Of a stretch of 64,000 bases of DNA, positions 1 to 64,000 are shown piece after piece (the stretch's first letter is position 1; each line of letters starts with the position of its first letter). A program made the translations under genes and the position numbers. Origin of the DNA: an uncultured Candidatus Binatia bacterium (GTDB lineage: Bacteria > Desulfobacterota > Binatia > Bin18); NCBI GenBank assembly GCA_965247985.1, contig OZ252051.1, forward strand, positions 252,240-316,239, read 5' to 3'. The notes beneath the pieces are model-generated. The model was not told the origin of the DNA and ran no database searches. It was given only the letters and a program-made list of their open reading frames with translations.

Positions 1-1089
1 TAAAAAATGGTCAATATACGGCAGGGCGGCCTTCATGCCCTGGGCGCGCGGCTCAAAACTGGCCGCGCCGTACATGGGATTGATCCAGACCACCGTATCC
101 ACCCGTCGCCGCAGGGCGCGCATTTCGCGCTGAATGACTTCAGTTTGACCGCTGTCATAACCATCACTGATAATGATGGCCACTGTCGAACGGGCCGAGC
201 CTTCACGCAGGACGCCACGATTCAACTCGGCGAGCGCCCGTCCGATATCCGTGCCGCCGGACCAATGCCGGACCGTCTCACCGACCTGCTGCAAGGTGTG
301 TTGCACGGAGCCACGGCGCAAGAGCGCGGTAATCTCGGTCATCTCCGTACTGAACACCACCGTACGGGAATTCTTGAGTTCCTGCTGAATCCCCAGCATA
401 AGCTGCAACAGGAACGGGTTAAACGCATCCATAGAGCCGCTCACATCGCACAGCATGACGAGGCGCGTCTTGCGCACGCGGCGTTGGACGCGGGAGAGTT
501 CCAGCATGTCCAGGCCGTGACGCAGATTGCGCCGGAGTGAGCGACGCAGGTCTATTCGCCGGCCGCGTGGGGACGGCTTGAGACGCCGGCTGGGGCGCGT
601 GGCAAGCCGCCTTGCCAGGATACGAACCGTCTGGGCTATGGGCGGAGCGTCCTCATCCCAGCGCGCCGTCAGGTTGAGGTCGCGCAGGGTTTCTTCCGCG
701 CTGCTGTCTTCCCGCTGGCCAATAATGTCCTGGTGCGCCTCCTGAAAGCCCTGATCCAACGCTCCCCGGAGCAATTCGGTTTGCATCCCCATGCGGTGGC
801 CTTCGTTCTCTGCTTCCCCGTACCAGTAAGCGTGGAACAGACGGTCAAAGCGCTGTTCCTCCTCGCGGCTACTGGCCAGATTCGTGCGCAGGGCAAGGCG
901 GAAGTCGTCCTCATGCACAAACCGAATCCCACCCAGGGAACGCACCGCATCAATGACCCGCCCCTGGGTCACACCCAGCCGCGCATCCTTGGCTAATCGA
1001 CACAGTGCAAGCGTGCGGGTGAGCAGCGTCTCGGGCAGCTCGCTCAGAGCGGATGGCTCTTCTTTCAGAGGGTTTTCTGTTGGTGGCAT
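1..1089 (-). CDS. VWA (von Willebrand factor A) domain protein, CoxE-like; 3' end runs off window start
   Basis: Minus-strand frame is open from ATG at 1089-1087 to the window edge. The translation (MPPTENPLKEEPSALSELPETLL...) contains the MIDAS-like motif VMLCDVSGSM. It lies immediately downstream of a MoxR ATPase, as in MoxR-VWA pairs. It is not in the ORF track because its stop is off-window. Confidence 0.8.
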   Translation of the reverse strand, partial: MPPTENPLKEEPSALSELPETLLTRTLALCRLAKDARLGVTQGRVIDAVRSLGGIRFVHEDDFRLALRTNLASSREEEQRFDRLFHAYWYGEAENEGHRMGMQTELLRGALDQGFQEAHQDIIGQREDSSAEETLRDLNLTARWDEDAPPIAQTVRILARRLATRPSRRLKPSPRGRRIDLRRSLRRNLRHGLDMLELSRVQRRVRKTRLVMLCDVSGSMDAFNPFLLQLMLGIQQELKNSRTVVFSTEMTEITALLRRGSVQHTLQQVGETVRHWSGGTDIGRALAELNRGVLREGSARSTVAIIISDGYDSGQTEVIQREMRALRRRVDTVVWINPMYGAASFEPRAQGMKAALPYIDHFL

Positions 1090-1107
1090 GTTACACCCTC
1101 CCCCGCC

Positions 1108-2043
1108 TCACTCTCCCGCCGCCTCTCCGCTCAGGATGCTCGCCGCCCCGACTGTACGTAATCGCTTAATATCGTCATGGTATTTGAGAATCACCCCCGC
1201 GGTTTCCTCAAGGGTCTCGGCGCGGAGTTCCTCAACGTCCAGCCCAAGCAAGGCCCGACTCCAGTCCAGGCTCTCGGCAATGCCGGGCCGTTTGTAGAAG
1301 TCCATACTGCGCAGCGTCTGCATCACGCCGACTATGCGTTCGGCCAGAGCAGTCCGAATCCCCGGCACCCGGCGCAGGATGATCTCACGCTCCTTGTCCG
1401 GCGCGGGGTAGTCGATCCATAAATACAGACAGCGCCGCTTGAGGGCGTCGTGCAGCTCTCGGCTACGGTTTGAGGTCAGGACTACATAGGGCGGCTGCGT
1501 GGCGGTAAAGGTTCCGATCTCGGGCACGCTCACTTGAAAGTCAGACAGTATCTCTAAGAGAAAGGCTTCAAACTCTTCGTCCGCACGATCGACCTCATCA
1601 ATGAGTAGGACGACCGGCCGTGGACCCGGATGACGAATCGCCTCAAGCAGCGGACGGTTCAGGAGAAACTCATCCCCGAAGATGGTGCGCTCGACGCTGG
1701 AGCGCTCCTGCTGCTGTTCGACCATGCGAATATGCAGCATCTGCCGCGCATAATTCCATTCATACAGCGTGGTATTGGCGTCCAGCCCTTCGTAGCACTG
1801 CAGGCGAATCAGCGGGGTGTCGAGCACATCGGCCAGCACTTTGGCAACCTCCGTCTTGCCCACGCCGGCTTCCCCTTCGAGCAAGAGCGGTTTTTCCAGG
1901 TCTGCGGCCAGCTTGACAGTCAGGGCTAGCGCCCGGTCGGCAATATAATTCCGCGCTGCAAATTCCGCCTGCACAGCCTCAATTGACCGAAAAACCGGTC
2001 GCCTGGCTTCCGACATCACCCCTCCCTGGTGTTCTTTCCTCAA
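1108..2043 (-). CDS. MoxR-family AAA+ ATPase
   Basis: 311-aa ORF with Walker A GEAGVGKT and MoxR-like motifs. Paired with the downstream VWA gene. Confidence 0.9.
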   Translation of the reverse strand: MRKEHQGGVMSEARRPVFRSIEAVQAEFAARNYIADRALALTVKLAADLEKPLLLEGEAGVGKTEVAKVLADVLDTPLIRLQCYEGLDANTTLYEWNYARQMLHIRMVEQQQERSSVERTIFGDEFLLNRPLLEAIRHPGPRPVVLLIDEVDRADEEFEAFLLEILSDFQVSVPEIGTFTATQPPYVVLTSNRSRELHDALKRRCLYLWIDYPAPDKEREIILRRVPGIRTALAERIVGVMQTLRSMDFYKRPGIAESLDWSRALLGLDVEELRAETLEETAGVILKYHDDIKRLRTVGAASILSGEAAGE

Positions 2044-2100
2044 CTTACTGAGTCAGCGCTTCAGCCCCGGGATGCCACCCGCCCGCGGATGGAGGGCCGG

Positions 2101-5100
2101 CTAGAACGCAGCCACGCTGAGATCGTTTGATCTGTCTGCCAGCCGTTGCTCAAAAGCGACCAGCTCGTCATCCAGGATGCTGAAGTATTTGGCTTCGGGA
2201 TGATGAAAGACGAGCGCCGAGACCGAGGCTTCCGGCTCCATCATGTAGCCCTCGGTCAGCTCGACGCCGATTGCCTCGCTGACTGGTAGCAACTGAAACA
2301 AGCGTTCCTGGTCTTCAAGGCGCGGACAGGCCGGATAGCCGAAGCTTACCCGGACCCCGCGGTATTGGGCCTTGAAGCGCTCGCGCATGGTCAACTCTGG
2401 CGGGTCGGCAAAACCCCACATCTCACGCAGGCGTTGATGGAGCAGTTCGGCAAACGCCTCCGCGCCTTCAATGGCAAGGGATTGGAGAATATGGGAGTCG
2501 AGGTAGCGGCCGGCTTCGCGGTAGTGTTCCGCCAGTTCGCGTACACCATGGCCACAGGTCACCACGAACAGCGCGATATAATCCTGTGTGCCGGCGCTGG
2601 TCGGAGCCGCGAAGTCGCTCAGACAGCGCCCCTCGCCGTGCTGCTGACGGGGAAAAAGAAACGTCTCGGCAAGGTCTTTTCCGTTTGCCCGATACAGCCG
2701 TAGGCTATCGCCGTCCGCCTGGGCCGGAAAGAATTGATACACCGCCCGCGCGTGGAGCAGTTTTTTTGCAATAACCTCGTCCATCACGGCTTCGACCTGC
2801 TGGTGTAACTCGACGGCTTTCTCGTTGCCCTGCTCTAATAAGGTCTCAAGATTGCCCTTGAGCCCCAGGTGCTTGCCGTACAGCATGGTCGGGTTGAGAT
2901 AGGCAAAGATCGCGTCCAGGTCGTAATCATCAAGCGTATGCAGACGCAGATCAGGCGGGCGGGGGGCTGGCTGTTCGTGCGACAGCACGAGCGGTTGGAC
3001 TATAGGGGCCATGGATTTTCGCGGCTGAGACTTGCGGTCCTGCCGGGCCAGACGGGTCCGTTCTTTTTCAAGCTCCAGAATAAGCGCCGCGTGCTTGTCT
3101 TCATCCACAAGCCGGTTGGCCAGATCAAGACCGCGCATGGCATCGTTGGCGTAACACACCAGGCCGTCGTATTCCGGTGCAATTTTATTCGCGGTAAAAC
3201 GCGGCGTCAGCGCGGCCCCCCCCACCAGAATGGGGCACCCCACCTGGGCGGTTTTGAGGTCCTGGGCCGTCACCACCATCTGTTGGGCCGATTTGACCAG
3301 CAAACCGGACAGACCCACGATATCCGGCTGATGCTCCCGCACGGCGGCGATGAGAGTTTCGGGCGCGACTTTAATACCCAGGTTCACCACGCGGTAGCCG
3401 TTATTGGACAGGATGATTTCCACCAGGTTTTTGCCGATATCATGCACATCGCCCTTGACGGTGGCCAGGAGGACGGTGCCTTTGAGCACACTGTCAGCTT
3501 TCTCCATAAAGGGTTCGAGATGACCAACCGCAGCCTTCATGGCCTCGGCGCTTTGCAGGACCTCGGCCACAATGAGTTCGTTGTTGTTAAACAGTCGTCC
3601 GACTTCATCCATCCCCGCCATGAGCGGGCCGTTGATGATATCCAGGGGCAGCCGCTCTTGGAGGGCGGTGTTGAGATCGGCAATCAGGCCATCTTTTGAG
3701 CCTTCTATAATATACCGAGCCAGCCGTTCATCCAGCGGCAGGTCGGCGCGGTTATCCTCAAGCGGCGTTTCTTTTTTCTGTCGAAAGTGGGCCGCAAAAG
3801 CGGCGACCGGGTCCTCACCGCGCCAATAAATCAGATCGTCAGCGAGTTGTTTCTCTTCTTCGGCAATCGAGGCGTAGCGTTCCAGCTTTTCCGTGTTGAC
3901 AATCGCCAGGTCGAGACCGGCTTTGACACAGTGGTAGAGAAACACGGAGTTCAGCACCTCTCGGCCGGCCGGCGGCAGGCCAAAGGAGACATTGCTGATA
4001 CCCAGGATGGTCTTGCAGGCCGGCAGCGCTTGGGTAATCAGCCGGACGCCTTCAATCGTCTCTTCCCCCGCGCCAATATAGTTATGGTCTCCGGTTCCGA
4101 GGGGAAACACCAGCGGATCAAAAATGAGATCTTCAGCAGACAGGCCGTATTTTTGGGTGAGTAGCGCATAGCTCCGTTTCGCAACTGCGAGTTTCCGCTG
4201 ACGGGTGACGGCCATGCCCTGTTGCGGGTCTTCATCAATACAGCCCACCACCACTGCCGCGCCGTAGCGTTTGATGAGCGGCACGACCTGCGCAAACCGC
4301 TCCTCGCCGTCTTCCAGGTTGATCGAGTTGATAATAGCCTTGCCCTGCGACCGTTCCAGCGCGGCTTCAATGACCTGGGCATCGGTCGAGTCGATCATAA
4401 GCGGCACTTTGATCTTCCGTACCAGAATGTCCAGGAAGGTGGTCATATCGCTGAGTTCTTCGCGGTCCGGGTCTGCGACACACACATCCACGACCTGGGC
4501 TCCACCACGCACCTGCCGACGGCCGATTTCTGCGCCTTCTTCAAACGCACCATCAGTGATGAGCCGCTTGAATTTGCGTGACCCAATCACGTTCGTTCGC
4601 TCACCGACCAGCACCGGCCGTTTGTCTTCGTCGATCACCAGGGGTTCGAGTCCAGACACCACACTCCGTTTGGTCGTCGGCAGCGTCCGAGGCCGCTTGC
4701 CCTCCAACATCTGACTGAGCAACTCGATATGCGCGGGCGTCGTGCCACAGCAGCCGCCCAGCATATTGAGCCAGCCGGCATCGACAAAACGTTCGAGCTT
4801 GGCCGCAATCATCTCGGGCGATTCGTTGTACTGCCCGTCTTCGTCCGGCAAGCCGGCGTTCGGAATACACAACACGGGAAAATGAGAGAGCTCGGCTAAG
4901 GTACGTAAATGATCGGTCATAAAATCGGGGCCGGTGGCGCAGTTCAGCCCGAGCGCGAACAGGTCCTGATGCGCCACGGAGGTATACAACGCCTCCACAC
5001 CCTGTCCGGCCAACATCGTCCCCATCGTTTCAACTGTGATGGAGACGGCGACAGGCACGCGGTGCCCGACCGTTCGAAACGCGTCATCGATTCCCAACAG

Positions 5101-5655
5101 GCCCGATTTCAGATTGAGCGTGTCCTGTGTGGTTTCCATCACCAGCAGGTCCACTCCACCCCGCAACAGACCTTCTGCCTGGCCGGCATAGGCGTGGCGC
5201 AGCTGGCTGAAGGTCACACCGCCAGTGACGGAAATCGTTTTGGTCGTCGGCCCCATGGAGCCGGCCACAAAGCGGGACTTTTGGGGTGAGCTATAGCGTT
5301 GGGCACAGGCCCGAGCAAGCTGTGCCGCGGCCTGGTTTATTTCTACCGCTTTCTCTTGCAGACCATATTCGGCCAGGACGATGCTGGCAGCGCCAAAGGT
5401 ATTCGTCTCAATAATATCCGACCCGGCCTGTAAGAAGCTGTCATGAATCTGCGTAATCGCCTCAGGGCAGGTCAACACCAGGTGTTCATTACAGCCTTCA
5501 TACTCAAGGCCGCCGAAATCTTCTGCGCTCAGATTTTGGGCTTGGATGGACGTCCCCATTGCGCCATCGAAGAGCAGCACCCGTTCGTGTAGGAGGGCAC
5601 GCAGTTCACTGGCAGTAGCCGATAAGGAAGGCAATGTGTCGCTCAAATCTCCCAC
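2101..5655 (-). CDS. metH: cobalamin-dependent methionine synthase
   Basis: 1184-aa ORF with homocysteine-binding, pterin-binding, B12-binding (DVHDIGKN) and AdoMet-activation domains in canonical order. Confidence 0.95.
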   Translation of the reverse strand: MGDLSDTLPSLSATASELRALLHERVLLFDGAMGTSIQAQNLSAEDFGGLEYEGCNEHLVLTCPEAITQIHDSFLQAGSDIIETNTFGAASIVLAEYGLQEKAVEINQAAAQLARACAQRYSSPQKSRFVAGSMGPTTKTISVTGGVTFSQLRHAYAGQAEGLLRGGVDLLVMETTQDTLNLKSGLLGIDDAFRTVGHRVPVAVSITVETMGTMLAGQGVEALYTSVAHQDLFALGLNCATGPDFMTDHLRTLAELSHFPVLCIPNAGLPDEDGQYNESPEMIAAKLERFVDAGWLNMLGGCCGTTPAHIELLSQMLEGKRPRTLPTTKRSVVSGLEPLVIDEDKRPVLVGERTNVIGSRKFKRLITDGAFEEGAEIGRRQVRGGAQVVDVCVADPDREELSDMTTFLDILVRKIKVPLMIDSTDAQVIEAALERSQGKAIINSINLEDGEERFAQVVPLIKRYGAAVVVGCIDEDPQQGMAVTRQRKLAVAKRSYALLTQKYGLSAEDLIFDPLVFPLGTGDHNYIGAGEETIEGVRLITQALPACKTILGISNVSFGLPPAGREVLNSVFLYHCVKAGLDLAIVNTEKLERYASIAEEEKQLADDLIYWRGEDPVAAFAAHFRQKKETPLEDNRADLPLDERLARYIIEGSKDGLIADLNTALQERLPLDIINGPLMAGMDEVGRLFNNNELIVAEVLQSAEAMKAAVGHLEPFMEKADSVLKGTVLLATVKGDVHDIGKNLVEIILSNNGYRVVNLGIKVAPETLIAAVREHQPDIVGLSGLLVKSAQQMVVTAQDLKTAQVGCPILVGGAALTPRFTANKIAPEYDGLVCYANDAMRGLDLANRLVDEDKHAALILELEKERTRLARQDRKSQPRKSMAPIVQPLVLSHEQPAPRPPDLRLHTLDDYDLDAIFAYLNPTMLYGKHLGLKGNLETLLEQGNEKAVELHQQVEAVMDEVIAKKLLHARAVYQFFPAQADGDSLRLYRANGKDLAETFLFPRQQHGEGRCLSDFAAPTSAGTQDYIALFVVTCGHGVRELAEHYREAGRYLDSHILQSLAIEGAEAFAELLHQRLREMWGFADPPELTMRERFKAQYRGVRVSFGYPACPRLEDQERLFQLLPVSEAIGVELTEGYMMEPEASVSALVFHHPEAKYFSILDDELVAFEQRLADRSNDLSVAAF

Positions 5656-5910
5656 CCTAATCCTTTCATCTCATCATACGGAGGCCGACATGGAGAATAA
5701 AGAGACTAGAGACGGGCGTGTAAAAAAGACCCGGCTCTCGGCATCCGGCGACAGCTCCCACTGAATAAGGGGCGCGCCTTGTTGATGCGGTGCCCCTTAT
5801 ATACGCCAGGAATTTTCTTGTCTAATAGGCTGCGCATGAAGGACGGATACAAAAAGGGGATTGCCACAACACAGTGGAGGCGCTAGGGGGAGAAAAATAG
5901 GAGAGGACGT

Positions 5911-7542
5911 ATGCAGCCCTTTTTTGAAGAATCGTTAGCCGAACATTTGACGCGTATCGAACATTATATGCGGGGCTGTGAGTTGCTTGATTTTCCTCGC
6001 GAAGCAGGTGACTTGCGGGCTGAACTGGCCGCGTTCATGCGAGACCACGCAACTGCCGTTGTCCAAGAATGGGTCGGACTGATCGCACCGACGTTCCCCA
6101 TTCCAACCGATCACGTCCTTGGCGTCACCCGCGATATGCGGGCGGCCCTGCTGCGTTGGGCCCTACATATCGAGCACCCCCACGATACGCAGACCTACGA
6201 ATATCTGCGCGAACATGCCCGGCAGGGGTTTATCTCTCTTTTCCCAGCCTCCCGTTTCCTGGCCAGCCAGATGAAAATTCGCCTCCTGCTCGTGGAGCGT
6301 TTGCGCCACGCGTATGCGAAAGATCGGAAGAAACTCGTTGCCCTGCTGACCTTGCTGGACCAGGAGTTCTCCGAACGTCTTTTGCATATTACGGACTTCT
6401 TTGTTGAAGCCCGAGAAGAAGCGCTGCGGGATGAAGAGGAACGTCATCGCAAGGCGGTTGATTATGCCCCGGCGCCAATCTTTCAGATCAGCGGCTCTGA
6501 CGGCACGATTCAGCAGGCCAATCGAGAAGCGGAGAAAGCCACCGGTATGTCCCAGACCGAGCTGGCCGGGCGGGCCATTTGGGACCTGCATCCAGCAGAG
6601 GAAAGAGAGCACGTCCGCCGGCTCTATCACGAGACCTTAAAGCGGGGCTATCTGGGCTGGGAAAACCTGCGTCTGGTAACGAAAAAAAGAGGGGAGGTTG
6701 TTCCGGTCTCGGTCTATTTTGGGGCTATCGAGCATCGCGGAGAAAAAACCATCCAGGGTATTTATGTGGACATTTCCGATCGGCACCAGTTGGAGAGCCA
6801 GCTCATCCAGTCAGAAAAAATGGCGGCAATCGGACAGCTGGCCGCGGGTATCGCCCACGAAATTCGCAATCCCCTCGGTATCATTTTGAATGCGTTATAC
6901 GATCTGGACCACATTGCAGATACAACCAACCCGGAGATTCATGAGGATCTGCACATCGCCAAGGAGGAAATTACTCGCGCCCAAGAAATCATCACCAATC
7001 TGCTTGAGTTCTCACGCGAGGGCGGGACCGATATGGAAGAGGTCGCCCTTGACGATCTGCTTGGAAAAACGCTCCAATTCATGCGGAAATATTTGGAGAC
7101 GCATAATATCCAAGTCGCGACCCACTTTGGTGATGTTGGCCGCTGTCTGACCAACCAGAACGCCCTGCGCCAAGTCTTTCTGAATCTCATAACCAATGCG
7201 GTTCAGGCCATGCCTCAGGGTGGCGAGTTGCGCTTACAGACCAGGCGGAATGCTCACAATCACGTCACGATTGAATTCAGCGATACGGGTGTCGGCATTC
7301 CCGCACATCAGCTGAACAGCATCTTCAACCCCTTTTTTACGACAAAGGAGCCCGGCCAAGGGACCGGCCTCGGCCTCTCGATCGTGCATTCAGTGATCAA
7401 ACGCTACCAGGGGGATATTGTCGTGCACAGCGCGGTGAACCAGGGCACGACGTTTCTCATCGAGCTTCCCTGTCCGTGCGCGAATGAATCCCCGGTTCTG
7501 GAAGCAGCCTCGACTGATACAACACGGCTTGCCGTTCCCTGA
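5911..7542 (+). CDS. PAS-domain sensor histidine kinase
   Basis: 543 aa with a PAS region, H-box AHEIRNPLG and HATPase_c G-boxes. Immediately upstream of a response regulator. Confidence 0.9.
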   Translation: MQPFFEESLAEHLTRIEHYMRGCELLDFPREAGDLRAELAAFMRDHATAVVQEWVGLIAPTFPIPTDHVLGVTRDMRAALLRWALHIEHPHDTQTYEYLREHARQGFISLFPASRFLASQMKIRLLLVERLRHAYAKDRKKLVALLTLLDQEFSERLLHITDFFVEAREEALRDEEERHRKAVDYAPAPIFQISGSDGTIQQANREAEKATGMSQTELAGRAIWDLHPAEEREHVRRLYHETLKRGYLGWENLRLVTKKRGEVVPVSVYFGAIEHRGEKTIQGIYVDISDRHQLESQLIQSEKMAAIGQLAAGIAHEIRNPLGIILNALYDLDHIADTTNPEIHEDLHIAKEEITRAQEIITNLLEFSREGGTDMEEVALDDLLGKTLQFMRKYLETHNIQVATHFGDVGRCLTNQNALRQVFLNLITNAVQAMPQGGELRLQTRRNAHNHVTIEFSDTGVGIPAHQLNSIFNPFFTTKEPGQGTGLGLSIVHSVIKRYQGDIVVHSAVNQGTTFLIELPCPCANESPVLEAASTDTTRLAVP

Positions 7543-7554
7543 GACACTACTGTC

Positions 7555-8916
7555 ATGCCTGGACATCTTCTCCTGGTCGAAGACGAAGCGAATATGGCCA
7601 AGATGCAGACCAAGATTCTGCAACGTAAAGGCTATACGGTAGAAGCCGTCTGTCATGGCCAAGCAGCACTCCAGGTGCTTGGCCAGACAAATTTTGACGT
7701 CGTCATCACTGACCTCAAGATGCCGGTCATGGATGGGATGCAACTCCTGGGCGAGATGCGGGCGCGCTCCTATGAGTGTCCGGTGATTGTCCTGACCGGC
7801 TACGGCACAATTGAAAGCGCGGTTGAAGCCATGCAGTCCGGGGCGGCGGATTATCTCACCAAACCCTGCAACCCGGATGAGCTGCTGCTCAAAGTCGAGA
7901 AGCTGGTTGAAACACGTCGTCTCCGCCAAGAGGTGGCGCAACTCCGGCACGAGGTGCGGAGCTATAAGCGCTTTGGTGAACTCATCGGACACAGTGCGGC
8001 CATGCGTCGCCTGTACGCCACTATTGGCTCAGTCAGCAGCAATAAAAGTACGGTGCTCATCACCGGAGAAAGCGGGACCGGCAAGGAACTTGTGGCACGC
8101 ACAATTCACCTCAAAGGACCGTGGGCCGGTCAGCCATTTCTCGCCCTCAACTGTGGCGCCATGTCTGAGACCCTGCTTGACAGCCAACTCTTTGGCCATA
8201 AGCGGGGCGCTTTTACCGGAGCCATTGCGGATCACGACGGCGTGTTCCAAGCGGCCAGCGGCGGCACCCTGTTCTTGGATGAAGTGGCGGAAATTCCGCT
8301 GGCGCTCCAGGGCAAATTTCTACGCGCCATTCAAGAGCGGGAAGTCATGCCGTTAGGGGCGAGCCGCCCGATCAGGGTCGATGTCCGGATCATCGCGGCG
8401 AGCAATACCAACCTCGAACAGGCCCTCGCGGCTGGAACGTTTCGGAAAGATTTATTCTATCGCCTGAATGTTGTCCCCATAGATATCCCGCCGCTCAAGG
8501 AACGGCGGGATGACATCCCCCTACTGGTCGATCACCTCGTTGCGGTGTTCAGCACCGCATACAAGGTCCAACCAAAACGCTTGACGGCCGAGGCCATGGA
8601 CAAGCTTGTTGCGTATCCGTGGCCGGGGAATGTGCGTGAGTTACAAAATGTGATTGAGCGCTTGTTCGCATTACATCACGGGCAAGAGATTACCCGGGCC
8701 GATCTGCCGACGCCTATTAGCGAGTTTACGTACGCCGAACCACATTTTGAGGCCTGGGCGGACATGCCTTCCTTAGCCGCTATGGAACGGGCTCTCATCC
8801 TGGCGGCCCTGCGGCGGGGACACGGCAACAAAAACGAAGCCGCGCGCCTGCTCAAGATTGACCGCCAACGCCTGTATCGGAAGATGGAGAAGTATCAGCT
8901 CGATAGCGGAGACTAG
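7555..8916 (+). CDS. sigma-54-dependent response regulator (NtrC family)
   Basis: 453 aa: REC domain (DVVITDLKMPVMDG), AAA+ sigma-54 activator domain (GESGTGKE, GAFTGA) and a C-terminal HTH. Confidence 0.92.
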   Translation: MPGHLLLVEDEANMAKMQTKILQRKGYTVEAVCHGQAALQVLGQTNFDVVITDLKMPVMDGMQLLGEMRARSYECPVIVLTGYGTIESAVEAMQSGAADYLTKPCNPDELLLKVEKLVETRRLRQEVAQLRHEVRSYKRFGELIGHSAAMRRLYATIGSVSSNKSTVLITGESGTGKELVARTIHLKGPWAGQPFLALNCGAMSETLLDSQLFGHKRGAFTGAIADHDGVFQAASGGTLFLDEVAEIPLALQGKFLRAIQEREVMPLGASRPIRVDVRIIAASNTNLEQALAAGTFRKDLFYRLNVVPIDIPPLKERRDDIPLLVDHLVAVFSTAYKVQPKRLTAEAMDKLVAYPWPGNVRELQNVIERLFALHHGQEITRADLPTPISEFTYAEPHFEAWADMPSLAAMERALILAALRRGHGNKNEAARLLKIDRQRLYRKMEKYQLDSGD

Positions 8917-9357
8917 CCGGCGTCCTGCGGTTATCCGCACGGTGCGGGCTGACCCGACGCACGGACCTGAGAGAAGACATACGGTCTGTCAGGAATAACG
9001 GCCACCTTTGACCCGGCGGGCAGACCGTTGCAGAGCGCATAGACGGCGTGAGCGGGTAGAGGAGCCTTCTGGAGACTGGTATATACAAAGGGAAAACCGG
9101 CTCACGGCATAGAGCGGAACCCCTATTCTGGACAACCGATTCTTCGAACAGCCGGTCTTCTGGATTCCCGGAGTGAATAACCACGGACAGTATGGGTGTT
9201 GGGCCTTCGCCGAATTCACGGAGGTGTATCAGATCGAGGCTGACTTTCAGGCCAAGCCCGAAGCCTATCTTGGCAGTCTCATCAACCGATCCCGAGAGTG
9301 ACCTGCGTTGCCAGCGCTGAATCAGAATACACCCGCCGTGCGCCTGGAAAAGTCGAT

Positions 9358-9665
9358 ATGAAAACCGTTGAACAAATACGGAGCCAACTATCGCTAGGCG
9401 AGTTCGGATTCAGCCGTCACGCTCTAAAGCGCGTCGTGGAACGGAATATCAGTGAACAGGAGATCAGACAGGCGGGGCGGCGAGCAACCGTGATTGAAGA
9501 GTATCCACAGGATAAGTATTCTCCAAGCTGTTTGTGTTGGGTTTCACACAAACGGGACGCCCGCTGCATATCCAGGTATCGCTTTCAGAGACAGTTCTCG
9601 TAAAAATCATTACGCTCTATGAGCCAAATGCAAGGGAATGGGTCAATTACTCCCAGCGGAGGTAA
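9358..9665 (+). pseudogene. DUF4258-family toxin-like protein with a -1 frameshift near 9531-9534
   Basis: Frame A (MKTVEQIRSQLSLGEFGFSRHALKRVVERNISEQEIRQAGRRATVIEEYPQDKYSPSCL...) matches the DUF4258 N-terminal part. The conserved C-terminal part (VLGFTQTGRPLHIQVSLSETVLVKIITLYEPNAREWVNYSQRR) is in the -1 frame and ends at TAA 9663-9665. The two frames overlap at tgtTTGtg. Confidence 0.65.
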
Positions 9666-9668
9666 GCT

Positions 9669-9914
9669 ATGGTCACCTGTGAGGTCTGTCATGCCGAGGA
9701 GAGCCGAGAGGCAGTGGTAGACGAAATTTTTCAGATCGATGGGAAGTATGTCCGAGTCGATCATATTCCCGCCACTGTGTGTATCCGCTGTGGGGAAGAG
9801 ACCTTCAGCCGTGAAACCACAGAAACAATTCGTCTGATGGTTCATGGACAAGCGAAACCGGCAAAGTCTATTGCCCTGGAGGTCTTCGAGTTTACCCATG
9901 CCCTGAAAATATAA
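9669..9914 (+). CDS. YgiT-type zinc-finger protein (MqsA N-domain-like), putative antitoxin partner of DUF4258
   Basis: 81 aa with CxxC...CxxC (CEVC...CIRC). It starts 4 nt after the DUF4258 stop. Confidence 0.7.
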   Translation: MVTCEVCHAEESREAVVDEIFQIDGKYVRVDHIPATVCIRCGEETFSRETTETIRLMVHGQAKPAKSIALEVFEFTHALKI

Positions 9915-9930
9915 GAGTCCCCTAAAGACC

Positions 9931-10227
9931 GTGAAAACGCTCATACACCAAGACGCATCGCGCAAGAACATCCTCACGGCGGAGTTTCAGTCGATGATGC
10001 GTAAGGACGGGTTTTGCGGAAGAGAGTTCAAGCCAGCCACTTTCCCTGGGGCCAACGACCCTTACAAGGCCCTCAAGACCACCCTCAAAGCCGAGATCAA
10101 CGCAGGCGCCTGGGCGGCACTCCACAGCGACGCCTCACGCCCGTTCGACAAACCCACGTCCGGTCGGACTGCAGTCAAGGTCATCAACCATCTGGGCGAC
10201 GAGGTGATGAAGGTGTTTCGGATATGA
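9931..10227 (+). CDS. hypothetical protein
   Basis: 98-aa ORF. Its stop overlaps the ATG of the next gene (ATATGA). No recognisable domain. Confidence 0.35.
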   Translation: MKTLIHQDASRKNILTAEFQSMMRKDGFCGREFKPATFPGANDPYKALKTTLKAEINAGAWAALHSDASRPFDKPTSGRTAVKVINHLGDEVMKVFRI

Positions 10228-11718
10228 GAACACCCCCTCCGAGACAAGTCTTTGACGATCCGACAGGGCATTGGGCCTTTCTCACCCAAAGCTCTGATGA
10301 CGATTTCGAGGGTCAGCATTTCGACCGTAAAGAGGCTGGTCGGGCGGATGTTGATACAGCAAAGCTTAAGAAACAACTACAAGAAGTACGAGATGAGATA
10401 AAAGCGTCTATCTCGGCATTCGCCAACAGCAACATTGAGGGTGGGCTGCTCGTTCTTGGGATTGCCTCCGATGGAACCGTGAGCGGCATTGACCATCTAT
10501 CAGAAGAGCAAAAGAACAGTCTGACAGATTTTGCGACACTTCTGCATCATCAGGCAGCGGAACCTAAGCTGCATGAATACGTGGACACTGATGGCAACTC
10601 TAAGACTATCTGTCTAATCTTCGTTCCCTACGCAGATAAAGGCATTTGCCAAACACCAGAGCGGATGCCTAAAGCCTGGACCCGAAATGGCCCCCAAAAT
10701 GTCCCAATGACGCAGGAGGTCCGTGATCGAATCAGGTCTCGGAAGGGATTACTGGATTTTGAGAGCACTTTCTGCTGCCCATTCAACAATGAGGATGTCG
10801 CCAAGGATGTTTTGGGAGAATTCCGAAGAGTATTCCTTCCTACGTCAAACGGCGAGTTTACCGACGAGCGGCTGCTTTATGAAGCGGGAGCTATCGCTCA
10901 ACGCAATGGAGAGTATTGGTTTACACACGCCGGCCTGTTGTTCTTTGCATCAAATCCACAACGTGTCCTTCCTCAATCCCATATTCGCCTGCTTCGCCGT
11001 TTCTTCCGACCAATTCCAATAGCGGGGTCTGCCGACTCTTGATAGGTCGTTTACAGGTCCGCTGACGAAGCAGATTCGCGACGCTCGGACTTTCTTCCGG
11101 GAATCGGCGTTTTTCAAACGATACCAGAGGCGAAAAACCGGAGGCGGCTTTGTGGAGGAACAGGAGTTTCCGCCAACAGTGATTGATGAAGCCATCGTCA
11201 ATGCGATCACTCACCGTGATTACCGAACTGGTATCCCGATTGAATGTGAGTCGTACTCCGATGCCTTCCTGGTAAAGAACCCCGGTCGAATGCTGCAACG
11301 AGATAACGACCTACCAAACGAATTCTCGCTCTCCGATACGGTACTGAACTCGATGCCGAGAAACGCAAAATTGATCGAATGGCTCAAGCTGATGAAAGAC
11401 CCTGACGGCGTTATCTATCTCTCGACGACCGGCTACAACCCGTTTCGTCGGGCGCTGGGAACACCGAAACCGCTGGAAGTCTCGGCGTGGATCCATCGGC
11501 CAGAAGAATTACCGAGGGCGGAACTCGACCTTCGTGTTCTCGCGGTGCAAGTTCTAAACCTGACCAAGTTGAATTGGGCGTCTACAGATTCGTTCTGCGG
11601 AGAGCCTATTACTTTGAAGTACGCTGGAAACATTGCGTACTTGACCGCCGCATTTCTAAGACAATCCGAACCGTTCAACCTTCACCCTGTCCTGGAAAAA
11701 ACACCGTGGTTCATTTGA
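10224..11718 (+). pseudogene. Schlafen-like AlbA_2 + HATPase_c_4 (RecG-C-terminal-like) putative DNA-binding protein split by a +1 frameshift near 11036-11040
   Basis: 10224-11042 encodes the AlbA_2 domain (ISAFANSNIEGGLLVLGIASDGTVSGI). The frame starting at 11023 (RGLPTLDRSFTGPLTKQIRDARTFF...VIDEAIVNAITHRDY) carries HATPase_c_4. Deleting one T near 11037 joins them into one ORF of about 498 aa. Confidence 0.6.
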
Positions 11719-11766
11719 TTCCAATCACGATGCCCAGAAATTATCCTTCTGGGCGGCAAGCTCGGC

Positions 11767-12759
11767 TCAGCGCAGCTTGCCTTCAACAAAGGGGACTTCG
11801 TAGACTTTTTCATGGTTGATAGGTCCGTGCCCGAAATATCCCGCCTCACCAAATAACTCACCGTGGTCTGCGGTAATCGTAATATAGGTGTTTGGCGGCA
11901 CAACATCGAAGAGGCGTTCAAAAACGTCATCGAGGTAGCGCACAGCATTGACTTGTCGCCGGCGGAGGCGGTCGAGTTTGTCTTGATTGAAAAACCGAAC
12001 GCTTTCTTCTTCCGTTTCCGCTAACTGCCCGCCGACCACGGCTTCATCAAGATGCTTAAAGACGCCGTGGACGCCGTGAATCTTCGGCCATTCCTCGCTG
12101 GGCTCGCTGGGTAACGCGTACGGATAGTGAGTCTCTCCAACATTCAACAAATAAAACGACGGCCGGTCAGGAGAGAAAGATAACCGATCAACCATAGCAG
12201 CCATGTCGTTATGGGCTGGCATCAGGGTAAATGAGTCGAAATCCTTATTGAGCAGCGTGGCGGGGTTCAAAACGGGCAGGGAGACCATCGCATGCGTATG
12301 GTAGCCCAGCTTCCATTTTAAGAATGTGGGTAAAAAGAGCTGCGGCACCAGACTTTTGAACTCAATCCGTTCTGCGCCGAGGCGTTCTTGGTATTTGAAA
12401 AAATCCTGTTTGTAATACTCGGAAGCATAGACTTGCTGCGGACTGGAGTGGGGCAGTAGCCCCATCAGCAGGTTGTAATGAGACGGGGCTGTCCAGGACG
12501 CATAGCTCCACCGACGCTGTACCTCCCCCAGGGCACTGACCGTTCTCGGCCGTGCTTCCATAAAGGCATCATAGCGGCAGCTATCAAGGATCACGATGAG
12601 GTAATTATTCCTGCCCTGGGGGAGAGGAAGCTGCGGTGGCGCGGCGACTTGGGAGGGCGTAGCCAGCGGTATCTCAGCCGGCTGAGATACCGCCCCGGAC
12701 TCGCTCCGATTGAAGAGCCGCTTCAAAATACCCATACCTCCCCCTCGCCTACTCCTCAC
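11767..12759 (-). CDS. alkaline-phosphatase-superfamily (sulfatase/phosphodiesterase-like) hydrolase
   Basis: 330 aa with metal-site-like motifs LIVILDSCRYD and ITADHGE. Confidence 0.5.
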   Translation of the reverse strand: MRSRRGGGMGILKRLFNRSESGAVSQPAEIPLATPSQVAAPPQLPLPQGRNNYLIVILDSCRYDAFMEARPRTVSALGEVQRRWSYASWTAPSHYNLLMGLLPHSSPQQVYASEYYKQDFFKYQERLGAERIEFKSLVPQLFLPTFLKWKLGYHTHAMVSLPVLNPATLLNKDFDSFTLMPAHNDMAAMVDRLSFSPDRPSFYLLNVGETHYPYALPSEPSEEWPKIHGVHGVFKHLDEAVVGGQLAETEEESVRFFNQDKLDRLRRRQVNAVRYLDDVFERLFDVVPPNTYITITADHGELFGEAGYFGHGPINHEKVYEVPFVEGKLR

Positions 12760-12795
12760 TGGCGATCCTTACTTTTCAAGTGAAATCTCGACCGG

Positions 12796-13470
12796 CTACC
12801 GGGGTACCAGTTCAGATGAAAGAATATGTTCAGGGTTATGCCCCCCGGCGCGTAATAAGCGGGTCACTTCTGCCTCTGGTAAAGGCGTTGCTCCTCCGAG
12901 GAGGCGCGCCCGGAAGAGAATTTGGGCGGAGTGCTCAAGCATCTCCAGCTTTGAGTAGGCCTCTTGGAGAGTCACGCCTACCGTTACAGAGCCATGCCGC
13001 GCTAACATAATCGCGTCGAATTGGCGGATGAGGGGACAGATTGCCTCACCCGCCTGACGCGTCCCGGGCGTGACATACGGGACAGTCGGAATGGCGCCCA
13101 GAGCAGTCACAACTTCGGGCAGTGTACCGTCGGCAAGCGAGATGCCGGCTAAGGTACACGCAACCGCTGTTGTCGGATGGGCATGAATGACCGCCGCAAT
13201 ATCCGTCCGCTCTCGATACGCGGCAAGGTGGAGGGCGATTTCCGATGACGGCCAGCCCTCGTCACTCACCGGCTGCCCATCCAAATCGGTCTCAATCAAT
13301 TGCTCTGGGCGCAGAAAGCCTTTGTGCACGCCTCGGCAAGTGACCAGGACACGGTCCGACCCAAGGCGCGCGCTTACATTCCCTTCTGAAGACGCAATGA
13401 AGCCCTTGTGGTACATGGCGTGGCAGATATTAACGAGCTCAGTCGTTACAGCATGCAGGCTGGTATTCAT
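12796..13470 (-). CDS. class II aldolase/adducin family protein
   Basis: 224 aa with an AVIHAHP zinc-binding motif. Confidence 0.8.
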   Translation of the reverse strand: MNTSLHAVTTELVNICHAMYHKGFIASSEGNVSARLGSDRVLVTCRGVHKGFLRPEQLIETDLDGQPVSDEGWPSSEIALHLAAYRERTDIAAVIHAHPTTAVACTLAGISLADGTLPEVVTALGAIPTVPYVTPGTRQAGEAICPLIRQFDAIMLARHGSVTVGVTLQEAYSKLEMLEHSAQILFRARLLGGATPLPEAEVTRLLRAGGHNPEHILSSELVPR

Positions 13471-13740
13471 GGCTACTTAGGATACCAGAAGGGCCAGGGT
13501 CCGCCCCCCGGTATGGAGCTGTTGACTATGGCGTTGCATTCACCAGACTGTCGTAAATCTGTTCGGTCCTTTTTACAAGAGACTGAACAGAAAAATGTGT
13601 AGTGAGGCACGCTTTTGCTCGCCACCCCAGCTGCACTGCACGAGCCTGGGTGGTGGAATAAGTCGGTCCGGCTATTCAGGATTGATAGAATTCTGCTAGG
13701 CTGAACGAACAGCAGACAAGGAAGGTGAGGAGGTGCATAC

Positions 13741-14919
13741 GTGACTGCAGACCTTGATCTATTTCATCCCTCTGCAGAGCATCGTCTTTTACGCCAGACG
13801 GTTCGGGAGTTCGTCAAAAAACGGGTTGAACCGCAGGCCCTTGAGCACGACCGGCAGGAACGCTTCAACCTTACCCTCTTTCGCGAGCTTGGCGAGCTTG
13901 GTCTGCTGGGCATTACTGTGCCGGAACAGTATGGCGGCGCAGGCATGGATGCGGTGGCTGCCGTTATCGCGCATGAGGAACTGTCCGCCTCAGACCCTGG
14001 TTTCTGTCTGGCCTACCTGGCGCACGCCATGCTCCTAGTCAATAATTTCTGTCGCAATGCCAATGACGAACAGCGCCAGCGGTATTTACCGCCCCTCCTG
14101 TCCGGCGAATGGGTCGGAGGGATGTGTATGACTGAGCCCTCAGCCGGCACGGATGTGCTCGGTATGAAAACCCGGGCGGTCCGCCGTGGGGATACCTATG
14201 CCATTACCGGCCGCAAGATGTTCATTACCAATGGCGCTCTTGATGACACGACGTTAGGGGACATCTTTCTCGTCTATGCGCAAACAGAAAAGGGCCTGAG
14301 TTCGTTTGTTGTTGAGAAGGACTTTCCCGGATTTTCGCTTGGCCAACGGCTCCACGGCAAAACCGGCATGCGCGCCTCAATGACCGCCGAACTCGTCTTT
14401 GAAGACTGTCAGGTTCCGGTGGCAAATCGCCTGGGCAAAGAAGGCGATAGCGTGCTCCACATGATGCGCAACCTGGAGATCGAACGAGTCACGATTGGTG
14501 CCATGTCTACCGGCATCGCCGGTCGCTGCGTCGCAGATATGACCCGCTATGCGAGTGAGCGGACCGCCTATGGTCAACCGATTAATCATTTTGGTCAGAT
14601 TCAGCGTTACATCGCTGATTCCTATGCCCAATACATGGCTTCTCGGACCTATCTGTATCACACCGCGGGGAATATGGATCTTGATACACCCGGCCATCGA
14701 GTCGATTCGGATGGTGTCAAGCTTGTCGCCACGACAATGGCAAAAACCGTCGCTGACAACGCCATGCAGGTGTTAGGTGGCTATGGCTATTTTAACGAGT
14801 ATGTTGTTGAGCGCTTATGGCGAGATGCAAAATTGCTTGAGATTGGCGGCGGCACCCTGGAAGCGCATCAAAAGAATATCACCAAAGACTTGACTCGTCA
14901 TATGGACTTCATCCGCTAG
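13741..14919 (+). CDS. acyl-CoA dehydrogenase
   Basis: 392 aa with conserved ACAD N-terminal, middle and C-terminal regions (isovaleryl-CoA DH-like). Confidence 0.9.
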   Translation: MTADLDLFHPSAEHRLLRQTVREFVKKRVEPQALEHDRQERFNLTLFRELGELGLLGITVPEQYGGAGMDAVAAVIAHEELSASDPGFCLAYLAHAMLLVNNFCRNANDEQRQRYLPPLLSGEWVGGMCMTEPSAGTDVLGMKTRAVRRGDTYAITGRKMFITNGALDDTTLGDIFLVYAQTEKGLSSFVVEKDFPGFSLGQRLHGKTGMRASMTAELVFEDCQVPVANRLGKEGDSVLHMMRNLEIERVTIGAMSTGIAGRCVADMTRYASERTAYGQPINHFGQIQRYIADSYAQYMASRTYLYHTAGNMDLDTPGHRVDSDGVKLVATTMAKTVADNAMQVLGGYGYFNEYVVERLWRDAKLLEIGGGTLEAHQKNITKDLTRHMDFIR

Positions 14920-15142
14920 GGAGACAGGCATGCGCACCATATGGGACCGTATCATGATTGCCCTCATGGTTGGGGTGATTGGCTTTTGCTTGATGGAGAT
15001 CTGGAACGAAACCCCAGAGCTCCTCCGTTGTACTGTTGGCATAGGGGGAGCCGTGCTTGTGATTATCCTCAAACTGAACGCACTGCGGCGGGCACGGCAG
15101 GAAATACCCTCCAACCCGTGAGCGCTGCTCTCGCCATTCTCC

Positions 15143-15673
15143 ATGCGAAAAAGAATATCCAACGCTGGCCGACCTTCCAGCATTTTTCCGTCCGACGCGG
15201 GGCAGGGCTTTACCTTTATAGAACTGATCCTGGTCCTGGTCATTATCAGTATTGCCTTTGCCATTGTCGCTCCTGCTGTCGGGAATCGTCTTGGCGGTGG
15301 TGACCCCAAGCGGACGGCGGCGCAGTTATGGACCACACTGGCACTCTTACGCCTGCGGGCAATCACAGACGGCACAGAGCAGCGTCTCATCGTTGACCCG
15401 CAAGACAATCAGTATTGGCAAGAGTCCCTGCGTCACGCCGCGTCTCAGCGTGACAGTGTGGATATGCAGACAATTCCCTCGGGCGGAGGTGTCCTGTCAG
15501 CCACGAGTATGTGGGTGCGGGATGCGGGGGAAGTGGAGTTCCGCTTTTATCCAGATGGGACAAATTCCGGTGGTGCAATAGTCATAGAACAACGGCGGGG
15601 AGTGAACGTCACCGCGTATACCATCTCTCTCAATCCGCTGCTTGGGACAGCCAGCGTCCAATACGGTGAATAA
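15143..15673 (+). CDS. GspH-like type II secretion / type IV pilus minor pseudopilin
   Basis: Prepilin-type N-terminus GFTFIELILVLVIISIAFAIVAP. Confidence 0.7.
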   Translation: MRKRISNAGRPSSIFPSDAGQGFTFIELILVLVIISIAFAIVAPAVGNRLGGGDPKRTAAQLWTTLALLRLRAITDGTEQRLIVDPQDNQYWQESLRHAASQRDSVDMQTIPSGGGVLSATSMWVRDAGEVEFRFYPDGTNSGGAIVIEQRRGVNVTAYTISLNPLLGTASVQYGE

Positions 15674-15749
15674 TACGGAGACGGAGGCGGTCTGCACCAC
15701 AGAGCGTGCAGCGGCCATGCTGAGGGTTTCGCACGTCTTTCGGGCAGTC

Positions 15750-16250
15750 ATGAAAAAAACGGGCCAGCGCCATCAGATGCGCCACAGAACCGTGTCCGGA
15801 GACATCTGGAGGGAGGGGTTTACCCTCTTGGAGGTCATGGTCGCGATTTTTATCTTGGCGGTCGGCCTTGTGGCCGTTCTTGAACTCCTTGCCGGCAGTC
15901 TCCGTCTCACAGGCAAAGCGTCACACCGCACCCAGGTGGTCATCCATGCCCAGAACGTTATGGATGGGCTTTTTGCCCAGGGCTTCCTGGAAGACGGAGA
16001 GGAGAGTGGCGAGCTGCCACAGGGCTTTTTTTGGCGGGCTCACGTGCAAGAAATATTTCCAGATGAAATTGAGGCGGACGAGGCGGGAATTGAAGACCCC
16101 GCGCAGGACGGCCAGACATCTTCTTTTCATATCAAGGAGATCACGGTGAGCATAAGATGGGAGGAAGGGGAGAGCCGCCGCAGTTTCGATCTTCGCTCCA
16201 TGCGCGTCATGTACGACGACCCAACCAATAGCCTCGAAGAAGAGGAATAA
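15750..16250 (+). CDS. GspI-like minor pseudopilin
   Basis: N-terminus MKKTGQRHQ...GFTLLEVMVAIFILAVGLVAV. Start chosen at ATG 15750 rather than the track ORF start at 15642. Confidence 0.7.
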   Translation: MKKTGQRHQMRHRTVSGDIWREGFTLLEVMVAIFILAVGLVAVLELLAGSLRLTGKASHRTQVVIHAQNVMDGLFAQGFLEDGEESGELPQGFFWRAHVQEIFPDEIEADEAGIEDPAQDGQTSSFHIKEITVSIRWEEGESRRSFDLRSMRVMYDDPTNSLEEEE

Positions 16251-16255
16251 TAAGC

Positions 16256-16927
16256 GTGCGACCCGCCGGCGGCTTTACACTGCTTGAACTCCTTATCAGT
16301 CTGACGCTGATGAGTTTGGTCACCCTCGGCGTCTATAGCGCGCTCAGCTTTGGCGCAAACGCGATCGAACGCGGAGAGTCTCGGAGTATTGAGAACCAAC
16401 GTGTCCGGGCGGCTCTTTCACTGATTGTCCGCAAACTGAAGTCCGCCTACCCGCTCATGCTGCTGGTCGAGGGAAAGCGCGTTGTGTATTTTTTTGGTGA
16501 CGCAGAGGAACTCCGTTTCGTGGCCTCTGCCGACCGACCTGAAATCGGCGGTCTGGAGAAGATCTCATACTTCATCAAGGAAGAAGACGGCTCGCGCGGT
16601 CTGTGGATGCGTGTTTCAGCTCCCACCTTACCGGCAGATTTAGCCGAAGAGCGCGAAGGGAGTTTACGCTTGGAGACCGAGGTGCTGGCCGATGTTGATG
16701 AATTGGTCTGGGAGTATTTTGGGAAACAACAAACCGAGGAAGAAGAGTGGCATCAGAGTTGGAGCGGTGAAGAAGTACAGAAACTACCGCAAGCCATCCG
16801 GCTGGCGTGGCGCGCCCAGGTCGGCAATCTGCCAAACGAATGGCAGATCGAAGTACCGATTCATGTTCAGACTCCAATTGCGGGACTGCTTCGCACTCCC
16901 CAGAGCCGCCGCCGGACCCAGAGATAG
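16256..16927 (+). CDS. GspJ-like minor pseudopilin
   Basis: N-terminus GFTLLELLISLTLMSLVTLGV. Confidence 0.7.
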   Translation: MRPAGGFTLLELLISLTLMSLVTLGVYSALSFGANAIERGESRSIENQRVRAALSLIVRKLKSAYPLMLLVEGKRVVYFFGDAEELRFVASADRPEIGGLEKISYFIKEEDGSRGLWMRVSAPTLPADLAEEREGSLRLETEVLADVDELVWEYFGKQQTEEEEWHQSWSGEEVQKLPQAIRLAWRAQVGNLPNEWQIEVPIHVQTPIAGLLRTPQSRRRTQR

Positions 16928-16932
16928 ATACC

Positions 16933-17928
16933 ATGCGGAACGAGCGCGGCGTTGTCCTGCTTGTTGTCATGTGGGCCCTGGTGGTGCTCATGGTTGTTGC
17001 GATTGAGCTGGGCCGTACCGCCCGGGTGGAGGGGCTGAGTACTGATGTCTACCAACAGGAGGTCAAAACCTATTATTTAGCCCTAGCTGGACTGAACCGG
17101 GCACTGTATCAGCTCGTCCAGACGAGCCAGCAGGGCCGCACACGGGATACCCGAGACGATGACCGGCTCGGGCCGCGTGATCGGCTGAATTCTGATGAGG
17201 AAAACCAAGAGGAGTGCCCGGACCCCTGGCTGCTCGGCGACGGACAATGGAAAGATGAACCGTATGGCGAGGGCGGGTATCAGGTCCGCGTCAGTGACGA
17301 GAGCGGTAAAATCAATATCAACCAAGTGGATGAGATTATCTTGCGTCAAACCTTTACCAATCTGGACTTTGATCCGGACTTTGGGGATGCCCTGGCCGAT
17401 GCCATACTCGACTGGCGCGACCCGGATGCGTTAGAGCGGCTGAATGGGGTCGAGAGTGAGTACTACTTGGCGCAAAATATTGCCTATCCGGCAAAGGACG
17501 GACCGTTCGACACGATTGATGAGCTGCTGCTGATTCGTGACGTCACCCAGGAGCTGTTCTACAACACCCTCAATAACGTGTTCACGGTGTATGGGAATGC
17601 ACGAACCGGAAATATGGCCAATGTCCAAACGGCAAACGCCTTGGTGCTCCGGGCCGTACAGGGTATTGATGCGGAAACCGCTGATGAATTGGTCCAGCAA
17701 AGGCAAGAAACCTGCGGGCAAGATTTCCTAGACGCGACTGCTGCCCGGGGAGGTCTCCCCACGCTGGTCACGATAGAGAGCGTCGGCTATCTGCATACCG
17801 GACGTATCACCCGCCGGCTGGCCGGGGTTGTGCACCGCACGGGAGGCCAGTATCAGATGCTGCGCTGGCAAGATCGTCTCCCCTCACCAGCCCTCCCGCT
17901 CAGAAAAGACGCCTTTGAAGACGAGTGA
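16933..17928 (+). CDS. GspK-like minor pseudopilin
   Basis: N-terminus MRNERGVVLLVVMWALVVLMVVAIEL, typical of GspK. ATG at 16933 directly follows the gspJ stop. Confidence 0.7.
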   Translation: MRNERGVVLLVVMWALVVLMVVAIELGRTARVEGLSTDVYQQEVKTYYLALAGLNRALYQLVQTSQQGRTRDTRDDDRLGPRDRLNSDEENQEECPDPWLLGDGQWKDEPYGEGGYQVRVSDESGKININQVDEIILRQTFTNLDFDPDFGDALADAILDWRDPDALERLNGVESEYYLAQNIAYPAKDGPFDTIDELLLIRDVTQELFYNTLNNVFTVYGNARTGNMANVQTANALVLRAVQGIDAETADELVQQRQETCGQDFLDATAARGGLPTLVTIESVGYLHTGRITRRLAGVVHRTGGQYQMLRWQDRLPSPALPLRKDAFEDE

Positions 17929-17969
17929 AGGGGAGGGGTTCTGATCCGGCCCGTCGGATGACGCCCCTG

Positions 17970-17991
17970 GCTAATCCGATCTACGGGACTG
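17970..17991 (-). repeat. REP-like motif R0
   Basis: Minus-strand reading is cagtcccgtagatcggattagc. Confidence 0.7.
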
Positions 17992-17993
17992 TC

Positions 17994-18013
17994 ATTCCTG
18001 CGCAAGCAGGAAT
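17994..18013. repeat. hairpin attcctgc gcaa gcaggaat upstream of the GIY-YIG gene
   Basis: 8-bp perfect inverted repeat with a 4-nt loop. Confidence 0.6.
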
Positions 18014-18026
18014 CCAGGAGTCACCC

Positions 18027-18296
18027 ATGATCGAAAGACAGCCGACCGTGTATATCCTGGCAAGCCACCGCAATGGAACGCTCTATACGGGCGTCACGAG
18101 TCATCTGGTGGCACGAGTGTGGCAGCACAAAAACGACGCGGTTGAGGGGTTTACCAAAAAGTACGGCGTCCACACCTTAGTGTATTATGAAGTGTATGAA
18201 GATATGCTGTCGGCGATCAACAGAGAAAAGCAAATCAAGAAGTGGAAATGGCACTGGAAGCACTCCGCCCACCAAGGGCTGAGCAGCGGGATTTGA
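18027..18296 (+). CDS. GIY-YIG nuclease family protein
   Basis: MIERQPTVYILASHRNGTLYTGVTSHLVARVWQH shows the GIY-YIG motif. It is preceded by the 17994-18013 hairpin and by a REP-like motif. Confidence 0.7.
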   Translation: MIERQPTVYILASHRNGTLYTGVTSHLVARVWQHKNDAVEGFTKKYGVHTLVYYEVYEDMLSAINREKQIKKWKWHWKHSAHQGLSSGI

Positions 18297-18511
18297 CGCT
18301 GAGAATGTGGCATTTCGGAAACTCCATCTTGCGGGTTAACGGACTGACTATTTTGGAGTGAAATCGAGCTCCCATTGGGCCACGCGCTTGTGACTCGATC
18401 AGCACGAAGGCTATTGCCGATAAGACTCAAGTGTAGTCGTATTCGCGATGATGCTTTCCCAATTAAGCCGACACCTCGAAACACCAAGTTAAATTTTGTC
18501 GGGTCAGCGAC

Positions 18512-18770
18512 ATGCCAATCAGATCAATCACACTGTTGTTTCCGGTAATCGTCGGCTGTCTCATCTCCTCCTGCTCCCTGACACCAAATCGAATTCCCCC
18601 GGTTCTCGAAGCAGTTACGGAGTTACCCGACGAGTTTGCCGAAAGTGAAGTTGCCGGCTCATACGAGCCGCTGGAGTGGTGGAAGGCGTTCACCGACCCG
18701 GTTCTCGACCAGGTAATCGAAGCGGTGCTTGCCTCGAACTTCGACCTAGCCGAGGCGACCGTTGCATACC
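18512..18770 (+). pseudogene. N-terminal fragment (about 85 aa) of a NodT/OprM-family efflux outer-membrane lipoprotein
   Basis: Lipobox LISSCSL plus WWKAFTDPVLDQVIEAVLASNFDLAEA. Similarity is lost after about 85 aa. The segment is GC-rich. Confidence 0.5.
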
Positions 18771-18967
18771 TGGCCGCCGACCTCCGGCCCCAGGTACGAG
18801 CCCAGGTGCGGACATACCGCGTCGGCCACGCACACACGGCCTGCTTCGTCGCACCAGGCGACGATTTCCTCGCCCAGCCACGTCTTCTCGATCAGTTTCT
18901 CTCGCAGAATGGACTCGCGGCTTGTGACGAAATACCACCCCTCGGGGAACGCTGGCAACTCATCCAT
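18746..18967 (-). pseudogene. fragment of a Rieske [2Fe-2S] domain protein
   Basis: 73 aa (WYFVTSRESILREKL...VCPHLGSYLG) resembling a Rieske N-terminus including the first CxH box. The second box is absent. Confidence 0.35.
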
Positions 18968-19065
18968 GCTATTCTTTGTTAGAATACTTAATCAGAGATT
19001 CCTCTACAAGTCGCGTACAACAGTACAAGACAGTCTCACCCTTCTCTTTAGGAGGCCTTCTACGC

Positions 19066-19371
19066 ATGAGCGATCAAACCGCTGCGCAAAGCAAGAAGCC
19101 CTCCCCCCGCTCGGAGCACACCTCGACTGACCCGATCGAGGACATGCTGCGGGCCGCGCTCGCCCATCATCGGTCGGGCCGGCCGCAGGCTGCGGCGTCA
19201 CTCTGCCAGCAGATCCTGCGGCAGAACCCCGACCATGCCGACGCCCTACATCTACTCGGCGTGCTCCATGCCCAGGCGGGCCAGTTCGCGGCGGCATTGC
19301 CGCACCTCGTCAAGGCCACACGCCAGGCACCGTGCCACGCTGGCTTCCTGAATAATTACGCCTCCGGCTAA
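19066..19371 (+). pseudogene. N-terminal fragment of an alphaproteobacteria-like TPR-repeat protein
   Basis: AGGAGG 10 nt upstream of ATG 19066. MSDQTAAQSKK...QQILRQNPDHADALHLLGVLHAQAGQFAAALPHL shows TPR repeats. It is truncated after about 100 aa, at REP-like motif R1. Confidence 0.5.
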
Positions 19372-19388
19372 TCCGACCCACGATACTG
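19367..19388 (-). repeat. REP-like motif R1
   Basis: Minus-strand reading is cagtatcgtgggtcggattagc. Confidence 0.7.
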
Positions 19389-19414
19389 CACGCTCGAGGG
19401 CAGAGGAAAGCAGT

Positions 19415-19625
19415 ATTTTCACCAAACCCCGCTTTGGGACCGCCTATCGTGGATATACCGCCCATATCGTAACCAAAGACGAGATGGACGTCTGCATCTG
19501 AGCAGCATTTGGTCCCGGCTTGAAAGGGGTCTGCCTTAGCCGGGCAGCAGTGCCATTTTCACCAAACCCCGCTTTGGGACCGCCTATCGTGGATATACCG
19601 CCCATATCGTAACCAAAGACGAGAT
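19415..19625. repeat. imperfect tandem duplication, 71 identical bp repeated at about 140-bp spacing
   Basis: attttcaccaaaccccgctttgggaccgcctatcgtggatataccgcccatatcgtaaccaaagacgagat occurs at 19415-19485 and 19555-19625. Confidence 0.9.
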
Positions 19626-19959
19626 CGCCCGTATGAAGGGCGAAATCGCCCATCAGGATTCCCCCTTGCATAGGTGCCTTGAGTTTTGCGGACATCCGGA
19701 TGGCGGCGATCAGAAACGAGAGGCAGATGAGCGCCTCGGTCGCGAGGTACGCTCCGGTCTGGATTGCGGGGTTCGTAATGGCCCGCCAAGTGAGGCTTGA
19801 GCCGGAGAAGATGGTGTCCAGGGCGAGGACGTGCCGGACGAACGCCCAGTTGCTCTCGTAGTCGGTGAGGTTCCCGAGCGTGACCAGGAACACCCAGAGG
19901 GCGAGCCCTGCGGTGATCACAATCTTCGAGAGTCGGACGGCGACTGTCTCAGCGTTCAT
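19444..19959 (-). CDS. DUF2165-family small membrane protein with its C-terminus altered by a tandem duplication
   Basis: The N-terminal roughly 135 aa look like a DUF2165 membrane protein. The last roughly 37 codons read through the spacer and the first copy of the 140-bp duplication in a shifted frame. Confidence 0.5.
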   Translation of the reverse strand: MNAETVAVRLSKIVITAGLALWVFLVTLGNLTDYESNWAFVRHVLALDTIFSGSSLTWRAITNPAIQTGAYLATEALICLSFLIAAIRMSAKLKAPMQGGILMGDFALHTGDLVFGYDMGGISTIGGPKAGFGENGTAARLRQTPFKPGPNAAQMQTSISSLVTIWAVYPR

Positions 19960-20065
19960 TGCTGTCCTCCCTGGTGAGCTTGGAAGAGCCGGCCATTGGC
20001 GCTGGCCCGGCGATCCGGTGCCGTGGCGCTCATCTTACACGTTCGCCGGTTCAACCCCAGGTCCG

Positions 20066-20087
20066 CAGTCCCGCAGGTCGGATTAGC
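20066..20087 (+). repeat. REP-like motif R2
   Basis: cagtcccgcaggtcggattagc, flanked by the inverted repeat agtcccgcagg (20067-20077) / cctgcgggact (20102-20112). Confidence 0.7.
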
Positions 20088-20176
20088 GGAGCGTAGTCCG
20101 GCCTGCGGGACTGGCGAGTAACAGCGGAATGGCGTAGGGTAGACGCTCTCTTATCCGTTCTACCAAGGACACAGCG

Positions 20177-20413
20177 ATGAGCCTGAATATCAGAAATGAA
20201 GAGACCTGTCGGCTCGCTGGCGAACTCGCCCGGCTGACGAGTGAGACCATGACCGGTGCTATTACCGTTGCGTTACGCGACCGCTTGGCGTACGAGAAAC
20301 GCCGGCGCAGCGTGGAGGCCCGGGCTCAAAAGATTCACGCCATCGGCCAATATTGTGCCTCTCTATCTGAGGCCAGGGCCAGCGGCCGTAGAACACGGGG
20401 ATATGCTTTATGA
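20177..20413 (+). CDS. vapB: VapB-type antitoxin (Rv0623-like)
   Basis: MSLNIRNEETCRLAGELARLTSETMTGAITVALRDRLAYE matches this antitoxin family. Its stop abuts the vapC start. Confidence 0.75.
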   Translation: MSLNIRNEETCRLAGELARLTSETMTGAITVALRDRLAYEKRRRSVEARAQKIHAIGQYCASLSEARASGRRTRGYAL

Positions 20414-20431
20414 TGAGCGGGGCTTGCCCAG

Positions 20432-20777
20432 GTGATTATCGACACGTCGGCGATCCTGGCTGTCCTGTTCGCCGAGCCGGATACGGAACGCTACGAAAAA
20501 GCCATAGCCGCGGCCTCGCCTTGCCGGATGTCGGTCGCCAATCTGCTTGAAGCGTCAATCGTGGTCGAGAGTCGTGGCGACGGAGATCGAGTTGATACCG
20601 GTCACGCGTGAACAGGCCGCGGCCGCTCGTCAGGCGTGGCGACGCTTCGGCAAGGGCAATCATCCAGCAGCGTTGAATTTTGGAGACTGCTTCGCATATG
20701 CGCTCGCACAAACGAACCGCGAGCCTCTTCTGTTCAAGGGCGAGGATTTCGCCCGGACCGATGTCGAGGTGGCCTGA
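20432..20777 (+). pseudogene. vapC: VapC PIN-domain toxin with an internal deletion and frameshift
   Basis: GTG 20432 frame gives VIIDTSAILAVLFAEPDTERYEKAIAA...ESRGDGD, then stops. A different frame from about 20583 gives EIELIPVTREQAAAARQAWRRFGKGNHPAALNFGDCFAYALA...FKGEDFARTDVEVA. About 12 residues are missing at the junction. Confidence 0.6.
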
Positions 20778-20899
20778 CGCGCCTGATCGTGGGCCAGAAC
20801 CTCCCCCGACCCGAACCAGGCCGACGATCTGGAGTGGCTCCGGGCTCGTCCAAGACTCTTCGGAGGTAGTTTGTGTGGGCGGCTTCAATACCAACAAAA

Positions 20900-20921
20900 T
20901 AGTTCCGTAGGTCGGATTAGC
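20900..20921 (+). repeat. REP-like motif R3
   Basis: tagttccgtaggtcggattagc, followed by the partial palindrome gcgtaagccgac. Confidence 0.7.
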
Positions 20922-20968
20922 CTAGCGTAAGCCGACATTTCCGGCTAAGGCGAATCGCTGTCCCCTTG

Positions 20969-21205
20969 TCACGCCTCCTCATCTTCCAGTTCCGATTCCA
21001 GTAATTCCTCTTGTTCTTCGAGACGCACCTGGAGCGTACTCAGCGCTTCAAATACGGCACTCACCGCTTCCTGAAAGTCATCCTCGGCACTGACCACTCC
21101 GGCTGCCACGCGCTCTTCACAATCCCGACTCACCTCTGCAATGGACAGTTTGGCTGATTTCACTAAGCCGATCCATTGACCGATAATCGCAAGCGCATCT
21201 TCCAT
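20969..21205 (-). CDS. small acidic coiled-coil hypothetical protein (78 aa)
   Basis: Strong SD AAAGGAGG 8 nt upstream of ATG 21205. The remainder of the 304-aa track ORF overlaps the thiolase gene and is rejected. Confidence 0.5.
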   Translation of the reverse strand: MEDALAIIGQWIGLVKSAKLSIAEVSRDCEERVAAGVVSAEDDFQEAVSAVFEALSTLQVRLEEQEELLESELEDEEA

Positions 21206-21280
21206 CCGATCTGCCTCCTTTCTGCCTGCACCATCCCCTGGTAGACTAGGGTCCTCACATCTACAGGAAAGGGGAACAGT

Positions 21281-22483
21281 ATGCGACAGGTTGCACTCGT
21301 TGGAGCGGGGATGACGCACTTTGGCAAACATGTGGATCGCAGCATGAAAGATTTGGCCCGGGAGGCGATTGAAGGCGCCGTGCAATCGGCAGGGGTCAGC
21401 CCGCAGGATATTGAGGCCGCGGCCGTGGGGAATGCGGTGGCCGGCTTGATCACCGGACAGGAGTGTATCCGGGGGCAGGTCGTGCTGCGTGAGCTCGGCA
21501 TTGGGGGCATCCCGGTCATTAATACCGAAAATGCGTGTGCCAGCTCTTCCACCGCCTTTCATCTGGCCTGGCTCTACGTTGCGTCCGGGATGTATGACGT
21601 TGTGCTCGCGCTCGGGATGGAGAAGCTCTTTCATCCAGATAAGCAGCGGACGTTCCAGGCGATTGGCAGCGCAATCGATCTCGAGCAGGCCGAGACGTTT
21701 GCCAGAGAGATGAGCGGCGAGCAAAGCGCGGGAGCCGGTCAGTCCCGAAGCGTTTTTATGGATTACTATGCTAACCTCGCCCGGCAGCATATGCAGCGCT
21801 ACGGCACAACGCAGAAACAGTTCGCCCGCATCGCCGCCAAGAATCATACCAACGGGAGCTTGAATCCTCATGCCCAGTATCAAACCCGCCGCTCGGTCGA
21901 AGATGTGCTAGCAGCGCCACTCATTGCGGACCCGCTCACCCGCATGATGTGTTCTCCCATTGGCGATGGCGCAGCGGCTGTCCTCGTGACAACAGCCGAC
22001 AAAGCGCGCCAACTCACAACACAGCCGGTCTATGTCAAAGCTTCTACTTTGGGTTCAAGCAAGAAACACGATGCAGATACCCCTGGTATCGTCCCGTCAG
22101 TCGCCCACAAGGCATACGAGCAAGCTGGGCTTGGACCGGATGATCTCCAGGTTGTTGAGGCCCACGACGCCACTGCTCCAGCCGAGCTCCTTGTGTATGA
22201 GGAATTGGGTCTGTGCCAAGCCGGCGAGGGCGGGAAACTCATTGATGAGGGCGTGACACAGCTTGGTGGACGCTGCCCGGTCAATCCGAGTGGCGGTCTC
22301 CTCGCCAAAGGCCATCCGGTCGGTGCGACCGGAGTTGCCCAGATCTGTGAAATATTCTGGCAGCTCCGTGGCGAGGCCGGCGAGCGGCAGGTAGAGGGCG
22401 CAAAAGTGGGCCTGACCGAAAACGGCGGCGGCGTGCTTGGCGGCGAAAACGCGGCAGCGTCCATCCACGTGTTTAGCGTCTGA
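21281..22483 (+). CDS. thiolase-like protein (SCP-x / acetyl-CoA acetyltransferase-like)
   Basis: 400 aa with thiolase N- and C-terminal domains and active-site region NTENACASS. Confidence 0.85.
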   Translation: MRQVALVGAGMTHFGKHVDRSMKDLAREAIEGAVQSAGVSPQDIEAAAVGNAVAGLITGQECIRGQVVLRELGIGGIPVINTENACASSSTAFHLAWLYVASGMYDVVLALGMEKLFHPDKQRTFQAIGSAIDLEQAETFAREMSGEQSAGAGQSRSVFMDYYANLARQHMQRYGTTQKQFARIAAKNHTNGSLNPHAQYQTRRSVEDVLAAPLIADPLTRMMCSPIGDGAAAVLVTTADKARQLTTQPVYVKASTLGSSKKHDADTPGIVPSVAHKAYEQAGLGPDDLQVVEAHDATAPAELLVYEELGLCQAGEGGKLIDEGVTQLGGRCPVNPSGGLLAKGHPVGATGVAQICEIFWQLRGEAGERQVEGAKVGLTENGGGVLGGENAAASIHVFSV

Positions 22484-22490
22484 TCTCCAG

Positions 22491-22537
22491 ACAAAGAAAA
22501 AGGCCCGCAGGGGAAAGGAGGGGAAACCTGCGGGCCT
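22491..22537 (-). terminator. rho-independent terminator downstream of the porin gene (minus strand)
   Basis: 11-bp stem aggcccgcagg / cctgcgggcct with an A-run on the plus strand (U-tract on the minus transcript). Confidence 0.5.
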
Positions 22538-22724
22538 TGAATCATCGTCAGGACGGGGAGGACCTGACGATGATGACCTGAACACTATGACTGTGTGAAC
22601 ACTACAAACTGTAGCCGAGTCGAGCGGCTTTTGCAATATAAGTCATCCTGAATTAAATTTGTTTTATTTATAATGTGAACTTATAAGGCAGTCGTTCCAG
22701 CGCTGCCTTCGTTATCTTCAACTT

Positions 22725-24017
22725 TCAAAATAGGATTTGGGTCTGTACCCGGAGGCGATCGGCACTCGTACTCTTGCCTACAAATGGGTCTCCATCCAGG
22801 AAACTGTAATCCACCTGGAGTTTGACCCCGTGCCCGTACAGATAGTAATTAAATCCCCCCATGTATTCTCGCATATCCCCCGCCGTTCTGGGGTTGTTGG
22901 CAAACTGAAAGTCCACCCCGGAGACCCGGCCGGCGATTTCCAGTTTTTCCGTCAGATAATACCCAATCTGGCCGTAGTAGCCCCAGTCGTGGCCGATCTC
23001 GTTGAGGGCTTCGAGGTTATTACGGCGGTAATAGCTCGCAGCCTGAACACTGAGGCCCTGATAACGGAAGCCACCGTCGATGGTGACATTGGTCGTGCGG
23101 TCGCCGGGCATCACGTTCTGAAAGCGGGAGGCCTGATCGACCGGGTTAAATGCCGCCGCAATACCAATGGACAGCTGCGGTACGGAGGCCGGGGTCGGGG
23201 AGCTTTCCAGATAACCGTATGAATCAAGGAGGTCGTATTCCAAACGCCCTTGCCAGGCGACTTCTGCGCCAGCGTTCTGCTGTCCGCCCGCATCCAGTGC
23301 CCGAATACTGTTGGTGGCCAGCCCGTGGTAGGACAGCCGACCCACTTTCCCGCTCAGATGCAAGCCGATCGCCCGGTGTAAATTAAAGGCATAATCCGCT
23401 TCGGACAGGTCTGGGAACAGCAGATGGCCAGGGTGTGCGTAGAACTGACGGCTATAGGGCAGGAGAAAGCGACCGGCCTGCGCCTTCAGGTATGGGGAAT
23501 GGCTGTACTGCATCCACCAGTCGAGCAGGGTCGATCGGTTGCTGTTGCCGAACGTCGAGGCTTCATACTGGAAGAAATACTTCACCTTGGGATCAAAGAC
23601 CGTCCCGGAGAAGGCAAGGTGCGCCAGAGCCACGTCGAAATTATTTCTGCTTCTCCCCGTATCCGGCGCAGTCAAGGTATATCTGGCCTGAAGGAAGCCA
23701 TTGACGTTAAGCGAGAAGCGCCCATCTTTACTTCGGATGAAAAACCCATTGTCATACACATCTTCCGCGGCAAAGCCTTCCTTCCGGGTTCCGGCCGCGT
23801 ACCCAAAATCGACCCCCTGCTCGGCCCGCTCCTTTTCCTTTGCTTCGAGTTCCATCATGCGGCTCTCGAGGGCCTGCATGACCTTGTGTTGCTCAGCGAG
23901 TTGCTGACGCAACTCGCTGAGCTCACCTGCCAGCACCGGGGTAGCCAGGGTGCTGATAACAATTCCTGCAATGAGACGGACCTGTGCGACGAGGCCGCGC
24001 CTTCCTCTTCCTCTCAT
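22725..24017 (-). CDS. phosphate-selective porin O/P family outer-membrane protein
   Basis: 430 aa with a signal peptide, a coiled-coil and the OprO/P-type block FSLNVNGFLQARYT. Confidence 0.8.
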   Translation of the reverse strand: MRGRGRRGLVAQVRLIAGIVISTLATPVLAGELSELRQQLAEQHKVMQALESRMMELEAKEKERAEQGVDFGYAAGTRKEGFAAEDVYDNGFFIRSKDGRFSLNVNGFLQARYTLTAPDTGRSRNNFDVALAHLAFSGTVFDPKVKYFFQYEASTFGNSNRSTLLDWWMQYSHSPYLKAQAGRFLLPYSRQFYAHPGHLLFPDLSEADYAFNLHRAIGLHLSGKVGRLSYHGLATNSIRALDAGGQQNAGAEVAWQGRLEYDLLDSYGYLESSPTPASVPQLSIGIAAAFNPVDQASRFQNVMPGDRTTNVTIDGGFRYQGLSVQAASYYRRNNLEALNEIGHDWGYYGQIGYYLTEKLEIAGRVSGVDFQFANNPRTAGDMREYMGGFNYYLYGHGVKLQVDYSFLDGDPFVGKSTSADRLRVQTQILF

Positions 24018-24085
24018 ATATTTGTTCGCTCCTTCCTCTCATATATTTGTTCGCTCCTTCCTCTCATATACTTGTTCACTCCTTC
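24011..24085. repeat. three tandem 25-bp units, each containing the SD and start codon of the porin gene
   Basis: ctctcatatatttgttcgctccttc x2 plus one variant. The minus-strand reading of each unit is GAAGGAGCGAACAAATATATGAGAG. Confidence 0.9.
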
Positions 24086-24148
24086 TTTTCGACCGTGAGC
24101 GATCGCTTCTGAGTCGGGGAGGGGAGACGGCAAAATAGAAGCCGGATT

Positions 24149-24843
24149 TTGGGAGGACGTATGGACGACGAAGCATTCATAGCGGCACTACAGCTGAGCG
24201 ACTCCTTTTTTCCCGCCGGCACAGTCACCCTGTCTCACGGCCTGGAAACCTTTCTCAGCGACCAGTCCACGGCTCTCGACCTGTCTCAGCTCCTTCACAA
24301 TTATCTCGAACGGAAAATGACTCCCTGTGATCTCGTTGCCTATGCGCACGCTTATCGGGCCGCAGAAGAGGGAGACGTTGAGCGTTTGCATCAGATCGAT
24401 CGCTACTTGCATGTTTCGCTTCTGCCGCAAGAACTGCGTCAAGGCTCCGCACGTTCAGGCCGGGCGACGCTGGAAACACTGCGTCGCTTAGTCGAGGAGC
24501 CCCTCTTCCAGACATTTCTCGTTGGCATAGACGCGGGCAAGAGTGGCGTCATATACCCATTTGCCTGGGCCTCTTACACGTTCTGTGGCGCATCCCCCAA
24601 CGCAGAGGCGGCGCGATGCTGCTCTACACCTTTATGGTGAATTTTCTTGGTGCAGCCATCCGTTTGGGCTGTCTGGGGCATCGGGAAGCACAGAGGTTGC
24701 TCGTCAAATTCCGGCCTCATTTGATTCCACTCGTGGATCAAGCACTAGAGAGCCCACTCGAAGAGATCGGTACTTTTGTTCCGCTCGCAGATATCCGAGC
24801 GATGCAACATGCCCACTTAGCTGTCCGACTTTTTAGTAGCTAG
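24149..24843 (+). pseudogene. ureF: urease accessory protein UreF, -1 frameshift near 24611-24613, no other ure genes nearby
   Basis: N-part ALQLSDSFFPAGTVTLSHGLETF... (24149-24640) and C-part FLGAAIRLGCLGHREAQRLL...RLFSS (to 24843) are in different frames. One G appears to be missing in gaggcggcgcgatg. Confidence 0.6.
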
Positions 24844-24930
24844 AGCAACGCTATCCTGACTCCCCATTTGTCTTCACCAGGCTTGTCTGGAGGCTGGGCT
24901 ATGGAGTAAGATTCCACATTATTTTTCTGT

Positions 24931-25004
24931 GCCCCCGTAGCTCAGTAGGATAGAGCACCGGATTCCTAATCCGGGTGTCGTGCGTTCGAATCGCGCCGGG
25001 GGCA
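24931..25004 (+). tRNA. tRNA-Arg (anticodon CCU)
   Basis: Cloverleaf with acceptor stem GCCCCCG/CGGGGGC, anticodon loop UUCCUAA and T-loop TTCGAAT. Confidence 0.85.
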
Positions 25005-25038
25005 GTTTTCTTCTCAGCGCGGGATATGCGGGCTACAA

Positions 25039-26205
25039 ATGATGCGTGAAAGTCGGCGGATGCGGGAGGTACAGTCGCCGATCATTCCGGTGATTGGTGA
25101 ATTAATCCGCGCGAACCCCGGTACGGTTTCTCTGGGCCAAGGAGTCGCGTACTACGGCCCGCCGCCTGAGGCGCTGGAAGCGGTCCGCCAGTTTCAGGCT
25201 GAACCGGACAACCATAAATACAAACCCGTCCAAGGCATTGACCCGCTCTTAGAGATCATTCGCCACAAACTGTTGGAGGAGAACGGTATCGCGCTGAATG
25301 ATGCCCAGCGTATCGTGGTGACGGCCGGGGGCAATATGGCGTTCATGAATGCGCTGATGGCGATTACCGACCCCGGCGATCAAATTATTTTGCAACTGCC
25401 GTATTACTTCAACCATGAAATGGCGATTGGCATGGTCAATTGCGAGGCCGTGTGCGTACCGACCAACGCGCAGTACCAACTTCAACTTGAGACGATCAGA
25501 AACGCGATTACAGATCGCACGCGCGCCATTGTGACCGTGTCGCCAAACAATCCGGCCGGCGTGGTGTATTCGGAATCGGACCTGCGTGCGGTCAATGCGC
25601 TCTGTCGTGAGGCCGGCCTCTATCACATCAGCGACGAAGCGTATGAGTATTTCACCTACGATGGCGCAACCCATTTCTCGCCGGGATCAATTCCAGATAA
25701 CGGCGAGTATACGATCTCCCTGTACTCGCTGTCCAAAGCGTACGGATTTGCGAGCTGGCGCATCGGCTGGATGGTCACGCCCGACCACCTGTATACGGCG
25801 ATCAAAAAGGCCCAGGATACGATCCTGATCTGTCCGCCGGTTGTATCCCAATACGCCGCCGCGGCGGCCATGCGCGTCGGTGCGGCCTACTGTCGTGAAA
25901 AACTCAGGGCGATGACCGCGACACGCCGGGTCGTACAGAGTAGCCTGAACGAGTTGAGCGATCTGCTCACGCTGCCTCGGTCTGACGGCGCGTTCTACTT
26001 CCTGCTGCGGGTGCACACAGATATGGATGCCATGACGTTGACTGAGCGATTAATCCAAGAGCATCACGTCGCCGTGATTCCCAGTACGGCGTTCGGCGTA
26101 ACCGAGGGGTGCTATCTGCGCGTAGCCTACGGCGCGCTGAACGAAGAGGTGGCTGCCGAAGCCGGCGGGCGGCTTGCGCACGGGCTGCGTTGCATTGTGC
26201 AGTAG
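25039..26205 (+). CDS. class I/II PLP-dependent aminotransferase
   Basis: 388 aa with PLP-lysine region SLSKAYGFASWRIGW. Confidence 0.85.
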   Translation: MMRESRRMREVQSPIIPVIGELIRANPGTVSLGQGVAYYGPPPEALEAVRQFQAEPDNHKYKPVQGIDPLLEIIRHKLLEENGIALNDAQRIVVTAGGNMAFMNALMAITDPGDQIILQLPYYFNHEMAIGMVNCEAVCVPTNAQYQLQLETIRNAITDRTRAIVTVSPNNPAGVVYSESDLRAVNALCREAGLYHISDEAYEYFTYDGATHFSPGSIPDNGEYTISLYSLSKAYGFASWRIGWMVTPDHLYTAIKKAQDTILICPPVVSQYAAAAAMRVGAAYCREKLRAMTATRRVVQSSLNELSDLLTLPRSDGAFYFLLRVHTDMDAMTLTERLIQEHHVAVIPSTAFGVTEGCYLRVAYGALNEEVAAEAGGRLAHGLRCIVQ

Positions 26206-26370
26206 CAAGCTGGAACGGTCGCGCCATTCTTGAAGCGCTCAGGTGTTACGCTGCCCCTTCCCATCTCCGGAGCTTCAGCATCTTGTCTGTGGCGTGTTCT
26301 GGCAGACGGCTACCCTCTTGAGCCGCAGATTCCACCCGATATGTTGCGCCTAGACATTCTGATACCGTCA

Positions 26371-26418
26371 GCAGTATCGAGAATCTCAAATTGAATCAGA
26401 CGTTATTCTCGATACTGC
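26371..26418. repeat. palindromic repeat family 2, copy 1
   Basis: 14-bp perfect arms gcagtatcgagaat / attctcgatactgc around a 20-nt loop ctcaaattgaatcagacgtt. Confidence 0.85.
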
Positions 26419-26469
26419 GGTTGCTGCGTTTTGGAGTAAATCGAAAGATACGCGAGAGGACGTACTGTT

Positions 26470-27630
26470 ATGCGAGAAGGCTTTCATGTGATGGACAGTG
26501 ATCTCCACGTTATTGAAAACGGAGAGGTCTATGAGAAATATCTCGACGAGAAATACCGCGATAAGAAGCCCCGTTACCTGGGCTGGAGTCCAACCAATTT
26601 TCCGCACTGGGAGGTACAGGGACAGATGATCCCCCCCTGGGCTCAGTCCGCGGAAGTGGTGAAGGCCCAGGAATATCTCGACAAACCAACTGAGCATATC
26701 TACAAGTCAGTCCGCGAGCGGAAGTACGAGCCCGCTTCCACTCTTGAAGCCATGGACGCGGAGGGTATTGATGTCGGTATTGTCTACCGCACGTTTGCGC
26801 ACATGGTTGTTTCCATTGATGATCTGGAGCCAGCATATGCCACTGCCTACTGCGCCGCGTTTAACGATTGGCTGGCTGATTACTGTCAGACTGACCCACG
26901 GCGTCTCAAAGCTGCCGCTATTGTGTCATTACACGACCCCGAACTCGCCGCGGCAGAGGCGCAGCGAGCAGTGGAAGACAAAGGCCACGTTGCCGTCGTT
27001 CTTCTCCCCATGCCCTGCAACGGACGCTATTTCAACGCGCCTGAGTGTGATGTGCTGTGGAAAGAAATCGTCCGACTGAATGTGCCCTTGGCCTTTCATG
27101 GAACGAGCGGTGGGGCATCAAAAGATTACGCGACCAATCGGTATCGGGGCCATCCGAATTTCCGCACCCTGAACCATTCTTCCGCCTTTCCCATGGAGCT
27201 GATGCTTGCAATGGGCGCAATGACGGTGGGTGGTGTGCTTGAGCGCTTTCCTCATCTGCGAGTCGGTTTTCTGGAGGGCAATTGCGGCTGGCTACCGTGG
27301 TGGCTGGACCGTCTTGACGACCAGTGGGAGAAGTACGGCGGTGGCGAGGAAATCAAGCTCTCGGCTAAGCCGAGTGAATATTTTAAGCGTCAGTGCTTTA
27401 TTGGGACCGATGTCGATGAAGAGTTGTTGGCCGTCACGGTTGATAAAATCGGCGATGACAATATTGTCATGTCGGTCGATTATCCCCATGCCGACGGTCC
27501 GTTCCCGAACGGCATCAAAGAATTTCTGGAGCTGCCTGGGGTAGGCTTGGACTCCAAACGCAAAATTATGTGGAAAAACTGTCTCCGCTTGTACGATTTT
27601 GATGAAAAGAAGATGCTTACCGGAGATTGA
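26470..27630 (+). CDS. amidohydrolase-2 family metal-dependent hydrolase
   Basis: 386 aa TIM-barrel hydrolase pattern (ACMSD-like). Confidence 0.75.
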   Translation: MREGFHVMDSDLHVIENGEVYEKYLDEKYRDKKPRYLGWSPTNFPHWEVQGQMIPPWAQSAEVVKAQEYLDKPTEHIYKSVRERKYEPASTLEAMDAEGIDVGIVYRTFAHMVVSIDDLEPAYATAYCAAFNDWLADYCQTDPRRLKAAAIVSLHDPELAAAEAQRAVEDKGHVAVVLLPMPCNGRYFNAPECDVLWKEIVRLNVPLAFHGTSGGASKDYATNRYRGHPNFRTLNHSSAFPMELMLAMGAMTVGGVLERFPHLRVGFLEGNCGWLPWWLDRLDDQWEKYGGGEEIKLSAKPSEYFKRQCFIGTDVDEELLAVTVDKIGDDNIVMSVDYPHADGPFPNGIKEFLELPGVGLDSKRKIMWKNCLRLYDFDEKKMLTGD

Positions 27631-28563
27631 TTACGTAGGCTGTGGCATTCCAACCATGGCATAATGCTCAGGCGCGGCAGTCCGCGGGTCCTTATACATG
27701 ATGACCCGACAGGGTCCGCCAGTTGCCCCTTTTTCGCACACAATGGCTGGCCACGGCGCACCAATACGCTCGATGGGCATGATGGTATGCATAACGGCGA
27801 TATGCGCCTGATAGACTGAGACATCCCCATCCAGAAAAGAGATGGGATGCTGTTCTTTGACGAGGGCGAGACTGAGCGGTGGTTTGAGACAGCCTTGCCG
27901 AATCTGACGGCCACAACTCCCGCACGGATCTTGGAAGAGGGTAAATTTATCGTCGCTCTCTTCTATTCTGAGTGTGGCAAAATTCCCGAGCAAAAGGGCA
28001 ACCCAGCTCTGGAGCCGCTCTTTGGCATCTTGGGTAATGTCGTCCATCATCCAGGGCATCCAGCGCTTATCACTGCTGAAGCGGAGACACTGTTCGAGCT
28101 CATCGACGCCATATTCTCGGTAGACGTGGGACAGGAGGAGGGAGACCCATTCCCGATAGAGGTCATGCAGGTCTCGAAAACCCTTCTCCATATAGTCATA
28201 CAATTTTTTGACTTCCTCAACGTCGCCTTTGTCAATGAGCGCATTCATGCGGTCTGTGGCCGACTTGCTGCAGTTGAGGACTTCGCCAACGCTCATGTCG
28301 AGCTTAAGCGCTTCGGCAAGCACTGCACCAATCGGCGCCGCTTGGGCCAAACCCTCATGACCATGGGTCTCGTAAATGAATTCCTGCTCCGTGGCTACCC
28401 AGTGGTAATAAATATCATGAAAGGCGAGAAAGGCTTCTTCGAGCTCTGCATACTTCGCCTTAGCCTCTTCTCTGTCTCCGGTCTCAAGAGCCGAGTACAT
28501 CTGTTCACGCGGAGGACGGCACATTGCATCGAGCTCGTCTTGGGTAAAGAGCCGAGTTGTCAT
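27631..28563 (-). CDS. Cys-rich hypothetical protein, last gene of the glcDEF-like operon
   Basis: 310 aa with no recognised domain. C-terminal CGSCG and CEKGATGGPC motifs. Co-directional with and immediately downstream of the glcF-like gene. Confidence 0.5.
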   Translation of the reverse strand: MTTRLFTQDELDAMCRPPREQMYSALETGDREEAKAKYAELEEAFLAFHDIYYHWVATEQEFIYETHGHEGLAQAAPIGAVLAEALKLDMSVGEVLNCSKSATDRMNALIDKGDVEEVKKLYDYMEKGFRDLHDLYREWVSLLLSHVYREYGVDELEQCLRFSSDKRWMPWMMDDITQDAKERLQSWVALLLGNFATLRIEESDDKFTLFQDPCGSCGRQIRQGCLKPPLSLALVKEQHPISFLDGDVSVYQAHIAVMHTIMPIERIGAPWPAIVCEKGATGGPCRVIMYKDPRTAAPEHYAMVGMPQPT

Positions 28564-28617
28564 ATTTGCCCCCTTTATTGGTCGGATCTCTTGTTGATCT
28601 ATTCCCGATAGGGTTGA

Positions 28618-29877
28618 CTACTCTTCGTAGGCTTGTGCCAATAAATCAATGGTATGCACGGCTGTAATCGGCAGTCCACTCTGCTGTAATCCGGCCCGTA
28701 TCTGCATTAAACAGCCCGGATTACCGGTCACTACAACGTCGGCTTCAGTTGTCTGGATATTGCCGAGTTTACGCTCCAGCAGCCGGGCCGCCATCTCAGG
28801 TTGGGTCAGATTATATGTGCCGGCACTGCCACAGCACCAGTCTGACTCGGGTAAGTCGGTAAGCGTCAGCCCAGGAATAGCCCGGAGCAGTGCACGAGGT
28901 TGTTCGCGGACACCTTGTCCATGCGCCAAGTGACAGGCGTCATGGTAGGTGACCTTTGCTCTGATTTCTCGGGTGGGTGGTGTAAGCGGAATACTCCCAA
29001 CAAACTCAGCCACGTCTTTCATTTTTTCCGTGAGGCGGGCCGCCTTCTCTCGGTAGGCAGGGTCGTCCTTGAACAGCTCGCCGTACTCCTTCATCATCGC
29101 TCCGCAGCCAGCGGCGTTGATAATAAGAGCGTCCAGCTCAATTTTGCTGAATACGTCAATATTGTGCTTAGCCAGCGACAGGGCATTCGGCTTATCCCCA
29201 TTATGCAAGAGGAGCGCACCACAGCAGGATTGGGCCTTTGGAACCAGGACTTCACAGCCATTATGGCGGAGCACTTTCACCGTGGACTGGTTGGTCGCTC
29301 CAAAGACGGTAGACATGACACAGCCCGATAGCACGGCAACGGTGTGGCGTTTTTCACCAATCGCGGGATAGCGCTCTAAGAGTGGTGCGGAAGATACGCT
29401 TCCACGTTCCGGCAGGAGCCCCAGCCAATAACGAAGTTTTCCGGGCAGTGCTTCAGAGTGCGCAAATCGAGCAAATCCAAGGGCGGCGCCGACTTTAAGA
29501 GAAAGCGCAAAAAGACGGGCTCCCAATGGATTAGGGAAAGTCTTGTTCATCATCCAGCGCTTGAGGCGTTCCAGCACAGGCCGGCGATAGTGTTGCTCAA
29601 TAAAGGGCCGGGCGCCTTCGATGAGTTCTCCATACCGCACCCCGGATGGACAAGCGGTTTCACATGCCCGACACCCCAGGCACAGATCAAGATGTTGAAC
29701 GATCTCAGCGTCGAGCTGCGCGTGCCCCTCTTGAAGCGCGCGCATCATCACGATGCGTCCCCGAGGGGAGTCCATCTCCGTACCTAATTCGACATAGGTT
29801 GGACACGAGGCCAGGCACAGTCCACAGTGCACGCAGTCAAAGAATTTTTCGTGGTCGACAAAAGAAACGTTTTCCAT
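28618..29877 (-). CDS. GlcF-like (Fe-S)-binding oxidoreductase subunit
   Basis: Two 4Fe-4S ferredoxin motifs (CVHCGLCLASCP, CLGCRACETACP) plus CCG cysteine-rich domains. Confidence 0.85.
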   Translation of the reverse strand: MENVSFVDHEKFFDCVHCGLCLASCPTYVELGTEMDSPRGRIVMMRALQEGHAQLDAEIVQHLDLCLGCRACETACPSGVRYGELIEGARPFIEQHYRRPVLERLKRWMMNKTFPNPLGARLFALSLKVGAALGFARFAHSEALPGKLRYWLGLLPERGSVSSAPLLERYPAIGEKRHTVAVLSGCVMSTVFGATNQSTVKVLRHNGCEVLVPKAQSCCGALLLHNGDKPNALSLAKHNIDVFSKIELDALIINAAGCGAMMKEYGELFKDDPAYREKAARLTEKMKDVAEFVGSIPLTPPTREIRAKVTYHDACHLAHGQGVREQPRALLRAIPGLTLTDLPESDWCCGSAGTYNLTQPEMAARLLERKLGNIQTTEADVVVTGNPGCLMQIRAGLQQSGLPITAVHTIDLLAQAYEE

Positions 29878-29931
29878 AGAGAGCGTCAGCCTTATAAAAA
29901 TGAGTCTAGGATTCGTACAGCGTAAAAATTC

Positions 29932-31197
29932 CTATATTCCGCCAATAAAGCGGCCGGGGTTCAAAATACCGTTGGGGTCTAGGGTTTCTTTGAGCCGTTG
30001 CATAAGCGGAAACGCTTTTCCCACAGTGCCCCATACATCCGCCCGTTCCTTGAGCGCCGATGGGATCTCTTCCACGACGGCAAAACCGTTGTAGCCGGTT
30101 GCGTGGACGCGTATCCAGTCGACAAGAGCCAAGAGCTGGTCATCGGGAACGGCCTCCCCTTCAAAAGCCGTGTACAGGATGCCGTTCCCGGCCCGGGCCA
30201 GTAAACGGACCGGAACCTGGCGGCGCTGAGCTTCCGCCGCCAGGTCCGCACAGAACGTCGCAAGCTGGGTTGGCTGAAGGCTCACCTTACACCGAAGCGC
30301 AGCGTGACCGGACACTGGAAAATCCCGGAGTGCCTGAGAGAGCGTCTGCGCCTCGTCGGCACTCAGCTCCTCAACAACACATTCGTCATCCCCAAGGACA
30401 GCACGGAGGCGACTGCGCTGATCGTCGACTTCTTCCTGAATCCCGGCAAAGCCTAAGAATAGACGATAGACCTGCTCGTCCCCGCTTTGATCTGTGCGAG
30501 CCGGGAGCGGAGAAAAATTGGCCAGTTCAAGGAAAAAGGGCTGGATATCCGAGCCAGTCAATTTCAGCGCCGCTTCTCCGGCTTTTTCAGCAGATGAGAA
30601 CGTTAAGGCGAGCGTTGTTTGCGCTTCAGGTCGGGGCCGGATCATAAAGGTCGCTTCGACAATAACGCCGAGCGTCCCAAACGACCCACAGTAGAGTTTC
30701 GGCAAATCATAGCCGGCAACGTTTTTGACGACTTGCCCGCCGCCCTTAATCAGTGTCCCATCCGAGCGAACGACTTTGAGGCCAATAAGAAAATCGCGGA
30801 CTGTGCCTTGAGAGAGTCGAGACGGACCATTGAGATTGGCAGCAATGACTCCGCCGACCGTCGCCTGCTCCGGACACGGCGGGTCGAGGGGCAACCATTG
30901 ACCGTTTTCCCCAAGAACAGCCTGGAGTTGGGCTAGAGACATACCGGCGCCAACTTTAACGGTCATATCTGCAGGCTGGTAGTCTACGAGCGTATCCAGC
31001 GCCGTCGTACACAGCGCCTGCTCATAGCGTTTCGGTACGCCACCGAGGTGGAGAAACGCGCCGTGCCCCACCGGGCTTATGGCGCGGCCGTGTTCATTCG
31101 CCTCTTTCAGCAGTTGCGAGACTTCTTCAATCGATGAGGGATAGACCACACTCTCGGGCGCTTTCCCATCGATGATAAACTGGTTGGCCTCCCTCAT
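29932..31197 (-). CDS. GlcE-like FAD-binding oxidoreductase subunit
   Basis: 421 aa with an FAD-binding PCMH-type domain. Confidence 0.8.
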   Translation of the reverse strand: MREANQFIIDGKAPESVVYPSSIEEVSQLLKEANEHGRAISPVGHGAFLHLGGVPKRYEQALCTTALDTLVDYQPADMTVKVGAGMSLAQLQAVLGENGQWLPLDPPCPEQATVGGVIAANLNGPSRLSQGTVRDFLIGLKVVRSDGTLIKGGGQVVKNVAGYDLPKLYCGSFGTLGVIVEATFMIRPRPEAQTTLALTFSSAEKAGEAALKLTGSDIQPFFLELANFSPLPARTDQSGDEQVYRLFLGFAGIQEEVDDQRSRLRAVLGDDECVVEELSADEAQTLSQALRDFPVSGHAALRCKVSLQPTQLATFCADLAAEAQRRQVPVRLLARAGNGILYTAFEGEAVPDDQLLALVDWIRVHATGYNGFAVVEEIPSALKERADVWGTVGKAFPLMQRLKETLDPNGILNPGRFIGGI

Positions 31198-31236
31198 CAG
31201 TGTGGCTTTCTCTCAAAAAGTCCCTAGAGCGTGTCC

Positions 31237-32661
31237 CTAGAGCGGGACTTGGCGTCGAGGCGTGGTCACATCAATACAGCCACCGGGCGTAGGGATAATT
31301 TTATTGGGATTACACAGGTTGTCCGGATTAAAAACAGACCGGAGCTGGGTCATCACCATCAAATCTTCCGGACTGAAGATGAGTGGCATCTGGCCCATCT
31401 TTTCTATGCCAATGCCGTGCTCGCCAGTCAGACTTCCCCCTAAGTCTATACATGCGTTCAAGATTTCCTTCCCCGCTTTGACCACGCGCTGGGTTTCGTC
31501 TGCATTGCGCTCGTCATACATCAGAATCGGATGGATGTTGCCGTCTCCGGCGTGAAACACATTGGCAATCCGCAGGTGATACTTTTCTGAAATCTCAGTA
31601 ATCCGCTGCAGAATGTCCGGAACCTTAGTGCGAGGGACTACGCCATCTTGGGTGCAATAATTTGGTGATAGACGGCCAATTGCGCCAAAGGCACGCTTGC
31701 GACTCTTCCAGAGCGCCATACGTTCGGCATCGTCTTGAGCGATACGTACCTCGCGAGCATTATTGTGTTTGCAAATGGCCTGAATCTGGACAGTTTGTGG
31801 GTCGAGACTGGCTGCAAGGCCATCAATCTCAATAATCAAAACAGCACCGGCATCGGTCGGGAAGCCAAAGTGAAAGGCTTCTTCGACTGCTTGGATAATA
31901 AGCGTATCCATCATTTCCAGGGCAGCGGGGACAATGCCGGAAGTAATAATACCAGAGACCGTTTGGGTGGCTTGGTGGACCGACTCAAACACCGCCAGAA
32001 ACGTGCGATAGGCCTGCGGCTGGCGCGTTAGCTTGAGGGCGGCCTGGGTGACAATCCCAAAAGTGCCTTCCGCGCCTATGGTAATGCCGCGTAAATCATA
32101 GCCGGGAACGTCCTCAACCGCCCCGCCTAGGGTTACGATTTCTCCGTCTGGTAGGACGACTTCCAAGCCGAGAACGTGATTGGTCGTGACGCCATATTTG
32201 AGCGTGTGCGGCCCGCCGGAATTTTCTGCGATGTTGCCGCCAATAGTGCACGCCTGCTGGCTGGACGGGTCAGGCGCATACTGAAAGCCCTGATCTTTGA
32301 CCGCATTACTCACCCACAGATTCACTACACCGGACTGGGCCACAACGTAACGATTGAGCAAATCAATGTGTACGATTTTATTGAGCCGGCTGGTACCGAT
32401 CATGACCGGCGCTTCAACTGGCAGGCAGCCGCCACTGAGGCCGGTCCCGGCTCCGCGCGGGACAAAGGCGATCTTTTCCTTGTTGAGAAATTTGACGACA
32501 GCCGCCACTTCTTCAGTTGAATGCGGCAAGACAACAACATCGGGGACGGACTTCTCTAAGGTATAGCCATCGCAGTCGTAGACTGAGCGCGCGCTCTTAT
32601 TGGCGACCACCCCATCAGGGCCAACGAGTTCATACAACCGATCAAGAATTTTCTGCTCCAT
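31237..32661 (-). CDS. GlcD-like FAD-linked oxidase
   Basis: 474 aa with FAD_binding_4 and FAD-oxidase_C domains. Confidence 0.85.
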   Translation of the reverse strand: MEQKILDRLYELVGPDGVVANKSARSVYDCDGYTLEKSVPDVVVLPHSTEEVAAVVKFLNKEKIAFVPRGAGTGLSGGCLPVEAPVMIGTSRLNKIVHIDLLNRYVVAQSGVVNLWVSNAVKDQGFQYAPDPSSQQACTIGGNIAENSGGPHTLKYGVTTNHVLGLEVVLPDGEIVTLGGAVEDVPGYDLRGITIGAEGTFGIVTQAALKLTRQPQAYRTFLAVFESVHQATQTVSGIITSGIVPAALEMMDTLIIQAVEEAFHFGFPTDAGAVLIIEIDGLAASLDPQTVQIQAICKHNNAREVRIAQDDAERMALWKSRKRAFGAIGRLSPNYCTQDGVVPRTKVPDILQRITEISEKYHLRIANVFHAGDGNIHPILMYDERNADETQRVVKAGKEILNACIDLGGSLTGEHGIGIEKMGQMPLIFSPEDLMVMTQLRSVFNPDNLCNPNKIIPTPGGCIDVTTPRRQVPL

Positions 32662-32687
32662 GAGAGCCCCTTACTCATCACCTCCGA

Positions 32688-33137
32688 CTACAATGGCCGG
32701 CGGCGGATCATCCGTTTGACAGTATACTCAAGTAAAACAGTGTCATCTTGATTCATAACCTGAGTCAACGAAGTGACCACCCCACGGTCAGGTTTTGAGG
32801 TCTCACGCTTACCAAGAATGTGTACTTTGACATGCACAGTGTCTCCGCAGCGTAATGGCGCCGGGATTTTCATATCTTCAATCCCGAGGAGAGCCATGCC
32901 GCCCTTTGCCATGCCAGACTGCACCGTCAGACCTTCTGCAAGGGCAAAGGTGAACGAGCCTGGCGATATCCGGCCTTCAAACAGGCTGTTGTTTTTAACG
33001 AACTCCATGTCCATGAATAAGGGCTCGTGAAAGCCAAAAAGGTTTACGAAATTGACGATATCCGCTTCGGTTATAGTACGCGCTTTAGTCTCAAACTCCG
33101 CGCCGATTTCATACTCTTCAAAGTATTCGAGTGCCAT
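32688..33137 (-). CDS. MaoC-like (R)-specific enoyl-CoA hydratase, hotdog fold
   Basis: 149 aa MaoC dehydratase pattern. Confidence 0.8.
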   Translation of the reverse strand: MALEYFEEYEIGAEFETKARTITEADIVNFVNLFGFHEPLFMDMEFVKNNSLFEGRISPGSFTFALAEGLTVQSGMAKGGMALLGIEDMKIPAPLRCGDTVHVKVHILGKRETSKPDRGVVTSLTQVMNQDDTVLLEYTVKRMIRRRPL

Positions 33138-33186
33138 ATGCTTTCCTGGGCAAGAGAGTCAGCCAGAAGTCTGCGTGCTTGTGCTA

Positions 33187-33297
33187 AGGAGTAAGCGTAT
33201 CCTCCAAAATGAGTGAACGTGCCCTCCAACGGACATACACATGTTGGCACGTTTACTCATTGACACGCTGAGCTGTTGATACGTTTACTCCTCGGAG
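33187..33297. repeat. palindromic repeat family 1, nested double copy
   Basis: Four arms: aggagtaagcgtatcctccaaaa, tgagtgaacgtgccctccaac, ttggcacgtttactcatt and tgttgatacgtttactcctcggag. They lie in the divergent maoC / asd intergenic region. Confidence 0.8.
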
Positions 33298-33351
33298 AAG
33301 TCAACACTAGGGTGTTGACAATTCGTCCACCCTGGCGTTGTTTTAGCCGTT

Positions 33352-34431
33352 ATGAAAAAGCGTGTCGCCGTTGTTGGAGCAACTGGGATTGCGGGTCAGC
33401 AATTTCTCGTTGCGCTTGAGGACCATCCCTGGTTTGAGGTTGCTGTGCTGGCTGCGTCAGAGCGCTCGGCCGGCAAAAGCTATGCAGAAGCCATCCGCGA
33501 CCCAAAAACGGGAGCGCGGCGCTGGTGGTGCGAGGCAGAACCATCCCAGCCCATGCTGACACTTCCGGTCTACGAAGCGTCGTCTCTGAACCTGAGTGGT
33601 ATTGATCTCGTCTTTACCGCGGTCGAATCAGGGCCGGCGCGAGAACTGGAACCACTGTATGCCAAAACAACACCAGTGGTCAGTACGGCTTCGGCGTTTC
33701 GGCAAGAGGCGGATGTTCCGCTCCTTATTCCGGGTGTCAATCTGGATCATATCTACTTGATCGATACCCAAAAGAAAAATCGTGCCTGGCAAGGCTATAT
33801 TGTCACTCAGCCCAACTGTACCACCATAGGTCTGGCCATTACCCTCAAGCCGCTGTTTGATCAATTCGGTCTGAAAAAAGTCATCATGACCTCCATGCAG
33901 GGGCTATCCGGGGCCGGTCGCTCGCCGGGTGTGATCGCAATGGACACCATAGACAACATCATTCCGTTCATTGCTGGCGAGGAAGAGAAGGTCGAACAGG
34001 AAGGTCACAAAATTCTTGGCAGCCTCGAAAACGGAGCCATTATACCGGCCAACTTTCTCGTCAGCGCAACCTGTACTCGCGTCCCGGTTCTTGAGGGCCA
34101 TACGGAAGCGCTGCTGGTCTCTATGAATACACCCTGCTCTGTCGCGGATGTCCGGGCAGCTATGATCGGATTTGGCCAAGAGTTTATCGAAATGGGCCTG
34201 CCCTCTGCTCCGCGGCATATGATCATCGTGCACGATGACCCCTTTCGGCCCCAGCCGCGCTTGGACCGCGATGCGGAAGACGGCATGGCGACCTCGGTGG
34301 GTCGTCTGCGGCCAGACCATACACTTGAGAATGCGGTGAAATATCTTCTGGTCAGCCATAATACCAAGATGGGGGCGGCCAAAGGCGCAGTACTCACCGC
34401 GGAATACCTGTATCAGCAGGGGTATATATAA
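33352..34431 (+). CDS. asd: aspartate-semialdehyde dehydrogenase
   Basis: 359 aa with N-terminal VAVVGATGIAGQ and the catalytic-Cys region. Confidence 0.9.
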   Translation: MKKRVAVVGATGIAGQQFLVALEDHPWFEVAVLAASERSAGKSYAEAIRDPKTGARRWWCEAEPSQPMLTLPVYEASSLNLSGIDLVFTAVESGPARELEPLYAKTTPVVSTASAFRQEADVPLLIPGVNLDHIYLIDTQKKNRAWQGYIVTQPNCTTIGLAITLKPLFDQFGLKKVIMTSMQGLSGAGRSPGVIAMDTIDNIIPFIAGEEEKVEQEGHKILGSLENGAIIPANFLVSATCTRVPVLEGHTEALLVSMNTPCSVADVRAAMIGFGQEFIEMGLPSAPRHMIIVHDDPFRPQPRLDRDAEDGMATSVGRLRPDHTLENAVKYLLVSHNTKMGAAKGAVLTAEYLYQQGYI

Positions 34432-34467
34432 TTCACCTCGCCAGTCTGGAAACAGTATACTGCCGAG

Positions 34468-35868
34468 ATGCCTGCACCCTTCAAAACCGCTGACCTACCT
34501 CCAAAAGCGCGCGGCTTCTGGAAGCTCGCAGGGCCGGGGGCTGTCTTAGTCGGACTCTCAATCGGCGCGGGCGAGTTGATTGTATGGCCGCGTAATACAG
34601 CGCAATTTGGCGCCGGCATGACCTGGGCGGCGCTGCTCGGCATCTTTCTCCAATTCTGGATTAACTGCGAGATTGGCCGCTACACCTTAGCCACGGGAGA
34701 AAGTATTTACGCCGGATTCAGCCGAATCTCGCGGCACTTTGCGTGGATCTTTATTCTGCTCAACATCCTCGGCTGGATTCTTCCGGGCTGGGCGCGGGCC
34801 TGCGGCGGAGCGCTCAAAGCCCTCATGGTCGGTCCACAGGGCTGGGGGGAGCCGTGGGTCTGGACGGCCATTACCTTTGCCGGCGTTGCCTTTGTCTTAT
34901 TCGGTCCTAAGCGTGTGTATGCTTCCGTTGAGAAAACAACGGAAGTTCTGGTCATTTTGGTCGCGGTCGGCCTTGGTCTCGTTGCCTGTGTCGTTGGCAA
35001 TACGGAAACGTGGGCAGAGCTGGGACGCGGGATGCTGAATTTTCCGTTCAAGCATCCGGATATGCCGATATATATTCTGTTCTCTTCAGTTGTTTTTGCT
35101 GGAGCCGGGGGTACCGCGAATCTCTTTTTCTCGTTCTATATTCGAGACAAAGGCTGGGGCATGGGCGCGTTGATGCCCACAGTGGTGAATCCGCTCCGAG
35201 CGCAGGAGGAAGCTGCTTCAGATCAGGCGTTTCAGATTGACGCGACCGAGTCCAACCTGGCGCGCTGGCGTGCATGGTTCAGACATTTGTCTTTGGATCA
35301 AATGCTCTTTTTCTGGCTGCTCAACACGTTTACCATTCTCTTGTTTATCTTTGGTGCTCTGGCGGTGCTGCATCCACAAGGCATAGTGCCAAGCCAGGAA
35401 ATGCTGGTCTGGGAGGAGGCCGAAATTTTAGGCAGCGTGGGAGGAGGCTTCGGAAAAATCCTCTTTCTTTTAGTCGGGATCGCGTGTTTGTTCAGCACCC
35501 AACTGACGCTTATCGATGGGGTTGCCCGTACAGGCGCGGATATTCTGCATACCAACTATGCCTGGGCGCAAAGGAAGCCGCTGAGTTGGTGGTATGGCGT
35601 CATTGCCGTGGGTTGGATCGTACTGGGTATTTTCTTGACATATGCGTATGAGAGCCTGCCACCTATTCTCTTTTTAATGGGATCAGCGTTTTTTGGTGGG
35701 ATTGCGATGGCCGTCTACACACCGCTGACACTGGTGATCAATCGAAAACTGCTCCCGCCGGCACTGCGGCCCGGCCCGGCGAAAACTGCTCTTCTTGTCG
35801 GGATTAGCTGTTTTTATGTTATTTTTGCCGTCTTTTCGATTGTTCGACTTGGACAGCAGCTATTGTAA
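34468..35868 (+). CDS. Nramp-family-like divalent metal transporter (membrane protein)
   Basis: 466 aa polytopic protein. N-terminal block AGPGAVLVGLSIGAGE...TAQFGAGMTWAALLGIFLQFWINCEIGRYTLATGE resembles Nramp. Confidence 0.45.
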   Translation: MPAPFKTADLPPKARGFWKLAGPGAVLVGLSIGAGELIVWPRNTAQFGAGMTWAALLGIFLQFWINCEIGRYTLATGESIYAGFSRISRHFAWIFILLNILGWILPGWARACGGALKALMVGPQGWGEPWVWTAITFAGVAFVLFGPKRVYASVEKTTEVLVILVAVGLGLVACVVGNTETWAELGRGMLNFPFKHPDMPIYILFSSVVFAGAGGTANLFFSFYIRDKGWGMGALMPTVVNPLRAQEEAASDQAFQIDATESNLARWRAWFRHLSLDQMLFFWLLNTFTILLFIFGALAVLHPQGIVPSQEMLVWEEAEILGSVGGGFGKILFLLVGIACLFSTQLTLIDGVARTGADILHTNYAWAQRKPLSWWYGVIAVGWIVLGIFLTYAYESLPPILFLMGSAFFGGIAMAVYTPLTLVINRKLLPPALRPGPAKTALLVGISCFYVIFAVFSIVRLGQQLL

Positions 35869-35899
35869 AAAAGGGCCCGCCGCCGCGGGCCCTTTTTCT
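35866..35899. terminator. bidirectional rho-independent terminator
   Basis: aaaaa gggcccgc cgcc gcgggccc ttttt, between the convergent Nramp-like and atpE genes. Confidence 0.85.
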
Positions 35900-35915
35900 C
35901 TCCTCGATTAAGCGC

Positions 35916-36248
35916 TTATACGCTTCCGGACAGCGTAAACGCGATCACCAGCGCGTAAATAGCCAGCGCCTCGATGAAGGCGATACCGATGATCATCGGC
36001 GTCTGGATACGATCAGCCGCATTTGGGTTACGACCGATGGACTCCATAGCGGCAGCCACCGCACGTCCCTGACCCAAGCCGGCACCAACAGCGGCAATAC
36101 CCATACCGAGGCCGGCAGCAAGGGCAATCATTCCTCTTGAGGAATCACCGTCTCCGTCAGCCGCGAGGGCAGCGCCAGCGGTTAGCAGCATACATACTGC
36201 GAGCACCCCAGTTACACATACTTTCTTCATACGTCCTACTCCTTTCAT
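35916..36248 (-). CDS. atpE: F0 ATP synthase subunit c
   Basis: C-terminal proteolipid helices with conserved [18 protein letters not shown], plus an N-terminal extension. Confidence 0.85.
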
Positions 36249-36358
36249 GTCCCAATGGCGCAGTATAGGGTCCGCCTCCTCTTATCCTCCTCGCCGCTGC
36301 ATACCCTTTCCGCCACATGGACAATGGATTGTATTGCACTCTTTCTCTTCTCTTTCCC

Positions 36359-37060
36359 CTAGTGATGCTCGTCATGGGCAACCGCCAGAGAGACATAGAC
36401 CATGCTGAGCAGCGTAAAAACAAAAGCCTGCACTAAGGAAACAAACGCCCCAAGCGCGTAAAAGACGACCGGAATACCGATTTTCGTCAGATCCGTAAAG
36501 ATCTCTAACACAACGTGGTCGCCGGTCATATTCCCAAAGAGTCGCAGGGAAAGCGAGAAGGGCCGGACAAAATTGTCAATGAGTTCCAGCGGGACCATCA
36601 AAATGCCCAGCCACCAGATCGGTCCGACAAAATGTTTCAGGTAGGCAAGGCCCTGTTCTTGGAAAGCATAAAAATTATACGCAACAAAGGACAGGACGCC
36701 GAGGGCGAGCGTCACGTTGAAATTGCTTGTCGGGGGAGAAAACCCAGGTAAGAGCCCAGAGAGGTTTGCGACCAAAATAAAGAGAAAGAAACTGCCATAC
36801 AGATGTATATATTTATGCGCTTGGTCACCCAGTACCCCCTCGGCCATGTCAGAAACGCCTTGGGTGAGGAGTTCAGCCATGTTCCGAAAGGTCAGGGAGT
36901 CGTCAGGGACAGCCGCATCTTCTGCAGCAGCCAGCTGCCTCTTTGCCATGTAAGCAAAGAAAATAAGTATTGCGGAAACGATGAGGGATGTTGCGATATG
37001 ACCGGGGAGCAGTTTGAGTCCAGGAATAACAGAGACCCATGTGAAGAGATGATGTTCCAT
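36359..37060 (-). CDS. atpB: F0 ATP synthase subunit a
   Basis: 233 aa with LSLRLFGNMTGDH. Confidence 0.9.
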   Translation of the reverse strand: MEHHLFTWVSVIPGLKLLPGHIATSLIVSAILIFFAYMAKRQLAAAEDAAVPDDSLTFRNMAELLTQGVSDMAEGVLGDQAHKYIHLYGSFFLFILVANLSGLLPGFSPPTSNFNVTLALGVLSFVAYNFYAFQEQGLAYLKHFVGPIWWLGILMVPLELIDNFVRPFSLSLRLFGNMTGDHVVLEIFTDLTKIGIPVVFYALGAFVSLVQAFVFTLLSMVYVSLAVAHDEHH

Positions 37061-37116
37061 AGGATCGGTCGATTTCTTTCACTCTCTTTCTGTACGCGAG
37101 TCGGCTGCTCAAAGAC

Positions 37117-37509
37117 TCACTTCACCCCTGCTGAAGGAGGGGGATCATCATCTTTTTTTGACTCGGCCAAGCTGACTATCACGCAAGCAAGAAGCAGTAA
37201 AGGGACCCCGGCGGCAAAGCTCTTTGCCTGAATTGGGTAGCGAAAAAATATTGCACTCAGCATGACCAGAAAGAGTATTCCCTTGGCAGAAAACCAGAAA
37301 GCTGCCCGAATTTTCGGCCGGCGCTGGGCCTGGGAGGAGGAGAGAGTAGAACGGACCAGTTTTTTAAGCAGCCAGAAATTGGCCTGCATGACGCCTCCGC
37401 CAAGCAGAAAGCTGGGGACGTGGACAATTCCGGTCACTCCTCCGACGAGCGCTCCGGCCCCAAGCAGAACGAGGCTCAGTCGTTCAATCTTCTCGGCTGT
37501 CTTCTTCAC
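37117..37509 (-). CDS. atpI: ATP synthase protein I
   Basis: 130-aa membrane protein upstream of atpB. Confidence 0.6.
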   Translation of the reverse strand: MKKTAEKIERLSLVLLGAGALVGGVTGIVHVPSFLLGGGVMQANFWLLKKLVRSTLSSSQAQRRPKIRAAFWFSAKGILFLVMLSAIFFRYPIQAKSFAAGVPLLLLACVIVSLAESKKDDDPPPSAGVK

Positions 37510-37771
37510 GAGCAGAAAGACGCTGGAGCACGATTATCAGACGATATATCGCTCCTGCCATACCAAAGATCACTCCAATGACCATGAGGAGGGGCGCTGT
37601 ACCAAACTGGGTGTCCGCATAGTTTCCAATAAAGAGACCGGCGACAATGGCTCCGGCAAACTCAAACCCAAGCGCCCCGTACCTTCCATAGGTGACGAAA
37701 AGAGGAAACGTATCCCGCTTTTTTGTATGATTGGAGGACACGTTTCCTCTTTGTGGACTTTCCTGAGCCAT
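37484..37771 (-). CDS. atpZ: AtpZ-like putative F0F1-ATPase-associated membrane protein
   Basis: 95 aa with two TM helices (GALGFEFAGAIVAGLFIGNYADTQFG). Confidence 0.6.
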   Translation of the reverse strand: MAQESPQRGNVSSNHTKKRDTFPLFVTYGRYGALGFEFAGAIVAGLFIGNYADTQFGTAPLLMVIGVIFGMAGAIYRLIIVLQRLSAREEDSRED

Positions 37772-37781
37772 TTTGCCTCGA

Positions 37782-37830
37782 TGAATAAACGTGCCAACAT
37801 CTCAAAGCCTGTTGAGGGCACGTTTATTCA
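37782..37830. repeat. palindromic repeat family 1, copy between hemL stop and atpZ start
   Basis: tgaataaacgtgccaaca tctcaaagcc tgttgagggcacgtttattca. Confidence 0.85.
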
Positions 37831-39114
37831 TTAGCCACGGATATTTTTAAGCACCGTCCTGGCGGCACGTATGGTTTCTTGGATTTCGTCCTCGCTGTGC
37901 GCCAAGGAAATAAAGGCGGATTCGAATTGAGAGGGTGGAAGGTATATGCCCTGCTCAATCATACCGCGAAAGTAACTGGCGAACATTTTTGTATCGCTCT
38001 GAGTTGCCGTGTCATAGTCGCGCACGTGGTCTACCCCAAAGAAAACAGTGAACATCGAACCCATTTGGTTCACACAGGCTTTTATGTCAGTCTCACGAAT
38101 GACATTGCGCAGTCCCTTGGCCAGCATATCTCCAAGCATATTCAGCCTCTCATAGGCTCCAGCGGCGTGAACGAGCTTTAACGTTTCAATCCCAGCGGTC
38201 ACAGCCAACGGATTGCCAGACAGCGTCCCAGCTTGGTAGACCCCCCCCAATGGGGCAAGCACGTCCATTATCGCCGCTTTTCCGCCAACCGCGGCCAATG
38301 GGAGGCCACCGCCCACAACTTTCCCTAAGCAGGTGAGATCCGGATCGATGTTGTAGACCTCTTGAGCTCCGCCACGTGCTACACGGCAGCCGGTCATCAC
38401 CTCGTCAAAGATGAGCACAACTCCCAACTCCCGGGTGAGTTCTCGTAGACCTTCAAGGAAGCCTTGCTCGGGCGGCACGAGGCCCATATTTCCAGGAACA
38501 GGCTCCAGTATGACAGCCGCCACCCCCTCTGAATCAGCCTCTAGATACGCCCGTACACTAGAGAGGTCATTGTACTCCGCCACAAGCGTCAGGCTGCTAA
38601 ATGCCTCGGGAACGCCTTGACTGTCTGGGGTGCTGAGCGTAAGCGCACCGGACCCAGCTCTCACAAGAAGCGCGTCAGTATGACCATGATAGCAGCCAGA
38701 GAATTTTATGATCTTTGCGCGACCAGTATAGCCGCGAGCGAGACGCAGGGCGGTCATGGTCGCTTCTGTACCCGAGGAGGTCAGGCGGACTTTCTCGATT
38801 GACGGAACGGTCTGAGTAAGCGTTCTTGCGAGCTCAATCTCTTTTGCAGTTGGGGCACCAAAACTTGTCCCTTGTTTCACAACCCGCTCAAGTGCACCAA
38901 CAACCTGCGGATGAGCATGTCCTGCTATTAAAGGTCCCCAGGAGCCTACATAGTCTATATACTCGCGCCCATCCGTATCAGTGACGCGACACCCTTTCCC
39001 CCTGTGGATAAAAAGAGGGTCACCACCAACGGCCCGCCACGCACGAACCGGGCTGTTCACTCCACCTGGGATATATTTTTGCGCTTCATTAAAGAGTTTT
39101 TGCGATGTTGACAT
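37831..39114 (-). CDS. hemL: glutamate-1-semialdehyde 2,1-aminomutase
   Basis: 427-aa class III aminotransferase with a canonical HemL N-terminus. Confidence 0.95.
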   Translation of the reverse strand: MSTSQKLFNEAQKYIPGGVNSPVRAWRAVGGDPLFIHRGKGCRVTDTDGREYIDYVGSWGPLIAGHAHPQVVGALERVVKQGTSFGAPTAKEIELARTLTQTVPSIEKVRLTSSGTEATMTALRLARGYTGRAKIIKFSGCYHGHTDALLVRAGSGALTLSTPDSQGVPEAFSSLTLVAEYNDLSSVRAYLEADSEGVAAVILEPVPGNMGLVPPEQGFLEGLRELTRELGVVLIFDEVMTGCRVARGGAQEVYNIDPDLTCLGKVVGGGLPLAAVGGKAAIMDVLAPLGGVYQAGTLSGNPLAVTAGIETLKLVHAAGAYERLNMLGDMLAKGLRNVIRETDIKACVNQMGSMFTVFFGVDHVRDYDTATQSDTKMFASYFRGMIEQGIYLPPSQFESAFISLAHSEDEIQETIRAARTVLKNIRG

Positions 39115-39299
39115 CTACGTCTACCCACGTCCCAGTTCAGCCACTCCGGACTTTATCAAGCCAGACTTTCATTGAGATTTCCCCTGCTACCACCCGCCCA
39201 CAAGAGAGTCAAGATAAAAGAGATTTTCCCATCAGAATATCGAATTTTCCCGGAAATATGAGACTTTACTCTTTCTCCCGGTGTCCTCTTATAGAAACT

Positions 39300-39740
39300 G
39301 ATAACAAAATGTGATGCCTTCACCCCTTTTTTTTACGACCGACGTGCTCAGAAATGATTAAAAAAACAAATAGATACGAACCCCCTCTTTCAAGGCTATT
39401 ATTTTTCATATTATCACTTCGTGTTATGCATTGGATTTTATCTAGCGATATCCGCTGCTTTGGAAAAATCCTGATTTTTTTCTTGCGTTCTTTAGAGAAA
39501 AAGTTTAAGACGCAGGGGTCCTATCCTCTCTGGTCTGATAGATTTTAAGCGGCATATTGATTCGAGTAGATATGGGTCTTCTTCTCGCCCTCCTGACCAT
39601 GCGGTCGGTGAACGGGGCTTCCCCGGGGCAGAAGGCTAGACAGAGGGACAAGTGCGTGTGGATAACTCTTTTACCGGATGGACATTTCATTAGTTTGCAG
39701 AGGAAGTTATCGAGTTATCCACACCTGTGGATAACTTCAT
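39300..39740. promoter_or_regulatory. AT-rich tract plus three DnaA boxes upstream of dnaA (dnaA promoter / upstream origin half)
   Basis: TGTGGATAA 39657-39665, TTATCCACA 39715-39723, TGTGGATAA 39726-39734. AT-rich tract 39325-39520. Confidence 0.75.
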
Positions 39741-39765
39741 ACGTTGAGCGGCGTAGGGGTGTGGT

Positions 39766-41097
39766 ATGTATCGGGTGTGGGAACGGGTGTTGGGGATTGT
39801 TGAGGGAAAAGTAGGAAAGACGAATAGTGAAACCTGGCTAAAACCGATTCGCCCCCTTGGACTACAAGATGACACGTTCCATCTTGAGGTGCCAAGCGCG
39901 CTCTTTAAGGATTGGTTACTCAGTAATCTCGTCGGCCCTTTAGAAAACGCATTGACTGAGGTTCTTGGTCAGCCAACGCACCTCATATTGCATGTACAGG
40001 AAAAACCACAAGGAGAACTCTTCCTGGAAGAAGAGAAAAAACAAACAGCCGAGGAAAAGGAAAAAGGGGGAGGAAAGAGAAACGGACTTATTCAGAACTA
40101 TACATTTTCCTCCTTTGTTGTGGGTGGCGGTAATCAGTTTGCTCATGCCGCGGCTACGGCAGTCAGTAAACACCCAGGGAAAAGCTACAATCCGTTGTTC
40201 ATTTATGGAGGAGTTGGGTTAGGAAAAACTCATCTCATTAATGCTATTGGTCATGAGACATCGATAAAGAAAGGAAAGGACAATATTGTCTATCTTTCTT
40301 CAGAGTCTTTTACCAATGAATTGATTGTTCATTTACGAAAGAACCGGATGACGGAATTTAAAAATAGATTTCGTCGTGCGGATGTTCTCATTCTTGATGA
40401 TGTGCAGTTCCTGTCCGGTCGTGAGCGGACACAGGAGGAATTTTTTCACACCTTTAATTCTCTGCACGAGTCGAGTAAGCAGATTGTATTAACGTCCGAT
40501 AAATTTCCAAATGAGATTGGCGGGCTAGAAGAGCGGTTACGAAACCGTTTTGAATGTGGATTGATTGCTGACATTCAGCCACCCGACCTCGAGACTCGGG
40601 TAGCAATTCTGCAAAAGAAATCACGCGCAAAACGTATCTCCCTCCCCGACGATGTTGCCCTTTTTATTGCCTCTCATGTTACTTCAAATGTCCGAGAGCT
40701 TGAGGGCGGCCTGACGCGATTAGGAGCGCTGGCAGCCTTAAATCAGGCTGATATTACTGTCAACTTTGCACGCCAGGCCCTCCAAAACTTAGTCACAGCC
40801 AAGGAAAAGGAAGTCTCGATTGAGACCGTACAGAAAACTGTGAGTAAGTATTTTGGTGTCAGCGTTGCTGATATTACCTCAAAGAAACGGACAAAGCTGG
40901 TTTTGTTTCCAAGACAGATTAGTATGTTTCTCTGCCGCAAGCTCGCCGGCGCCTCCTACCCAATGATTGGAATGCGATTTGGAGGAAAAGATCATACTAC
41001 GGCTCTGCATGCCTGTACTACCATTGAAAAGCGGTTCAAAAAGGATGAAGAGCTTCGTGATATTATCAATAGAATAGAAATCATGATCTATGATTAG
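39766..41097 (+). CDS. dnaA: chromosomal replication initiator DnaA
   Basis: 443 aa with AAA+ Walker A GGVGLGKTHL and a C-terminal DnaA-box-binding domain. Confidence 0.97.
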   Translation: MYRVWERVLGIVEGKVGKTNSETWLKPIRPLGLQDDTFHLEVPSALFKDWLLSNLVGPLENALTEVLGQPTHLILHVQEKPQGELFLEEEKKQTAEEKEKGGGKRNGLIQNYTFSSFVVGGGNQFAHAAATAVSKHPGKSYNPLFIYGGVGLGKTHLINAIGHETSIKKGKDNIVYLSSESFTNELIVHLRKNRMTEFKNRFRRADVLILDDVQFLSGRERTQEEFFHTFNSLHESSKQIVLTSDKFPNEIGGLEERLRNRFECGLIADIQPPDLETRVAILQKKSRAKRISLPDDVALFIASHVTSNVRELEGGLTRLGALAALNQADITVNFARQALQNLVTAKEKEVSIETVQKTVSKYFGVSVADITSKKRTKLVLFPRQISMFLCRKLAGASYPMIGMRFGGKDHTTALHACTTIEKRFKKDEELRDIINRIEIMIYD

Positions 41098-41497
41098 ACT
41101 GTCTTTCCTGTGGATAACCTGTGGATAACCTGTGGATAACCTGTGGATAACCTGTGGATAACCTGTGGATAACCTGTGGATAACCTGTGGATAACCTGTG
41201 GATAACCTGTGGATAACCTGTGGATAACCTGTGGATAACCTGTGGATAACCTGTGGTCTGGGAAAAGTTATCCACAGGTATCCACAGGTATGGCGAAGTT
41301 ATCCACACCCCCTGTGGATAACTTTTCCCAGAATAAACAAATACTTAACCCACTTATCCACATATCCACAGGCCCTACTACTACTATTAGTACTTCTATA
41401 TATTAATAAGTAGTAGAATAAGTAGTAGTAGTAAGAAAAATGAGAATAAAAATCAGAGAAAAGACTATGGTTAATAAAAGGAAGGAAAGGGGGGTAT
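41098..41497. other. putative oriC in the dnaA-dnaN intergenic region
   Basis: 13-box array, plus boxes at 41268-41276, 41299-41307, 41313-41321 and 41354-41362, then an AT-rich DUE-like tract 41378-41490. Confidence 0.8.
41109..41249. repeat. 13 perfect head-to-tail DnaA boxes (TGTGGATAA) at an exact 11-bp period
   Basis: Unit cctgtggataa x13 followed by a degenerate copy tgtggtctg. Confidence 0.95.
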
Positions 41498-42646
41498 ATG
41501 GAATTCAGCGTCAGTAAGGAAGACCTCCTTCAGTGCCTATATCTAGTCCAGGGTGTTGTTGAAAAACGCTCCTCCCTCCCTATGCTCTCCCATGTTCTAA
41601 TTGAATCTAACTCCACGGAAGAGAAAGATGGAGGCATCTCTCTTGGAGCAACAGATCTTGAAATTGGAATCCGCCAACAATGTCAGGCAGAAGTAAAAGC
41701 GTCTGGATCAATGACAGCAGATGCAAGAAAGCTGTACGAGATCATTCGTGAGCTGCCGTCCGGTCAAGTCTATTTACGCTCAAGTGGAAACGGATGGGTG
41801 GAGGTCAAGAGCGGCAAGTCTCGGTTCCGGATCGCAAGTCTTGATCCCAAGGAGTTTCCCACAATAACAGCACAGAAAGAATCGAGCGAGGAACCTCCTG
41901 CTTCATCATTCCTATCTTTACCTGGACCAACCATGCGGGAGATGATTGAAAAAACCCTCTTTGCAACCTCACCGGACGAGACACGACTGAACCTCAGCGG
42001 TGTCTATCTTGAGACCTCGGCCGAGGGAAAGGTTCGCATGGTCGCCAGTGACGGTCACCGCCTCTCTCTTATAGAAAAAAAAATGGACGCCTCTCCTTTA
42101 CCCGATTGGCCGAGCGTTATCCTTCCGAAAAAGGGTCTGGTGGAAACACGGAAACTTCTTGAACGAAGCGAAGGAACAATAGAGGTCTCCCTCAGCGACT
42201 CGGTGATGAACCTCAAGAAAGAAACAACGGAACTTTTTATGCGTCTGATAGAAGGGGATTTTCCTGACTACCAGCAGGTCGTTCCAAAAGATCATACGCA
42301 CTGCGTTAAGTTTCTCCGAGATGAGCTCCTCTTTGCGCTCCGTCGGATTTTGATTCTGACAACAGAACGATCTCGGGGGGTGAAATTACAGTTCGGGAAG
42401 GACAAGATCGAGGTTTCAGTCAATACTCCAGACGTGGGGGAAGGGACAGAGGAGATTGCGGCTTCATACGCCGGAGATGGATTATCAATCGGGTTTAACG
42501 GGAGATATTTGACAGAGGCATTGAATGTCATAGATGAAGGAGATTCCGTCGTCCTTCTTCTCAAAGATGAGATGAGTCCTGGGCTCCTACAGACGGAAGA
42601 AAACAGTGAATTTTTATATGTCATAATGCCTATGAAAATAAACTAA
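41498..42646 (+). CDS. dnaN: DNA polymerase III beta sliding clamp
   Basis: 382 aa with three-domain clamp architecture. Confidence 0.95.
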   Translation: MEFSVSKEDLLQCLYLVQGVVEKRSSLPMLSHVLIESNSTEEKDGGISLGATDLEIGIRQQCQAEVKASGSMTADARKLYEIIRELPSGQVYLRSSGNGWVEVKSGKSRFRIASLDPKEFPTITAQKESSEEPPASSFLSLPGPTMREMIEKTLFATSPDETRLNLSGVYLETSAEGKVRMVASDGHRLSLIEKKMDASPLPDWPSVILPKKGLVETRKLLERSEGTIEVSLSDSVMNLKKETTELFMRLIEGDFPDYQQVVPKDHTHCVKFLRDELLFALRRILILTTERSRGVKLQFGKDKIEVSVNTPDVGEGTEEIAASYAGDGLSIGFNGRYLTEALNVIDEGDSVVLLLKDEMSPGLLQTEENSEFLYVIMPMKIN

Positions 42647-42708
42647 TAGAAAATCGTTTTAATAAAACCTATGGTTTACGTAAGATAGAGGAAATGTTAG
42701 AGTTTTAG

Positions 42709-45165
<2,457 letters not shown>

Positions 45166-45247
45166 TTCCACAATAACAGGCCAGTAGTGCTTATCTTATT
45201 TTAGGCATTCACGCTCCCCGTTGTAATCAAAAAGGAATCTCCTTTGT

Positions 45248-47764
45248 ATGGAAGACCATTCCGATTCCCACCCCCTTCCCTCCGTCAATATTGAACAAGA
45301 AATGCGTCAGTCCTACATGGACTACGCCATGAGTGTGATTATTGGTCGAGCATTGCCCGATGTCCGTGATGGACTGAAGCCTGTACACCGACGCGTCCTG
45401 TATGCCATGCACGACCTTGGAAATGAGTGGAACCGTTCGTATAAAAAGTCGGCCCGCGTCGTTGGGGATGTCATTGGGAAATACCACCCACACGGAGATT
45501 CGGCCGTCTATGACACCCTTGTCCGCATGGCGCAGGATTTCTCTCTTCGCTATCCGTTGATTGATGGTCAGGGGAATTTCGGTTCGGTCGATGGCGACCC
45601 TCCGGCGGCCATGCGCTATACCGAAGTCCGCATGACCCGAATCACTTCGGAATTGCTAGCCGATATTGACCGAGAAACCGTCAACTTTATACCGAACTAC
45701 GACGATACCAGCCATGAGCCTGCCGTTCTTCCCGGAAAATTCCCGAATTTATTGGTGAACGGCTCATCTGGAATTGCCGTGGGGATGTCAACCAATATTC
45801 CCCCTCACAATCTTGGCGAAGTGATTGACGCTCTCCTTGCGCTGATTGAGAACACGACGCTCGAAAATCGTGATCTCATGCAATACATCCCTGGTCCGGA
45901 TTTTCCCACTGGAGCGTTCATCCATGGACGATCAGGAGTACGGGACGCCTATGAAACCGGGCGAGGCATCGTTCAGATGCGGGCCCGGACATCTATCGAG
46001 GAAGACGAGAAGACCGGAAAAAGCCGGATTGTCGCCCACGAGATTCCTTATCAGGTGAATAAAGCCCGCCTGATTGAGCGTATCGCTGACTTGGTGAATG
46101 AGAAACGTATTACGGGAATCTCTGACCTGCGTGACGAGTCCGACAGAGAAGGGATGCGCATTGTTATCGAGCTGAAAAGAGATGTGGTCCCGAATATCAT
46201 TCTCAATCAACTGTATAAAATGACGCCCCTCCAGGATTCATTTGGAGTTATTCTTCTCGCCATTGTCGATGGCCGTCCTCTTCTCCTGACTCTTAGAGAC
46301 GCACTGCTTCACTTTCTTGAACACCGTCGAGAAGTGGTCAGACGCCGGATTGCCTTCGATCTGAAGAAGGCCGAGGAACGGCTCCACCTTCTTGAAGGGC
46401 TCAAAATCGCGCTGGACAGCCTCGATCCAGTGCTTCAGACCATCCGCCAAGGGCAGAACCCGGCCAGCGTACGACAGGCCCTTATGAGCCAATTTTCGCT
46501 GAGTGAGACGCAAGCTCAGGCCATTCTCGACATGCGCTTACAGCGCCTCACGCAGCTCGAACAAGGGAAGATCATTTCAGAGCATAGCGAAACGGTGAAA
46601 TTAATTGCTTCGTTACAAGGTATTCTGGCTAGCCCGGAAAAGATCGACGGAGTGATAAAAGAAGAACTGAAAGACCTTCATACCCGATTTTCTGATGGAC
46701 GGCGAACAGAAATCCTACCTGACAGCGCAGATCTCTCGGACGAAGATTTGATTGCTGAAGAAGATGTCGTTGTGACCATATCACACGCCGGCTACATCAA
46801 GAGAAACCCAGTGACTGAATACCGCTCGCAGCGTCGGGGAGGAAAAGGAGTTGTTGGAGCAACAACCCGAGAAGAAGATTTTGTTGAGCACATGTTCATC
46901 TCCTCTACGCACGCCTTTCTGTTATTTTTTTCCTCAATTGGTAAAGTGTATTGGGTAAAAGTCCATGAAATCCCTCAAGGCAGCCGAATTGCAAAGGGAA
47001 AAGCAATAGTCAACCTGTTGCCCCTGCAAGAAGGAGAGAAAATTTCGGCCTTTCTCCCTATCCGAGAGTTCCAAGACAACGGCTTCATTGTCTTTGCCAC
47101 CCGCAAAGGACAAGTCAAGAAAACGGCACTGATGTCGTATGCAAATCCGCGTCGTGGCGGAATCATTGCTCTCACTCTTGGGACCGACGATGAGGTGATC
47201 GGTGTCCAACTAACGGACGGTAAACAAGAGATCCTCCTTTCGACAAAAAACGGCAAAGCGATTCGATTTGCAGAAAAGGAAGTACGAGCAACTGGACGCG
47301 GCACCTCCGGCGTTCGAGGTATTAACCTGGAAGATGAGGATGCCGTGGTTTCCCTTGAAATCCTCAATCAGGAGGCCACCCTCCTCACTGTGTCGTCCCA
47401 GGGATATGGTAAGCGGAGCAGCATAGATGAATACCGGGTGCAGTCGCGCGGGGGGAAAGGGGTCAGTACGATGCGCACCACGGACAAGACCGGAGAGGTC
47501 TGTGGTGTTCGGCAGGTGAAGGAAGACGATGACTTGATGCTCGTGACGGACAGTGGCAAGATCATACGGCTTCGGATCGCTGAGTTACGGGTGATTGGCA
47601 GAAATACCCAAGGGGTGAAACTCTTTAACGTCGGTGCGGATGGATACGTCTCCAGTCTCGCACTGGTAGCAGAAGAGGAGGTAGAAGAGGAAGACGAGGC
47701 AAGGAAAGTCGAAAATACAGAAACGGTTCTCAATTCACACAGTATGGAGGAGCAACAGCTATGA
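45248..47764 (+). CDS. gyrA: DNA gyrase subunit A
   Basis: 838 aa with active-site Tyr region AAMRYTE and C-terminal beta-pinwheel repeats. Confidence 0.97.
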
Positions 47765-48231
47765 GTATTCAGGTCGGCCAAACGGCCCCGGATTTTACCC
47801 TCAAGACAAACAAGATGCAGGACTTTGCACTCGGCGAGGCAAAGGGGAAGAAGAATACCGTCATCCTTTTTGTTCCTTTTGCCTTTACCAGTGGTTGAAC
47901 GAAGGAATTGTGCTCGGTTCGAGACAATATCAACACCTTGCAGAATGACGATACTCAGGTTGTGGCCATTAGCGTGGATAGCCCGTTCTCGCTCGACGCG
48001 TGGGCGGCGAAGGAAGGCTATGATTTTCCACTGCTGAGTGACTTTAGTAAAGAAGTTTCTCAAGCGTACGGGTCGTTCTATGAAGACCTGATCGGTTTCA
48101 AAGGCGTCTCCAAACGTTCGGCCTTTGTCGTGGATAAGAGCGGGACGGTTCAGTACGCCTGGATTACAGAAGATGCCAGTCAACTTCCTGAACTTGATCC
48201 CATACGGGACTGTCTACAGCAGTGCGGCTAA
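47761..48231 (+). CDS. AhpE/BCP-type peroxiredoxin with in-frame TGA (candidate selenocysteine) at the peroxidatic-Cys position
   Basis: ATG overlaps the gyrA stop (ATGA). The translation reads ...[11 protein letters not shown][TGA 47896-47898][10 protein letters not shown]..., aligning with AhpE FFPLAFTGICQGELDQLRD. The track gives only a 107-aa fragment from TTG 47908. Confidence 0.65.
47906..47928 (+). promoter_or_regulatory. candidate bacterial SECIS hairpin
   Basis: aauugu(g)cucg GUU cgagacaau, beginning 8 nt after the UGA. 9-bp stem with one bulged G and a G/U-containing apical loop. Confidence 0.45.
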
Positions 48232-48251
48232 GGGTAGAGCGTTCCGGGAAC

Positions 48252-48286
48252 GGTAAGGGTGGGGCTCACTCCGCCCTTACTTTTTT
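48252..48286 (+). terminator. rho-independent terminator after the peroxiredoxin gene
   Basis: Stem gtaagggtgg / ccgcccttac with loop ggctcact, then TTTTTT. Confidence 0.6.
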
Positions 48287-48519
48287 CCCTCTTTTCCCTG
48301 TGCCACGAGGAGGAGTATCGTGAGGGCCCATATACCAAAAAGCAGCCCGCCAATGACCCAGGGGTAGGGTGGACGCGCGCTCTTTCTGGCAATGAGACCG
48401 CAGGCAATTCCGTCAAGAAAGTGAACAAAGAGCGCAGTCCCAACAAGCGTCGAGAAGTCCATTGTCCCGGCGAGGAAACGTAAGCCGGTGAAATACCCGA
48501 GAAGGATTCCGAAATCCAT
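48277..48519 (-). CDS. small hypothetical membrane protein
   Basis: 80 aa with two hydrophobic segments. No known domain. Confidence 0.35.
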   Translation of the reverse strand: MDFGILLGYFTGLRFLAGTMDFSTLVGTALFVHFLDGIACGLIARKSARPPYPWVIGGLLFGIWALTILLLVAQGKEGKK

Positions 48520-48530
48520 ACTATCTCTCC

Positions 48531-48583
48531 CAGAAGTATCGAGAATATCAAATCGAATCGGAATGTTATTCTCGATACTTCTG
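48531..48583. repeat. palindromic repeat family 2, copy 2
   Basis: 17-bp perfect arms cagaagtatcgagaata / tattctcgatacttctg around loop tcaaatcgaatcggaatgt. Confidence 0.85.
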
Positions 48584-48639
48584 CATTCCTGACAACGTTG
48601 TTATATCTGATTTTCCTGAGCGGAAAACCTTCCTAGGGT

Positions 48640-48984
48640 ATGGACGAAGAGAAAACTGTTTTCGAGAAGCTGTACGAGGCAAATAGAGAGAACTTTACCA
48701 ACCTTGTAAGGGACCTCTTTGCACAGGTTTCTACGCACGAGGTTATGGAGGAAACGTTGCTGAACGCGACACAAGCGAAAGAAGAATTCGCCCAAAATAT
48801 GGAAGCTTTCCTCTCCCTGCTAAGTATACCCTCCAAAACAGACTACGAGCATTTGGTTGAAAAGATTGAAGAAGTCCAAGGCAATCTTCTCAATATCAAT
48901 ATGAAACTTGATCGTTTACTCGCTAAGAAAGACAAGACGCGCCGGCGCTCTACCGATAAAAGAAAGACCAAAAAAACCGAATAA
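48640..48984 (+). CDS. hypothetical coiled-coil protein, possibly phasin-like
   Basis: 114 aa, alpha-helical, with a Lys/Arg-rich C-terminus. No confident domain. Confidence 0.4.
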   Translation: MDEEKTVFEKLYEANRENFTNLVRDLFAQVSTHEVMEETLLNATQAKEEFAQNMEAFLSLLSIPSKTDYEHLVEKIEEVQGNLLNINMKLDRLLAKKDKTRRRSTDKRKTKKTE

Positions 48985-49022
48985 TCCTCCCTCCTTAAAG
49001 GCTCGATGGTGACTATTCAGTA

Positions 49023-49715
49023 ATGGCTTCGCCCATTCCCACTTGGCCCGAATCGGACCGGCCGCGCGAAAAGCTCATCGAGCATGGTTCGGCAACCCTC
49101 TCCGACGCAGAACTCCTCGCTATCATCCTCCGCACTGGTGATGCAAGCTCGGGCCAGAGCGCGCTCGACCACGGGCGGGCGCTTATCTCCCGTTTTGGCG
49201 ACTCTTTTCGAAAACTCGAAGAAGTCAGCGTAGCCGAACTGTGTGAGGTCAAAGGGATAGGGCCTGCAAAGGCTGCACAGATAAAAGCCTCCTTGGAGAT
49301 TGCCAAGCGTTTCTCACAAGAAGAAATTCGGCGTGGCGCGTCTTTCCGTTCCAGTGCTGATGTCTTCAATCACTATCGTGAACAACTCGGCAGCCTCAAA
49401 AAAGAAGAGTTTCACGTGCTTCTACTGGACGCTAAGAACAGAAAACTCAAAGACGTGCGTATCTCGGAGGGGTCTTTGACCTCCTCCTTGGTGCATCCAC
49501 GTGAGGTCTTTCAGCCCATCATCCGCGAGTCAGCCGCGGCGGCTATCCTGGTGCATAATCACCCCAGTGGCGACCCTATGCCGAGCCAGGAAGACCTCCA
49601 GATCACGCAAAGACTCAGAGAGGTTGGTCAAGTCATGGGTGTTCATATTCTGGACCACCTCATTATCGGCAAAGGCCGCTATATTAGCTTTGTTGACGAT
49701 GGATACTGGGATTAG
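49023..49715 (+). CDS. radC: RadC-family JAB-domain protein
   Basis: N-terminal HhH region plus JAMM motif HNHPSGDPMPSQED. Confidence 0.85.
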   Translation: MASPIPTWPESDRPREKLIEHGSATLSDAELLAIILRTGDASSGQSALDHGRALISRFGDSFRKLEEVSVAELCEVKGIGPAKAAQIKASLEIAKRFSQEEIRRGASFRSSADVFNHYREQLGSLKKEEFHVLLLDAKNRKLKDVRISEGSLTSSLVHPREVFQPIIRESAAAAILVHNHPSGDPMPSQEDLQITQRLREVGQVMGVHILDHLIIGKGRYISFVDDGYWD

Positions 49716-49730
49716 AGAGAAGTCAGAACC

Positions 49731-50567
49731 ATGGGCCTCAATCGAGACCTGATAGACAAAGAATACGACCCGCAGGAGTATGTGGTAAGCCCGGCAGCCA
49801 CAACGGCCTACGCACGCGCGTACAACGAAGATAACGCTTGGTTTCTTGATGTAGACAAACCCGCCGGCATCATTGCTCCCCCGCTGTTTGGCGCGGTCGC
49901 AAGCTGGCTGTCCCTTATGATGGTTGTGACCGACGCTGAACTGAATGTCGATGTCTTACGTTTGGTTCACAGCCAGCAAGATATGCATTTTTTCTGTCCG
50001 ATTGTTCCTGGAGACACTATCAATAGCACCGCAAAAATTGTGGCGATTGAAGAGCAGCGTGGAGGTGAGTCTCTCGCCATTGATCTCCACTGTCGCAATC
50101 ACACAGGAGAGACCGTCCAGCAGATAACGTTTACCGCTTTTATTCGAGGACAAGGACGCCGCCAACATCCAGCGGCATTGACTGACAGGCTTCCCGGTCG
50201 CGCACCACTTCATCGTATCTCCCAGACAATCGACGCTGACCAAACATTTCGCTATGCGGAAGCATCAGGCGACCGCAATCCCATTCATCTGGATGAAAAT
50301 ATTGCCAAGCTGGCAGGACTGCCAGGCATTGTTGTCCACGGTATGTGCACTCTGGCGTTTGTCTCAAAAGCGATTATTGACAGCATATGTGAAAAGGACC
50401 CGCGCCGACTCAGGCGGCTGAGCGCCGGGTTTGCACGGCCGGTACTTCCCGGTCAGACGATTACGACAAATATATGGTCGGATGAGAATTCCGGGAGGTA
50501 TCGGTATGAGACCGCCAATCCCGCTGGCCGGGCAGTGATACAACCCGGCTACGCTGAGATTGCATAG
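49731..50567 (+). CDS. MaoC-family dehydratase with two hotdog domains
   Basis: 278 aa with N- and C-terminal MaoC-like halves. Confidence 0.7.
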   Translation: MGLNRDLIDKEYDPQEYVVSPAATTAYARAYNEDNAWFLDVDKPAGIIAPPLFGAVASWLSLMMVVTDAELNVDVLRLVHSQQDMHFFCPIVPGDTINSTAKIVAIEEQRGGESLAIDLHCRNHTGETVQQITFTAFIRGQGRRQHPAALTDRLPGRAPLHRISQTIDADQTFRYAEASGDRNPIHLDENIAKLAGLPGIVVHGMCTLAFVSKAIIDSICEKDPRRLRRLSAGFARPVLPGQTITTNIWSDENSGRYRYETANPAGRAVIQPGYAEIA

Positions 50568-50588
50568 ATTTTGTACAAGCCCAGACTT

Positions 50589-51026
50589 CTAGAACGGCAC
50601 ATCATCATCCGGAGGGACTGAGCCTGCTCCCACATCATCAAAACCGCCACTAGGTTCATCATCAAACGACTGGCCCGAACGGGTGCCGCCACCGTCACGG
50701 CTACCGAGGAACGTCACTTGCTGAGCGTTGATCTCGGTGAAATAGCGTTCCTTCCCTTCCTTGTCCTCGAATTTCCGTGTCTGGATACGTCCTTCGATAT
50801 AGACCTGACGACCTTTGGATAGATATTGTCCGCACGTCTCGGCCTGTTTTCCCCACACCACGATGTTGTGCCACTCCGTGCGTTCCTGACGGCTATTTTC
50901 CCGGTCCGTCCACGTATCTGTCGTGGCGACGGAAAAGCGTGCCATAGCCTGCCCACTTTGAGTGAAGCGCACCTCTGGATCTTTACCAAGATTCCCAACA
51001 ATAATCGCTTTGTTCACCGAAGCCAT
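50589..51026 (-). CDS. ssb: single-stranded DNA-binding protein
   Basis: MASVNKAIIVGNLGKDPE... OB fold and acidic tail DDDVPF. Start set at ATG 51026 rather than the track ORF start at 51077. Confidence 0.9.
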   Translation of the reverse strand: MASVNKAIIVGNLGKDPEVRFTQSGQAMARFSVATTDTWTDRENSRQERTEWHNIVVWGKQAETCGQYLSKGRQVYIEGRIQTRKFEDKEGKERYFTEINAQQVTFLGSRDGGGTRSGQSFDDEPSGGFDDVGAGSVPPDDDVPF

Positions 51027-51158
51027 GGAAAAACCCTCCCTGGCGAGAACCGTACCAACCTCGTCTTTTGAAGTCAATCTGATTGACCGAGGCTGACAAT
51101 AGGGATTGTTGCTCCCTTCCGGGTCGCCTATATTCGTTCACGTCTGCATGAGGAAAAT

Positions 51159-52943
51159 ATGATGCTGAAGGCTCGAACTTTCCAAAGAGTAAAGCCGGTT
51201 TTCTTATTGCTGGTCTTGTTCAGTCCTCTTACCGGGCTGGCGTACGGTGCTGATTCGTCCAGTCTCAGAAAGAATTCTCCCTTCATTGCCACCTCCCAGC
51301 ACGGCATGGTTGCTGCCGCGAACGCGCCGGCGAGCGAAGCCGGCGTAGCAATGCTCCGGCGTGGAGGCAACGCGGTTGATGCCGCGGTGGCTGCATCCTT
51401 TGCCATCAGTGTGCTCAGGCCGCAATCAACCGGCATAGGTGGCGGTGGTTTTCTGCTGCTCTATCTGGCGAAAGAACAAAAAACGCTGGCGATTGATTTC
51501 CGCGAACGGGCCCCGCTCAAAGCCACACGAGACATGTTTGTCCGGGACGGAAAAGCCGTCCCCTCCCTGAGCCGAACCGGCCCCCTTGCCGTAGCCGTGC
51601 CGGGCCTTGTTGCCGGACTGGTGGAGGTCCAGCACCGATTTGGGCACCTGCCGCTCGAAGAGGTCATGCAGCCGGCTATCCGCCTGGCAGAAGCCGGCTT
51701 CCCCGTCTATCCGCATTTGGCCAGGGCCATAGCCTACCGAGCTGAGACCTTGGGCGCATCCGAGGCAACCCGGGCGGTGTATTTCCACAACGATCAGCCG
51801 CTTGAGCAAGGCGCCCTCTTTGTCCAAAAAGACTTGGCCAAGACGCTGCGGGCTGTGGCCAAAGCCGGCAAGGATGCCTTTTACACCGGCTGGGTCGCCC
51901 AGGCGCTGGTCACAGAAATGCAACGAACAGGCGGCTTGCTGACCCAGGAAGATTTGGATCAATATCGGGTGATTGAGCGCCTGCCGGTGAGTGGGACTTT
52001 CCAGGGCGCTCGTATTGACGCTATGCCACCGCCCAGCTCCGGTGGCGTCCTGCTGGTGCAGATGCTGAACGTCCTGTCAGGCTTTCCCTTACAAAAGCTG
52101 GGCTTCCAAACTCCCGGTGCAATGCACCTGCTCACCGAAACCCTGCGTCTGGCCTTTCGCGACCGAGCCCAGTATTTAGGCGATGCGGACTTTGTGTCTG
52201 TTCCGGTTGAGCGGCTGGTCTCTCTTCCCTATGCACAAGACCTGCGGGCGAAGATTGATGTGACTCAAGCCACTCCCAGCCAGGGCATTCCGCAAACCCC
52301 AACGGGAAAGGTAGAATCGACGAGTACGACGCATCTTTCCGTGATTGATAAAGCTGGAAACGCCGTCGCCACAACCCAGACGGTGAACTTGTATTTTGGC
52401 AGCGGAGTCATGGTTCCTGGGACCGGTATTATGCTCAACGATGAGATGGACGATTTCAGTGCCCAGCCCGATCAACCCAACGCCTTTGGCCTGATCGGCA
52501 ATACGGACGCGAATGCTATTGCGCCCCGGAAAACGCCACTGAGCAGCATGAGTCCAACCATTGTTACCCGTGACGGCAAGGTCGAACTCGTGATTGGTGG
52601 ACCAGGTGGCTCACGCATTATCAGTTCGGTCCTGCAAGTCATGCTCAATGTCCTGGCCTACAATATGTCCTTGCCGGATGCCATGTTTGCCCCGCGCATT
52701 CATCATCAGTGGTATCCGGACAGGCTGAATCTGGAAGTCCAAACAGGCAGTGAATCGAATGGGCTTGCCGAAGCGCTTCAGACTATGGGCCACACTGTGA
52801 AGGTCGTGGAATGGGGGCCCGGCAAGCGTTCCCGCTTTGGTAACATCCAGGCGATTCATGTTGACCGGGATACAGGTCTGATAACGGGCGTCTCTGACCC
52901 GCGTGGGGAAGGACAACCGCGCGGCTTAGAGAATAAGAAGTAG
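51159..52943 (+). CDS. ggt: gamma-glutamyltranspeptidase
   Basis: 594 aa with a signal peptide and catalytic Thr region TTHLSVIDKAGNAVATT. Confidence 0.9.
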   Translation: MMLKARTFQRVKPVFLLLVLFSPLTGLAYGADSSSLRKNSPFIATSQHGMVAAANAPASEAGVAMLRRGGNAVDAAVAASFAISVLRPQSTGIGGGGFLLLYLAKEQKTLAIDFRERAPLKATRDMFVRDGKAVPSLSRTGPLAVAVPGLVAGLVEVQHRFGHLPLEEVMQPAIRLAEAGFPVYPHLARAIAYRAETLGASEATRAVYFHNDQPLEQGALFVQKDLAKTLRAVAKAGKDAFYTGWVAQALVTEMQRTGGLLTQEDLDQYRVIERLPVSGTFQGARIDAMPPPSSGGVLLVQMLNVLSGFPLQKLGFQTPGAMHLLTETLRLAFRDRAQYLGDADFVSVPVERLVSLPYAQDLRAKIDVTQATPSQGIPQTPTGKVESTSTTHLSVIDKAGNAVATTQTVNLYFGSGVMVPGTGIMLNDEMDDFSAQPDQPNAFGLIGNTDANAIAPRKTPLSSMSPTIVTRDGKVELVIGGPGGSRIISSVLQVMLNVLAYNMSLPDAMFAPRIHHQWYPDRLNLEVQTGSESNGLAEALQTMGHTVKVVEWGPGKRSRFGNIQAIHVDRDTGLITGVSDPRGEGQPRGLENKK

Positions 52944-53029
52944 GGTGCGCCCTGCGCACCAAGCAAAATGGTGCATGGGATGCACCCTACAAAAGGATAA
53001 AGCCAATTTTTACGCGAAGGGAGTCTGCC

Positions 53030-54211
53030 GTGGCGGATTTAATTGATACCGATTTTTACCAAATTGAAGAGCTGCTGAGTGAAGAAGAACGCTTGGTGCG
53101 CGATGTGGCCCGCCGTTTCGTGGATGAAGAATTCATGCCACGCGTTCAGCAGTGTTTCCGTGAGGGCTCTTTTCCTATGGAACTCGTCCCTCGAATAGCC
53201 GAGCTGGGCTTCCTCGGTATTACTGTTCCAACCGAATACGGTGGCGCCGGCATGAACAGCGTTATCTACGGCTTGGTCAGCCAGGAGTTGGAGCGCGGGG
53301 ATAGTGGGTTGCGCTCCTTTGCCAGCGTACAGTCGTCATTGGTGATGTATCCGATTTTGACGTTCGGCTCGGAGGAGCAAAAGAAATTCTGGCTGCCACG
53401 TCTGGCTCAGGCTGAGGCTATTGGCTGCTTTGGACTGACGGAGCCGGACTTTGGCTCGAATCCGGGTGGGATGATAACCCGCGCCCGGAAAGAAAACGGC
53501 GGCTATGTCCTCAACGGCACCAAGCGTTGGATCACCAACGGGTCAATCTCTGATGTTGCCGTGGTGTGGGCCAAGCTTGAAGAGGATGGCAAAGATGTGA
53601 TTCGTGGCTTCCTGGTTGAAAAAGAACGGGCCGGCTTCACCCGGCAAAACATTGATGGGAAATTCAGTTTTCGGGCGTCCGTGACTTCGGAGCTTATTTT
53701 CGAGGATTGCTGGATTCCTGAAGACAATCTTCTCCCCAAGTCGGGTGGCCTCAAATCCCCGCTCATGTGTCTGACCCAAGCCCGCTACGGTATTTCCTGG
53801 GGTGCAACTGGGGCTGCCATGGCCTGTTATGAATGCGCGGTCGATTACGCCCAGAATCGAAAGATGTTCTCGCGGCCGATTGGGGGTTATCAGCTCGTGC
53901 AGGCCAAACTGGTGACGATGCTGACGGAGATTACCAAAGCGCAACTTTTAGCCTATCGGCTTGGCCGGCTCAAAGACGCCGGCAAGATGCGACCGGACCA
54001 CGTCAGCATGGCGAAGATGAATAATGTTTCGACCGCGTTGCACACTACGCGGCTCGCTCGGGACATTCTCGGTGGGAACGGCATCACGGATGAGTATCCG
54101 ATTATTCGACATCTGCTCAACCTTGAGACGGTCAATACCTACGAAGGCACCGAGGATATCCACCGCTTGACGCTCGGTCGCTATATTACCGGGCTGAGTG
54201 CGTTTGAGTGA
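53030..54211 (+). CDS. acyl-CoA dehydrogenase (glutaryl-CoA DH-like)
   Basis: 393 aa with ACAD domains. Confidence 0.85.
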   Translation: MADLIDTDFYQIEELLSEEERLVRDVARRFVDEEFMPRVQQCFREGSFPMELVPRIAELGFLGITVPTEYGGAGMNSVIYGLVSQELERGDSGLRSFASVQSSLVMYPILTFGSEEQKKFWLPRLAQAEAIGCFGLTEPDFGSNPGGMITRARKENGGYVLNGTKRWITNGSISDVAVVWAKLEEDGKDVIRGFLVEKERAGFTRQNIDGKFSFRASVTSELIFEDCWIPEDNLLPKSGGLKSPLMCLTQARYGISWGATGAAMACYECAVDYAQNRKMFSRPIGGYQLVQAKLVTMLTEITKAQLLAYRLGRLKDAGKMRPDHVSMAKMNNVSTALHTTRLARDILGGNGITDEYPIIRHLLNLETVNTYEGTEDIHRLTLGRYITGLSAFE

Positions 54212-54912
54212 GCGCTTTGGCGTATCAGGCAAAGAGTAAACGTGCCAACAGCTTTGTATGTGTTGGAGGGCACGTTTACTCTTCGGAGCCGATTGAGGTC
54301 GTCATCGGCGTCCGCACGCTTACCCTGCTCAGAGTAAAAGACCTGGAGCGCTATGTTGACCGTGAGGCCCTGCTGCGCGACGACACCGAGGAGCCGCCGT
54401 ACTGGGCCCATTTGTGGACGGGCGCTCTGACCCTGGCGCGCCATATTAACGCTTGCATTGATGTTCGAGACCAGACTGTGCTCGATCTCGGTTGTGGACT
54501 TGGGTTGACGGGCATCATCGCCGCGCAAAAAGGGGGGCGGGTCACCTTTGCCGACAAGGAAGCCAACGCGGTGTCCTTTGCGCAGGAGAACGCGCGGCTC
54601 AACGGATGTGCGCAATACGAAGCACGCCCGCTCGACTTTACCCAGGACGCACTGGATACACGTTTCTCGCTCATCTTTGGTGCGGAGATTTTATACGATA
54701 GGCCGACCTTCCCTGCCCTCGTGCATTTTCTCGCAACGCATCTCTCCTCCGACGGACGGGCTATCCTGTCCGATGCCAAACGGACGAATACCCAAGACTT
54801 CTACCACCAACTTGACCAAGCCGGCTTGCGGTGGACTCGGAAAGAAATACGCGAGCGAGAAGACAATCTGCCCCTGCCGGTCAGCATTGTCACCATATGC
54901 GGGAGCGTGTAG
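54208..54912 (+). CDS. class I SAM-dependent methyltransferase (Methyltransf_16-like); start uncertain
   Basis: PYWAHLWTGALTLARHI and SAM motif VLDLGCGLGLTGI. The only in-frame start before the conserved region is GTG 54208, which overlaps the ACAD stop. Confidence 0.65.
   Translation: MSALAYQAKSKRANSFVCVGGHVYSSEPIEVVIGVRTLTLLRVKDLERYVDREALLRDDTEEPPYWAHLWTGALTLARHINACIDVRDQTVLDLGCGLGLTGIIAAQKGGRVTFADKEANAVSFAQENARLNGCAQYEARPLDFTQDALDTRFSLIFGAEILYDRPTFPALVHFLATHLSSDGRAILSDAKRTNTQDFYHQLDQAGLRWTRKEIREREDNLPLPVSIVTICGSV
54233..54283. repeat. palindromic repeat family 1, copy inside the 5' end of the methyltransferase ORF
   Basis: gagtaaacgtgccaaca gctttgtatg tgttggagggcacgtttactc. Confidence 0.85.
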
Positions 54913-54925
54913 GGAGAAGAACGGA

Positions 54926-55585
54926 ATGGTGACGAACCGGACAATTTCTCGGGTTATCGGTATCCTGCGTCAAGCGTCGGCAGGTTGGAACGCGCCTGTG
55001 GTGACGGAAATGGCGGGGTTTTCGCGTGATCCCTACCAGGTGTTGATCGCCTGTCTCCTAAGTTTGCGGACCAAAGATGAAACAACCGGCCCTGCGGCCC
55101 GACGGCTGTTTGCCCTGGCTGATACACCGGAAAAAATGGTTACTCTCACACCAGCGCAAGTGAAGAAAGCGATTTATCCGGTTGGGTTCTATAAAACCAA
55201 AGCGCAAACCGTGCTCGATATCTCACAAAGACTGCTCGACGAATACACCGGGCAGGTGCCGGACGATATTGACGCCCTGTTGACTTTCAAGGGCGTGGGT
55301 CGGAAAACTGCGAATCTGGTTGTGACCTTGGGCTTCCAGAAACCTGGCATCTGTGTAGATACGCACGTCCACCGCATCTCTAACCGTTGGGGCTATGTGG
55401 AGACGGCAGACCCGGAAAAAACGGAAATGGCGCTCCGCGCCAAGCTGCCCAAGCGTTTCTGGATCGGCTATAACGACCTACTGGTCGCCTTTGGACAGAC
55501 CTTGTGTCATCCCACTTCACCCAAGTGTAGCGCGTGCCCGATTGAGCGATTTTGCGCAAAGGTCGGTGTGGGGCGGAGTCGCTAA
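54926..55585 (+). CDS. nth: endonuclease III (HhH-GPD glycosylase with 4Fe-4S cluster)
   Basis: HhH motif LLTFKGVGRKTANLV and C-terminal CHPTSPKCSACPIERFC. Confidence 0.85.
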   Translation: MVTNRTISRVIGILRQASAGWNAPVVTEMAGFSRDPYQVLIACLLSLRTKDETTGPAARRLFALADTPEKMVTLTPAQVKKAIYPVGFYKTKAQTVLDISQRLLDEYTGQVPDDIDALLTFKGVGRKTANLVVTLGFQKPGICVDTHVHRISNRWGYVETADPEKTEMALRAKLPKRFWIGYNDLLVAFGQTLCHPTSPKCSACPIERFCAKVGVGRSR

Positions 55586-55606
55586 GTCTGCGCGACGGCA
55601 GTTCGT

Positions 55607-56881
55607 ATGAATCCGGCGGCCCAGACTCTGACCACCCGCACGAAACTGATTTGGGTAGCCCTGCTGTATTTTGCCGAGGGTTTTCCATTCGGGCTCCTGT
55701 TTGACGCCTTTCCGGTGTATTTCCGGACGCATGGTATGAGCCTGACGGAAATCGGTCTGTTGAGTGTGGTCGGACTGCCGTGGACGCTGAAATTCCTGTG
55801 GGCACCGCTGGTTGATGTAGTAGGGTCGCGGCGAAGCTGGATCGTGTCCTGCCAAGGCTTGCTCGCTTTCGACCTGGGCTTACTTCTTTTCCTCGATCCA
55901 ACCAATATCGGCAGTCTGGCGTGGGCCGGACTTATTGCGCTCGCCCTCCTGGCGGCAACCCAGGACATTGCTATTGACGCCTATACGATCGAACTCCTGG
56001 ACCAAACAGAAATGGGACCTGCCAATGGGCTACGAGTCAGTACCTATCGTGTCGCATTGATCGTTGCCGGCGGGGTGTTTGTTGGGGCCGCTGGTCTCGT
56101 CGGTTGGCGGGTGGCATTTCTGACCGCGGCTGTCCTCTTCGCCGTACTGGCCCTTATCTCAAGTCAAATGCCTCGTCCTGCGCCGGGACCACCCCGCACG
56201 CAGCGGACTCTACCCTGGTCCACTGCACTCACCCATGGATTCCTCAACCCGCTCAAAAGTTTTTGGCGGCGGCCTGGCGTTATTGCGGTCCTCCTCTTTG
56301 TGTTGCTCTTCAAACTCGGGGATATGGCATTGGGGCCGATGGTCCGGCCGTTCTGGGTGGACCGGGACTTTACGCCGCTGCAAATCGGCCTGATTCCGGG
56401 AACGGTTGGAGTCGTCAGTACGATTCTCGGCGCGTTGCTCGGCGGTCGTCTCACCAAACAATGGGGGCTTTTTCGCGCATTGTGGGTGTTGGGCATCGCC
56501 CAAGCAGGATCTAATTTATTCTATGCCATGACCGCCGCTGTCTCCCGTTCTGAAACGCTTATGTATTGTGCTTCGGTTGTTGAGTCGTTTTGTGGCGGGC
56601 TGGGAACTGCGCCGTTCTTGGCCTTTTTGATGAGCATCTGTGACAAACGCCAAGCCGCCACCCAGTACGCCCTGCTGAGTGCACTCTTTGGGCTTGGGCG
56701 GACGCTGTCAGGAGCCTTGTCCGGGGTGCTCACGCAGAGCGTCGGGTATGCCGCGTATTTCACTGCAACTTTTTTTCTGGCGTGGCCCGCTTTTGTGCTC
56801 TTGCCGTGGGTCCGCACGTGGATCGTTCAAGCAGAGCAGCATTCGTCTTCTCTTCGGACCTCCGGAGAGCCCGCTGCTTAA
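55607..56881 (+). CDS. ampG: AmpG-family MFS muropeptide transporter
   Basis: 424 aa, 12-TM MFS protein with an AmpG-like N-terminus. Confidence 0.8.
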   Translation: MNPAAQTLTTRTKLIWVALLYFAEGFPFGLLFDAFPVYFRTHGMSLTEIGLLSVVGLPWTLKFLWAPLVDVVGSRRSWIVSCQGLLAFDLGLLLFLDPTNIGSLAWAGLIALALLAATQDIAIDAYTIELLDQTEMGPANGLRVSTYRVALIVAGGVFVGAAGLVGWRVAFLTAAVLFAVLALISSQMPRPAPGPPRTQRTLPWSTALTHGFLNPLKSFWRRPGVIAVLLFVLLFKLGDMALGPMVRPFWVDRDFTPLQIGLIPGTVGVVSTILGALLGGRLTKQWGLFRALWVLGIAQAGSNLFYAMTAAVSRSETLMYCASVVESFCGGLGTAPFLAFLMSICDKRQAATQYALLSALFGLGRTLSGALSGVLTQSVGYAAYFTATFFLAWPAFVLLPWVRTWIVQAEQHSSSLRTSGEPAA

Positions 56882-57027
56882 GAAGTCTGAGCGATAAGAG
56901 AGACGCTCTTCAAGTTGCAGACGGAATGGGGGCGGAAGAGCCGCTTTACTTCTACGATTTCATGCGCATGTGGAGGACATTGCACCCAGCAGGACCACGG
57001 CATAAGACAGAGGAAAGGAGACAAACT

Positions 57028-58032
57028 ATGGCAACGGATCGCGAAGCCTGGCTCAATTTGACCCAAGAAGAAGCGCTCGACCCGAACCTGCCTATTTGTG
57101 ACCCGCATCATCATCTGTGGGATTATCCCCAGAATCGATATTTGCTGGAAGATTTGCTCCAGGACCTCGGGGGCGGGCATCGGGTGACCCAGACGGTTTT
57201 TGTTGAGTGCGTGTCCATGTACCGAAAAGACGGCCCGGAAGAGATGAAGCCAATCGGAGAGACAGAATTTGTTCAAGGCATTGCTGCCCAGAGTGCCAGC
57301 GGCAACTACGGGCCGACAGCGGTTGCCGCCGGGATTGTGAGCTTGGCCAATCTCTCTCTTGGCCCCGCGGTTGAACCCGTCCTCGAAGCGCATGTTGCCG
57401 CAAGCCGTAACCGTTTCCGTGGGATTCGGCACGCGACAAGCTGGCACGCGCATGAGAAGGTCAGGAACGCGCATACTCATCCGTCGGAAGGCCTCTTATT
57501 AGACGCGACGTTCAGACAGGGATTTGCCTGTTTACATAAGCTCGGTCTGAGTTTTGATGCCTGGATGTATCATACCCAGCTGGCCGACCTGGTTGATCTG
57601 GCTCACGCATTTCCTGACGCAACGATCATCCTCGATCATGTTGGCGGGCCGCTCGGTATTGGTCCGTACGCGGGGAAGCAAGACGATGTCATGCAAGTAT
57701 GGAAGCAGGGAATTGCTGATCTCTCACACTGTCAGAATGTGGTGGTCAAGCTTGGTGGCGTCACCATGCCGATGTGTGGATTTGGCTGGCATCAGAGGGA
57801 AAAACCGCCGACTTCAGAGGAAGTTGCCAAAGCCACCGCCCCGTATTACCTCTTTTGTATCGAGCAGTTTGGCGTAGAGCGGTGTATGTTCGAGAGCAAT
57901 TTCCCTGTTGATAAGGCTTCGTGCTCGTACACCGTGCTCTGGAATTCGTTTAAGCGTATCACCCAAGATTTCTCACGCGACGAACGGGTGGCGCTCTTCC
58001 ATGATACGGCTGCGCGGACCTATAAAATATAG
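57028..58032 (+). CDS. amidohydrolase-2 family hydrolase
   Basis: ATG 57028 with SD AGGAAAGGAG. Metal site PICDPHHHLWDY. The longer track ORF from 56782 overlaps ampG and is rejected. Confidence 0.75.
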   Translation: MATDREAWLNLTQEEALDPNLPICDPHHHLWDYPQNRYLLEDLLQDLGGGHRVTQTVFVECVSMYRKDGPEEMKPIGETEFVQGIAAQSASGNYGPTAVAAGIVSLANLSLGPAVEPVLEAHVAASRNRFRGIRHATSWHAHEKVRNAHTHPSEGLLLDATFRQGFACLHKLGLSFDAWMYHTQLADLVDLAHAFPDATIILDHVGGPLGIGPYAGKQDDVMQVWKQGIADLSHCQNVVVKLGGVTMPMCGFGWHQREKPPTSEEVAKATAPYYLFCIEQFGVERCMFESNFPVDKASCSYTVLWNSFKRITQDFSRDERVALFHDTAARTYKI

Positions 58033-58073
58033 TCCGCGGCCCAGCTATCGTAGGGGCGAGAAATCTTTCGCTC

Positions 58074-58862
58074 CTACAGAGCGCCAGGCAGAGCTTGGTA
58101 AAAGCCATTGGTCTGGACCAGCTCGACTGGTGTGTCGAACAGGGCACTGAGATTCGCATTGGTGAGAATATCTTCTTTCTCACCATCGGCGATAACCTTG
58201 CCCTGTTTGAGCAGGACAACGCGCGAGACCTCTGGTGGTATTTCATGAATGTGGTGGGTGACCAGAGCAACGGTCTTCCCGGCTTGCATCAACTGCCGAA
58301 TGGTCGCGATGTATTGAAAACACGCCCGCAGGTCGAGTCCACTGGTTGGTTCGTCCAATACCAGCGTTTCAGGATCATTAATCAGCGCCCGCCCGAGCAG
58401 AAAGCGGCGCTGCTCACCCGTAGACATAGTGGCATAGGTTTTATTTTGCAGCGCACCGATCCCGAGTGTGTCTAGGACTTTTTGCGCCCGAGCGGTATCG
58501 TCGGCACTAAATGTGTGGTGCCACGCGATGTCTATGCTTGAGTAGAAGCCTGATAAAATAATATTGAACCCGCGGGCATTGCCAACATATTGTTGCTGCA
58601 AATCGTGGGACACGATGCCAAAGCGGGAGCGGAGTTCCCAGACATCCCAACGCTCCTTCCCATAGAGGTGCACATAACTGTTGTCCTGATGAACCGGATA
58701 GAGATCGCGGGACAGGAGCTTGAGCAAGGTGGATTTGCCAGCGCCATTGGGGCCAAGGATGACCGTGTTCTGGCCCTCGCTGAGGTCGAGAGAGAAATTC
58801 TCGAACACGCAGGTTTGACCACGATAGACGGTCGCATTTTTAATCTCGATAATTTTCTGCAT
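58074..58862 (-). CDS. ABC transporter ATP-binding protein (orphan, ModF-like)
   Basis: Walker A GPNGAGKST, signature MSTGEQRR and Walker B LVLDEPTSGLD. Confidence 0.85.
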   Translation of the reverse strand: MQKIIEIKNATVYRGQTCVFENFSLDLSEGQNTVILGPNGAGKSTLLKLLSRDLYPVHQDNSYVHLYGKERWDVWELRSRFGIVSHDLQQQYVGNARGFNIILSGFYSSIDIAWHHTFSADDTARAQKVLDTLGIGALQNKTYATMSTGEQRRFLLGRALINDPETLVLDEPTSGLDLRACFQYIATIRQLMQAGKTVALVTHHIHEIPPEVSRVVLLKQGKVIADGEKEDILTNANLSALFDTPVELVQTNGFYQALPGAL

Positions 58863-58870
58863 ACTGGCCT

Positions 58871-59212
58871 CTATTCGAGTTGGAGCCAGAGACAGTCCGT
58901 CCCATCCAGAAACATATGAATGACAAGCCCCAGGGAGATCAGTCTCAACGGGCTCAACTGATTCGACTGATTCAACTTGGGGATTCCGAGGAGGAATAGA
59001 TAGACTGCAATGGCCGGGTAGGAGTGGAGCGGATGAAAGCCGATACCACAGCGATGAGGATCGTAAATGGGGTCGGCGAGAAGATGATCAATATCAACGA
59101 CCATAGTTCCGACCATGATCAGGAAAGCCCACCGCCACCGATCCAAATAAAATGTCCGCGCGACAAGCGCTGGAACAATGAAATGGAGAACCATATGAAT
59201 AATTGGACGCAT
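58871..59212 (-). CDS. hypothetical membrane protein
   Basis: 113 aa with 3-4 TM segments and His-rich motifs. Confidence 0.4.
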   Translation of the reverse strand: MRPIIHMVLHFIVPALVARTFYLDRWRWAFLIMVGTMVVDIDHLLADPIYDPHRCGIGFHPLHSYPAIAVYLFLLGIPKLNQSNQLSPLRLISLGLVIHMFLDGTDCLWLQLE

Positions 59213-59249
59213 GGGCGCTGAGAGGGCTCATGTCTATGAGCAGAAAGAA

Positions 59250-60380
59250 CTAGTGTTTCCCGAGCTTGAGATACGGACGTGGGGAATACGGCTCTCTAGC
59301 TCCTCGGGTAGCAAGGTCTTGTAGCAGGGCGTCGCCGAGGGCGAGGGCAAGCATAGCCTCGGCCATGGGCACGCCGCGAATGGCAACGCACGGATCGTGC
59401 CGACCCCTGGTACTAATTGTTCGCGGCTGCAACTGCGTGTCTAGCGTCTGCTGTTCGCGCGGCAGCGAAGACGTGGGTTTCACCACGACCCGGGCAATAA
59501 TAGGGGCGCCAGACGAAATGCCGCCAAGAATACCGCCATGATTATTGCTGCGAAAGCCATTAACGTCCATTTCGTCGTTCATCTGACTGCCACGCATAGC
59601 CGCAGCGGCAAAACCGGCTCCAACCTCAACGCCTTTCACTGCGGGAAGAGACATCAGGGCGCTAACAATAGTGGAATCGAGCTTGCCAAAGACCGGCTCG
59701 CCAAGACCGGGCGGAACACCCGTGGCGACAACTTCAATAATGCCTCCAACCGAATCGCGTTCTTTCCGGGCCTGTTCGACTTCCTCCCGCATGGCTTGCA
59801 CAGTGTCCGGATCAACGCTGCGCAGCTCATTGTGCTCGACCTGTTCCCAGACATAGCGTTGTGCTCGGACGCTGCCAACTTGGACGACGCCGCCGACTAT
59901 CGATATGCCGAATTGCGCGAGGAGCTGTTTTGCGAGAGCCCCGGCGATCACGCGGCCGACTGATTCGCGGGCTGAGGCTCTCCCCCCTCCCCGATGGTCG
60001 CGATGGCCGTATTTTGCGAAATACGTAAAGTCTGCGTGTCCGGGACGAAAGAGGTCTTTGATATTCGTATAGTCTTTTGATCGGGTATCTTCATTGAAGA
60101 CCATGATCATCATGGGTGTACCGGTGGTTTTGCCTTCATAGACGCCAGAGAAAATCTCGAACTGTTCTTTTTCCTGACGTTGTGTCACCAGCGTGGATTG
60201 GCCAGGCCGGCGGCGCTGAAGTTCGGTGTGAATACCGGCCTCGTCGATCTCGAAGTCAGCCGGAAAACCATCGATGACCACGCCGACCGCTCTGCCATGG
60301 CTCTCCCCGAAGGTTGTGACGCGTAAGATTGTGCCGAAAGTATTGCCTGTCATCGGTTCACCGTCAAACGTGTGAGGCAA
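59250..60380 (-). CDS. aroC: chorismate synthase
   Basis: 376 aa with GESHG and other conserved AroC blocks. Confidence 0.95.
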
Positions 60381-60533
60381 AGCCCCTACTGTCGGGGACC
60401 CCCTCTCCCTAGCCCGCTCCCCCTCCGGGGGAGCGGGAACACAATGGTGATACTACCACGTGTGCCTCAACGAAAAAGGGGCCGATACATCGGCCCCTGG
60501 AGAATGTACAGTGTTTGAGTGAAGTTGAGCAGT

Positions 60534-60941
60534 TTAGTTGCGAGACGCAACGTCCAAACGGACCTGAGCAAGACGGAGAGTATTTTGAGCGTCCTCAAAG
60601 CCGGCGTCGTCTGGCGAAAGGGTGCTGAGCGAGGCTGAAGCCTCGCGGACCGCCTCTTGCGCTTGTGCCGCGTCAATTTCGTTTGCGTACGCGGCATCAG
60701 TACACAGGACAGTCATCAGGTTGTCCACCACTTCAGCGAATCCGTCACTTACTGCCAATGACTGGCTTTGTCCACCCTGCTTATAGGATAAGCGCCCAGG
60801 CTGGAGCGAAGACAAAAACGTGGTGTGATTTGGGAATACGCCGAACTCACCCACTGTGCCGGGAGCGGTGACTTCATCGACCTCCTCATCAAGGAGGAGA
60901 CGCTCCGGGGTGACTAAACGCAGACGCAGGATATCAGCCAT
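60534..60941 (-). CDS. atpC: F1 ATP synthase subunit epsilon
   Basis: 135 aa with an epsilon-type N-terminal beta-sandwich. Confidence 0.85.
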   Translation of the reverse strand: MADILRLRLVTPERLLLDEEVDEVTAPGTVGEFGVFPNHTTFLSSLQPGRLSYKQGGQSQSLAVSDGFAEVVDNLMTVLCTDAAYANEIDAAQAQEAVREASASLSTLSPDDAGFEDAQNTLRLAQVRLDVASRN

Positions 60942-60995
60942 AATTCTCGTTACACGCTCGTGAAGGAAAAGGTCTTGTCCCCCTTCCCTTCTTGC

Positions 60996-62417
<1,422 letters not shown>

Positions 62418-62434
62418 CTATAACATGCAGTGTT

Positions 62435-63310
<876 letters not shown>

Positions 63311-63325
63311 ATGTCAGTCGTTCAG

Positions 63326-64000
63326 TTAGGCGGAAAAGCTCTCGTTGAATTCTTTTAGCGCAGTGTCCATACGTCCGGTGAGATCATCATCAAGGGCACC
63401 CTTGGTGATGATCTCAGAGTAGATGTCAGGGTGAGAATTTTCGATGAAGCGGACGAGCTCCGACTCATATTGGGGGATCGAAGGCTCCGGGATTTCATCC
63501 AGATAGCCATTGGTGCCGGCGTAGATCATGACGACTTGGCGCTCGACCGAAAGTGGCTGATACTGCCCCTGCTTGAGGATCTCGACTAAGCGCGTGCCGC
63601 GTGCCAGCATCCGCTGCGTGGCCACATCCAAGTCAGACCCGAATTGTGCAAATGCTGCCATTTCGCGGTACTGCGCCAGGTCAAGTCGCAGAGACCCTGC
63701 GACTTGTTTCATGGCTTTAATCTGGGCGTTCCCACCCACCCGGGAGACCGAGATACCAACGTTCACGGCTGGTCGTACACCGGAGAAGAATAGATCAGAC
63801 TCTAAGAATATCTGCCCGTCAGTAATAGAAATAACATTGGTCGGAATATAAGCGGAGACGTCTCCGGATTGTGTTTCAATGACGGGGAGGGCGGTTAACG
63901 ATCCGCCCCCCTGGGCGTCGCTCATTTTTGCCGCGCGCTCTAACAACCGTGAATGGAGATAAAACACGTCACCCGGAAAGGCTTCACGGCCTGGCGGGCG
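63326..64000 (-). CDS. atpA: F1 ATP synthase subunit alpha, C-terminal part (5' end beyond window)
   Basis: The translation matches the alpha C-terminal domain. The gene continues past 64000. Confidence 0.9.

Follow-up and report, generated by a model that had tools for sequence, protein, structure and literature searches.

The window analysed here is a 64-kb stretch of Candidatus Binatia DNA. Its gyrA gene is directly followed by a small reading frame, here designated prx, and by a terminator-like hairpin (Table 1). As proposed in an initial annotation of this DNA, the prx start codon overlaps the gyrA stop codon. The overlap probably couples the translation of the two genes, and the terminator-like hairpin may mark the end of the gyrA-prx transcript. 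At the Shine-Dalgarno-like site, GAGGAGGA was present at the same position in the printed related loci. From ATG 47761, a single frame runs through an in-frame TGA (47896-47898) to the TAA. The ORF lister splits this frame into a 45-aa ORF (47761-47898) and a 107-aa ORF starting from TTG 47908. That a standard ORF caller would yield this fragment had been anticipated, and public databases hold only fragments of 97-107 aa. The nearest relatives in the databases, at 78-95% identity, are without exception of this kind, and an exact look-up found no exact match on record for the 107-aa fragment of the window. The window was also scanned for further cases of two ORFs connected by one TGA. Among 94 pairs found, eight were inspected and none was selenoprotein-like; the eight were rejected as adjacent genes or low-complexity upstream segments. 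An Rfam scan of the whole window at gathering scores returned one tRNA-Arg only.

Table 1. Features of the gyrA-prx locus (positions in the 64-kb window).
Feature	Position	Strand	Basis
gyrA, 838 aa	45248..47764	+	ORF list; Pfam DNA_topoisoIV (2.6e-165) and DNA_gyraseA_C
Shine-Dalgarno-like GGAGGAG	47746..47752	+	8 nt 5' of the prx ATG, within the gyrA 3' end; read from sequence
ATGA start/stop overlap of gyrA and prx	47761..47764	+	Also in every related locus covering the junction
gyrA stop TGA, overlapping the prx start codon	47762..47764	+	
Predicted full selenoperoxiredoxin CDS, 156 residues, Sec46, stop TAA 48229-48231	47761..48231	+	Translation; Pfam; PDB; pN/pS
Active-site motif P39-F-A-F-T43-S-G-U46 (PxxxTxxU)	47875..47898	+	Aligned to PxxxTxxC of solved Prx structures
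In-frame UGA at the peroxidatic position, predicted Sec	47896..47898	+	TGA in 70/79 orthologous loci; Cys in full-length homologues
bSECIS-like stem-loop	47907..47928	+	Folds, pair counts, synonymous entropy, published bSECIS model
Cys51 codon TGC, candidate resolving Cys (UxxxxC)	47911..47913	+	A. pernix BCP has the same CTKELC
Arg54 CGA and Asp55 GAC, hairpin 3' arm	47920..47925	+	CGA 58/58 and GAC 58/58 in Sec-type genes
Arg119, conserved peroxiredoxin active-site arginine	48115..48117	+	Invariant 67/67; aligned to AhpE Arg ('ANRGTF')
C-terminal C151-L-Q-Q-C155, possible alternative resolving Cys	48211..48225	+	Conservation
Intrinsic-terminator-like hairpin, 13 pairs, 7 G-C, then T-run	48252..48287	+	Consensus scan; sequence reading

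When Cys was placed at the TGA, residues 5-132 of the prx product matched Pfam AhpC-TSA (PF00578) at 3e-35 (121 bits against a cut-off of 26), spanning positions 1-123 of the 124-position profile. In the PDB, 140 peroxiredoxin sequences matched the product. Over residues 3-148 the product aligned with A. pernix BCP at 1.1e-31 and with M. tuberculosis AhpE at 1.6e-28, and the TGA fell on the peroxidatic Cys of both, the position to which it had been assigned beforehand. The fold is fixed by these full-length matches to solved BCP and AhpE structures at 1e-28 to 1e-31. On these alignments the prx product is a BCP/AhpE-like peroxiredoxin, in agreement with the 'AhpE/BCP-type' label first given to it. 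No NCBIfam model reached its cut-off. NF006960 (thioredoxin-dependent thiol peroxidase Bcp) scored 77.6 bits, below its cut-off of 140, and by this score the product is BCP/AhpE-like and not an E. coli Bcp equivalog. PrxU (NF040737; 65.1 bits, cut-off 270) and Prx-SUH (NF045827; 67 bits, cut-off 298) are the two curated Sec-Prx families, and the product lies outside both.

All 67 distinct genes compared have P39, T43, and R119, with position 46 being TGA in 62 and Cys in five. U46-T-K-E-L-C51 of the window has the CxxxxC spacing of BCP/PrxQ-type atypical 2-Cys Prx. A Cys five residues after the UGA had been pointed out earlier; it is present in the window, in 58/63 Sec-type and in 9/9 Cys-type genes, but it is not universal, being Gly in 5/63 Sec-type genes. 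The clade without Cys51 still has C151, which occurs in 58 of the 63 Sec-type genes and in all nine of the Cys-type; the corresponding counts for C155 are 61/63 and 6/9.

Comparison of orthologues at codon 46, as recommended in the initial annotation, gave TGA in 70/79 orthologous loci (63 distinct genes, down to 71% aa identity) and TGC or TGT in the other 9/79. The UGA in prx is conserved across the class Binatia, and prx was also found on complete Binatia chromosomes, e.g. OX638322.1, OY761159.2, OY763426.1, and OZ243979.1. A chance origin of a TGA that recurs in 70 of 79 loci is implausible. None of 62 TGA genes contained a further in-frame stop. The pN/pS ratio was 0.159 over codons 1-45, before the TGA, versus 0.142 downstream; the N-terminal 45 codons are therefore coding, and purifying selection acts on them to the same degree as on the codons that follow the TGA. 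The peroxidatic Cys of close and distant homologues aligned with the TGA. Among 86 homologues in the database that were 150 aa or longer, 83 matched the motif and all had Cys at this position except five with Trp; the remaining three, outside the motif match, also had Cys in the printed sequence. The Trp of these five 'GGW' homologues comes from a translation table in which UGA=Trp. In the tree of orthologues the Sec and Cys forms were interleaved, Gly-TGA and Gly-TGC forms interchanged at prx codon 46, and at least one genome carried a tandem Cys and Sec pair.

The initial annotation had placed a hairpin at 47906-47928. The hairpin is real, with -6.9 kcal/mol (z = -2.1) for 47907-47928 folded alone, but its stem starts at 47907, not 47906. 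The lower stem has 5 bp (47907-47911 with 47924-47928) and is followed by a bulged G (47912), an upper stem of 4 bp (47913-47916 with 47920-47923), and a GUU loop (47917-47919). The stem totals 9 bp with one bulge, and the loop starts 18 nt past the UGA. The published bSECIS model has a loop of 3-9 nt with G in the first two loop positions, written as G[G|U] at the loop start, an upper stem of at least 4 bp, a spacing of 16-37 nt, and an MFE of -7.5 kcal/mol or lower (PMC13188914). The window element agrees with this model, with a borderline MFE of -7.5 kcal/mol, and the fit to a bSECIS proposed at first sight was upheld. No Rfam family reached its gathering score at the hairpin site, a scan that does not bear on bSECIS.

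The hairpin was not more stable than shuffled sequences in contexts of 40-71 nt, with z = +0.8 for the 71-nt fold; the shuffle controls ignore phylogenetic relatedness. Stability alone cannot establish a SECIS, and comparative tests were therefore used. Of 35 distinct Sec-type sequences, 12 fell short of the energy threshold of the model, with folds weaker than about -7.4 kcal/mol and in the extreme case only -1.9. The mean MFE was -7.0 for Sec-type versus -4.8 for Cys-type sequences, without clear separation. Because the Cys-type set (n = 5) was too small and too closely related for this comparison, the wobble codons were examined instead. Paired cells amounted to 83.5% versus 34-55% in slid controls. 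Compensatory changes were seen at pair 12-33 (AU/GC) and pair 16-29 (UA/GC), and the RNAalifold consensus retained an invariant core of 3 bp only. An alternative register (12-18 with 24-30), preferred by RNAfold in some orthologues, was rejected; it had no covariation and did no better than slid controls.

Synonymous entropy reached its gene-wide minimum at codons 46-55, where pS was 0.46 versus 0.70-0.72 elsewhere in prx. The Cys51 codon, whose G and C form the bulge and the first upper-stem base, was TGC in 57/57. The stem wobble codons TGC/CGA/GAC were invariant in 58/58 Sec-type genes and altered in seven of the nine Cys-type genes (Fisher p = 4e-8, in a test that ignores phylogenetic relatedness). 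They are not preferred codons; in the housekeeping genes of the window, just 18% of the codons for Arg are CGA. Structure and coding constraint are partly confounded, because the conserved C-S-V-R-D fixes part of the stem. Together, the comparisons support a constraint on the hairpin at the RNA level that appears relaxed in Cys-type orthologues.

The Sec machinery was searched for in the 64-kb window and in the orthologous loci with at most 10 kb of flanking DNA to either side. ARAGORN detected no tRNA-Sec in the window or in 44 orthologue flanks, and tblastn with E. coli SelA, SelB, and SelD gave no match in the window and the orthologous loci (approximately 1 Mb). Nearly all of this is origin-region DNA, and both scans are hence uninformative on the genome.

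Three readings of the UGA other than Sec were weighed. Read-through of UGA46 without Sec, by near-cognate Trp or Cys decoding or by a lineage-specific reassignment of UGA, is improbable. It would accord with the Trp entered at this site by some pipelines, as in the five 'GGW' proteins, and with the fact that no tRNA-Sec or Sel proteins were seen in the origin-region DNA. However, UGA is a genuine stop and not reassigned, because gyrA, just upstream, terminates at TGA in every locus. An enzyme with Trp in place of the peroxidatic residue would be inactive, and low-level misreading as Cys does not account for the repeated alternation of TGA with TGC/TGT. A SECIS-like element at the canonical distance, with its constraint lost in Cys forms, would also be left unexplained.

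Even less credible is a split or truncated gene, in which the UGA terminates and a 45-residue peptide and/or a 107-residue fragment (from TTG 47908) is made without Sec, the two possibly associating non-covalently. ORF callers annotate the locus exactly so, and the negative scans for tRNA-Sec, SelA, SelB, and SelD in origin-region DNA would suit it. Yet the catalytic residue would be in neither fragment, leaving the active site empty between PxxxT in the N-terminal and Arg119 in the C-terminal piece. Relatives do not share the alternative start; they are called from three different downstream starts, which give 97, 104 or 107 aa. Nor does a split gene explain the Gly-TGA/Gly-TGC interchange at one exact codon or the frozen synonymous sites, seen in TGA forms only, in a hairpin 11-33 nt downstream.

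The inactivation of a Cys-type prx by a TGC-to-TGA change (pseudogene, nonsense mutation or sequencing error), for which Cys-type orthologues exist and a single change from TGC or TGT would suffice, is effectively refuted by the conservation data: independent assemblies and samples share the TGA, which occurs at 70 loci (63 distinct genes) whose products are 71-100% identical at the aa level, with no other stops or frameshifts and a pN/pS of 0.16 5' of the TGA, and copies of one contaminating sequence are excluded by the 10-30% sequence divergence of the orthologues. The initial annotation had named a lone nonsense copy without a conserved hairpin as one contrary outcome; what was found is a TGA in 63 distinct genes and a constrained stem.

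We therefore consider it very probable, from sequence comparison, that 47761-48231 encodes a 156-residue BCP/AhpE-like peroxiredoxin with Sec46 (UGA 47896-47898) at the peroxidatic position. The analysis shows a conserved UGA that aligns with Cys, coding selection before and after it, a hairpin with a sequence constraint, and the arrangement of the operon. In the mechanism proposed, prx would be the last cistron of an origin-proximal dnaA-dnaN-gyrB-gyrA operon of Candidatus Binatia. Its translation would be coupled to that of gyrA via the ATGA overlap and the GGAGGAG ribosome-binding site, and the transcript would end at the intrinsic terminator. The stem-loop at 47907-47928 would recruit SelB carrying Sec-tRNA(Sec), and UGA46 would be read as Sec, not stop. 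By analogy with the known chemistry of peroxiredoxins, Thr43 and Arg119 would activate Sec46, which would reduce peroxide and be converted to a selenenic acid. This may be resolved by Cys51 in most members (UxxxxC, cf. CxxxxC of atypical 2-Cys BCP) or by Cys151, and a thioredoxin- or glutaredoxin-type reductant would then recycle the enzyme.

The public calls found for Sec-type orthologues are all mis-annotated, either as two pieces, a stub of 45 aa and a fragment of 97-107 aa, or as a Trp-containing mistranslation. A family-specific model would mend the annotation in dozens of Binatia genomes. The presence of prx would imply the use of Sec by an uncultured, environmentally widespread class, members of which have been described as aerobic methane oxidisers in oxic habitats (PMC9999580). 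Our literature search found no paper linking Binatia/Binatota to selenocysteine or selenoproteins. The orthologue group comprises Sec and Cys versions of an otherwise near-identical enzyme as well as one tandem pair of both, and is a natural series on what Sec buys a peroxiredoxin and on the neighbouring residues that accompany it (Gly-1). The compact SECIS inside a conserved peptide may also guide minimal-SECIS engineering. A broader reading is possible but doubtful: that Binatia keep a selenoperoxiredoxin class-wide, hard-wired in the dnaA-dnaN-gyrB-gyrA origin operon; that toggling between Gly-Sec and Gly/Val-Cys, together with the tandem pair, acts as a selenium-availability switch for a peroxide defence co-expressed with DNA gyrase; and that Gly at -1 is a structural or recoding prerequisite for Sec.

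These results do not overturn current understanding; both Sec-peroxiredoxins and the repeated exchange of Cys and Sec in them have been on record since 2001-2006. The prototype bacterial Sec-containing peroxiredoxin is reportedly PrxU of Eubacterium acidaminophilum, described by Sohling et al. in 2001. That selenoperoxiredoxins are an established class, as the initial annotation stated, is borne out by the literature (PMC13188914; PMC1794560). The Prx selenoprotein family belongs to PF00578 with the active site T/SxxU (PMC13188914), and its Sec and Cys forms are interleaved, with repeated Cys/Sec conversions (PMC1794560). The prx product is a further member of this established TxxU family. New are the class-wide conservation, the apparent coupling to gyrA, the repeated Sec/Cys switching, and the presence of the database copies as fragments.

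Like bacterial Sec-Prx, prx combines an AhpC-TSA fold, predicted Sec in place of the peroxidatic Cys (PxxxTxxU), a bSECIS-like element directly 3' inside the ORF, and Cys-containing orthologues with repeated Cys/Sec conversions. Unlike PrxU, it is short (156 aa versus 233 aa) and BCP/AhpE-like with UxxxxC, and it is not a Tpx-like CxxU enzyme either. Its host, Candidatus Binatia, and its integration into the gyrA operon also set it apart from known Sec-Prx. The best solved-structure match is A. pernix BCP (PDB 2cx3/2cx4), which has a nearly identical active-site sequence, AF(S/T)xxC-TKELC-xxRD, and shares the CxxxxC spacing. The differences from BCP/PrxQ are the predicted Sec for the peroxidatic Cys, the absence of the +5 Cys in 5/63 Sec-type orthologues, and a score below the NF006960 cut-off. 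M. tuberculosis AhpE (Rv2238c; PDB 1xxu, 1xvw, 4x0x) resembles the product in size, PLAFTxxC, the ISVDxP...FPLLSDF block, and the conserved Arg. AhpE, however, is a 1-Cys enzyme that uses Cys (CQGELD, without the +5 Cys), whereas prx of the window has UxxxxC; the 1-Cys arrangement is resembled only by an orthologue subgroup (L040-L043/L045).

At the RNA level, the prx element is overall much weaker than the E. coli fdhF SECIS (-7.5 versus -14.9 kcal/mol over 45 nt) and, unlike it, lacks an extended lower helix back to the UGA. Its loop has 3 nt (GUU) and its bulged base is G, whereas fdhF has a 4-nt loop (GGUC) and a bulged U. In geometry the two elements agree: both hairpins lie directly after the UGA within the ORF and carry G-U in the apical loop from nt 22. 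When folded alike, the loop occupies nt 22-25 and the bulge nt 18 in fdhF, compared with nt 22-24 and nt 17 in prx, and in both elements a single-base 5' bulge lies beneath an upper stem of 3-4 bp.

The UGA at codon 46 of the peroxiredoxin (Prx) gene prx is very probably read as selenocysteine (Sec), which would make prx a selenoprotein gene. The 156-residue prx frame opens at the ATG overlapping the gyrA stop and ends in CLQQCG before a TAA codon. A mechanical ORF list splits it into a 45-aa ORF (47761-47898) and a 107-aa ORF from TTG 47908; an ORF caller thus misses the catalytic half, as the initial annotation had anticipated. For profile and structure comparison, Cys was put in place of the TGA to give a 156-residue protein. 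This protein matched Pfam AhpC-TSA across the whole profile (3e-35), and its closest solved relatives were Aeropyrum pernix BCP (2cx3, 1.1e-31) and M. tuberculosis AhpE (1.6e-28). The peroxidatic Cys of PxxxTxxC lined up with the TGA position in both alignments. The TKELC that follows this Cys in A. pernix BCP, including the +5 resolving Cys, is common to prx. The earlier proposals of a Prx frame from this ATG, a UGA on the catalytic Cys, and a BCP-like Cys five residues later were therefore confirmed. The active-site residues P39, T43, and R119 were invariant (67/67 distinct genes), and the +5 Cys (Cys51) was kept in 58 of 63 Sec-type genes (orthologues with TGA at codon 46).

Features of the prx locus and other ORFs of the window (hairpin elements are numbered from the U of UGA as 1)
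Feature	Position	Strand	Detail and basis
dnaA	39766-41097		
gyrA	45248-47764	+	Pfam DNA_topoisoIV, 2.6e-165; ends in TGA
Ribosome-binding site	8 nt 5' of prx ATG	+	GGAGGAG; read from sequence
gyrA stop/prx start overlap	47761-47764	+	ATGA; sequence
In-frame TGA of prx	47896-47898	+	Translation
Whole hairpin	47907-47928	+	RNA fold
Lower stem	A12-U33, U13-A32, U14-A31, G15-C30, U16-A29		
Bulge	G17		
Upper stem	C18-G28, U19-A27, C20-G26, G21-C25		
Loop	G22-U23-U24		
G+C-rich hairpin and T-run	48252-48287		13 bp, 3' of prx; sequence scan
Small ORF 1	48228-48551	-	107 aa
Small ORF 2	48640-48984	+	114 aa
Antisense ORF	47368-48183	-	271 aa, TTG start
Sensor histidine kinase-like ORF	5911-7542	+	
Sigma-54-type response-regulator-like ORF	7555-8916	+	

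Homologs were searched among 5.8 billion proteins. Full-length 156-aa homologs reached 83% identity at most and carried Cys at the position aligned with the prx TGA. The closer relatives (78-95% identical) were all C-terminal fragments of 97, 104, or 107 aa, whose contigs shared the dnaA-dnaN-gyrB-gyrA synteny of the window and likewise divided the gene into a 45-aa ORF and a fragment. Five database entries (FTGGWTKE..., e.g., proteins P0004 and P0063) have Trp at the aligned position; they come from TGA genes for which a UGA=Trp code was used in translation, a second type of mis-annotation beside the truncated calls. A scan that took one genome for each GTDB species yielded 35 orthologous loci; nearly all bear the label Candidatus Binatia, and many are on complete chromosomes. 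A metagenome scan yielded 29 further loci carrying the region. The window shared 80-90% DNA identity with these genomes over 20 kb and hence represents a distinct species of the Binatia group. The MAG records L026, L027, L031-L033, and L039 carried a Binatia-type prx, 77-90% identical to the window protein. Several are titled 'uncultured Enterobacteriaceae bacterium' and others Methylomirabilota, Thermodesulfobacteriota, or Proteobacteria; the taxonomy given in these source records is probably wrong.

Examination of orthologs for Cys or Sec at codon 46, a check proposed at the outset, gave TGA in 70 of 79 genes and TGC or TGT (Cys-type) in 9. The 70 TGA genes comprised 63 distinct sequences with protein identity down to 71%. 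The Sec-type genes had no other in-frame stop and no length change up to the TGA. Pooled Nei-Gojobori pN/pS was 0.159 at codons 1-45 vs. 0.142 at codons 59-155; the codons 5' of the TGA are thus translated, and their constraint equals that on the remainder of the gene. This conservation, the lack of other stops, and the pN/pS values exclude a pseudogene or a sequencing error. A changed genetic code is likewise excluded, because TGA terminates gyrA in every locus examined and UGA is thus an ordinary stop in these genomes.

The hairpin 3' of the UGA had an MFE of -6.9 kcal/mol alone and -7.5 kcal/mol over the 40-nt stretch that begins at the UGA. A published bSECIS model (2026 review, PMC13188914) specifies a loop of 3-9 nt with G in its first two positions (usually G[G/U]), an upper stem of 4 bp or longer, a UGA-to-loop distance of 16-37 nt, and an MFE no higher than -7.5. 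The prx hairpin lies within all of these limits, the energy only just, and the predicted bSECIS fit was upheld with this borderline value. In wider contexts, its stability was not above that of shuffled sequences. The E. coli fdhF SECIS, folded by the same procedure, has a loop at nt 22-25 (GGUC), a single-base bulge at nt 18, and a 3-bp upper stem above it, a geometry common to both hairpins.

Comparative tests, whose statistics ignore the tree and concern a stem that in part overlaps conserved residues, make the hairpin well supported, but not proven, as a SECIS. Across 35 distinct Sec-type sequences, the stem was paired in 83.5% of cells vs. 34-55% with slid partners, and pair 12-33 varied (AU 17, GC 9, GU 5). 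Folds were weaker than about -7.4 kcal/mol in 12 of these 35, the RNAalifold consensus retained just the invariant 3-bp core, and an alternative stem register was unsupported. Synonymous entropy in 10-codon windows was lowest at codons 46-55 (0.65, where most of the gene had about 1.0-1.37), and pS was 0.46 at the hairpin region vs. 0.70-0.72 elsewhere. The stem codons were frozen in Sec-type genes (Cys51 TGC 57/57, Arg54 CGA 58/58, Asp55 GAC 58/58), in contrast to free variation at the wobble positions of the loop (Ser52, Val53). These are not preferred codons, since in window housekeeping genes TGC makes up 35% of Cys, CGA 18% of Arg, and GAC 45% of Asp. The set was altered in 7/9 Cys-type and 0/58 Sec-type genes (Fisher p = 4e-8, ignoring phylogeny); the two unaltered Cys-type genes have Gly-Cys and branch from within Sec forms.

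Residue 45 (47893-47895) was Gly in all Sec-type genes, and the residue before the active site was mostly Val in Cys-type homologs (GV-C 35, SV-C 31 database matches). The few Gly-Cys forms were interleaved with Sec forms in the NJ tree, a pattern suggesting an association of Gly-1 with the use of Sec and repeated exchange between Sec and Cys. Locus L085 (GCA_031398805.1, JANNNY010000660.1) has two tandem prx copies after gyrA. The first (4001-4471) is of Val-Cys type and coupled to gyrA. The second (4732-5202), about 260 bp downstream, is of Gly-Sec type, is identical to the first at 141/156 aa, and retains a duplicated gyrA 3'-end relic with RBS and ATGA. The Sec and Cys copies may back each other up, or the assembly may be a chimera of two strains. 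In loci L040-L043 and L045, Gly replaces the +5 Cys at codon 51 (U-T-N-E-F-G or U-T-K-E-L-G), making these '1-Sec' enzymes; Cys151 is present in all five. In the L040 clade, pair 16-29 becomes GC alongside amino-acid changes preserving the stem: in L040-L043, Cys->Gly, Arg->Gln, and Asp->Ala rebuild a perfect 6-bp stem (UUGGCU/AGCCAA) in the same place.

The window is a replication-origin region with the order dnaA, dnaN, gyrB, gyrA, prx. From this layout, prx appears to close the gyrA transcript as its final cistron, with its translation coupled to gyrA. Directly 3' of prx lie two small ORFs that lack a Pfam match, and then radC, a MaoC dehydratase gene, ssb, and ggt; both small ORFs have counterparts of like size and orientation at the same position in related Binatia loci. 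In locus L009, from one relative, the origin operon carries an IS66-family transposase insertion (PF03050, 2047-3519) between dnaA and dnaN. The antisense ORF runs across the end of gyrA and most of prx, within G+C-rich coding DNA, and is most likely spurious; as a source of the synonymous constraint at codons 46-55 it was rejected, the constraint being too local.

No tRNA-Sec was found in the window or the fetched flanks, and tblastn with E. coli SelA, SelB, and SelD found no homolog in the window plus about 1 Mb of flanks; this DNA is almost entirely origin region. Scanning the window for ORFs joined by a TGA gave no second selenoprotein candidate. The histidine kinase-like and response-regulator-like ORFs share a frame, with a TGA and 12 nt between them; on visual inspection of the translation, these are two ordinary neighbouring genes, and the pair was rejected as a read-through candidate. 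By analogy with the Sec pathway of bacteria, SelB carrying Sec-tRNA(Sec) would bind the hairpin and insert Sec at UGA46. From established Prx/BCP chemistry, Sec46 would reduce peroxide and become a selenenic acid, to be resolved by Cys51 or Cys151, and the enzyme would be recycled by thioredoxin or glutaredoxin.

Essentially every point of the initial annotation was borne out: the feature is real, conserved, and missed by annotation pipelines. Further points of interest are its conservation throughout the class Binatia, its place in the origin operon, the repeated exchange of Sec and Cys with a strict Gly-1 in Sec forms, and the tandem Cys and Sec pair in one genome. No paper on selenocysteine in Binatia or Binatota was found in the literature searched. 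Selenoperoxiredoxins are, as initially stated, an established bacterial class: a 2006 survey described 12 genes and 5 independent Cys-to-Sec conversions (PMC1794560), and the T/SxxU family stands in the current review (PMC13188914). The prx protein is not a member of the curated PrxU (65 bits vs. cut-off 270) or Prx-SUH (67 bits vs. 298) models and scored below the cut-off for the E. coli Bcp equivalog; the most apt description is a short Prx of BCP/AhpE-like type. Distant Cys-type homologs (about 58% identity) are not adjacent to gyrA, hence gyrA coupling is specific to the Binatia ortholog group. The Sec-Prx type is already known, and prx adds to it a Binatia member with gyrA coupling.
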